Assembly: GCF_009914755.1 (NCBI RefSeq)
Contig: NC_060944.1
DNA length: 64,000 bases
Origin: the human T2T-CHM13v2.0 reference genome, Homo sapiens
Strand: one strand, 5' to 3'
In this document: positions 1 through 64,000 of the stretch, piece by piece
How the letters are laid out: the number at the start of each line of letters is the position of its first letter
Numbering within the stretch: position 1 is the first letter of the stretch
Notes under the pieces: model-generated
What the model was told of the DNA's origin: nothing
The model's database searches: none
Seen by the model: the letters and a program-made list of their open reading frames with translations, nothing else
Made by a program: the position numbers and the translations under genes

Positions 1-324
1 GATTGTTCAATCCAGGGTGGGCTCAGTTAGGTGGTTTTTCTAGTGATCTTGCTGGTGATCACTCTTACGGTTGCATTCAGCTGGCAGGTTGGCTGATGGC
101 GGGGCTCAGCAGAGAAGCTGGGATGGCTGGCCTGACTCTCTTCACATAATTTTAGTCTCTTCCCACCATGTGTTCTCTCCAGCAGGGTAGCCAGACTTCT
201 TACATAGTTGTTCAGGGCTCCCACAAATGAGCATTCCAAGAGGACAAACCCCAGTATGCAGGCATTTACCAAGCCTCTGCTTGCATCACAACTGCGATAT
301 ACCATTGGCCAACATTTGTCACAT

Positions 325-1104
<780 letters not shown>

Positions 1105-1552
1105 ATATGGCAAAGTCCAGAATCAATGTGGGAGGGGACTACATAAGAGTATGAATGCCAGAAGCATGGTTCACTGGAAGCCATCAAATTAACAGTCTAC
1201 TGCAATTATTTTCATGGGGTCTAACTAACGGCTAGAGTAGGGAGAGTGGGCCTTCACCTGCAAGGTGAAACTGGATAGTCCCCAGGTCTCCCTACTCAGA
1301 ATGTTCTCTCCTGATGAACCAGCCCAGATTTGATGTTTACCTTTACTTTGCAGCTTTGGCCCAGCATGACCAGGCTTTCAGAGTTCACATTAGATCACAG
1401 CCCACAGTGCCAATCCAAATGACTGGTATGACTGACCATGGAGAAGGACTCCATGGTGGACAGGGGGACAGAATGTCCTGATTGGCCAGGCCTGGGTCAG
1501 GTGCCATCACCAGGGCCAGGGGGAATGAAGTCAGCCCCTTCTGAACTAATAG

Positions 1553-1790
1553 TAATAATATTAATACTAGATGACATTTGGGGGGTGTTTACTATGTGCC
1601 AGTCACTCTTTTAAACATTTTATCTGAATTAACTCATATAACCCAAAAACTCCATGAGGTAGATACTATTCTCCACATTTCTTATATGAGGCACAGAGAG
1701 GTTAGGAATTTTTCCAGGTTCACATAGCTGGTCAATGGCAGAGCCAATATTCAAACCTAGGCAGTCAGACTTTAGTTTCCATACTCTTTA
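1553..1790 (-). mobile_element. MIR SINE
   Basis: MIR core: tttactatgtgccag...gaggcacagagaggtt...ggcagagcca..attcaaacctaggcagtc. Confidence 0.75.
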
Positions 1791-1839
1791 TGGCCTGGAC
1801 CAAGAATAGGAGTAGAGGCTCACAGAAAAATCAGATGCT

Positions 1840-2143
<304 letters not shown>

Positions 2144-2294
2144 TCAGATGCTGTTAAGAATATTGGGAGATGATACAGCATAGACAAAAATGGTATCTAT
2201 ACCTTGCAACTGCCCACTAATAACCATAAAGACATGATGTGCCATGTAAAGCATGATCTAAGGAAAACCTTCATGTTCTTTATGCAGAAACTTG

Positions 2295-2607
2295 GGCTAG
2301 ATGTGGTGGCTCATGCCTGTAATCCCAGCACTTTGGGAGGCTGAGGTGGGAAGACCTCTTGAGCCCAGGAGTTCAAGACCAGCCTTTGCAACATAAGGAG
2401 ACCCTGTCTTTACAAAAACTTTTTTTAAAAATTAGCTGGGCATGGTGGTACATGCCTATAGTCCCAGCCACTCGGAAGGCTGAGGCAGAAGGACTGCTTA
2501 GCTCAGGAGTTCAATGCTGCAGTGAGCTATGACCGCACCACAGCACTCCAGCTTGGGTGACAGAGAGAGACTCTGTCTCAGAAAACAAACAAAAACAAAC
2601 AAAAAAA
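2295..2607 (+). mobile_element. AluJ
   Basis: Alu dimer with (AAAC)n tail. Confidence 0.92.
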
Positions 2608-4315
2608 TTGGGTAATTGGGTATCTTCCTCTCTACTCCAGATGGGATTCTTTTAGCCTTAGGTTCCCCTTATTGGATCCAAAGTTGAGAAGCTCTTGGGT
2701 CACTTAGTCAAGAATTCCTGAGGTATAGCAAATAAGAACATCTGGGACCACATGTTACCAACATCTGGTCACAAACTCTTAAAATAATATGGAGAAGTAG
2801 ATTTGGAGAAACAGATGAAGAACACGAGGGGGAATGTGCTGGGTGACACCCACAGAAATGCACCTGGGGAATCATGATTGAAGCAAGGATGATTGAAAAG
2901 TCTCTGCAAGTATGTGTGACACTTCTGAGTATTGGGGGTGGGGTGGGGGTGGAAGGCCTCATGTATCTGTTGTTTCCTGGGCACTCAATCCTTTTTGAAC
3001 AAGATGCTCTAGAGATGGTTATTCTCATTAGAACAAATGTTACTGACCCAATGTCTTCCTCGTTTATATTTCTTCTAATGTGCTTCTGCTTGAGCAAGTG
3101 AGCCCTTAATGTCCATTTCAATTAACATCACTGCATCTGATCTCAGTGGTGTCACTCATGGATGCAATGAGGGGCGGAGAAAGGTCACTGGGAAGTGGGG
3201 AGAGGTGTCCCCTCTTGTTTGAAGGCTTGAAGTCACTGGTGAGGGAGGTATTGGGAGGGAAGGTGTGGAATGATTTGCTCCCTACTTAATAAAGACCATA
3301 CTTTAAAGATGTCAGCCTGTCTTTTGTTTGATAAAACACTAATGTGAAGACCTAGTTGCAAGGCAGAAAGCAGGGACAAGGGCTCTGAGGGCTAAGCCAG
3401 TGAGGAACGGGAGACACACAAACTTGCATTGACTTATGAGAGCTTCCTCCATAACCTTGAGCTCCCTAGCCGTCAGTCACAGTGGGTGGGAACTGTATGC
3501 TCCAAATCTGCTATCCAGTATCCTGGGGATTCCCAGGGATGGCTCAAAGCTGGTGGTCTGACACCAACACTTCTGTGTGTGGCCTGATCTCAGCATGGAA
3601 ATGGGATGGACCAGAGTTTGGGGTGGGTGTAGCAGAGCAAGCCTCAGGGAGAGGTAGACAGTCACAACCTGCCAACCCTTCCTTGCTCTTGTTTTCCATC
3701 CTTCCTTCCCTTCCTTCCTTCCTAACAAGGGAATTTGTTCCCTTTGTGCCCTTCCAGAGGGAATTTGTTCAGGAAAGAGAAAATATGGATTTATGTTCTC
3801 CAAGACACAATCCTCAGGGATGATTCTCTCTCCTTTGAGAAGTCAGAGCATTTGTTTTTTCATCATCTTTGTCATCAATAACAATCATTAGAAGAGCTTA
3901 CTATTTCTTGAGCACCTTCTGTGTATCAGGGGACATTACATATATTATTTCTAGCCTTCACAGCAACCCTCAAGGTAAATGTAATTTATGCCCACTTTAC
4001 AGAGGAGGAAATTGGGGCTTAGAGTGCTTGAGGAGCTTGTCCAGTAAGTGGATTGAACTGGGCCCGGTTCATTCGATTTCTGGCTCCAATGTCATCAATT
4101 ACTTGCAATATATACTTGCAAGGGCCTGGCTCCTGGCTAAGACCTGCTAATGGATGCATCTGAAATAAGAAATGTCTTCTATTCAAGTTCCAGACGTCCA
4201 CATCAACAAGCATCAAACACAGAGTTTAACCTGCATCGTACTGGCAGTCAAGATGCAAGGGCTGTAGTCCTGGTTCTGCAACTCTTTTGATGGGCAGCTT
4301 TCAGTGTATATGTGT

Positions 4316-4350
4316 GAACTCCCCTCTCCAGTAGAACTCCCCTCTCCAGT
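4316..4350. repeat. 18-bp-period tandem duplication (gaactcccctctccagt x2)
   Basis: Two exact 17-mers separated by 1 nt, within a MIR-like fragment. Confidence 0.9.
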
Positions 4351-5152
4351 TGTCATTTCTCCATCTGTAAAATGGGCAAGTTTGACTAAATATCTCCAAG
4401 AGTCAGCTCAGTTCAATCCAATCTGACAGCACCCATGGGGCTTTCCTGTGTGACTGTGCCAGAAGGAAATAAAGATGGACAAGGCAGACCTCCATTCTCT
4501 AGGTGAGCTAAATGTGTGCTCTAATAGTTATACATAAAGAGCAACAAAGCTTGGAGAGCACGGCATCTCATTTAGACTTGGCCAGTGGCAATGTGTGTGG
4601 CACAGGAGATGAGGCAGGCTTCAGGGTGGAGGCGCCATTGGCAGTTGGGCTTGAAAAGGAAATAGAACATGTGGAGGTGGAGACAGGAGGAAGCTTTTCC
4701 CAGCCAACACCACATGGAGCAGAAGAACCACCTGGTCATTCTATAAAATTGTGAGAAGTAACAAATCATTGTTGTTTTAAGTCACTACATTTTCGGGATG
4801 ATTTCTTACGTAGTAATAGATGACAGACCCCAAAGGTGGGTGTGTGATTATAGGCTTTATCCTATAAAGGTCAGAGATTGCTCATTTTTAGACCACAGCC
4901 TACAGTAATTGGCCTGCAGACATAATTCATTTGGCTTGCACAGGGTTTTTAAAAATAGTTGAGCCAACATTTAGAAATTGGGAGATTTTATATGAAAATC
5001 CAGATTTGGGGGCTCTCTTGAAGAATCCTACATCTCAGCACCTGCATTCTAGGAACAGTATGCAACACACATCCTCCAGTTCATGACAGTGCTCTCCACT
5101 CCCTATTGTCTCATGCCTAACCTTCTTTCTAGCCCCTGTAGACACCTGAGGG

Positions 5153-5465
<313 letters not shown>

Positions 5466-5489
5466 TGAGTTTTTGATCCATGCTGATGA

Positions 5490-5820
<331 letters not shown>

Positions 5821-5899
5821 CATTGAAGGGTTTTGAGCAGAGAAGGAATGATGAGAGTTGGGCAGTAAGTAATGTATTGGTTGGGGGTAACTCTGGGGC

Positions 5900-6480
5900 A
5901 GGTGTAGTGAAAATCTATTATTCAATCTGCCCCAGAGCATGAACTCCATCTTTTGGGAAATGCATCTTTCTCTGACCATATGGTTCCGATGGGGCTGCCA
6001 TCTCCCTGTACGTCCCACTTCCTTATTCACAGTATTGGTTAGAGAATGGCACCTGGCTTAAGTTGGGCCAGTCACAGCACCTGGTTTTCCACCCATAGAT
6101 GATTGGTCTAGGGACGGGGACTTACCTATGTTGGACCAATCAAAGTTTTTCCCTAAAATTTTGTCCTTCAGACCAGAAGCAGAAATCCTCAGTCTCTCTC
6201 CGGTGGAACGGGTGAGAGTTGTGAGTGGTGAGCGCTGCTGCAGCCAGGTGCCTAGCCTTGAGGAGAAAAGCTCGCATACAGAGAGAAGAGATAAAGGACT
6301 GGGAGGAGAGTCCTGGCAACATTCAAGCCTCTGCGCTCACCACTTCAGTGCATTTTCTGAGCCTGGTTCTCCAGCCTTCCCATCAGTTCTGGGAGCTCCC
6401 CATTCCTTCCTGATAAATTCCTTTGCTGCATCTGTTAGTCTGAGTGTATTTATGTTTCGTAATTTGCAACCGAGAACACT
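5900..6480. mobile_element. Old ERVL-type LTR fragment (LTR16-like)
   Basis: Motifs such as gattggtctagggacgggg...ggaccaatcaaag resemble ERVL LTRs; heavily diverged. Confidence 0.4.
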
Positions 6481-8100
6481 GGTGATAACGGGGGGCTTTG
6501 AGGCAATTCCAGGAGGGCTACTTCTCACCCCCGTCAGGGAGGAGCCAAGACAGGGTTTATCCTCAAATGCAGATCCCCTGAGGTCAGGAGTTAGAGCCCA
6601 GCTTGGCCAACATGATGAAACCCCGTATCCACTGAAAATACAAAAATTAGCCGGGCATGGTGGTACACGCCTGTAATCCCAGCTACTTGGGAGGCTGAGG
6701 TACAAGAATCGCTTTGAACCCAGGAGGCAGAGGTTGCAGAGAGCCGAGATCGTGCCACTGCACTCCAGCCTAGGCGACAGAGCTAGACTCCGCCTCAAAA
6801 AACACACAAACAATGAACAGACAAATAAATGACAGAACAAGAAGACAAACTAGAGAACATCTTGAGACAAGGTGTTCAGGGAAGAGTTCTTTTGAGAAGG
6901 TGATATTAAAGCGAGTTTGGGGAAGAACGTCCCAGGCCTTGCGCTCAGGGTCGTCAACTCTTTGATTTCTCTTCCTTTTGAAGCAGGGCAGGGAGGTCAT
7001 CAAACAACAGAAGGACAATTATAACTGCTGGTATGGCAAAGCCAGGACTCTGAATTCAAACTCTGCTCCATTCTCAGGAATCCCGTCTGTTAAGCAGGTT
7101 CTGGGGAAGCGATGTGAGTCATGAAATCACAGGTCGGAGGAGGCATCGAGAATATGGTCAGTTCTCAACTTTCAGGGAAATCCATAGCTGAGGAATGAAG
7201 GACAACGGGCTTCTCGTGCTCTCACTAGGAAGACTGGTTCACCGGAGGCTGGAACACTGAAAGTGAGAAATCCCGACAGGAGAAATGTGTAGGAGAGAGG
7301 ACTAGCACCTGGATCAAGTTATAAAACATCTCCTGCATCTTTTTCGGAGATCACCCTTAGCGCGGCCTCTCCGCCCAGTCCCAGATTAGGCAGCGAAGAG
7401 CGACCCTCACCTTGTCTAGGTGGCACGTTCCTTAAAAGCGAAAGGACCAGGAGTTTCTTCCTGCCTCGTCTCTTCCGGATCCCTCCTGCACCGCCCACAG
7501 CCTGCAGATTTGAGCGCCATCTCCAGGCCCCGCCCACCTCAAGCACCACCCCTCAGTCCTTCCTTGGGGCACGCCTCCTTCCGGCACCCGCCCAGAGTAG
7601 CCACCCCCGGGGCCCCTCCTCCCCTCCCTGCTTCCGGGCCCGCCTCCTTCAGGCCCGCTTCCATCTTCCTCCCACTCTAAGCTTCTCTTCAGCCCCGCCT
7701 CCCTCCACCCGTGGCTCCGCCCTCTGGGCGATTCTCCATTTAGCCCCGCCCACAGCATCTCCTTTCAAGCGCTGTCCTGGTTCCCGGCTCTCCATCTCCT
7801 GCACGGCCTTCCCCACTGGTCCGGCGACCCTCTTCCCAGGGCCTCATCACCATCTTAGCTCCGCCCCTACTTCGGCTCCAAACCTGTGCAAGCTGCCCTC
7901 TTCCCGCCCCAGCCCCGCCTCCCCAAGCCGCGTCTCAGTCCCTCCTCCCTTTCAGGCCCCACCCTGGCCCCGCCTTCCTCCCGTCCCCGCCGAAGCTCTG
8001 GACCTTTCCAAAGCCAGGCTGAGAGGGTGGGGAGAGCCCATGCGCCTGGGAAGCCGGGCTGTTTCTGGGCGGGGCTGCAGACTCCTCGTGCTCGTGTCAC
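6126..8100 (-). ncRNA. RALY-AS1: Divergent antisense lncRNA from the CpG island (boundaries uncertain)
   Basis: RALY is known to have a head-to-head antisense lncRNA. Minus-strand signals here: donor AAG|GTGAGG (exon ends at 7411), acceptor tttctcactttcag| (exon resumes at 7256) and donor TAG|GTAAGT at 6126/6125. Confidence 0.5.
6572..6812 (+). mobile_element. 5'-truncated AluS
   Basis: Starts at gatcccctgaggtcagg and runs to an A-rich tail. Confidence 0.9.
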
Positions 8101-8249
8101 CGTGTCCTTCCCAGGAGACAGAGAAGGAGGAGAGCCCGGAACCAGGGCCGGAGCGGCGGGCGGAGCCGAGCTGCGGGGAGCCGCTCCGGGTGCCCCCACC
8201 CCCGCGCGCCTCAGTGGTGCCGGCCGAGGGCAGGGCTCGCGGTTGCGGG

Positions 8250-8482
8250 GCTCGCGCCGCTGTCAGTGCGGCGGGGCGCGCGAGCGGCGCCAGCTCGGGG
8301 CAGCGGAACCCAGAGAAGCTGAGGGGGCGGTAGCGGCGGCGACGGCGACGACGACGACTCCCGCGCGTGTGCCCAGCCTCTTCCCGCCGCAGCCGCCCTT
8401 TTCCTCCCTCCCTTACGTCCCCGAGTGCGGCAGTACCGCCTCCTTCCCAGCCGCGCGGCTTCCTCCAGACCTCTCGGCGCGG
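8250..8482 (+). other. RALY: RALY exon 1 (non-coding 5'UTR; start approximate)
   Basis: Matches my recollection of the RALY mRNA leader (...ttcctccagacctctcggcgcgg); consensus donor CGG|GTGAGT at 8482/8483; no ATG. Confidence 0.85.
8333..8358 (+). repeat. Mixed GGC/GAC trinucleotide repeat in the 5'UTR
   Basis: gcggcggcgacggcgacgacgacgac. Confidence 0.85.
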
Positions 8483-10599
8483 GTGAGTGGGGACTGCGGG
8501 CGTCTCCTTAGGGGTGCGGGGAGGGTGTGTGCTTTGTGCCTTTCCGTTCACTCACTTCTTCCGGCAGGCCGCTGCCTATTTTTAGAAACTTATTTCTGCC
8601 CTTCGGGGAGTCCCGGGAGCCCGAGTAACTCTAGGCCCCCTCCGCCGCTCCTTTCTCCCACTCGGACCCGCCGCCCCGGGTCCCCGGCCCCAGCCCTCCG
8701 CGCCCGGTCCTGCTCCCGGCGTTCCCTGTCTGCTCTCTCCGCGGGCCAAGTCTGGGCCAGTAGTTGGCTGGGTGGGCCCGCGCCCGCTCGGAAGTTGGAG
8801 TCTTTTGTGCTCGTGCCCCGCCCCGCCCGGCGAGGGGCGGAGGGAGGGGAACGGAGGCTGCTCCGGGGAGGCCGCAGGCGGGCCCGGCCGCGGCTGCTTC
8901 CGGCTCTCCTAACCCGGACTGGGTCTACGGGCTCCCGGAGGCGCGCAGAGCTTGTCCTGCCTCGGCTCCCGCCTCTTCTGGGCTCTTTGCACGCCTTGGG
9001 CTCGGAGAGAAACAACAACGGGCCCTCGAACTGGGGCCGTATCCGCGTTTCACTCAGCCTCCTTGGCGGCCGAGTCTTAGTTTGCCTCTCGGTGACATGG
9101 GGGGAAAGAAGGAAACTCGCTTTGCGGGGTGTTCGTGGATTCAGGGAGGGAACTAATATGTGAAAGAAGTGTTTAACACCGACAGGGAACATTTAATGAG
9201 ACTTCACCCAGGAACTTCCCAAGCCTTATTTCATTTAATGTTCACAACGGCCTTCTGGTTTATCCTCATTTACAAAAGCAGAAATTAAGGCGCAGAGGGG
9301 TCAAGTAATTTTCTCCAAGTCACAGTAGCCACAGAAGTGCAAAGGAGTGGTGCCAGTACCTATTATTTATTAATATTTCCTGGTGTGAGCATGTATCATC
9401 TCTTAGTGCAGAGGGCATTTTTACCTAGCCTTGGGTCACACCATTTAATTAGGGGCATAACTCTGGGTTTTCCCTGACTTCTGGGCCGTTGTCCACTATA
9501 CTGTGGATGAAATCCCATTCTGGGGTTACCATAGTTCTAAAGGGAAAGGTTTGGATGAATTCCTTGCTAGTGTTGCGGCAGTTAGAAGTTGATGGATGCA
9601 GACTCCAGGTCTCAGACACAACTCAAATTCCCTGGGGTTTTGGCTCAAGGAAGCTTTGAGACTGTAAACGGTGGGATCCACCCTTTAGTTTGTGTGTGGT
9701 GTGTTCCTCCTCCCAGACCTTGCAGGTTCTCTGTGTTTAGATTTATCGATCCTAGTTTGATGGGGGTTAGGGGGAGTAGCTCAAGTCATCTGCCTTCAAA
9801 CAAATATTACTCCTATTTTCAGATAAGGCCCAGAGTGGTTAAAGTGAACTAAAATTAACTTTGGCAAATGTTCCAGTTTTTCAATGTGATCCGGTTGGAG
9901 GGAGTGTCTAAAAATCAGGCAAGGGAGTTTCTGGGCCAGGTCTTGAGGAGTCTCTTGATGTTCACATTAGTTCTTTGGAGTCTGGTACGTCTGTGGTGCC
10001 TGGCCAGGATTCTGGATTTACGAGTCCTATGTGGGAGCTGAAAGGGGTCTTACCATCTGGTCCAACTTTTTCATATCTGCCTTTCCCCGCTTCCCTGTTA
10101 ACTGAACCTTGGAAAGGGGAAGTAAGTTGTCTGAATTCAGACTGCCTTAGTGTCAGAGTGAGAACTAAAATTTCCAGTCTTCTTCCTCCTAATCCAGTAA
10201 TATTTTTATTTCTCCCATACCTTGCCACTTCTTAAAAGGGCACGAAACCACTTATTCAGGTCTTAAGGTCAGGAATCCTGAGTAATTGGAAATCCCAAGG
10301 AAGTTTTATAGTCCCCACCCCTTTCTGTGCCTTATGGTTAGTATTAAGAGGAGGCCAGGTTTAAGCACAGGTGTACTAGTTCTCGTAAGTCACCACTTCG
10401 GTTTTATGTGTTTATGGCTTATATACTCTTCCATAACCATTATCTGATTTAATTTCTAATCCATTTCTGTGAGGTAGTTTGCAGAGCTTGGTTTATGTCT
10501 CTTTTTTTACTGTGAGGGAATGGAGACACAGCATAGCACTTGCCTTAGATGACAGAATGAGTAAGTAGTGAGGACAAGACACCTCTCTGGAGCAGAGGA

Positions 10600-10960
10600 T
10601 TTGATTTGACATCATAAACTGAGCCACTCATTGTGGCTCTCTGAGCCTCAGTTTCCTTATCTGTAAACTCATAGGGTTGTTGTGGGGATTGTTAAGAAAA
10701 TGGCTATGAAAGTGCTTTATAGTGGTAGTAATAATAGCTAAATTTATTAAGTACTTAACGTGTACCACCAGTCAATGGACTGAGGACTTTATGGACTATA
10801 TTACTAATTCTTAGAGCAACCTATGAATTAAGTACTATTATTATCCCTGTTTTATAGAAGAAACAGGCTTAGAGAGGTTACATTACCTGCCTCAGGGTCA
10901 TGTAACTGGTAAGTGGCCATGGCAGTATTCAGACTGCAGACAGTATAACCTTAAAGCTGG
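10600..10960. mobile_element. MIR fragments in both orientations
   Basis: ctctgagcctcagtttccttatctgtaaa and gaaacaggcttagagaggtta cores. Confidence 0.65.
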
Positions 10961-10965
10961 CATGC

Positions 10966-11240
10966 TTTTTTTAAAAAAAAAATTGTGGTAAAATATATAT
11001 AACATAAAATTTACCATTTAACCGTTTCAAAGTGTACATTTATGTGACATTAAATACATTCGCATGGTTATGCAACCATCATCACTGTCCATTATCTTCC
11101 CCAACTGAAATTCTGTACCCATTAAACTAACTCCCCCTTCCCTCCTCCCTCCAGCCCCTGAAAACTATCGTTCTACTTTCTGTGAATTTGACTACTCTAG
11201 GAACCTCATGTAAGTGGAATCATGCAATATTTGTCCTTTT
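10966..11240 (-). mobile_element. L1M (L1MB-like) 3' end fragment
   Basis: ttgtggtaaaatatatataacataaaatttaccatt...gtggaatcatgcaatatttgtcctttt. Confidence 0.8.
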
Positions 11241-11475
11241 GTGCCTGCAAAGCTGGCACACTTAGTGTCTTCTTTAGTCTCAGAGTGCATTGTAAATGCA
11301 AAATTATTAGTCCTCACCTGCAGCAGAGATGTGGCATGCAGCTCCAGGGCAGGAACCCAGGCCTCTCTGAGTAAGACCTACTTTTCTCCCCCTTAGGTTG
11401 ATGTTCTGTATCACTGAAGCCTGTTTTGAATCTCTGCTGGCCCCCCAGTATCTGCAGAAGAGACCTTATACCCTG

Positions 11476-11765
11476 TTTTTTTTGGAGACGGAGTCTCACT
11501 CCGTCGCCCAGGCTGGATTGCGGTGGCACGATCTTGGCTCCCTGCAACGTCAACCTCCTGGGTTCAAGGGATCTCTTGCCTCAGCCTCCCGAGTAGCTGG
11601 GACTACAGGCATGCACCATCACGCCTGGGTAATTTTTGTATTTTTAGTACAGATAGGGTTTCACCACGTTGGCCAGGCTGGCTTCGAACTCCTGAACCTC
11701 AGGTGATCCTCCTGTCTTGGCCTTCCAAAGTGCTGGGATTACAGGCATGAGCCACCACGCCAGGC
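11476..11765 (-). mobile_element. AluS
   Basis: Reverse Alu dimer; TSD ttataccct/ttacaccct. Confidence 0.93.
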
Positions 11766-12454
11766 TATTACACCCTTAAAATAGAACCGAGATAACTCCC
11801 CACCCTCACCTTGTTTGCACCTGCCCTTCTGACAGTCCAGGGTTTGGGGATATTGGGCTGCAGTTATCAGGAATAACAGTGCAGTGACAGCAGCTTGGAT
11901 CAAAACTACTCAGAATGATTAAGTAGATCACCTTTATGAAATGTTCCCTCTTTCTTCCCCCTTTTTCCATAGAGGCACACAGGAGGGATTAGCTTTTGGG
12001 TTCTTGGAGGATGTTTATGGATACTCACTGCTTGCAGTTGGTTAAGATGGAGTTAGATGCTGCATATAGCCTTTCAAAATGCCCTTTGACCGTTTTCTGT
12101 GTTGGTCCATTTAGGGGAGTGGGCTCTTCATGTTTATGAAGATGGTTGGAATATTGTCCTGATAACAACTGGGGGTTGGGAGAGGCAGTGTCTCAGAGAT
12201 GGTTAATAGGGTAACAAACACATGATCATGTGTCTGGTCATGTCACACTCTCCTTAAAAATCTGATGGCCCCAACATTGCCTGCATATTAAAGTTCAAAC
12301 AAATATGACCCATGAGGTCAGTGTGTTGAATTTATTGAATAGAATCTTGTAGTTGAGGGACCTTACAGTCATTTAGACCAGCCACCTGGCTGACATTTGA
12401 GTTGGTTACTTGTTGAGATTGTCTTTCTTTGGATACCTCATTTTTGGAAAGTTT

Positions 12455-13640
<1,186 letters not shown>

Positions 13641-16093
13641 CACGTAAGGGAGGGGGTAGGGTTTCTTATGCAGGGTCTCCTTACATATGCTTTCACTTAC
13701 CTCTGGTTATGGATTCTAGTTCTTTGTGTCAGGTCTGAAAGGGAGAGAGTGAGAGTATGGCACAACTGGTCATGTTCCTGGCTAAACTGGATGATGCAAA
13801 CATTAGTTTAGGAAGAGAGGAGATATTCAATCCTAGACATCCGGGTGTGGCACAGCCTGGAAACTGCTTACGTTAAGCCAAGAAAAGTTTACATTTTATC
13901 CAGGCTACATCCTTTGGCACTGGTCTTTTCGTGTACTAGTGTATTCCTAAGTCCCTCTCTAAGCCGAAGCCACTTCTCTGCTTACTCTCTGCTAGGCACT
14001 GGGAAAACAAAGATAAGTAAAACGTATCCTAAGGAGCTCATGATCCAGAAGGGCAGAAGTCTCAGTAGCTTGGATACAGCGGTGGCCTGGGGAGAGGGTG
14101 GATGGGGCAGGGCAGGGTAGGACAGGATGGAGAGGGACCCGGAAGGGTTTCTATTAGGGATAGGAGTCAGGAGACCCCACTGTGTGCTCCAGTCTTTTTC
14201 TCGGGTGGCACGTGTCTAGGTTTATTCATCTGAATAATGACTAGATGACCCATAAGGTCCCTTCTAGCAATTACATTTTATGATTCTAGGTGGTGGTTTA
14301 GATAATATATCTCTAGGAGAGGTATTTCTTTCTTCTTCTCCCCCTTCTTAGTTTGGCATTGGTGAGGGGATATAGTAGGGGTGGAGATAGCAAGGTTTTC
14401 ACTTGAGTGTCTTGGTCTTATTCAATTTTGGCTTCATGTCTATATAGCTGGAAGGGAGAAAATGACAGCCGTAATGTTAACCTGCTTGTCCTACAACTTC
14501 CCCCTGGGTACTGTAAGGAAATTGTGCTCAGGGTGCAGCTCACAGACCCTTAGGAATAGAGACAGAGTGCAGTGGAATAAATAGGAAGTCTTGTCACTAG
14601 CCTGAGCATCGTTTGGTCAGTGTGTGGGCTGGACTAAGGCCCTTTCTTTTTATAGCCCTGTTTCCTCATAAAATCATCTGGGGGGGTCCCTGAAATTCTA
14701 TAAAGGCCCAAAGAGTGGGGGTGGGGAGGTAGGGACAGAAAAAGGGTTGGAGGTCCCTGTCTCTCTCACTTCTCCCCTCTCTTCGAACGAATAAGTAGAA
14801 GCAGGTATCTGGCCAAGTATTAATGTTGGTCATCTTTTGTTTCCACAGCCTTGCCTTATTTCCTCAGTGTTAGTGTCTTCTGTCATTTCATAATGGCTTT
14901 CATGGTAATCAATGTCCTGTACCTCCTGGGAGGAAGGAAGGAAAGATGGGATATTGTCCCTGGGCTCTAGTCTCCATCTCCAGAAGAGCCATTTAAGACA
15001 TCCACTGCCCCCTGTTCTCTATTCTGGGGTTGGGGTAGGGGGTTGTGGCTGAATACTTGGGTTTCTTAGAGGGTACATACTTGAGTTTCCTAGGGAGTGC
15101 TCTACTAACTAAAGTGCAAATCTGGCTATCTTCCCAACACACCAATGAGTTTGACTGGGGAAAATAGCAGTCAGTGGGCTTTTGTTGCTTGCCAAACCCA
15201 TGTTAATTGTAATTATCTAATATTCTGTGGGATCTCTGTCTTCCTGTCTGTGAAACAAGGGAATTGGACTAGATAATCTTGAGTGATATTTCTACCTTTT
15301 TACAGTTTTGTGGAAGTAGCTTGAGAATTTATCTCTGGAAGGAGAAAGGGCTTTGCTAAAGTATTGAGAGTATCTCAGAGGGTTAAATTCTGGGTTCACA
15401 AAAGATACCTTTCAGTATATAAACAGATGGATATTGCTTTTTAGAGTGGACAGATTGCTGAAAAATTGCTTGTGAGATGAATTTATCAAATTGTATGCTG
15501 AGTTCCATTATAAACTTGGAGCTGTAGCCTCATGGGACAAACTTGGAGTCCAAGACTATAAAAAAATTACATTAAAATATGTAGCAAACTGTTTAAAATC
15601 ACATAATAAAGGAAAAATAAAAAACATTTTAAGATTTTCACACAATGGTAATAATGGAAAAACACTAGACCAGAAACTTGCATTTCCTAAGAGCTTTAGC
15701 TTATGGAGTAGATGCCTCTACTGAGGTTACCTGGCCCTTGAAGTGCCATCTGTAGAGACTGAATAGCTCTGTTATTTGTCAAGGTAAGACTCATTGCTTT
15801 ATTCCAAGTAAATATTCTCTTTTAGAATGCCAGGTTTGGAAGCTTAATGTTATTGGCCAGATTTTCTTCATTCCAGAGGCATTTATCTGGTATTTAGCTG
15901 TCTCCTGTTTATTTTATTAAGGATTTTAATAAGCTTAGTTAACGGTACTGCTTACATGGTGTCTCTTGATCTATTTGTCTAGTTTCCTTTGAAATTCTTT
16001 GTGTTAGTGAAAGCAAGCCCAGCAGTAGATTTAAAAGGGTCATTTCCATAACTTCATTTATCTAGATTTGGGTTTTTTTGGTAAGAGATATGA

Positions 16094-16417
<324 letters not shown>

Positions 16418-17946
16418 ACGTCGTTTCCTTTTTACCTGAAGCATTAATTTAAGGCTTTGGAATTTTGTTTTTGCGGATACCTGTAAGGTGGTACTGAGGA
16501 ATGGTGCTGCTGCCAAAGTAATAATGAGGGCTGTGCGTGAATCAGTTGAGCACAAGAATAACTTCTCTTCAGACTTTAAAGATTCACCCTAATTGATTCT
16601 TACACCAATTAAAATCAACCCTTACTAAAATTAGGGTTCAGAGGAAGTTACTTAGTTGCCGTGGCATGATTATTTATGCTTGGGAGTCCCAACAGCCTTC
16701 CATCCCTAATCTCAACCATTCGTTCCAGGAATTTGGAGTACCTCCTATATGTTCTTCTTATGGAAAACATAAAAACCAACAAGACATAATTCCTGTCCAC
16801 AAATTACTTTCAGTCTTGAGAGGAAGACAGATAAGTAAAGCAAATCCAGCCTGCCGCCCTGGCTCATATATTTGGATTGAGGGTTCAAACGGAAAATAAC
16901 ATAATTGGTGGCTGTATCAGTAGACAAGGAGACCAGTTTGATAATCTGACTTCCAGTGTGTAGACTTTATTTTTTTGGCATTCCCTTCTCTCCCTTCTGT
17001 TTTTTACAGATATTTATCCTCTGTTGCTAAGGTGTCCAACACCCAGTGTGTAAAGTCAAGAATATTAGAGTAGGGGACAACATTTCCTTTCAGGTTTAGG
17101 TGTCCAGATATCTGCATCTGGACACCCACACAGTTCTCTGGCTGGCTTCAGGAAGATTTGGTATTGTCTCGCTTCTTATGTAGAAATGAAGAAAATTAAG
17201 TTTCATGTTGAATTATTTTAAGTTTTATTATGCTCTATTTTGAAATAAAATAGCTCTATTTTGTATGCAGGTGGAATTATCTGAGGTGTGGTTTCTGGCA
17301 TTTGATCAGTCTGTGATTTGATAATTGTGTTTATATTGTAGTTCGTGAAGCCCATTGCCACTGCCAGCCGCCTTTGAACACTTTGCAGCAAGGAGCCCTA
17401 GTAAATGGAAATGGTGGGCACATTGAGGCTCTCCTGGTTTTGAAGGGCTCTTCCCTCTTTCCTACCCTTCAGAGAGAAATATTACTTGGGATGCTGTGTT
17501 GTGCTCCCGATTTCTTCCAACAATTTAGCATTGCCTGTGGGGTCTGGAATAATAAGGCCATGTAAACTGGAGATGTCATCTTCTCTCTCTTTGAAGTTCC
17601 ATTTTCTCATCTGTGAAGTGGGGTTAACACTCCATATCTTGCCTTCCTCACAATGGTATTGTGAGGAGCAAATTAGAACGTTGTAAAATCACATGAGACA
17701 ATTTATATGTGAAGAATCCATCAGTCATTTGTCAGTGGTAATAGGTAAGTGGCAGAATTTTCCTTAAGAGGGGAGATCGATCTCTTTGTAGGGAGCAGGG
17801 AGAGTGATCTCAGCTGGTCTCTGGGATTGGGAAAAAGTGTGATGAAAGCATCTGGACAGGGGCAATGATGGAGCAAAAGACTGGAGGTGAACTGTTCAGC
17901 GGGAACAGTGAGTAAGTGTTCTCTAACCTCATACTGTAAGTCCTAG

Positions 17947-18289
<343 letters not shown>

Positions 18290-19579
18290 TCCAAACAGTT
18301 TTAAAAGGTCTACCAGGTTACATGGTTAGTGATGAGAAAATTGCTGTTGTTCTGTGTTGTTGTAAATACTTGGCATTGTCTATCTTTTTCATTTGAAGCC
18401 ATTCTGGTTAGTAGTTATAGATATGAATTTTAAGAACCATACTATGAATTCTCACATAGCAAGTACCATAAAGGGGTACAATGATTGGGAAGTTCAGAAG
18501 GGGAAGAGATTGCTTCCTTTGTACATGGAGGAGGGGCAGAGGGGGAGTTCCCAAGGAACATTTGTGGACCAGTGAGTATTTGTGCTGGACTTTGTAGGAT
18601 AAGGATAATGACCATCTGTTGTCCAGGACCATTTTAATTTCTAATATTCTGTCTGGTTGTACTTACAGATTATGAAATACCAATCAATATTGCCATGTCT
18701 GTACCTTATCTCCCATACTATGCAGAAGCAACACCCAGTTATCTTTTCTCAACCGATGTGCTTCCCTTCCCCCCTTTTCCAGAAAGAATGGTCACAGGTG
18801 ATTAGGCTGCAGAGATGGAGAACATTCTGTGCAATGGGAACAACTTGAGTAGAGGCACAGATGAATGACTAGACCGAGTAGTATCCATATTCCTGCTAAT
18901 GAGCAGGTGGTGGAAGTGTCCCACACTTTGGAGATGGGTGATACCTTCTCATAGCCTCTCAGAGCAGAACAAGGTCATGTCGTTATGAAGCCAATTTGTA
19001 TTTAAACTGGATAAAAGGATGAGAATGAGCTCTTTGCTTATACTTACATCATTTCAAGAAAGAAATTAATCCAGTAAACAGTCATACCTGAAGTATATCA
19101 AAAGAGAGTTTTTCTTCTTAAAATGGTTGGGGAGGGAATACTAAAACCTAAAGAACTTAGTCTCTCAGAGCTCATCTATTAGTTGTATATTTGCTCAGGG
19201 AAAAATTGCCATTTCTTTGTCAGCTTTTATCCTGCCGGTGGACCCTAGCTGGGTGTTTATTTTGTGTAGTTTTACCAAATCACTTTGAAGGTTGGCATGA
19301 ACATTGATCATGTCTTAGAGCCTTTCCTCTTTGTTCTGTCAGCAAATATTAGAAAATGTACCTTAAATTACCTGGTTGGGGAAAATAGGGTGGCCCTGCC
19401 TCCTTCCAGAGAGCAGCATTTTCATGTTAAACATTAGTCAGCTTCTGATCCTGTGTCAGGTCGCGGGGTGTTTGTCAAGATAGACAGGGTGCTAGAGATG
19501 CCACTAGGGACATTCACTAGAGAATTTCTAGGCCCCCTCTCGAGGAGACTAGTCGAGTAGTTGATTTAAAAATCTGATG

Positions 19580-19885
<306 letters not shown>

Positions 19886-20149
19886 TTAAATGTTAACACA
19901 GCCTTGCATATTAGTGATATTGAGTGTCCACTGTGTTGAGATATCATACTTGGTACCTTTTGTTTATACTAATAGAGCTAATATTTACTGAAGGTTACTA
20001 TGTGCGAAGCCTTTTATACATATAAAATATTATTTCATTCTCACCTCAACCCTAAGAAGTAGGTTGTATTGATCGTGATCATACAGATTGGAAACTGAGA
20101 CAAAGGGAGGTTAAGAGATATGCCGTGGGCAACCACTGGTCTTTTTATA

Positions 20150-20900
20150 GTCTTCACAGATACGTCTTTGCAGAACGTCATACAGTTGGAATCATACAGT
20201 ATGTAGCCTTTTCAGATTTGCCTCTTTCACTTAGTAATATCCATTTAAGTTTCTTCCATGTCTTTTTATGTTTTGATAGCTCATTTCTGTTTAATGCTGA
20301 ATAATATTTCATTGTCTGGATGTGCCACAGTTTATCCACCTATTGAAGGTGTCATTGGTTGCTTCCAAATTTTGTCAATTATGAATAAAGATGCTATAAA
20401 CAAACAAAAGAAAGATATGCCGTGGTCACGCTGCTGATATGATAGATGGAGTTGGCTAGGATTGAAACCTAACCAATTCCTCTTTATTTTTAATATGGAA
20501 AATTTCAAACATACACAAAATCGAATAGGTTAATGAAATATGATTTACCCATCACTTGGCTTCAACAGTTAGCAATTCATTGTCAGTCTTGTTTCATTTA
20601 TACCCCTACCTACTTTTCTTCATTTTGTGCTTTGAAGAAAATCTCAGCTATCATATTTTGTCCTTAAATATTTCACAGTGTGTCTCTAAAAGATGACTTC
20701 TAAAAACAATTATAATGCCATTACCATCTTTATAAAGTGTAACAGTTCCTCAGTAAAATCAAAATCCAGATGATCGTGTTCAAATGTTCGATTGTTTTGT
20801 AAATGTCACAACCTTATTTTGATAGTTTGATTCAGGATTCATATAAAGTCCACACATGGTTCTTAAGTCTTCAAGTCTCGTTTAATTTGTATGGTCCCTC
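20150..20900 (-). mobile_element. L1M fragments (L1MC/ME-like)
   Basis: ggaatcatacagtatgtagccttttcagat...; tttaatatggaaaatttcaaacatacacaaaa. Confidence 0.65.
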
Positions 20901-20903
20901 CTA

Positions 20904-21247
20904 CAGTCACATGCTGCATAGAGATGTTTCAGCCAGTGATGGGCCACAGATATGACAGTGGTCTAATATGATTGTAATACCATTTTTTTTTTACTGTACC
21001 CATTGTATATTTAGGTGCACAAATCCTTATCATTATGTTACAGTTGCCTACAGTATTCAACACAGTAACATGCTGTATAGGTTTGTAGCCTAGGAGCAAC
21101 TATACAGCCTATGCTATATAGTCTAGGTGTGTAGTAGGCTATACCACCCAGGACTGTGTAAGTGCACACTGGTGTTTGCACAGGGACGAAATCGCCTAAT
21201 GATGCATTTCTCAGAATGTATCCCCGTTGCTAAGTGATGCATGAGTG
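20904..21247 (+). mobile_element. Tigger3a/MER7-type DNA transposon
   Basis: cagtca...atgagtg termini flanked by TA; internal ctaggtgtgtagtaggctatacca. Confidence 0.8.
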
Positions 21248-21600
21248 TAGTTATCCCCCCCATTATTTGTTGAAGAAGCTGGATGTTTTTTTCTATAGAT
21301 TTTTCCATGTTCTGGATTTTGCTCATTGCATTCCTATGGTGTGTTTTCTGTGTCTCTTTGTCCTCTGTATTTTCTGTAAGTTGTTGGTTAAGGACAATTT
21401 CTCTTAACCCTCATGACAACCCTGCAAAAATAGGTATTGTTCTTATTTTGTAGGTAAGAAAACAGACTGAGAGAGGTCGGGTGGCTTGTCCAAGGCCCCG
21501 CCTGGATTTGAACACAGGCCTACTTGTCTGCAAAGCTTTTGTTCCTTCATCACTAAACCACTCTGTGAGCTTAGGCAAATCATTTTAAGTTCTCTGGGTC

Positions 21601-22194
<594 letters not shown>

Positions 22195-23018
22195 GTTCCC
22201 TGGGCCTTAGCTTCTTTGTGACCATTTGAGTGCCTACCATGTTATGGTGTGGTACTAGATGGTGTGGATAATACCCATATGAGTAAGACTGTCTTCAAGG
22301 AGCATATAGTCAATCAGGGACTGCAAGACCATATGCTATTTCAGACAAGGTCATTGTGGGACTATGGGATCCTTAATCTCCCTTAAGAGTTTCCTGCCTC
22401 CCTGTCATCCTGTCTTGCTGTTTTCTGTGCCATGCTATTCACTGTTGCCTGGTACCTTTTCCTACAAACCATTTTTGTTGTATTCTCCCTGCTGTAAGTC
22501 TAGTATGGAAGTTTTGGTAAATAAAAGTTCTTCCAGCAATAAACTTTTCTTTGGATTGAGTTACTATTTCAAGGGCAGCTACTCTTTTTTTTCTCTTGTG
22601 TTTGGCAAAGGTGTTATTGCTTTTATGGAGATGCTGAAGGAATCTGGGGAACATAGAATAATGATGGAATGAAGCATGGGGAATGCCATCCTGCATCAGG
22701 GGAGAACATATATTTAGCGTTGTACTGTTCACTCCCAACGGCATCTGACTGTAATGGGGGTAATTTTGCTCTTTTGCAAAGACAAGGAACTTTTAGTTGT
22801 GATGTTCAGGGAGCAGAATTTTAAAGGTATTCCATTTAGGGGAACCAAGCTGCTGAACTTTCATCCTCATTGGGAAGTCCTTGGGGCACTCTTAAATCCT
22901 TTCTGTTCCAGATCTGTTCAGTCTTATCCTCTAGATCAGAGGTCACATACTGGTAGCCCCTTGGGCTGTATCTGGCCTGTGTACATATTTTGTTTGGCCT
23001 GCAGTAGTGGTGTCATTG

Positions 23019-23309
<291 letters not shown>

Positions 23310-23472
23310 TCTATTTTTATTTTGAGTGGAATAAAAGCCTGGGGAGATTAGGACTGCCTTTCAGTGGAGATAGTATGTATGTGTGAGATGAGAGGTCCTG
23401 GCATGGGGCTATGAAGGTGACTGGTTTCTCATGAAAAAGGAGGAAGATTTTTGAGAAAGTAGCAGAGGCTAG

Positions 23473-23889
<417 letters not shown>

Positions 23890-24533
23890 TCTACCAGGGT
23901 TGTTATATTGTGACTCCTTGTACACTGGCTAGTCCATGCTTTAGAAGCTTGTAAACTGAAGCAAAGAGACATGGCTTGGATCTTTGGGCAACTCTTTGGA
24001 GCTTCGGCCAAATTTGGCAGAAGCTTTGAGTTTACAACTTCATGTTCTTCATTTCTCTACTTTTTTCCACATTCTGCTTCCTTATTGACTGGCTTCTTTA
24101 GACAGCATATTTGTTCTCAAGTTTGTCAAAGCCACACCATTTCCTGTTGTTTTTTTGATACTCAAGCCCAGTGTCAGTTGCCGTTTATCACCAGAGTATA
24201 GCACTTTTTTTGGGAAACACTTGGTCAATTCATTTTTGCTACCTGCTTGCCACCAAGGTCCAACCCAGCTCTAGAAGGAACTCTAATATTGAAGAGACTT
24301 TACCTAGTTAAGGTGCTGGTGAATCCCCTGCGACTAAGTGAATTATCTTCATTTTACTGGGAACTTTTGGTGCCCTTATTGGCTGATAAATCTGTCTCGG
24401 CCTATCTTAGGACTTCATATGGACAGCAAACTAGTCAAGGCTCAGTGGATCATGTCCTTGTCAAGTTGGCATTTTTTGCAATCCCTATTATATATTTGTA
24501 AGGTAGAGTGGAAGTGAGTCTGATGTGTCATGA

Positions 24534-24947
<414 letters not shown>

Positions 24948-26136
24948 TGATTACTGAAACATCATCCAGTATGTGGAGTACTGTGGTAATTTCCATGACA
25001 ACTGATCCTGATTTTCCAGATAAAGAGAGGAAGCTAGTAAGTGTTAGGAACTCAAAAAGCGTAGTAAGCTAAGTTCTTGTGATGCTAAGTAGAATTTTTA
25101 GCTGAAAGGACCTTTCAGCAGCAACTGCCTGATTAAACCTCTTCCTCTTATAGGTCTGGAGAGGTTAAGCAACTTGCCTAAGGGATTGCTGTGTTTGTGG
25201 AATAAACTCTGGATCCTCAGCTTAGTATCTCTCTGTGCCTCCTATTCTGCATGACTTTTTTCATTATATCTCGGCTGAACTGTGAGCTCTATGAAGGCGG
25301 AAACCATGTCTGTCTTGTTGATGAGTGTTTTCCCAGAGCCTGGCATAGGATCTAAGTATTTTTTGAGTGAATGAATAAACTGGGTGGGGGGGGGGTTCTC
25401 AAACTGGAACACATGGCTGCATAGTAGATGATACATGAAATCACAGGATAAAACATACATCTTCCTGAAGTGTCAGTATACTTATTTTTTCAGAGTTGGA
25501 TTAAATATTATAACTGGTAATTTAAAGTTTGCTTTTAACTTTAAATATTTTTATGGAATGAATGATAAATTAGCATGAATTCTTGAGATAAAGTGAGAAA
25601 GCATCAAATAAGTTACAGGATTATAGCAGGCCCTTTGACTTCTACCCCAGGGTGGGTCTGGCATCGCCAGACCTCTGACATTTTTAAGAGCAGCTAGAAA
25701 TCTAATTTTTTTAAAAGTGAGATCTGATTTTGAATGTTGGCAGTTAACTCAGAGGTTTTTAAGTAAATTTTTACATATCAGACAAAAACATATCCTTGGG
25801 CCTAAACATCTGCTTGTGACCTATGAGATAAAATACAGGTCTGAGCAGTAACTAGACTTTGGATGGGGCCAAGATAGGTGGTGGTGTCAGGGATATCTCC
25901 TATTCTGAGTCTGGCTCCTTCAGATTTGAAACTAACCATAAGCAGGAGTGGAAAGAATAAAGCTAGAGACTTGATTAGAACAAATTCCCACATTAAACAT
26001 CCTCTGTAGGAAACAGCTTCTATAACTCACAGGCTACCATATCCCTTCTCGTTGACTCCCCTTGTTTTGCAGATGAAACTAAGGTCCAGAGAAGAAACCA
26101 GAGCTTTCTTGTAGGACCCTTAAGAAGCAGCCATGG

Positions 26137-26451
<315 letters not shown>

Positions 26452-27265
26452 CTATGGGTCCTGGGCAGGCCCCGCTTCAAACTCCTGACCTTTGTTTGGT
26501 TTTCCTGCCTCACACACTCTTGGGCCATGGGGCAGTGGCTTCTGCCATAGCCTGAGGTGGTTGGGAGAGCTGGGCTAAGGCTTCTTGGTGCAGCCCTATC
26601 ATCATGAGGTGGCGGAAGGTTGCCGTGGCAGGTGGTAATGTGCTGAGCCTCTTCTTGGTGCAAAGGGTCTATTTCTGTCACTAGCATCAGATTGACCTTA
26701 TTTTATTTTTTTTGCCTAGAAAGATGTAGAAGACAGCTCAGCAAAAAGAAGCCTCAGGGCCGAGATAGATCTATCCCTCGTTGTGCCTTGCTTGCCTCTT
26801 CTCTTTCTCTTCTCTTTCTCTTCTTTTTCCTTTCCTCCGCCTCCTTTCTTTTTGAGCCCTACTTACCCTTTCTTCTGCATCCTCCCCCACCCGCCATCCT
26901 TTGTTTTTTTCCTCACTGTTGCCCTTCTTGAGAAATTCTTGTAATGCTACTGCAGTGCGCAGAGCTTGGGATTGAACCTGTTTTCTGTGTTTTTAAAGGG
27001 GACTTGCAGTAAAAAGTAGGGCATCTAAAATAGGGAGACTAGACATCTTGAAACTGTCCCCTCTTCTTCTCCATTCCCACCCCAAGTCATAAAGGATAAA
27101 ATCTAAACTCTGGCCTTGGCCGCAAGGCTCATGCAGTCTGGTGCCATATCACTTTGCTGCCTTTTGTCAGCAGCATAGTGCTTAATACCCACTGTTTCCC
27201 TGTGTTTCTGCCCAGTAGAAGGTTCCCTGGATGTGCCAGGCTGTATCATGACTTTGTTTTGACTA

Positions 27266-27877
27266 CAGATAGTCCCTGGTTTACAGTTTGACTTACTGAT
27301 TTTTTGACTTTATGTTGGTTACAAAAGTGATATGCATTCAGTAGAAACGGTACTTGGACTACTCATACAGCTAGTCTGTTTTCACTTTCAGTAAAGTATT
27401 CAATAAATTATGTGAGATATTCAACACTGTATTATAAAATAGGCTTTGTGTTAGTTGATTTTGCTCACCTGAAGGCTAGTGTTAATGTTCTGCGCATATT
27501 CAAGGTAGGCTAAACTAAACTAGGGTGTTTGGTAAGTTAGGTGTATTAAATGCATTTTCCCAGCCTGGGCAACATAGACTTCATCTCTTTTTTAAAACAA
27601 ACAAACAAACAAAATAAAAAAAAAAACTAGCTCGCATAATGGGGCATTCCTGTAGTCTCAGCAGCTACTTGGGAGGCTGGGGTGGGAAGATCGCTTGAGC
27701 CTAGGAGGTTGAGGCTGTAGTAAGCCTTGATTGTGTTACTATACTCCAGCTTAGGCATCAGAACGAGACCTTGTCTCAAAAAAAAAAAAAAAAAAAAAAG
27801 GCATTTCGACTTACAGTATTTTCAGCTTACAAGGGGCTTATTGGGATGTAACCCTGTTGTAAATTGAGCAGCATCTG
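27266..27877. mobile_element. MER47/Tigger5-type DNA transposon containing a 5'-truncated AluJ (~27559-27799)
   Basis: TA-flanked cagat...atctg termini; gcatttt/gcatttc duplicated around the Alu. Confidence 0.7.
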
Positions 27878-28283
27878 TATTTCCCCTAAGTAGAAATCCC
27901 CTTATCTTCTTATCCCCTTTACCTGACAGACTCCTGTTTATCTTTCATATCAATTCCAATGCCACTTCCTCAGGGAAGCTTTCCCTGATCACTACAGAAG
28001 CAGAATTAATTTTGATCAAATAAAATACAGGATTTATAGCAGGCCCTTTGACTTCTAGGACTGCTGTAGTTGTACTCTAGTGCTGTGTCACACCCAAATC
28101 CTCTCTCATTCATTGGATCGAGACAGTATAGGCCAGGGGATAGTGTGCTACTTATCTCTATTTCCCTTGTGTCTCTGAAATAGGCTTGGCACAAATAGTA
28201 CTTACAAAATGAATGATGGAAATGTGTATGCATTGATACTTATAGTATAGTTTGGTGTTGAGTGCTACAGATGAAATATGACA

Positions 28284-29320
28284 GTGCGCTTTAAAGAAGA
28301 GGCTTAATTTGGGGGTGACTAAAATAAAAAATTATTGACTTGAGGGTCTCTGTTTTGCAAGAATACATAATTAGCTTAAATAAGCAGCAAAAGGTTAGTT
28401 TTAATTATGTAGCTTCTGTTAATATTAAGTGTTTTTTGTCTGTTTTACCTCAATTTGAACAGATTAAGTTTGCGTGCATGCTGGAGATGCCTCAGAACAC
28501 ATGAGTAGCCCGTACTAGATCTTGGGAACGTGGATCTTAGAGTCACTTTGGAATAAGTTCTTATATAAATACCCCCAGCCTTTTGAGAACGGGGCTTGTT
28601 AAAGGACGCGTATGTAGGGCCAGTACCTACTGGCAGTTGGATTCAGGGAAATGGGATTGACTTGGCCTTTGGTCCTTTGGTCATAATTTTAAAATATGGG
28701 AGTAGAAAACAACAAAGAATGGAATGGATGCTTAAAACAATGAAAGAGCATTTATCATTTGTCTCTTGAATGTAGAGTTTGTTTTTGATTTCATAATTCT
28801 GCGGGTAAACGTGACAGTTAAAGTGGTGGATTATGTATATGTATTATAATTTAGAAATTCCATTTTATAATTTTACTATTCCAAGGTGAAATAATGCATT
28901 TAAATTTGGGATTTGGGTGGAGTATTATGTTTAACTGGAGTTGTTGTCAAGTATGAATCCCTCAGGGAAAAAAAATTCTGTTTTAAAAAGCAGTCTGATT
29001 CTTAGCTCTTGAAACTATTGTTACTTAAATTTCCAATAATTAAAAATTAAAAATTTTAAAATTAGAATTGCCAATACTTTGACCTTTGAGAAGGGTTTCT
29101 TAGAAATACATTTAGTAATGTCCCCAAGACATTAGTCTTACATTTAAACTTTTTTCTTTAAAACATGGTATTGGTTGTTAACCTTTACACAGTTCTGAGT
29201 ACTGTTAATATCTGGAAAGTATCTTGAGATATCAGTGGAAAGCTAAACAGTCTAAATTTAACATGAAATACTTCTTTATGATTCAGAAAATAAAATCAGA
29301 TTTTTTCAAAGTCAAAAAAA
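28284..29320 (+). pseudogene. Processed retrocopy of a non-coding RNA 3' end, recognised as XIST-like
   Basis: AATAAA at 29289-29294; oligo(A) at 29314-29320; TSD gaaatatgaca (28273-28283)/gaaatgtgaca (29321-29331); no ORF. The sequence closely resembles my recollection of the XIST 3' terminus (...aaaataaaatcagattttttcaaagtc). Confidence 0.7.
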
Positions 29321-30208
29321 GAAATGTGACAAAGTGCTCTGGAAATTTACTGGAATTCTTGAGAGAGAACTAACTGGAAGAAATCTTGGAAGCTTCTAGA
29401 AGCTGGTAGCATTTGAGCTTGTCCTTAAAGATTCAGGAGTTCAGTTGGCAGAGATGGTGGGAAGAACATTCTAGATGGAAGGAATGGTAGGAGTAAAAGT
29501 AATGAGGAAGTACGGAAGCCAGGCCCTACCTACTAATCCACCTGTCCCCCTTATTCAGAATTTCTGCCAAATGTGTGCTAAATCTCTGTGGGCCAGCCTA
29601 AAGGATATTTACTTTTCTTCCTATTCTTTCCTTCCCTTCTTCCTACCTCTTTTGTCCTTTTTGCCTTTTATTTTTTGTTTCTTCTCAATATTTCCCCCTT
29701 TTTTTTTAAATCTCCCCCTTTCTCCAGTCCTTCATAAAAAAACAAAAAAGCAAAAAACTTTATTTACCTTTCTCTACCTACTTCTTTTTTGCACTTTTCC
29801 TAGGTAACCCAAGAAATCCAAGTCTTTGGGTGGAGATGTGAATCAGCCATACAATGTTTAACTCCAAATAACACCTCCCCTTGTGAAGCTGAGAAGTAAT
29901 TGAGGCATAATTGCTTCTCATCTGTCTCTTGTGTTTTATTGGCATAGACTTTTTTTTTTTTAACCTCCCACAGTGCTGGGGGTGTCATTATCATTTTATT
30001 TTTCGTAGTTGTCAAAATGTCAATTTTAATGAGAAATTTCTGCAGATAGGTTTGCCCTTGAGTGGTAGGAGCCTTCAGGCAAAGCCAGGGCTAGATGAGT
30101 CAGGAATGTTCATGGATCTGTTTTCTCATGCATACAGGTGTATAGGCCACACAGAGGCAGACACCTACTTTTCCCCATCCCTACAGGCTCAATGCTTTGC
30201 AACATGTG

Positions 30209-30228
30209 CACACACACACACACACACA
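30209..30228. repeat. (CA)n microsatellite within CA-rich low-complexity DNA
   Basis: cacacacacacacacacaca. Confidence 0.9.
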
Positions 30229-31444
30229 ATTGATGTGCATGTATGTCCTCTCTTCTATACACAAAGTATCTCCCTTACACTTTCAAGCCATCTATTCCTC
30301 CTCCTCCCGTATGTGCACACATTTACCCTCTTACACCCCTGTCCCACTGTCTTCTACCCAGATACCCAGAATTGTGTGTGCTACCAAAGTATCTGCAAGC
30401 CTAACTCAGACACCACACTGTTCACTCCCTTACATCTGCGCACAAGTCCTCCCCTCCACACATGCCCACATAATCTCTGCCCGAGCCAGATGCCACACAC
30501 CGAGTACCACAGCATCCTCCACATTTCTTTATACCCAGGTGCTGTCACCACCACCCCTTAGGTTTCTGTATCTTCATAACAGACATTTTAGTTTCAGACT
30601 AGTTTTGAAAGGAAATGTTCTTTGCTGACAGCCAAGCTAGCAGACTGTTAGGAAGTTGGAACCATTTATGATAGATCCTTTGGATTCAGGCCGCTAGTAT
30701 AATGATGGGGGTAGGGGAGGACTGGATCAGACAATAGTGGGCTACCTCTGAATGTTACTGTTTATGACCCAAGGTGAGTTTGAACCTGAGTTCACTGCTA
30801 TTGGAAGGTGATCCCCATACTTAGCACAAGAAAGCCAAAGCTACTGCATGTGTTCCAAATCAGAATCTCTGGGGTCAGGCATAGAAACTGATGTTTTTAA
30901 TGAATTCCTTGAGTCCTTCTGTTGTGTAGCCAGGTTGGGAAACACTTATCTAGAGAAAGAACTAGAAGTAAAAAGATATGCATTATCTTCTGATACCACC
31001 TTGGACAAGTTTCTTTTCTGGACATCAGCTTTCTCCACTGAAATATTAAAAACCTATACTCATAAAGGACCCTTTCAGTTCTAAAATTTCATGCTGCTTT
31101 ATGATGAGTTTAGTCTGGGATCTTTTTCTACCTCATAGTGTCCGTTCTCTGGGTCTGCCTGGGGCGGGGCATTTTAGGGCATTTGGCCAGAGGCCAGCGA
31201 GGCAGCCCAGGCCCTGACCTTCTGCCAGAAGCACTGACACAGCTCCTAATTAGAAATGGATCAATATGGGCCTGTAGCCAGGCCTGGGGAGCCTGGGAGG
31301 AGGCTGGAGCAGTGCTCCTAGGTAGGGAGAATGATTACCGTGAAATGGATCTGGTTACACTTGTCAATACAACAGTTCTGCTGGTGTAGCCCACCTCCCC
31401 TGGGGACCAGCAGGCAGGGCTACCCTGAACAAACGGGGAAATGG

Positions 31445-31506
31445 TTAACTTGTATCCCTATTTGATGTGTTTTCCTTAACTTGTATCCCTATTTGATGTG
31501 TTTTCC
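31445..31506. repeat. Perfect 31-bp tandem duplication
   Basis: ttaacttgtatccctatttgatgtgttttcc x2. Confidence 0.95.
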
Positions 31507-32184
31507 TCACCTTTATAAACTCTTACCTAATGTGATGCTAGGTACATCGTATAGGCCCCCTCTTCAGATGGAAAAATCACTTATTGAATACCTACTAAGT
31601 GTTAAATACTGAGCCTTATTGTGTTTATTTCTCCTTGCAACCTACTGGCATAGGAAGGAAAGGAAACTGAAGCTCAGAAAAGTCAAAATGAAGTGACTTG
31701 GCTGCCCATTGTCATATAGCATAATCTCTATTGTACTATGCTATTAATACATTTCTGAGCATTTGCAACACCGATTCCAATCTGATGAACTGTTTTCTAC
31801 CAGGGCCCTCTCTTACTTACCCTTCTACAGACTGAACGGGAGCTCAGGCTGTCTCCCTGGAGCTGTTCAAAGACTGGAGGAAATTCTTTAAAACCTGTGG
31901 TAAGGCAGGTGCAGCGGGTGGAGAGGGATGCTCTGCTTGCTTTTACTTTCTCTTGCTTTCTCATCTCCTTTCCAAGTTCCCTAAGGGGTGAGCAGGCTCT
32001 AATGGGAGAGATCAATCATCATTTGGGATCAATGGGAAGGTTTTCTCCTCTACGGAGTGCAGAGTCAGGTTTCTGAACTGGCCTTGTGCAAGGAGAGGGA
32101 AGGGATTCATAACTGGATGCATTGGAGAACCTGCAGGCTTAACATGCTCAGCAGCCAGTGTGGTCAGACCAAATTCCTCCTATA

Positions 32185-32600
32185 GTTGGTCATTCAACAG
32201 ATACTTGTTGAGTGTCTCCTGTGTGTCAGGGCTTGTGCTAGTGCTAGGGATTCTTAGATGACCTCACAATCTAGCATCAGAGTCAGACAAAGATACAAAC
32301 CACAGTATAATGTATGTTCCTTGATAGAAGAGTTTATAAGGAATTCTGAGATTCCAAAGGCATGAATGGGGGTTCTCCTAGGGGATGTAATTATGATCTG
32401 TGTTTTGAAGGAAGAATGAAGGGTAAGAGTTAAGCCAGGAAGGGCACTCCAGACCAGGGAACCAGCACAAACAAAAGCATAAAGATGTGTCCAGGAATTA
32501 CTGGTAAAGGGGTGGGCATTAGAGCAGTACCTAACGTGTAGCAAAACAGATGGACTGCTCTGAGCCCTTATCCTTTGCCAGATTTAAGGTTGTAGTAGTA
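32185..32600 (-). mobile_element. L2 fragment
   Basis: cattcaacagatacttgttgagtgtctcctgtgtgtcagg is the L2 3' end in antisense. Confidence 0.65.
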
Positions 32601-33432
32601 GCCATTGGATGGCAGTAATGCAGGTGCAGCAGGTAGGGAGGAGAAGATTGATTTATTAGCAAGTACCAACTGAAACTTATTTCTAGACTTCTGTGGGGGA
32701 GAAGGGAGGAAGCCTGAAGAGCAGCAGTCCTCTGTCCTCTGGGCCAGACCTGCAGAGGTGTTGTGGTTCTTGGCATTGGTTTGAAAGTTCGTCTGGCCCA
32801 GGCAAATAACCTTGCTTCTCTCATGGCAAAATCTTCTGCTTCACACAGCCTGCCCCTCCTTTCTGTGTTCTTTTACAGAAAGAAATTAATGGAATCTGTT
32901 CAAAATACCCCTGAAATGAAATTACATTTTTAACTCTAATTACCCTAATTAAAACTTGACAGCCGTAATCCTGGAATGGAAGATATGCTAAGTACCCCTT
33001 GCCTGTGACAAGCTCACTTACCCAGATGGAATGTTGTTCTGTTCTGGGTTTAGAAGAAAATTTCTTTTGGTGTTTGTTGTTTTTTCCATTAGCAATTTAG
33101 TCTTCCACCCCACAAATGCCCCAAGGTAGGATAGCTGTACTTGTGGACTACAGGTTTGCCCAGGACCCCTAATCTCAATAGAGGTTCCTTTGCATCCGGA
33201 GATGGAGCTCCTAATGATCCTTACTACATACCTTTGAGTTTTTTCTTCAGTTGAGGTTGAACTGCAGCCTTTCCCTCAGTGAAATCACCTGCCTTGGGGA
33301 ACCAAGGATCTGTACTTGTTAGAAGGCTGTCTTCTGGTCTAGGGCTAAATACGGATTGGGGGTCAGTTTAGGGCTAGTATTTAGGATACAGTTTGAGCCC
33401 AGGGACAAGGAGGTCTAAAAATAGGATCCCTC

Positions 33433-33733
33433 GGCCGGGCGCAGTGGCTCACGCCTGTAATCCCACCACTTCAGGAGGTCGAGGCGGGTGGATCACTTGA
33501 GGTCAGGAGTTCAAGAGCAGCCTGGCCAAGTTGGTGAAACCCTGTCTTTACTAAAAATATTTTAAAAATTAGCCAGGCCTGGTGGTGGGCACCTGTAATC
33601 CCGGCTACTCGGGAGACTAAGGCAGGAGAATTGCTTGAACCCGAGAGGTGGAGGTTGCAGTGAGTCGAGATCATGCATCTTGCACTCCAGCCTGGGCGAC
33701 ACAGCGAGACTCTGTCTCAAAAGAAAAAAAAAA
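33433..33733 (+). mobile_element. AluS
   Basis: Full dimer; TSD aggatcc. Confidence 0.94.
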
Positions 33734-34171
33734 AGGATCCTTCTGCTCTTCACATAGCTCCAGTTCCTTTAACTCAGCACAGGTGAGAGCAACCTAGTGA
33801 GATGCCTGGTCTTGGCCTCTGCTTTAAGTGGTTACCTGGCCAGACCCGAAAACATGATGGGATGGGAGGTAGGGGCAAGCCCATAAAGCAGACTGAAGGA
33901 TTCTTTGATGCTGTGGGTCGTCTCACATTTCTGCTAGAACCGAAGATCCCCATGTTCTAGTAATCTACTCAGCTTAGAAGCCTGTTCAGTAGGCAGACAC
34001 TGGGTGCTCTGTTAGGTACTGCAAGGGACACAGAGTTGAGTAAGACACAGTCCCTGCTCTTGAGAAACTTAGAATTCTGGGGGAGTGGGGAGGTAGTGGT
34101 GGGTGAGGGACAACCATACACATACAAATTATGTAAGACAGAGCAAGCTTTATTCGGTAGATAGGAAGCTT

Positions 34172-34631
<460 letters not shown>

Positions 34632-34979
34632 TCAGGGAACATGAGGAAGGATTAACTCCCATGGGGGTGAGGGGAGGAATCATTGGCAAAGACTTCTCCC
34701 AGGTGTTGGCATTTGGACTTGTCTCTGAGTAGATAATATTGGCAAAGGGATGGAGAAAGTCATTGAGGATGTTAGGGAACAGCATGAGGAATGGTAGAAG
34801 CTGCCAAATTACAACTCAGTGTGATTGGAGTGCAGTGTGCAGGAAAAGGATGTGGTAGAGGATGAATAAGGGTAGAGTTTAAACCATCCTGTAGGCAAAG
34901 GGGATCCACTGAGGTTACAGGACTGTGGTAGGAATAATGGATTAGTCAACAGGTGATTGGAGACAGATTAGTTAGAACA

Positions 34980-35170
34980 TGTCAGCAAACTGGTGGGGCA
35001 AATCTAGCCCATTGCCTCTTTTGTAAAGTTTTACTGGAACACAGCCACACTCATTTGTTCATCCATGATTGCTTTTGCACTACAGTGGCAGAGTTGAATA
35101 CCACGCAGACTATGGTAGCCCACAAAGCCTAATTACTATCTGATCCTATACAGAAAAAGTTTGCTGACCT
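34980..35170. mobile_element. MER58-like hAT DNA transposon
   Basis: gtcagcaaact...aaagttttactggaacacagccacactcatt...aaagtttgctgacc inverted ends. Confidence 0.75.
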
Positions 35171-35324
35171 GTAAGAAAGAAGGTAGTTATGCAAGTTCTG
35201 TAAGAGAAGATAAATGTCAGAACTAGGCCTGAAATGGATTGCAGGTGTTTGAAGAAGGGACATGATTTAGTAGAGAACACCTGTCCTACCTACCGCTCAA
35301 AACTATAAAAATCAAATTTGCTGA

Positions 35325-36050
<726 letters not shown>

Positions 36051-36225
36051 GTCATGGCCATAAAAGGATACTTGATACACAGGCAAGTCCTGATTTGCCT
36101 TTATTAGCTGCGTGACCTTGGGCCAGTCACTTAACTCAGAAGTTCGGGTGAATATAATAAGTAGAATATGGTGAGTAGAATAAAGAAAAGACTCATCAGT
36201 CAGATCTTCCTCAGGAGACGGAACT

Positions 36226-36621
36226 CTTTTTAAAAAATTTGTTCTTTTAAATTTTTTTATTATTAAAAAAATTTTTTTTAATTTGTTCTTTTAAGTTTTT
36301 TTATTATTAAAAAAAAAATTTTTTTTAAATAGAGACGGGTCTTGCTCTGTTGCCCAGGCTGGTCCTCAACTCCTGGCCTCCCAAAGTGATCCTTCCACCT
36401 TGGCCTCCCAAAGTGCTGGGATTACAGGCATGAGCCACCACACTCAGCCTTCTCTTTCTTTCCTTTTTTCTTTCTTTCTTTCTTTCTTTTTTTTTTTTTT
36501 TAATAAAGACAATGTCTCACTTGGCTGCCCATGCTGGTCTCGAACTCCTGGGCTCAGGTGGTCTCCTGTCTCGGCCTGCCAAACTGCTGGGTTTATAGAT
36601 GGGAGCCACCATGCACAGCCT
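36226..36621 (-). mobile_element. Two tandem Alu monomers (FLAM-like) with a duplicated AT-rich tail
   Basis: Two reverse left-arm monomers; the tail contains aatttgttcttttaa..ttattattaaaaaaa twice. Confidence 0.75.
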
Positions 36622-38146
36622 GGACAAAGCTCTTATTCTCTTCTCTATACCTTATACCTCACCCCTAGTTTTTAAGTTTGAGGGCCCTCTAGTGGAAAAG
36701 ACAGATACCGTAGAAAATCTGGATCATAGTATGAGTTGAGAAGTTGGGGATGGGTAGGCAGAAGGTTTTGATCACTCAAAGCAGCTGATGTTGTGGGTGG
36801 AGGGGCTTATGATACTTTGAGACACCCTATACCTTTCCCCTCCATAACTGTTGACACTTGTTCTGGCCAGTTTGAACTTGTTTCTGCCCCTCAACTGCCA
36901 GAGCACATAAGGCCCCTACGAAACTAAAGGCTGGCTTTATCCCTCAGTCACCTTTACCAAACAGAAACTTTGTAAGTGCCACTTGACGTCCCTATGTGCC
37001 TCTCCCTGCCACTCTACTGAGCCTCCTATGCCTCACTTCCTTTTTCCTTCAGCACTGTGCATCTGCCCTGAAGGACGGAAAAAGTACCATCTAGGGAGAC
37101 CACAGTGGTGAGTTTTAAGCTCATTTCTGCCTTCAGCTTCCTATGTGACCAAAGGCAATTCATTTCATGTCTCTGGCCCTTCTGTAGGCTCCAGTGCAGA
37201 TTATCTTCAGCCACTTTTTGGGACTTGGGATTTCTTCTCTAAGCCTCCAGCTTCATAGCATAGCATTTTTTCCCCCAAAGTTCCCCTCTCTTTTCAATCT
37301 AGAATATTAGTATATGCTCAAAGATCATTTGCTTGAAATTCACTACCTTCACCTGTGAGGAGAGTAGTCGTATCTGTTTTTATTGGTAGAGTTCCAGGAA
37401 CTGGCAGTCAGTCTGACTGCTAGAGTGGAACAGACCCCGTCAGCAAGGCATGATGTCTCCAGGATGGGCTGTGTAGTTCAGTACAGACAAACTTTTGGCC
37501 CTGGGAATCCAAGATACAGTAGAGGAAGAAGGGCCAGGCACTAGTCTAGGCAGTTTACGTAATTTTTTCCCCTCATTTATCTTCACTATTCTGAGGTAGG
37601 TGATTTAATCACCATTTTACAAATGTGAGGACTTAAGTTTTAGAGAGTATCATTTGGTAGACAGTGACTGACTCATTGTGGATACAGGAAAACAACTGAA
37701 TATTTCTTGCTCCCAAGTAGGGAAGAGTGGTAGAAGAGACAGGCAAGTGAACGGTGGTCAAAGCACCAAGGATACCCAGTTTTGGTGGGAGAGCCATGGC
37801 TTAAACCTAGGTCTATCTGCTAATTGTTTCTACTATATGCTGCCTTCCTTACAGAGGGGTGGAGAGAGCAGCAAACCCAAGTGGACATCCAGGCTGGCAA
37901 GCAGTCTCTGGACAATGGCCATTGGTGGGGAGGCCTGTCCTTGGATTTTGAGTTGGGCTTTAGTTCGAGGGGGTGGGGGTCTGAAGTCTTAAGCGGGTGA
38001 CTAAGGCAGGGGCTCTCATGTGGAGCTAACCCCATTTATAGAATAAAGCACCTAATTTTGTGCACTCTAGAAAGTGAAGCCTTATGGTCAGCACTGATCA
38101 TATGCTGGAGTATCACAAGAGCCCCACAGTCAGTCTATGGTATAAT

Positions 38147-38470
38147 AGGGCCAGAACCAGTCTCCTTATTCCCAATCAGGCCACCTCTCACCTCACTCAG
38201 ACTTAATACAGTATAGAATAACTTTGGAGGGGACCTCAGTGTGGAGGCTGGAACTGCAAATTTCAAGCTTACATATCAGTTTTTGAATAGGTATTCAAAA
38301 ACCAATGACAGGCTGGGTGTGGTGGCTCACGCCTGTAATCCCAGCACTTTGGGAGTCCAAGGCGGGCGGATCACCTGAGATTATCAGGAGTTCGAGACCA
38401 GCCTGGCCAACATGGTCTGAGTGAGGTGAGAGGTGGCCTGATTGGGAATAAGGAGACTGGTTCTGGCCCT
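38147..38470. repeat. Perfect 56-bp inverted repeat (38147-38202 / 38415-38470) enclosing a tailless Alu fragment (38311-38415)
   Basis: Base-by-base reverse-complement match of both arms. Confidence 0.95.
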
Positions 38471-39697
38471 GCCACTGACTTCCCTCTGTGACTTTGGACA
38501 GATTCCCCTCCCTGCTCTGGTCTTACCTCCCTTTTTATAAAATGGTTGAGCCCTTCCAACTCTGGTCTCATCAGGGGCATGAAAGCCATTTTCTACACAG
38601 TCTCAGTTGCACAGAGCAGTGTCTGGTCGGAGCTTTGGTGTGTTGGTTACTGATTATAAAGCTTTAGATTCTCACTTCCAGCTCAAGAGGGGGAAGGGGA
38701 ACCATCCAACTGTCTCATTAGCATGGAGAAAAGAAAACAGTAATTACTCGTGCCTCCCTTGATAATTCCTGCAGGGTTGGATCTTCTAGGGAAGGAGGAG
38801 GGGAAAACTAGAGATAGCTTCAGCTGAGAAAGGAGAAATGCTGTTAGCTGCCCAGAAAATGCAGAGGCAAGAATGATTGTCTTGCACATCTGTTGTATTC
38901 TGTGGACGTTCCTCCAGGCAGCTTGGAGACTGCCTAGATTGAGTTTCATCTATTTATGGCATGCATTATGTTCTCATACGTGAACATGGGTTGGGCTCAA
39001 GACCCCTAATGTCACCTGTCATTAAGAAACCAGCTGTCCTCTAGGGCCTACTTTTTGATACACTGGGCATCCTGACACCTGTCTTTGTTTGGGAGTATGG
39101 GAGGGTTTTACTGACCCATTTTGTGTCCTGGCTGCATTTTTTATTATGTTGTGAGGTCATTTTTTTTACCCCCACAGCAACACAGCCAGTAGTTTTATTA
39201 TGCCTGGGCATAGGCAACCATACAGTAGAGCCAGTCACAAGAGTCAAGGTCAGGTATCCTTGTGAGGGGAGGAGTCTGGGAGAACTGCAAGACCATGGGG
39301 TTTAGTAAAGGCTGGGATAAGCAAGCCTTACAGAAGGGTTGAGGCAGTTTTGAGGCTGAGGGGTTAGGGGGAGCTGGAACCCAACTGTCAAATAGATTGG
39401 CAAGTTGGCTTGTGGGACAAGGGCTATTTGCCCTGTGCCTTTGCCCTGTGCCAGTCTTTTACTCCCTGTGTGTGGTCGGTTGTGAGCCCTGAAGTGCTGA
39501 CTCTAGCAGAAATGCGTTGGAGGCTGCCTTCAGGGGAGCCCTGCCTGAGGGAGCCTGGAGCCATTAGGCTGAGATTATCTCCCGTGGCTGCTCACTGGTG
39601 CCTTGGTTGCCACCCCAGAGGCCTAGAGAACGCAGCTTCCCTTTCTCTTCCTCTCTCCTGAGGAAGATAACCCTTCAGCAACACGTCTCTCTCTCTC

Positions 39698-39994
39698 TCT
39701 TTTTTTTTTTTTAAGACAATCTCAGTCTGTTGCCCAGGCTGGAGTGCAGTAGTGCAAACACAGCTCACTGCATCCTCCGCTGCCCGGGTTCAAGTTTTTC
39801 TGCCTCAGCCTCTGGAGTAGCTGGGACTACAGGCATGCACCACCACACCACACCCAGCTAATTTTTGTATTTTTAGTAGAGACGGAGTTTAGCCGTGTTA
39901 GCTAGGCTGGTGTCGAACTCCTGACCTCAGGTGATCCGCCCACCTCAGCTTCCCAAAGTGCTGGGATAACAGGCGTGAGCCACCTCACCTGGCC
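39698..39994 (-). mobile_element. AluS preceded by (CT)n
   Basis: Reverse Alu dimer; TSD caacac. Confidence 0.9.
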
Positions 39995-40766
39995 CAACAC
40001 CTTTCGGTCAGTCTTCCTGCAGGCCCTGGAGCTTGCTTATTCTAAACAACAAGAGTTCTGTAGGGACATGCTATTTTTTAAAAAAAAAAAAAAATTGTTT
40101 TACAAATGTAGGAGATTATTTCCTCTGTTAAAATCGTCTTCGGTCCCCAGGGAATGCTCCCTTTCTCTTGTCCCAGACCGTTTGCTTGATTCCCCACCCT
40201 TTGATGTCCACACCCAGGCTTCCCATAATTTTCACTCTTCATTCACTTCCTGGCTCCTTTCCCTAGCTTCCAGCAGTAGATTCCTGGTTGTTTTTTTTTT
40301 TTTTTTTTTTTTTTGTGGGGGGTGGGGATAAGGAAGGTTTTTCAACAAAGCTTTCATGATGGGGAGCTACTGGAGAAAGGTCCAGAGGATGTCAGTAACC
40401 CCTTAGCCACAAGGAACGATATACTCCCAAGGCTTGTTAGCCTGGAGTAATGCTGGTAGGGGAGGAAGCTGTGACAAGAGGAAGAACCTGCTTGTCTTCT
40501 GACCTCTGCAGGCTTCAGCTTAAACCTGGCAGAGGTTGGGCTGGGGCAGGGCAATAGTGAGGGCTGAGGGTTGGAGCCCTGAGCAACTTGTCGATAAGTG
40601 TTTCACTTTACCTCCTATTGACACATTTAGTTTGGAGTTTGGACAAGCAAACTCCCTTCATTTAACATTTACAAAGAGGAATTCCTGCTGCTTCTCTTTT
40701 AAATAAAAGTCCTTGGTTCTGGTATCGGAAGGAAAAAGATCTTTTCCAAAGTCTAGACCTCAGACA

Positions 40767-40768
40767 TT

Positions 40769-40815
<47 letters not shown>

Positions 40816-41063
40816 TTGAGGCGGAGTCTCGCTCTGTCGCCCATGCTGGAGTGCAGTGGCGTGTTCTCGGCTCACTGCAAGCTCCGCCTCCCGGGTTCAC
40901 GCCATTCTCCTGCCTCAGCCTCCTGAGTAGCTGGGACTACAGGCGCCCGCCAGCCATGCCCGGCTAATTTTTTTTTTTTGTATTTTTAGTAGAGACGGGG
41001 TTTCACCGTGTTAGCCAGGATGGTCTCTATCTCCTGATCTCGTGATCCGCCCGCCTTGGCCTC
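40767..41063 (-). mobile_element. 5'-truncated AluY with (TTTA)n microsatellite tail
   Basis: Y diagnostics; TSD acctcagacatttt/acctgagacatttt. Confidence 0.92.
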
Positions 41064-42335
41064 TAAACCTGAGACATTTTAAACCTGCTCAGGTGTCTCC
41101 TTCCTTACCTGTTCTCCCTTCACCCCTTTCCCATCCTCTTTTCTCTGCTCCCTGCCTTTGCACTCCTTACATCTCCCTTGACTTGTGAAAACAAGAATGG
41201 GAAAAGGACACCTTAAGCCAACAGATTAGTAGATATTCGGTTGATATTCATACTGGGGCTGAGACTCTGAATATGGAGCTTGAGATTTTGGACTTCTAGT
41301 CCTCAGAATAAGAGTTGCCGGGCAGGTTTTGTTTATTCCTTTATTTACTCACAGATACTTAGGCTGACACAGAGCCTGGCAGGTAGTTCGTAAGACCCTA
41401 ATCCTACATGACCCAAGACCCATATGACAGTTCATAAGACCCTAATCCTGCCATAAGGTCACAATCTTACGGAGAAGACATAGCAGCAGTGAGCACACAA
41501 CCCCCACTCCCTCCACATCCCCCGTTCAATGATTGAATTTTGAGGTTAGAAAGAACTTTAGTTTTTCTGGTCTTCTTTCATGTTGCTGTGTAATAAGTAA
41601 GGCAGATCATGAGAGTACACAGGCTCTGGAGTAAAGTAAAGCAGACCTGGGTTCAAATGCTAGCTTTGTTGCTTACTAGCTGTTTGACCTTGAATGGCAC
41701 ACTTAGCCTCACCTGTCTTCAGTTACCTTGGTTGTAAAATGGACATGTCATCACCTACTTCACAGGGTATCATAAGGATTAACAGTTTAACACCCAGCCG
41801 TGTGCCTGAGGCGTAGTAGCAGCCCATGTCTTTCTGTCACCTTGCATCAAGGCCTGGCTTAAATCTTTGCTTCTTCTGTGAAGCTTCTGAGACAAACCCA
41901 GGTCAGACTGATTTGTTTCTTCACTTCCACAATACATAACATTCTTTGAACTGTTAGATCCTGCCTATTATTAGTAATTTTTTGTGGGACATCATAGTCC
42001 CATCCTGAATGCCAAGTGCCTAAGGATAAGGACTGTTCTCAATCATCTGTGCATCCTCCATAACCCCTTATTCAGAGCTGTTTACACAGCAAAGCCAACC
42101 AGTACAGCTAGTATCAGGAAATATTTTTTGACTAATTAGATAGAAGGTTCATGTATGTACTCTGTTATTCAGCTTACAAGAAGAACCATAAAAGACCTGG
42201 CTGGGACTCTCCCATCCTAACTCTGCCCTTTTCCTCACCTGTTACCACATTGATAAAAACATGTGATTATAAAATCCTTGTGTTGGCAGTATAGGAATTC
42301 CCATTTTGCAGATGGGGAATCTGAGATGCAGATTA

Positions 42336-42696
<361 letters not shown>

Positions 42697-42855
42697 GAAA
42701 TCTTATAACTGACTAGGTCTCCATTCTTCAGAAGTAGTAGGAATTTCTACAAGGAAGAAGGGGAACAGGGGTACTGTATTCCTGAGGCCTTAGCTGATGG
42801 TGAGTGCAGAAATGAATATACCCACAAGCCGGAGATGTTTCAAGAACTTGGCAGA

Positions 42856-43130
42856 TTTGGGAGGCCGAGGCGGGCGGATCATGAGGTCAGGAGATCGAGA
42901 CCATCCTGGCTAACACGGTGAAACCCCGTCTGTACTAAAAATACAAAAAATTAGCCAGGCGTGGTGGCAGGCACCTGTAGTCCCAGCTACTCAGGAGGCT
43001 GAGGCAGGAGAATGGTGTGAACCCGGGAGGCGGAGCTTGCAGTGAGCCTAGATCGTGTCACTGCACTCCAGCATGGGTGACAGAGCGAGAGACTCCATCT
43101 CAAAAAAAAAAAAAAAAAAAAAAAAAAAAA
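42856..43130 (+). mobile_element. 5'-truncated AluY with a long A tail
   Basis: Y diagnostics; TSD aacttggcaga/aacatggcaga. Confidence 0.92.
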
Positions 43131-43587
43131 CATGGCAGAGAGAGTGGCAAGAAAAGGGTTCAGGATTACGTCATAGATTCACTAGGCCTTGAAAATTAAG
43201 AAGGGTTTGAATGTGTGTAAATGAAGAAGGGCAATTCCAGTGAGACAACAGTGTGGACCAAAAATATGAGAGCTGGAAAGCCCACGGTAGAAGTAAGGCG
43301 GATGATGACCAGATACTGGCATACCTAAGAGCAAGGCTGAGGTGACTGGGAGCCATGACTTTTTTTGAGCAGGGAAGTGTCATTAGGACCATTAGTCTGG
43401 CTGTGTGGGTCTAATGGATTGGAATAGGAGGGGTAGGGGAGACTAGTGAAACAGAGACCAGGGAAGAGACTCCTGTAAGTCTGCCTTTGTAATGTCAGTA
43501 AGTTTCAAGAAATATGCCAGCAGTGCAAGCAAGAGATAATGTGATCCTGAACCAAGAGGAAGTTGACATAGTAGGGAATAAAGAATT

Positions 43588-43908
43588 CTTTGAGAGGCCA
43601 AGGCAGGTGGATCACCTGAGGTTGGGAGCTTGAGACCAGCCTGACTAACATGAAGAAACCCCGTCTTTACTAAAAATACAAAATTAGCTGGGCATGGTGG
43701 CCGGCACCTGTAATCGCAGCTACTCAGGAGACTGAGGCAGGAGAATCGCTTGAACCCGGGGGGCCGGGGGTTGCAGTGAGCCAAGATCGCGCCAGGATAT
43801 TCCAGCCTGGGTGACAGAGTGAGACTCTGTTGCAAAACATAAAGAAAGGAAGAAAGGAGGGAGGGAGGGAGGAAAGGGAGGGAGGGAGGGAGGGAGGGAG
43901 GGAGGGAG
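43588..43908 (+). mobile_element. 5'-truncated AluS followed by a (GGGA)n purine repeat
   Basis: Alu body followed by ggagggagggag... at ~43840-43908. Confidence 0.88.
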
Positions 43909-44574
43909 ATGATTTGGATGTAGAACTCTTAGAGGGGGAGAAAAAAAAACCCACAAGGATTTGGCAGTTGTGGGAATGGGGAAGAGAGAGAAAGAGGGGT
44001 TGAGAGCATGAATATTTGGAGTCTAAGTACCCCGGAGAATGGTTATGCCATTCTCTGAATCATGGAGGCTGGGAAATAGAAGATGAATTGAGTTGGTTGA
44101 CTTGTTGATTGGAGGTGTCCATTCTTGACTCCCTGGTGCCTCTGCCTTTGTCTTTTGATCCAGAGCTGCAGAGATCCTTTGGTTCCTTGTGCTTGCTGCT
44201 TTGTTCCAGACCTGGAGGCCCCCCGCACCCTCAATCCCTTCACTCATGACTTGGAGCAACTTTCATTCCCTCTGAAATAAAACAGTGCTTAGGCCAGTAC
44301 CTAGTCTGTTTCCAACTGTGCGGTAAATGCCTATTAAATGGCCGTTGTTATTATAGCTTTGAGATTACAGTAGCTAGAGATTAGAGAAGCCTCTGGAACC
44401 ACCTGGCTGAAGGACTCAGGAGCCATTCAACTTGTATTCAGTAAAAAGCCTGGACTGCAAGTATATGGAGAGGATGTCAGGCTTGGGTGTAGATGGGTGG
44501 GGAACTCTGAGCCATGTAAACTAGAACAAGAGAACATGTTTCCTGCCTTCTGTTTTTGAGAATTGTTATATATA

Positions 44575-44800
44575 ATGTGAGATTAAGAGGGCAAGCCCTG
44601 GAGTTGGACTTCTGGGTTCAAATCCCAGCTCCACCATCTTGTTAGCTGTGCAATGGGCAAATGTACTTAATTTCTCTGTGCCTCAATTTCTCCATTAGTA
44701 AAATAACATACCAACCTTACAAGATTGTTGTAAAGATTAAATGAGTTAATACAAATAAAAGGTTTACATCAGTGCCTGGTATGTGCTGCTATTCTTATTC
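44575..44800 (+). mobile_element. MIR
   Basis: gggttcaaatcccagctccacc...tctctgtgcctcaatttc. Confidence 0.8.
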
Positions 44801-45430
44801 TAGAGTCTGCTCTATTCCATTCCACATTCCTGGGAACGAATATATAGGGATTTCTCTTCTTCACCATCCTCACCCAGCAGAGGAGGGAGCTGAGCACAGA
44901 AATGTGAAATAAATCTCAGAGTCCTTGAAAGTTTGTCTCAGCTAGAATCCAGGTGATCTAAGCCTGGAGGAGCCTGGGCCACAAGTGAGACAGAGTTAGA
45001 GTTGTCCAGAAGACCTGAGTTTGACTCCCAGTTTTACCACTTGACTTATTTTGATCTTGCGCAAGTAACCTAGTCTCTGAGCCTTAGTTTTCTCATATGT
45101 AAAATACAGAACAAATTCCTTCTTGTGTCTCTTGTATGTACCTCATTCTCCTTATGACTCCACTCTAGCTATATTATTAGTCTTCTTGTTCCTTAAACAT
45201 ACCAAGGCCTCAGGGCCTTTGTACTTGCTATTCTCTCCCTGGAACACTCTTCCCTCAGATCTTTTCATGTCTTACCCCAGACTTCATTCAAATCTCTCTG
45301 GATGTGACCCTTTGTAGAGGCCCCTCCCTGACCATTTTATCTAAAATAGACTTCACCCTTACCTTTTGTCATTCTTTATTTCCTTACCTTGCTTTGCTTC
45401 CCTTCCCTCCCTCTCCCTTTCCCTCCCCTT

Positions 45431-45752
45431 CCCTCCCCTTCCTCCCCCCCTTTTTTGAGATGGATTCTCACTCTTGTCACCCAGGCTGTAGTGCAGTGGC
45501 ACGATCTCGCTCACTGGAACCTCCGCCTCCCAGGTTCAAGCGATTCTCCTGCTTCAGCCTCCCAAGTAGCTGGGGTTACAGGCGCCCACCACCATGCCTG
45601 GCTAATTTTTTTTTTTTTTTTTTTTGTATTTTTAGTAGAGACAGGGTTTCACCATGTTGGCCGGGCTCGTCTTGAACTCCTGACTTCAGGTGATCCATCC
45701 CCCTCGGCCTCCCAAAGTGCTGGGATTACAGGCATGAGCCACCGCGCCAGGC
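45431..45752 (-). mobile_element. AluS inserted in an L2 fragment (~45120-45870)
   Basis: Reverse Alu with a long internal T tract; L2-like flanks. Confidence 0.9.
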
Positions 45753-45914
45753 GTGCCTTATTTTTCTTTATGGCACTTAGCACTACTTGAAATTATATAC
45801 TGTAAATAATTGACCTGTCTTTTGCTAGGATGCAAAATGTGTGAGGGCAGGAATTTTGAATGCCTGCTGCCTGTTCTGAGCAGCACCCCTAATGGACTTC
45901 TCTCTCTATTGTAG

Positions 45915-45997
45915 GTGAGCCCTATTCCCAGAGGCAGGTGGTGCTGACCCTGTAACCCAAAGGAGGAAACAGCTGGCTAAGCTCATCATTGTTACTG
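45915..45997 (+). other. RALY: RALY exon 2 (83 nt, non-coding 5'UTR)
   Basis: Branch point CCCTAAT; acceptor ttctctctctattgtag|; donor CTG|GTGAGT; matches the recalled RALY mRNA leader; no ATG. Confidence 0.85.
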
Positions 45998-46366
45998 GTG
46001 AGTGAGGTTGCCTGGGAAAGCTCTGGGCAAGCTTGGGCCAACATGGAGGGTAACTCGTTTGGGGATTGTTTTTACCTTTAGTACAGATAACTTACAAGTG
46101 ATTATCTTCCTACTCCATGTCTAAAAGATTGGATGTTGCACAGGTAACCTTCTGAACTGGGAGGGTTGAGACTGCTCTCCTAGAATTGCCACAAGAATGT
46201 CTGAGATCATTTGCCATGAATAAGGCAGAGCAGGTCTGCTTCCTTCTTGCTTCTGCTAGCTGCTTTCTGCTGGGATGTGGCAGGTGGGGGGCTATCCTGG
46301 GACCTGGCGGCTATACCTGTCCTCTCACAAGCTCTTTAACATGACCTCACAGCCCTTAGAGACTTG

Positions 46367-46655
<289 letters not shown>

Positions 46656-46911
46656 CCGTAGAGACTTTCTTAGCTTTAGTTTTTACTGTGATCTGCCAAG
46701 CTCATAGGTCAGCTCCAGAAAATCCTGTAGTTTCTTCCATTCTGCAAAATGTCGTATGAATAATGGTGAGAGTGGAGTGATTAGGGTTTTATGAAGTGGA
46801 TGTCAGGGGAAGCTGACAGATGGTGAGAAGGAAGGAAAATCAACGCATTAAGAACTTACTATGTTACTGATCTCAATCTAGACAAAATCCCTTTTTGTGT
46901 GTGGGGGGGGT

Positions 46912-47050
46912 TTTATTTTTGTTTTTGGGAGACAGGTCTCACTGTGTTGCCCAGGCTGGTCTCAAACTCCTGGGCTCGTGTGATTCAAGTGGTCCTCCTG
47001 CCTCAGCCTCCCGAGTAGCTGGAATTACAGATGTGTACCACCACAGCCTG
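46912..47050 (-). mobile_element. Alu monomer (FLAM/FAM-like)
   Basis: Single-arm reverse Alu. Confidence 0.75.
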
Positions 47051-47735
47051 CTCTGAAACCTCATTTTATAGATGAGGAAATTGAGGCTCAGGAACTGAAA
47101 TAATTTGCCCAGGGTTTACACCTGGGAATCTATAAAGTTGATGTTAGAACCCAGGTCAGTCTGACCATAAATACCATTGTTCTTCCAGACCTGACCTTCC
47201 TTGGGCTGTTAATCTCCCTCTCTAATTCTGATTTTTCTTATAAAGTTCAAGAAGGCCTACTTACTTAGGGATTCAGAAAGGAGATTCAGTTGAGGGGCTG
47301 AACAGGGCAGGTAGGAGTTAGGGGTCCCTCTGAGCAGTGGTATTTCTAGTGAGGGGGACTACTAGACTGAAAGATAGGAAGAACCTTCAAGCAGGCAGAG
47401 GCCCAGGCTAAAAGTGACCACAAGAAGAAGAATACGTCTGTAACACATGGGATCTCATAAACACTTGGGCCAGTACAGGGTAAGGACCTGAGTGCTGGCT
47501 TGAAGTTGAGAAACCTAGGTTTTTATCTTCTCTCTCAACATGTGCCCTTGGACAGTCTTCATTTCCCTATTTGTAAAGTTGGAGTGCCTCCCTGTCCCCT
47601 CACGTCTCATGTGTGTACTCCTACCATGCAGGTATGTTACAGAGAATCAAATGAGAAATGCAAGTTGGAAAACTTTGTGAATTGTAAAGCAGCATGAACG
47701 AAACAAGAAAGTGAGAAGAAAGCATTTTAAGTGTC

Positions 47736-48153
47736 TGTCTTAGCTCGTTTTATGTTGTTATAAAGGAGTACCTGAGGCTGAGTAATTTATAAAGAGAAAA
47801 GGTTTATTTGTCTCACAATTCGAATGTCTGGAAAAGTTCAAGATTGGGTGTCTGCACCCAGTGAGGGCCTTAGGCTGCTTCTACTGTGGTGGAAAGGGAA
47901 CTGCTGTGGGTAGAAATCAGATGGTAAGAAAGGGAGAGGGGAGATGCCAGGCTCTTCTTAACAACCATCTCTTACTGGAACAAAGAGAGTGAGAATTCAC
48001 TCACTTCCCCTACCCTCCTTCCAGGGAGGGGATTAATCTATTCATGAGGGATCTGCCCCCAACGATCCAAACCTCCCATTAGGTCCCGCCTTAAACATTG
48101 GGGATCAGATTTCAGCAAGAGGTTTGGAGGAGTCCACCATCCAAAATATAGCA
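47736..48153 (-). mobile_element. MST-type MaLR solo LTR
   Basis: tgtcttagctcg...atatagca; 5-bp TSD gtgtc/gtatc. Confidence 0.85.
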
Positions 48154-49262
48154 GTATCTGTAGCGTCCCAGTCCCTGACCTGTTTGCCGCCCCATTCCCC
48201 AAAAGTAAACGGGAGGGTTTTCCTTTGGAAATTTTCACTGTAAATCTTCTTCTGTGCCCTTCTCCTCCTCTCCTTTCTTTTGTGGGCCCTACCCATAGCT
48301 TAGTCTTTCCATAAGGAAAGGGATTCCAGGGCAGAGATGACAAAGCCAGGTAGCACAGGCAGCCACGATTTGCAATATGTGTGCTGCAGAGTGCAGGTTT
48401 GAGTGCACTCATGAACCGTGGTATAGGATACTACAGCAGTTCCCAAGAGCCCATCCCAACAGGAGTCAGCACTCCACTGAGATGTTGCCTTGTTCCCTGC
48501 TGTCATCTCTTGAAGAAGGCTATTCCTCTTTTGGCCCTAGGTTCCCTGCCTGCCTCTGCTTACTGCTAGTGAAAAAGGCTCTTGTGCTGTAGCCTCACAT
48601 TTTATGGAGGCCATGGTCATTCCAGTTTTTCTACCATCTTGTTCTCCCCCTTCACCAACGATGGGGGCCATTCTCTTCGCACTGTGTTTTAACAATGGAC
48701 ATTCTGTTCTTCTGTCTGCCTGAGAGTGCACAGAGGGTTTTGACCCCTACCTTCCCTCCTACTCTGAATATCCAGGCTCTTGCTGCCACTTCTTTTTGCC
48801 TTGTTAATCTAAAGTTCTACAGCTTCTGGCCTTTCCCTGGCCTGGGTGCCAAGCTTGGATCTTATATGCTTCCTGTAACAACTGCCCTGTGAAAAAGCTC
48901 CACTATTAACTTTTAAAATATGAATGATTCCACGTAAATAAGTGTGTAATATATACATTTATATATGATAAGCTACCCATATAATAGCTTATTTATCTAA
49001 CAGCCTCATTTTTCCAGAGTCCAACTGAAAAACAAGAGGGAAGTAAAGCATTGTCATCCTTAAGTATTTGCACAGTGCTAATTTATTCTTATTTTTATGT
49101 GTTGTTGTAACAAGTTTAGCATTTGGTTTCTAAAACCCCATAAGATTAAAAGAAGAATATCAAAAAAGGGAGAAGAGCTGCTATATTAATACCGTCTAGG
49201 GGTGAGAGCTGAAAGCTGACTGAAAGGGGAGGGGTGAAAGAAGAAGTTAAAACAACAGTCTG

Positions 49263-49579
<317 letters not shown>

Positions 49580-50054
49580 AGTCTGGAGGCCACTTAATTT
49601 AGGAGCAGCACCTCCACAAACATCGGTGTCCCTCAGTAAGATGAGGGTGGGGCTGGGTAATTTCTGTGGTAGTTTTGGGTTCCTCTCGAAGGCTAGAGTT
49701 ATCAGAAAATGTTAATTATTTATAGTATCTACTATATATTATCAGGCACTATACTGAATGCTCTACATAAATATATTTCATTTTCATAGCAACTTGGCAG
49801 GTAGGTGGTGATATTCTTATTTTATAAATTACTTGAGAGTTAGAGAGGGACGTGTAGGCAGTGATCAGAAGAGCTAAGCTTAGAACCCAGAAGAATCTGG
49901 CTTCAGAAAACCAAGTTTTTTTATGATATCCTACATTGGCTCTTTCCCCACGACCTAAAACCCTGGTCCTCCTCAGCCTCTTGAGCTAGTAGTCCCCCAC
50001 TCATCCTTTTTGTTCATTCTCCTATATACGTTTTTCTTTTTAAAGATATACATT

Positions 50055-51410
50055 TATTCATTCATTCAGTGAGTATTGGAGTGTCTGTCATATACCAGGC
50101 ACAGTTTCAAGTGTTTGAGGTGTAGCAGTGAATAAAATAGTTTTCTCTCTGTAGTTTACGTTCTAGTAGAGGAAAGCAGATAAATGAATAAATCTGAAGA
50201 AAAATAGCAGGGTAAGGGAATAGGGAGACACTGGATTATTAAAGAAGGCCTCTCAGAAAATAAAATTTGTGCAGAAATATGCAAGAACTGGAGTAGTGAG
50301 CTATGTGTATCTTTGGGGGAATAACTTTCTAGGCATAGAGCGTGCTTCTTGATTCTAAGGAACGAAAGGAGGCCAGTGTGGCTACAGATGGAGTAAACGA
50401 AGGGGGAGATAGGAATATGGAGAAGTCACAAGGGTAGACAGGGACCAGATCATGGAGAGCTTTATTCTGAGTTAAATAGGAAGACATTGGAGAGTTTTGA
50501 ATAGAGGAATGACATAATCTGACATCCATTAAAAAAAAAAAAATTCCCCTGCCTAATTGTACCAGCTGGGATCTCTAGTACAGCGTTGAATAGAATTGAT
50601 AAGAGCAGACAGCCTTCCTTACTTTGTTCCCAATTTTAGGAGGAAAGTATTCCATCTTTCAGGCTAAGGAAGTTCCCTTTTATTCCTAGTTTATTGAGAG
50701 GTTTCATTATGGATGACTGTTGGATTTTGTTGATTTTATGGTCTTTGTTCTTTATTCTACATTGACATTACATTAATTGATTTTCAGATATTAAATCAAC
50801 TTCACATTCCTAGAATAAATCCCACATGGTTGTAGTGTATAATCCTTTTTATATGGAGTTAGATTTGATTTGCTGGGGAATATTGTTCTGTAGTTTTCTT
50901 AGGTCTTTATCTGCTTTTGGCATTAGGGTGGCCTCATGGAATGAATTGATGTGTTCCCTCCTCCTCTGATTTCTGAAAGAGTTTGTAAAGGATTGGTATT
51001 ATTTCTTCTTTAATTGTTTGATAGAATTCATCAGTGAAGCCACATGGGCCTGGGCTTGTCTTTGTTGGAAGAGTTTAAAATTACTAATTCAAATGTCTTA
51101 CTTGTTAAATCTACTTAGATTTTCTCTTTCTTTTTGAGTCACTTTTGATAATTTGTGTATTTTTAGGAATGTTTCCATTTCACCCAAGTTGTCTAATTTG
51201 TTGGTAATTTGTGTCTTTTTTTTTCTTGGTCAGTCTAGATACAGGTTTGTTGATTTTGCTGGTGTTTTCAAAGAACCAACTTTTGGTTTCATTGTTTTTC
51301 TTTTCCATTGATTTTTTATTATTTTCTGTTTTATTTATTTTGTTTATTGTTTTTATTATTTTCTAATTTCTGCTGCTTTGGGTCTAGTTTGCTCTTTTCT
51401 AGTTTCTTAA
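50055..51410 (-). mobile_element. L2 fragment (~50055-50530) followed by an old L1M fragment (~50545-51410)
   Basis: ttcattcattcagtgagtattg (L2 end); T-rich antisense L1 ORF2-like motifs such as gaagttcccttttattcctag and gtgaagccacatgggcctgg. Confidence 0.7.
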
Positions 51411-54208
51411 GGATTCGTTCATTGATTTTTGAGGCAGGATACACCCCAAACCAAACAATTCTTCAGGCTTGACTATACCAGTGGACTATCAGTTTGCTCC
51501 TTCTGATACAGTAGCCTCTGGAGAAGTATCAAACTTCAGAGGGGGCCTGATTCAGAAACAATAGGGAAGACAAGTGGCCTACAATGTATATGTGTTACCA
51601 GTAGAGAGGGTGCTAGGGCTAGACCCATAGTGCTCGGCAGCCTGGCTCCTGCCTGCCCCAAATCAGCACTGGGCAGGCTGAGCTTTGAGTAAGACATACG
51701 GGGGTGGTGTAGCAGGAAGTCAGGTGACACATGGCAAGCCAGGGCCTCCCAGGCTTCTGCAGAAGGTTGCCTGATACAGAGCTAGAAGAGACCGCTGCCC
51801 GCCTCATGGACTTCAGAGGCTTCACAGTGGCTTTTGGGGGACCATTCTGAACACCTCTTTTGCCTGTTACAACTGAAATTCTAAGCAGAGATTTGATTCC
51901 ATTAAATAAGGCTTACAGTGCAGATGCCATAGGTAACATTGAGATAGGAGGGGCTCTGAGCAATGCCTGGCTTGCTGGTGACTTACTTGTGGCCTTTAGT
52001 TTCCTCATCTATAAACAAGGAATAATAGTTTCTACCCAGCGTACTGTGTAAAGCACATTTCAGATAAGTGCTATATAAAACCATTGGATAGTGTACAAAT
52101 GTACAAGACTATTAATGTTAGTAATTACAGTGATAGGGACCTGGGATAGAGTCTGAGAAGGTCTAGGAGCAGTAGCAGTGCATCATTGTCCTTCAGGGTA
52201 TGGGGATGAATGTTTGACCAGAGTGGACCTGATAGCTTAGAAAGGGCAGGAGACTCATTGTCTGCCAGTGTAATCATCAGATGGCTCCTAGAGAATTCTA
52301 TGCAGGAGCGGGTATCTGTGGGGGAGGCTGCCAGAGCAGCTCATGTAAGAAACAGCTGTTCCTATTCACTCTCCACCCAAGGATTTTGGCCATATTTTAT
52401 TACTTTGGTTCCAGAAACAGCTGGCTTGCTTGAGGATTGCTGTCATAGCAAAGCAATAACCTCCAGCTTGCTTGGGGGAAAGGAATTGCATGCAAAGGGC
52501 TCTGGGCTCTATGAGGTCCCGGGTTCCCCTGCTTCCTTCCCCAGTTTTCATTAAAACTAAAGAAGATCCTTTTGTCCCTTTGGAGCAGCAGGCCAGAGCA
52601 GAAGAACAGCCAAACAGGAGAGGGACCTGTAGGTTAGATTAACTGGAAGGCAGTTCTAGGGATTTTGGCTGTGGCAGTGAGACAGGGTCCTAAGCCTGAG
52701 AACATGGCCAAGAGAGCAAAATCTAAGCTGGATAACAACAGCTTAAGAAACCAAGGTCTGTGAGCGTTGGTGGTTCTAGAACCTTGAGATGAGTGAGAGA
52801 TGAATAAAGGGGTCTTATTGAATGGGACAGATTGGGGGGTGCTCAAAAGCTACTTTACCCCATTAACACAAAGCAGAAATTGCTTCTTTGGAATTATCTG
52901 TCATTGTATTATTTGAGTCTCCACTATCCATCCTTCCCCTCATTGCCACCTCCCATATCCCCAATTAACGTAAACTGTCAAGAGTCAACAATTCTGAGTA
53001 CATAGGGCAAGAGGTAAAAGATAAAAGATATCTGTGGTATAACTGGTCTTTAGGAAGATGAAGTAACTGCATCTTTCCCACCATTGTGTGTATTCTTAAT
53101 ACCAAGATTTGGGTCCTTGATCTGACATTTATTTTCTGTGTGACTAACTTCTCTGAGCTGTAGTTTGCTCATATACAAAATGGGAATAATAATGCCTACT
53201 TTATATAGTGATTGTGTTGCTAGTAGATGAAGAAAATACCTGGCCTGGCTTGGCGTTCAATCACTAGTGATTGGAATAAATTCTGATACCATGTGTTGAG
53301 TGTCAGATTGAAGTAGGAGAGTGTGGCGATCCAGGCTCTTAACCTTGTTCTACTGACTCAAACCTGGGAAAGCATTTTATACCTGGGCCTCTTTTTCCTC
53401 AGTTCTACAAACAGGGAATGAGGTAGAAAGTTGGTCTGTAATTGCTGATGTTTCTTCCTGTTCTGTGTCTCCAAAGGCGCATTGGTCTGTGGTCCAAGGA
53501 GATTAAAGAGTCAACAGGGACCTAAGAGAAGTCTCAACTTCGGTCCTGCTTAAGCCTGCAGCAGGAACAGTTAAAAACAAAAAGCCGCTATCTATAGTAA
53601 GGTGTTAGAAGTGGCTGGGAGTATGCTGCAGGGGCAGTGACCTGCCTGTCACCCAGCATTTGGAAAATAAATGTCAAAGAGAAGATCATAATGGCCTAGA
53701 AGGTTGGAAACTGAGTAGCTAGCAAGTGTGAGAGAGGGACCATGAGACATAGGACCCAGATTGTGCTCTATCACCCACTCATTGGGTGTTCCCAGTCAAG
53801 CTATTTCTCTTTGCATCCTCCATATCCCCATCTGTAAAAATGAGTTAGGCATTGTATTCTCCAAGTGCCTCTTCAGGGCTTTCTGAAATTTCATTGGCCC
53901 CTTTTTTCTGGCTCTTGTGTTTGTACTCTAGCTTTTGCCTTTGGTACTGAGGATTTCATTTATGAGAAGGCTTTTTAACCAGCCAGGCTTTGTCTAGCCC
54001 TAGAGTATTTAGAATGCTCCTGAAACTATGATTTCAGGCCATTCAATTTGCATCTAGAAATGCCTTGGTTCACCTGATCCTACTCCCTCATTTAACATTG
54101 AGAGATAATGCAACAGAGAAGAAAGACTACAGGCTTGACAAATGACCCCCAATTCAGATTCCTGCCAGTACTAGCTTAATCTTTCTGAACCATATCACCA
54201 TCATTTAA

Positions 54209-54552
<344 letters not shown>

Positions 54553-56213
54553 TTAGAAGAGGAAAGAAAAAACTGAGGCCCAAGAGGTGAAGTCACCTGT
54601 TCAGGTTCAGGTTCACACCCGAATCCAGATCTCTTGTGTCTCATTCCAGAGTTTTTTTCCCCTCTAGAGCCAAGGTCAGTTGTGCCCATATGGATATGGT
54701 AGCAAAGATTGGAACTGAAAGCATGTCAGCTTTTTTAACATCTCCGCCAACAGCCCTCTCAATTCCCCTGTGGCACGTGTCAATAACACAGCCCGTACTT
54801 GTTTTAGAAACAAGCGCTCCATAAGCACTCCTGTTTGATTTGCTTTGGCTGGTACAGGATCCAGATGCTCTTAGAATAGCACAACAGACTCTCCAAATCA
54901 GCCTATTCCCATTCCGAGCCACTCACAGCTCTGATCTGCTGCTGGCTGGGGTTCATCCCCGAGTCTTCCCTACCTATCATGTGAATCACGTTCAGACTTT
55001 TGCTAGTTTGTCCTTTCCCTCTTGAGTAGAAGTAACATTTATTGTGTGCATACTGTGTGCCAGGTATTGTGACAGGTACTTTAAATAGATTATCTCCCTT
55101 AATCTTTATAACTCATTAAGCTATTAATAGCTCCAAAGGGGAAAGCTGAGGCTCAGTGAAGTGAATGAATTTACTGAAGCCACATATCTAGTCTCTGAAA
55201 GAGCTAGAGTTTGAACTGAGTCCTGACCCCATTGACTAAGCTGTAAGGTAAGCTGTTTCCTGAGTATCATACTGCCTCCCTGTCCTCTGGCCACGGCCCT
55301 TCCAGGAGGGTAGAGTGTTTGGGAGTACCCAAGAATAGGCGTTTGGTGCCCTGAGTGTAATAGGAATGTCTTCCATGCCTTCAGTGTATTTTCCTGAGAG
55401 TTTCTGCACTCTGTGCCTCAAACCAACTTCTCTAGAACTCAGATATAGAGCCCAGAGATCCAAGCACTGAGTTAGAAGCTATGTTTCCATCGTGATCATG
55501 GAACAGAGTCCCTAGTGAAAAGTATATTTGTCCTTTTCAAAGTTGAATAGAGAGAGTATTTCAAGCAATAACCCCTACTTGTATGACCAACTCCAAAGTA
55601 CAGGGAAGGAAAGGGAAAGGGTCTGTACTCCTCAACCGTGATAAGTCTCCTCCAGGGACCTGGCAGGAGTGGAGACATGCACACACAAAAGATTTTAGGA
55701 CTAAGATTGTTCTGATAGGTTCTCAAATCTGTACTCAACAGTTTGCAAAGCAGTTTACCTTCAAGAAACCGTACTGTGAAGAAACTGAAGGAATCTGCCT
55801 TTATGTGACAGAGCCAGGGGCTAGAGTCCAAATCTTTAGTCTTGATAATGCCAGTGAGGCTAAGTCTTCCCTGAGAGGGTTTTCTCTCTGGCGTTGGGCG
55901 TACCCAGTCTCCACTTGCAAAAGGAGCAGGCCCTTAGTCTCTGTCTTTTTCTCAGCCTTCCTCTGCCCTCTTGTCCCCCTCCTCACTCATTCATACTCAA
56001 TTGCTAGGGACTTATTTCAACCCCTTATAGGGTGTTATTTTTAGGCACAGGGTGATAGGAGATATTTTTTGTTTCTGTATTTTCCCCAGGATCAATTGCC
56101 ATAAAATCATGGAATTTTAGGATATCAGAGTGGGAAGGGACCTTAATTGACAATCATCAAGTTTACATAGTAACCCTTTTTTTAAAACATGTAACATCCA
56201 GAACAGAGCTTCT

Positions 56214-56540
56214 GGCTGGGTGCAGTGGCTCATGCCTGTAATTGCCAGCACTTTGGGAGGCTGAGGCGGGTGGATCATTTGAGGTGAGGAGTTTGAGACC
56301 AGCCTGGCCAACATGGTGAAACCCTGTCTCTACTAAAATACAAAAATTAGCTAGGCATGGTGGCATGGGTCTGTAATCCCAGCTATTCAGGAGGCTGAGA
56401 TGGGAGGATTGCTTGAGCGCGGGATTGCCATCCCGGCGGGTGGAGGTTGCAGTGAGGGGAGATCAAGCCACTGCAGTCCAGCCTGGGCAACAGAGCGAGA
56501 TGCCGTCTCAAAAAACAAACATAAACAAAAACAACCAAAC
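56214..56540 (+). mobile_element. Alu (J/S) with a small internal insertion
   Basis: TSD aacagagct. Confidence 0.9.
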
Positions 56541-58717
56541 AGAGCTGCTTTGGCTGAAGCAGCAGCAAGAGGCCTAGTAGCTCAGCCTCCCCACTACCCT
56601 TACCAAACAAAGACGATCCCCGCTCCCGCCGAGGCAGCTGCCTTAAACTTCCAGGGTTCCCAGGATCACAGTTCGTAAAACGACACTGACCTGAACCAAC
56701 TCTCCCATTTTATCATTGTTAAATTGAAGCCCAGCAAAGGAGAGTAATGTGCCAAGGTCACAGAGTGAATTAGTGGCAGGTGCCCTGACTCTCTGCCTGG
56801 TGTCCTTTTTACTACCCTGAGCTGTATGTCATTATGTCATTTCGTTAAGTGACCACTTCTAACACTTGACTGGCATCCTGTGCCTGGGTGTCAGGCTTCT
56901 CTTGCCTCATGACATCTGGTTCCTGTGAGGTAGGCAGGCTTGTGAATGTGTGTACCTCGTCAGGGCATAATTTTCATACATAGAGTGAGCATGTGTCAGG
57001 TTTTGTTTAACTGATTAATGTGGAAACCAGCAGAAGTAGAATAGCTGAGAAATCAGATTTAGATTGTTAATGAAAGAAGGATTGCTGAAATAAAATTGTT
57101 TTGGTTAGTACCCTAATGAAAATATAACCTTTGGAAATATTTTATCTGCGTATTAAAGGTATATACCTTCTTAGTTTTTTACACATTAACCTCTTACTGC
57201 AGAGTTTTAAAACATTTGGGCCCTAATCGTTTGTGAAGAATAACAAAATTCCATTTCCCAAGAGTGTCAGATGACTTAGTTCATAGTAAACAATGTGTCT
57301 AACATGACTTTTAAGTGGTCACACAATCATCTTTTTGCCTTCCAAATTTTGGATAATTTTCCTTAACATACAATCACTAAAAATGATCAGAACCTCTTGT
57401 GTTAAAGCCAGCTAGAGCCATCCCAACCCAGGAAGGCAGCTTTCTGCTCAGGGAACAGATGTGACCTCTTTACTAAGGTTTCTGCAGTCAGCAGCCATCA
57501 ACAAGATCTTGAGCTCACTCTCCTTGCAGCCCTGCTCAGTGGCCTGGGATTTGGCCTTTGCTAATCCTAGACTTGCTTCTTTTTCTTCCCCTGCTCAAGG
57601 AGGCTCTTTTCTTCCTTGTGGTCTCACCCTCAGGACCATCTTGGATGCAAAGAGGTTACAGAGTTCCATTTGGAGGAAGTTTATTTTATGTGCAGAGCCA
57701 GTTCTACTCAGAATAGGCAGCTGCTTTCATTATGTGGTTTTGTCTCTGAACATGTTTTGTCCATCTTTCCATCCCCACTGCTACCACCCAAGGCCAGATC
57801 TTAATAATCTGTCTCTGGCAGCGTTTTAATTATCAACTCACTTGCCACTCCATGTCCAGTCTTTACCCTGAAATATAACCTTTTCTCTCTCCATAGCTTT
57901 TAAGACACAGATCTTATTCCTGTGACTTCCTTGCTCATGAAACCTCTAAAATCTAATCTTCTTAGAATGATACTTGAGGTTCTGCAAAGACTTTTGCCCT
58001 TTTCTTTCCAGTCCTTTCTCCAATCGTCTCCTCATACCCTGTTCCATGGGGGTTCATACTAGTGGGTAGGAATATTAGAGAAACCATCTTTGGGACAGTA
58101 TGAAGGTTAGGAAGGATTCTTTGTTGTGGGGCCATGTTAAGATTTAATTTGATAAAACTTTGTGCTCGGCACAGAAGTAAGTCTTAGGAATAAGGAGTAG
58201 CCAAACACATGGTTAAGGCTTTTGGAGCCTGTAGTTGATGAAGAAGGACAGGAAGGTAAAGTAAGTAGGCTAGAGCGATAATCACTCTGAATGGAAACCT
58301 GGAGAGAGTGCTTTAGGAGCTTGGAGGGGACCACTACCTGAGAGATGAAGGAATACCTCCCAGAAGAGGTAATATTTGAGTTGGACTTCAAAGATGAGGC
58401 ATTTGGTAATTATGAAGGGGAGACTGTAACTTCCAAGCAGAAAGACCAGTGAGGACAGAGGCACAGAAGCTTATGTGGGTGTTTCAGAGAAGGGAAAACA
58501 GTCCATTGTAGCCAGAGTATAAGAGTTCAGGAATAGGACTGTGGTTAGGGTTAAAGTTACCAAAGTAAGTTAGGGTCAAACTCTGAAGGACATAATATTG
58601 GAGGCTATTGTGTATGTACTGTGTTTTACACATAGCATGCAACAATAATTGATTAATTAGGTGATATATATTTGTCTATTTGTACGAGTATGTAGCTGTG
58701 TGTTGGTATGTGCGTTA

Positions 58718-59025
58718 CTTTTTTTTTTTTTCCGAGATGGGGTTTTTCTCTTATTGCCCAGACCGGAATGGCAATGGCGTGATTTTGGCTCACTGCAACC
58801 TCCTAGGTTCAAGTGATTCTTCTGCCTCAGCCTCCCTAGTAGCTGGGATTACAGGCATGCACCACCACACCCGGCTAATTTCGTATTTTTGGTAGAGGCG
58901 GAGTTTCTCCATGTTGGTCAGGCTGGTCTTGAACTCCTCACTTTAGGTGATCGGCCGACCTCAGGTGATCCGCCTGCCTCGGCCTCCCGAAGCTGGGATT
59001 ACAGGCGTGAGCCACCACACCTGAC
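58718..59025 (-). mobile_element. AluSp-like with an internal ~20-bp duplication
   Basis: aggtgatc is duplicated within 58935-58975. Confidence 0.88.
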
Positions 59026-59304
59026 GTGTGTTAACATTTGAAGAACCATTGAGGCCAAGCAAATATCAAAAATTGAAGCCAGAAGGACAGATTGGACCTA
59101 AGCTTACCTAGGCTTGGAGCTCCTGAGATGTTCCCCAGTTCCACAAGCCCGTAAGTTAGTCACAGAAAGCCAGCATTGGAAGGGACCTTAGGGACAGTGT
59201 TTATACTTACATACATTCAGTTATCCATTCAACAGATGTCTGATACTGCCCATAGAACTGGGATACAGTAATGAACAAAACAAGGACTGCCTTCATGGAA
59301 CTTG

Positions 59305-59604
59305 TTATTTATTTATTTATTGAGACAGGGTTTCACTCTGTCACCCAGGCTGGAGTGCAGTGGCATGATCGTGGCTCACTGCAGCCTTGACCTGAGCTTA
59401 AGCAATCCTCCCACCTCAGCCTCCTGAGTAGCTGGGACTACAGGCATGCACCACCACACCTAGCTAATTAAAAATTTTTTTTTGTAGAGCCAGGGTCTCC
59501 CTACGTTGCCTAGGATGGTCTCAACATCTTGGGCTTAAGCGATCCTCCTGCCTCGGAGGCCTCCCAAAATGTTGGGATTACAGGTATGAGCCACTGTGCC
59601 CAGC
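59305..59604 (-). mobile_element. AluJ
   Basis: Reverse Alu with (TTTA)n tail. Confidence 0.9.
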
Positions 59605-61176
59605 GTAGAACTTATTTTAATGGGGAAAACAATGAAAAAATTAGTAAATCAATTATGTAATTCTATATGCATTATGAAGAAAGATAAGCAGGAGTAAAAT
59701 GTTAAAAAGTGGCCAGAGTAGACCTCTCTAAGGAGGAAGATCATTACCAGCTGAGAGAAGGGCAGGTGAAAAGGCCCTGATGCAAGAGCATGTTTGTAGA
59801 ATAATTAGAAGGCAGCCAGTGTGGCTGGAGTAGCAGCAGTAAAGAGGAAAGAGGCAGGAGATAAGGTTGGAGAGTGGGCAGCTGAGGCCAGAACATAGGG
59901 CCCCGAGGTCCATTGGGCTGATGAGGAAATGAAGTTGGCATGTAGCCAGGATCACACAGCAAGTTATGAGCCAGGCCAGGATTGGGAACGTTCTGGTTCA
60001 GGCTCCCTTCCTTTGCTCTCTGCCATCTTCTGTCTTTTGGCCAATATTAACTTGAATCCCATTTAATACCTTCATTTTCTTCTCCCTCATGTAGCTCTCT
60101 CCCATTTCTCAGACCTACATTTGCTCACATGATTTGGTAATAGAGTGATTTCTGGAAGGTCATGGCTAGAGTGGTCCTTGGACATCTTTTAGTTAAATCC
60201 CTGGTATTAGAAATCCACAGAGGGAAATTGGCCTGCTCAAGGCTACTTACCTAGTTAGGAGTAAAACTTGATTTCTTTTCCCCAGTTCTCTTGCCGTCTG
60301 GTGTCTGGCTCTTCATTTTCTGTGTGCCGTTCCCCTTTTCTTACAGTTTCCAGCGGAAGGGAATCAAGTTGTGACCCATGTAATTGACACAAGCAGCTAG
60401 CAGCATTCCAGGACCCCATGCCACCTGCCCTCACTTTAGCTTTTTGTTTGGTCTTTGTCATGTGAATTTACTGTTTGATTCAGGCCGGTGTCTTTGAACT
60501 ACTACCCTCTGCAAAGACATGTTGCTAACTCTGCATCCTTGCTCATGCTATTATTTCCACACCTGAACTGGCAGCCTGCTCTTAACCACAGGTCTGTATC
60601 CAGGAGGCTTGTCTTTGAAGCCCAGCCCCAGTCTTATCTCCAAAGAAGCAATGTGGAAAGAGGATAAAGTTTGGAGTTGGATATAGTTGGATTTGAATCC
60701 CAGCTTTGGCACATGCTGGGACCAAAGAAATCTTAGACAAGTAACTTGACTTCTGGGAGTGGTTTTCCTGTTTGTAAATGAGGCTATTAACACCTGCTTC
60801 ATGGGGTCATTGGAAGGATTATTTAAGGTATTGTATGTGTACATACTTTAAGCATTGGGTAAAGAGAAACTCTTATTCACTCCTCCTCAAAGGTGCCTTC
60901 TGAATGCCCTTTGCCTTTTTCGTAATACTTAATAGGTAACATTTCTTGGGAGGGTTTCTGTGTGACCGGCACTTTGCTAAGTGTCCAGTGCTTTTAAAAG
61001 GACTTACCACTGCAAGTGATTCCATAGTTGTCTCCAAATAAAAAGTTAATTTTTAAAAAGCACTGATCTCATTTTTTATATATTTGTTATTCTTGTTGTG
61101 TGTAGATAGAGGCCAGGTTAGGATTCAGTATATACCTGTGTTCCAGTTGTTGCTCTGTGATTTTCTAGCTGTGTAA

Positions 61177-61509
<333 letters not shown>

Positions 61510-62964
61510 TGACCTCTATTCTTAATGTGTTTTTCACACTAGAGCCCTAAAATTCAACACTAGTTACATTTGGAAACCTGACTTGCTAATCTGCTGACCT
61601 TGGAAAATGTGTCTTTGTTGAATACAGAGCAGTAGTACCTGGGCTGGCCCTGTGTGACTTAGAGCGGACAGTATGGGAGGTGGAGAACTGGGTGCATGGG
61701 AGCCATTAGATCAAGAATTGGAAATTCCTCACAAATAAAAGGTTTCTGGGGTAGGAGCAGGGGGCAGTGTTGATGGTGACTCTGCTTGGATTATCTTCTA
61801 GGGATGGAGGATTGCCAGCTCCATTGAATGGAAGGACTGGTGATGCGCAGCCACTCTTGCATGTGCCCGGGCAAAAGACAGTGTGTTGGTGGCAAATGCC
61901 TAATGTGTCTATGGCTGACCATGGGCCATCTCTGCCATTCAAGACATCAGCTCCTGGCAGAGTTGTATTGGTTTGATAGAGCTTTAGTCTTCGGAGTCGC
62001 ACAGACCTGAGTTCAAATCCTTCTCTGCCATTTACTGTAATAATTGTGTTCCTTAGGCTGATCCTTTAGCTCTCAGATCCTCTTTTTCCTTTTCTCTAAA
62101 ATGATGTGGTTGATATCTGCTTTTGAGGTTGTGAGGATTTAAAATAACAGGTAAATAGGTGCCACACAGTACCAGATACTTAGTTGGGTGAGTAGCCTGG
62201 TGATCTGTGGCTGTTAGCTCTTTGAAGGCCAGTATCCCTAGGAGATAGCAGCAACGTCAGCACTGCTCTGATTCCCTGACCAACCCCCAACCCCACCTTT
62301 GCCCTCAGAAATACCCTGGACCCTTGTTTCCTTCCTCAAGTTCAGACCCCAGAAATGTTGGGCAAGAAGGAGCCTCCAGGCCAGGCTTTATTGTGCCAGA
62401 TGTTATATCTGAGTAAGCAGGATTGTTACACAGCAGAGATACAGGAGCAGAGCAGGTAGCTCAGGCAGCTGCTGATGAACAAAAGGCTTCTTCTCTCTGT
62501 TCCCAATAAATTGGTCCTTGGGGATCCTAGCTTTGAAATTCTAATTGACACAGGAAGGAAAAGATTCATTAGGCTCTGGACTCGTTAAAATGCTCTGCTG
62601 CTCACCTACGATTTATTCTTGGCACTTCATCAAGAGGAATTAAGTAAACCAATGGGCTGGGAGGCTCCTGACAGCAGAGTCGTGTGTCTCTCGTGCTCCT
62701 GGGGGGATGAGAGTGTTGGGTCTCCTATGCTATGGAGCATATAGCTGGCTTTGGAATCTCCTCATCCCTAGGACTTCACATGAGTCTAAGTCTCATATGC
62801 TTTTAACAATGGAGGGACCTTCTGAGATCATACTGTGTAACTCATTTATAGATGGTCCAAAGAAGAACTGGGACTTGCTCAAGATCACGAAACGCATTAG
62901 TAGTGGAGTTAGAATTAGAATCAGTCAGGCTGCATGACTTCCAGGTCAAGAATATTTTCTCTGC

Positions 62965-63267
<303 letters not shown>

Positions 63268-63304
63268 TTTTCTCTGCATCACCTTTGGATTTCTACACCC
63301 AGTG

Positions 63305-63610
63305 TTTCATTCATTCAGCCTTCAACAGATACTTTTAACACATTCTGTGTGCCAGGACTCTGTGATAAACAAAACAGCCATGGAGGAAAGTAAATACCTG
63401 ACCCAGTATTAGGAGAGATTAGAAAGGCCTCCAAGTCTGAGAGATGGATAGGAATTAGCTCAGCAAGGAGAGATGAGGAAGGTTATGGCTGAGGAACTGG
63501 CATCTATGAAAGCCAGATTCAGCTTTCCCTTCAGAGCCTGGCTTTGGCATCTATGAAAGCCAGGCTCTGAAGGGAAAGTTGAATCTTGCTAGAGTGGAGA
63601 ATTGAGGAAG
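63305..63610 (-). mobile_element. L2-like fragment hosting MIR4755
   Basis: ttcattcattcag...caacagatact...tgtgtgccagg is the L2 3' end in antisense. Confidence 0.55.
63515..63586 (+). ncRNA. MIR4755: pre-miR-4755 hairpin (5p ~63524-63545, 3p ~63558-63579)
   Basis: 31-bp stem (one G:U pair) with a 10-nt loop; sequence matches the recalled hsa-mir-4755, an intronic miRNA of RALY. Confidence 0.88.
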
Positions 63611-64000
63611 AGATGAGATGTTAAGGCAAGCCGAGTCTATGAGGTTTGGGCCACTGTATGGTTGTAAAGAACCCTGGATCTGGGATTAGGAGTCCTGAGT
63701 TCTAGATATGTTTCTGCTACCAATATGTTAGTCATCATTCTAGTAACACTTCACATCTTTTAGGTGTGCCATGATGGGCACTGGGGTACAAAAATGTGTA
63801 AGATGTATGTAGTCCCCTCCCTCAGAGATCTGTCAGTTTAATGAGGCAAGCAGGCTAATTAAGAACCCCTGTAGTAAAGGAACAGTTACCTCTGCTGTAA
63901 GAAGTCAGAATTGAGCTGTGTGTTACTTTAAGCACTTTCTCTGGGCTTTGATGATCTCACCTGTCAAATGGTAAATAACCACTGTCCTATGTAGCTGGTA

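What the first reader, a model, noticed from the sequence alone, without database searches (positions are those of the whole stretch)
28273..29331. Autosomal retrocopy of a lncRNA 3' end, apparently XIST, in RALY intron 1
Seen in sequence: about 1,030 bp of AT-rich, ORF-free DNA that resembles no repeat family I recognise. It ends with AATAAA, 19 nt and an oligo(A), and is bracketed by an 11-bp TSD with one mismatch. Removing it rejoins an L2-like sequence (gtgctacagatgaaatatgaca|aagtgctctgg). These are hallmarks of L1-mediated target-primed reverse transcription of a 5'-truncated polyadenylated RNA. From memory, the body closely matches the terminal kilobase of human XIST (e.g. gagaacggggcttgttaaaggacgcgtatgtaggg; aaaataaaatcagattttttcaaagtc). 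Inference: XIST is nuclear and chromatin-bound, so it is an unusual substrate for retroposition. The copy lies sense to broadly expressed RALY, so XIST-like RNA would be made in both sexes as part of the pre-mRNA. It could also cause cross-mapping or cross-hybridisation that mimics sex-biased signal at this locus.
Basis: partly seen in the sequence, partly recalled or inferred. Interest (0 to 1): 0.88.

Follow-up and report, generated by a model that had tools for sequence, protein, structure and literature searches.

The report
ACTR2 3'UTR retrocopy, not XIST
The 1-kb insert in RALY intron 1 is an ordinary, decaying, 5'-truncated retrocopy of the end of the ACTR2 (Arp2) messenger RNA, and it has no similarity to XIST.

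Summary
The structural observation holds. Window 28273-29331 is an AT-rich, ORF-free insert of about 1.04 kb. It ends in AATAAA, 19 nt and an A-run, and is flanked by an 11-bp direct repeat with one mismatch.

The proposed source, XIST, is wrong. A search of the window's own genome gave no match on X or Y. A direct BLAST against 50 kb around XIST exon 4 gave only chance matches of 24 nt or less, best E 0.043.

The insert instead matches the last ~1,035 nt of the ~2.5-kb 3'UTR of ACTR2 on chromosome 2 at about 94-95% identity. It ends at that gene's poly(A) site. The chr2 locus is the intron-containing parent. Its last exon follows a splice acceptor and encodes Arp2 residues 339-394, identical to PDB 6yw6_B. 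Upstream exons are separated by introns that a longer chr22 retrocopy lacks.

It appears to drift neutrally, and I date it at roughly 15-30 Myr. Interest is low.

The parts
28273..28283 (+). 5' target-site duplication, GAAATATGACA
   Evidence: sequence. It matches 29321-29331 at 10 of 11 positions. Random control: 9 of 20000 pairs.
28284..29313 (+). Body of the retrocopy: the last ~1.03 kb of the ACTR2 3'UTR, 5'-truncated. Clear homology begins at about 28286.
   Evidence: 94% identity to G000:C2:65279887-65280921. MAFFT alignment with 971 of 1018 ungapped positions identical to the chr2 parent; 93.9% over 1041 alignment columns by BLASTN.
29289..29294 (+). Inherited ACTR2 polyadenylation signal AATAAA, 19 nt before the end of homology
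   Evidence: It is conserved in the parent and in both sibling retrocopies.
29314..29320 (+). Remnant of the poly(A) tail: 7 A, of which the first 2 are also present in the parent genome after GTC
   Evidence: The parent continues with unrelated T-rich DNA, whereas all three retrocopies continue with A-rich sequence.
29321..29331 (+). 3' target-site duplication, GAAATGTGACA

Best explanation
Window 28284-29320 is a 5'-truncated processed pseudogene (retrocopy) of the ACTR2 (actin-related protein 2, Arp2) mRNA. It consists only of the last ~1,035 nt of the ~2.5-kb ACTR2 3'UTR plus a short poly(A) remnant.

Inferred mechanism: L1 endonuclease nicked the target in what is now RALY intron 1. The ACTR2 poly(A) tail primed reverse transcription, which stopped about 1 kb in and caused the 5' truncation. 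Repair of the staggered break duplicated 11 bp of target.

The copy has no coding sequence. Its own lineage has changed about as much as its sibling copies and the parent UTR, so it is most likely a neutral, non-functional passenger in the RALY intron. The insertion probably dates to a catarrhine or hominoid ancestor, roughly 15-30 Myr ago.
For: 1. Source of the sequence. The genome-wide search found 4 full-length places at 93-100% identity: the element itself, C19, C2 and C22. It also found one older fragmented copy on C22 at 81-88%. None lay on C23 or C24.

2. The C2 place is the last exon of ACTR2.
- A polypyrimidine tract and AG acceptor precede L009 8233.
- L009:8233-8400 translates to 56 aa identical to Arp2 residues 339-394 of PDB 6yw6_B, E 3.4e-33.
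- Contiguous positions 888-1030, 1032-1163 and 1160-3827 of the longer chr22 retrocopy map to chr2 blocks 912-1054, 4703-4834 and 8227-10922. These are exons separated by ~3.6-kb and ~3.4-kb introns.
- That chr22 copy carries broken Actin-family ORFs: Pfam PF00022, E 3.5e-10 and 1.1e-13.

3. Shared 3' end. All three retrocopies lose homology with chr2 at the same point, 19-21 nt after AATAAA, and continue with A-rich sequence. The parent continues with unrelated DNA.

4. Target-site duplication. It matches at 10 of 11 positions, against 9 of 20000 random pairs.

5. Neutral decay. In 1008 ungapped columns, lineage-specific substitutions number 19 (chr20), 24 (chr19), 30 (chr22) and 17 (parent). 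K2P distance to the parent is 0.048.

6. Both strings quoted as XIST occur exactly in the chr2 ACTR2 3'UTR.
Against: - Intron loss cannot be shown for this copy itself, because it lies wholly within the parent's last exon.
- The A-run is only 7 nt, and 2 of those could be templated by the parent.
- The nick site (AT|GAAA) only approximates the L1 endonuclease consensus TT|AAAA, which I recall rather than tested.
- No primate genome was available, so no empty orthologous site was seen. The age rests on substitution rates recalled from memory.
- The parent 3'UTR carries about as many private changes as the copies (17 against 19-30), so identity alone does not single out chr2 as the source. That call rests on the exon-intron structure and the intact ORF.
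Confidence: 0.96

Rival explanations
1. Retrocopy of the XIST 3' end.
For: No tool result supports it.
Against: - No match on C23 in the genome-wide search, although that search reported matches down to 81% identity elsewhere.
- XIST exon 4 was located at C23:72264460-72264584(-) with Rfam RF01881 at 128.5 bits.
- BLASTN of the element against C23:72244000-72293999 (50 kb, no N), with word sizes 11 and 7, gave only matches of 44 nt or less, best E 0.043. The same settings gave a 1041-nt, 93.9% hit to chr2.
- The two quoted strings are absent from that 50 kb even with up to 5 substitutions allowed, and are exact in ACTR2.
- That the 50 kb spans the whole ~32-kb XIST gene rests on my recollection of the gene's size.
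Confidence: 0.003
2. Secondary retrocopy: the RNA template came from a transcribed sibling ACTR2 retrocopy, for example the chr22:25.15 Mb copy, rather than from ACTR2 itself.
For: Of 11 two-against-two sites, 7 group chr20 with the chr22 copy, against 2 with chr19 and 2 with the parent.
Against: - An older fragmentary chr22 copy served as outgroup. Of the 4 chr20+chr22 sites it covers, 3 carry the outgroup state, so they look ancestral. That fits changes on the parent lineage after both copies were made.
- The outgroup covers few sites, so this is weak.
- Nothing shows that the chr22 copy is transcribed.
Confidence: 0.04
3. DNA-level (segmental or ectopic) duplication of the ACTR2 3' end or of another copy, not retroposition.
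For: None specific.
Against: Homology starts inside the UTR and stops at the poly(A) site, followed by an A-run and a target-site duplication. Flanks on both sides are unique in the genome. BLAST of 1.5-kb flanks against the other loci found only short repeat-like matches of about 70-84% identity, not colinear extension.
Confidence: 0.005

Closest known systems
L1-mediated processed pseudogenes (retrocopies) of housekeeping mRNAs, 5'-truncated class
   Same: A copy of a mature mRNA 3' end that terminates at the parent's poly(A) site, with an A-tail remnant, a target-site duplication, 5' truncation and neutral decay.
   Different: Nothing essential. It holds 3'UTR only, with no coding sequence, so protein-based pseudogene pipelines would miss it. 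This may be why the RefSeq table supplied with the finding lists nothing here.
Sibling ACTR2 retrocopies in the same genome: C19:~20.395-20.400 Mb, C22:~25.148-25.152 Mb, and an old fragment at C22:50.8787-50.8802 Mb (-)
   Same: Same parent and the same 3' end point. Divergence is similar for the chr19 and chr22:25.15 Mb copies, at 93.6-95.4% pairwise identity.
   Different: The chr19 and chr22 copies are near full-length. They include 5' sequence and broken Arp2 coding sequence, and chr19 is interrupted by ~300-bp insertions. The chr20 copy is only the terminal ~1 kb. The chr22:50.88 Mb copy is much older, at 77-88% identity, and fragmented.
XIST lncRNA 3' end
   Same: Only generic properties: AT-rich, non-coding, polyadenylated.
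   Different: No sequence similarity.

Membership tests
L1-mediated processed pseudogene / retrocopy | Colinear homology to the mature mRNA of a parent gene located elsewhere | tested here: met
   About 94-95% identity over ~1.03 kb to the ACTR2 3'UTR on C2. Parent identity was established by splice acceptor, intact Arp2 C-terminal ORF and exon-intron structure.
L1-mediated processed pseudogene / retrocopy | 3' end coincides with the parent's polyadenylation site and is followed by a poly(A) tract absent from the parent locus | tested here: met
   Homology ends 19-21 nt after AATAAA. The copy has 7 A against 2 A in the parent, and the same end point is seen in 3 of 3 retrocopies aligned.
L1-mediated processed pseudogene / retrocopy | Target-site duplication flanking the insert | tested here: met
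   11 bp matching at 10 of 11 positions. Random control: 9 of 20000 pairs.
L1-mediated processed pseudogene / retrocopy | Absence of the parent's introns | tested here: inconclusive
   The copy lies entirely within the parent's last exon, so it spans no intron position. The longer chr22 sibling lacks the two introns tested.
L1-mediated processed pseudogene / retrocopy | L1 endonuclease-like nick site (TT|AAAA-like; consensus recalled from the literature) | tested here: inconclusive
   The site reads AT|GAAAT at the 5' edge of the duplication. This is A-rich after the nick but not the canonical hexamer.
L1-mediated processed pseudogene / retrocopy | Empty orthologous site with a single copy of the duplicated target in an outgroup species | not testable with these tools
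   No primate or other mammalian genomes are held. Only the window's own genome could be searched.
XIST-derived retrocopy | Sequence homology to XIST RNA | tested here: not met
   No C23 hit. Best E was 0.043 against 50 kb around XIST exon 4.
   No interspersed-repeat library is held. The flanks match only themselves in the genome at this sensitivity.

The most novel reading that the evidence does not exclude
The copy lies in sense orientation in RALY intron 1 and keeps an intact AATAAA, with a TG-rich stretch just downstream in the target DNA. It could therefore act as a cryptic intronic polyadenylation site that truncates some RALY pre-mRNAs before any coding exon. Alternatively, the ACTR2 3'UTR sequence embedded in abundant RALY intronic RNA could titrate factors or microRNAs that normally bind the ACTR2 3'UTR. 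Nothing here excludes either, but the neutral-looking substitution count (19 private changes in 1008 sites, similar to the siblings) argues against selection for either role.
Probability: 0.03. Interest if true: 0.3.

Novelty: new member of a known kind. Interest (0 to 1): 0.06.

Why it matters
It matters little biologically. It is one more dead, 5'-truncated retrocopy of a highly expressed housekeeping mRNA.

Correcting the source removes the interesting part of the claim, which was retroposition of a chromatin-bound lncRNA and a sex-biased artefact.

One practical point remains. The copy covers the 3'-terminal kilobase of ACTR2 at about 95% identity, and two longer copies exist on chr19 and chr22. 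Reads from 3'-end-focused RNA assays of ACTR2 could occasionally be assigned to RALY intron 1 by lenient aligners. Any such signal would not depend on sex.

Tried and rejected
- XIST origin: rejected.
- Rfam scan of window 27800-29800 at E up to 1: 0 matches.
- Flank searches to find paralogous 'empty' repeat copies, or to test the L2 claim. Each flank (28040-28284 and 29321-29620) matched only itself. Within the window, the 5' flank had one 43-nt, 93% match at 25603-25644 and the 3' flank had none. The L2 claim is left open.
- Literature. 'ACTR2' with 'processed pseudogene' gave 4 papers, 3 listed, and none appeared from title or abstract to concern a human ACTR2 retrocopy. In one of them (10.1101/2025.05.07.652701) I read the matching passages, and the two terms occur independently. 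'ACTR2P' gave 1 unrelated mouse paper, seen as a listing only. 'ACTR2' with 'retrocopy' gave 0 papers. I found no printed description of this copy. Pseudogene catalogues and supplements were not searched.
- Ordering the retroposition events with the old chr22 fragment as outgroup gave too few informative sites (4 polarisable of 7) to be firm.

Full report
**Observation**

- An 11-nt direct repeat flanks the insert: GAAATATGACA at 28273-28283 and GAAATGTGACA at 29321-29331, matching at 10 of 11 positions.
- The insert ends with AATAAA (29289-29294), 19 nt, and 7 A (29314-29320).
- GC content is 27-40% across it.
- No ATG-initiated ORF of 40 aa or more lies inside it. The single ORF listed for 28200-29400 is 28006-28233 on the minus strand.
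- A repeat this good at both edges is unlikely by chance. Of 20000 random site pairs 1047 nt apart in the window, 9 reached 10 of 11 matches with up to 3 nt of slack at each end.

**What the insert is a copy of**

I searched the window's own genome with 28285-29320. All 6 first-look candidates were scored.

| Place | Identity |
|---|---|
| C20 (the element itself) | 100% |
| C19:20399353-20400384 | 94% |
| C2:65279887-65280921 | 94% |
| C22:25151005-25152030 | 93% |
| C22:50878699-50880179, minus strand, four fragments of one older copy | 81-88% |

Nothing was found on C23 or C24.

Extending the loci showed how far each copy runs. The chr20 copy shares only this ~1 kb with the others. The chr2, chr19 and chr22 places share much more upstream sequence. 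chr2 and chr22 are colinear over 2.7 kb, and chr19 and chr22 continue further 5'.

**The chr2 place is the parent gene, ACTR2**
- Homology to the retrocopies starts at L009 8227-8233, directly after a polypyrimidine tract and AG.
- The reading frame L009:8233-8400 gives 56 residues identical to residues 339-394, the C-terminus, of human Arp2 in PDB 6yw6_B (E 3.4e-33). A stop codon follows at 8401-8403.
- The 3'UTR therefore runs about 2,517-2,519 nt, from C2:65278403 to about 65280919-65280921.
- Three contiguous segments of the longer chr22 copy (888-1030, 1032-1163, 1160-3827) map to chr2 blocks 912-1054, 4703-4834 and 8227-10922. These are exons separated by introns of about 3.6 and 3.4 kb.
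- The chr22 copy carries frame-broken Actin-family ORFs (PF00022, E 3.5e-10 and 1.1e-13).
- So chr2 holds the intron-containing gene, and the chr19, chr22 and chr20 places are processed copies of its mRNA.

**Anatomy of the chr20 copy**

In the four-way MAFFT alignment, clear homology to the ACTR2 3'UTR starts at about window 28286, within 3 nt of the 5' duplication. It runs to 29313-29315.
- The parent genome reads GTCAA and then continues with unrelated T-rich DNA.
- All three retrocopies instead continue with A-rich sequence from that same point. This marks the ACTR2 cleavage/poly(A) site.
- The copy thus represents the last ~1,035 nt, about 41%, of the 3'UTR and no coding sequence.

Together with the target-site duplication, this is the standard signature of L1-mediated target-primed reverse transcription with early termination. 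Each mechanistic step is inferred from this signature and not observed. The nick site (AT|GAAAT) is only loosely like the canonical TT|AAAA motif, which I recall rather than tested.

**XIST tested directly**
- Rfam Xist_exon4 (RF01881) placed XIST at C23:72264460-72264584, minus strand, at 128.5 bits.
- I fetched C23:72244000-72293999 (50 kb, no N). By my recollection of a ~32-kb gene, this covers all of XIST and its 3' end.
- BLASTN of the element against it, with word sizes 11 and 7 and E up to 10, returned only short chance matches. The longest was 44 nt at 75%, and the best E was 0.043.
- The same settings returned a 1041-column, 93.9% alignment to chr2.
They are absent from the 50 kb even with up to 5 substitutions allowed.
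- The XIST attribution was a false memory.

**Evolution**

Over 1008 ungapped columns, 904 are identical in all four sequences.

| Lineage | Private substitutions |
|---|---|
| chr20 | 19 |
| chr19 | 24 |
| chr22 | 30 |
| parent (chr2) | 17 |

- The copy has drifted about as much as its siblings, which gives no sign of constraint.
- The distal ACTR2 UTR has itself changed. Of the 10 parent-private sites covered by the old chr22 fragment used as outgroup, 9 show the majority state in the outgroup.
- Of 11 two-against-two sites, 7 group chr20 with chr22. Of the 4 of these that can be polarised, 3 are ancestral. This weakly suggests that chr20 and chr22 were made before chr19, rather than one from the other.
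- K2P distance between the copy and the parent is 0.048.
- This lies between the human-orangutan and human-macaque neutral divergences, about 3% and about 6% as I recall them. That suggests insertion some 15-30 Myr ago. It could not be checked, because no primate genomes are held.

**Context and function**
- The copy lies in sense orientation in RALY intron 1. It sits between exon 8262-8482 and the alternative exon 31809-31899 or exon 45915-45997 (hub table).
- It overlaps none of the listed RefSeq functional elements.
- Rfam finds nothing in 27800-29800.
- The most likely state is a non-functional passenger.
- The boldest reading not excluded is use of the inherited AATAAA as a cryptic intronic poly(A) site, or decoy activity of ACTR2 UTR sequence within RALY intronic RNA. 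I give this about 3%.

**Left open**
- The claim that the flanks are L2-like. No repeat library is held, and the flanks are unique at the search's sensitivity.
- The empty-site test in other primates.
- Whether pseudogene catalogues already list this copy.
- In print I found no description of it. 'ACTR2' with 'processed pseudogene' gave 4 papers, none relevant as far as title, abstract or passages show. 'ACTR2P' gave 1 unrelated paper. 'ACTR2' with 'retrocopy' gave 0.

**Verdict**

The structural observation is real and the retroposition mechanism is right, but the source gene is wrong. This is an ordinary ACTR2 3'UTR processed-pseudogene fragment of low interest.

Noticed in passing
L011 6488-6933 (G000:C22:~25147587-25148032), outside the window: Directly upstream of the chr22 ACTR2 retrocopy lie frame-broken ORFs of an Arf/Arl-family small GTPase (Pfam PF00025, E 8.9e-32 for 6488-6772). 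This may be a second processed pseudogene abutting the ACTR2 copy, or a chimeric retrocopy. The chr19 copy does not share this part.
   Followed up: partly
L015 ~6699-8182 (G000:C22:50878699-50880179, minus strand), outside the window: A much older copy (77-88% identity) of the same terminal part of the ACTR2 3'UTR. It is broken into four pieces by inserted sequence that matches multi-copy ~300-bp repeats in the other loci. ACTR2 mRNA has therefore been retroposed at least four times.
   Followed up: partly
L013/L014 (G000:C19:~20395150-20400384), outside the window: The chr19 ACTR2 retrocopy is near full-length but interrupted by ~300-bp insertions. These resemble repeats found many times in the neighbouring DNA and are Alu-sized; the family was not tested.
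   Followed up: no
window 25603-25644 and 28015-28057: A 43-nt, 93% identical match between the 5' flank of the insert and a site 2.4 kb upstream. It is probably a fragment of a shared old repeat and was not identified.
   Followed up: no
G000:C2:65279885-65280921 (ACTR2 distal 3'UTR), outside the window: The human ACTR2 distal 3'UTR carries several private indels and 17 private substitutions relative to the state preserved in three retrocopies. The last kilobase of this UTR therefore seems to evolve at close to the neutral rate.
   Followed up: partly
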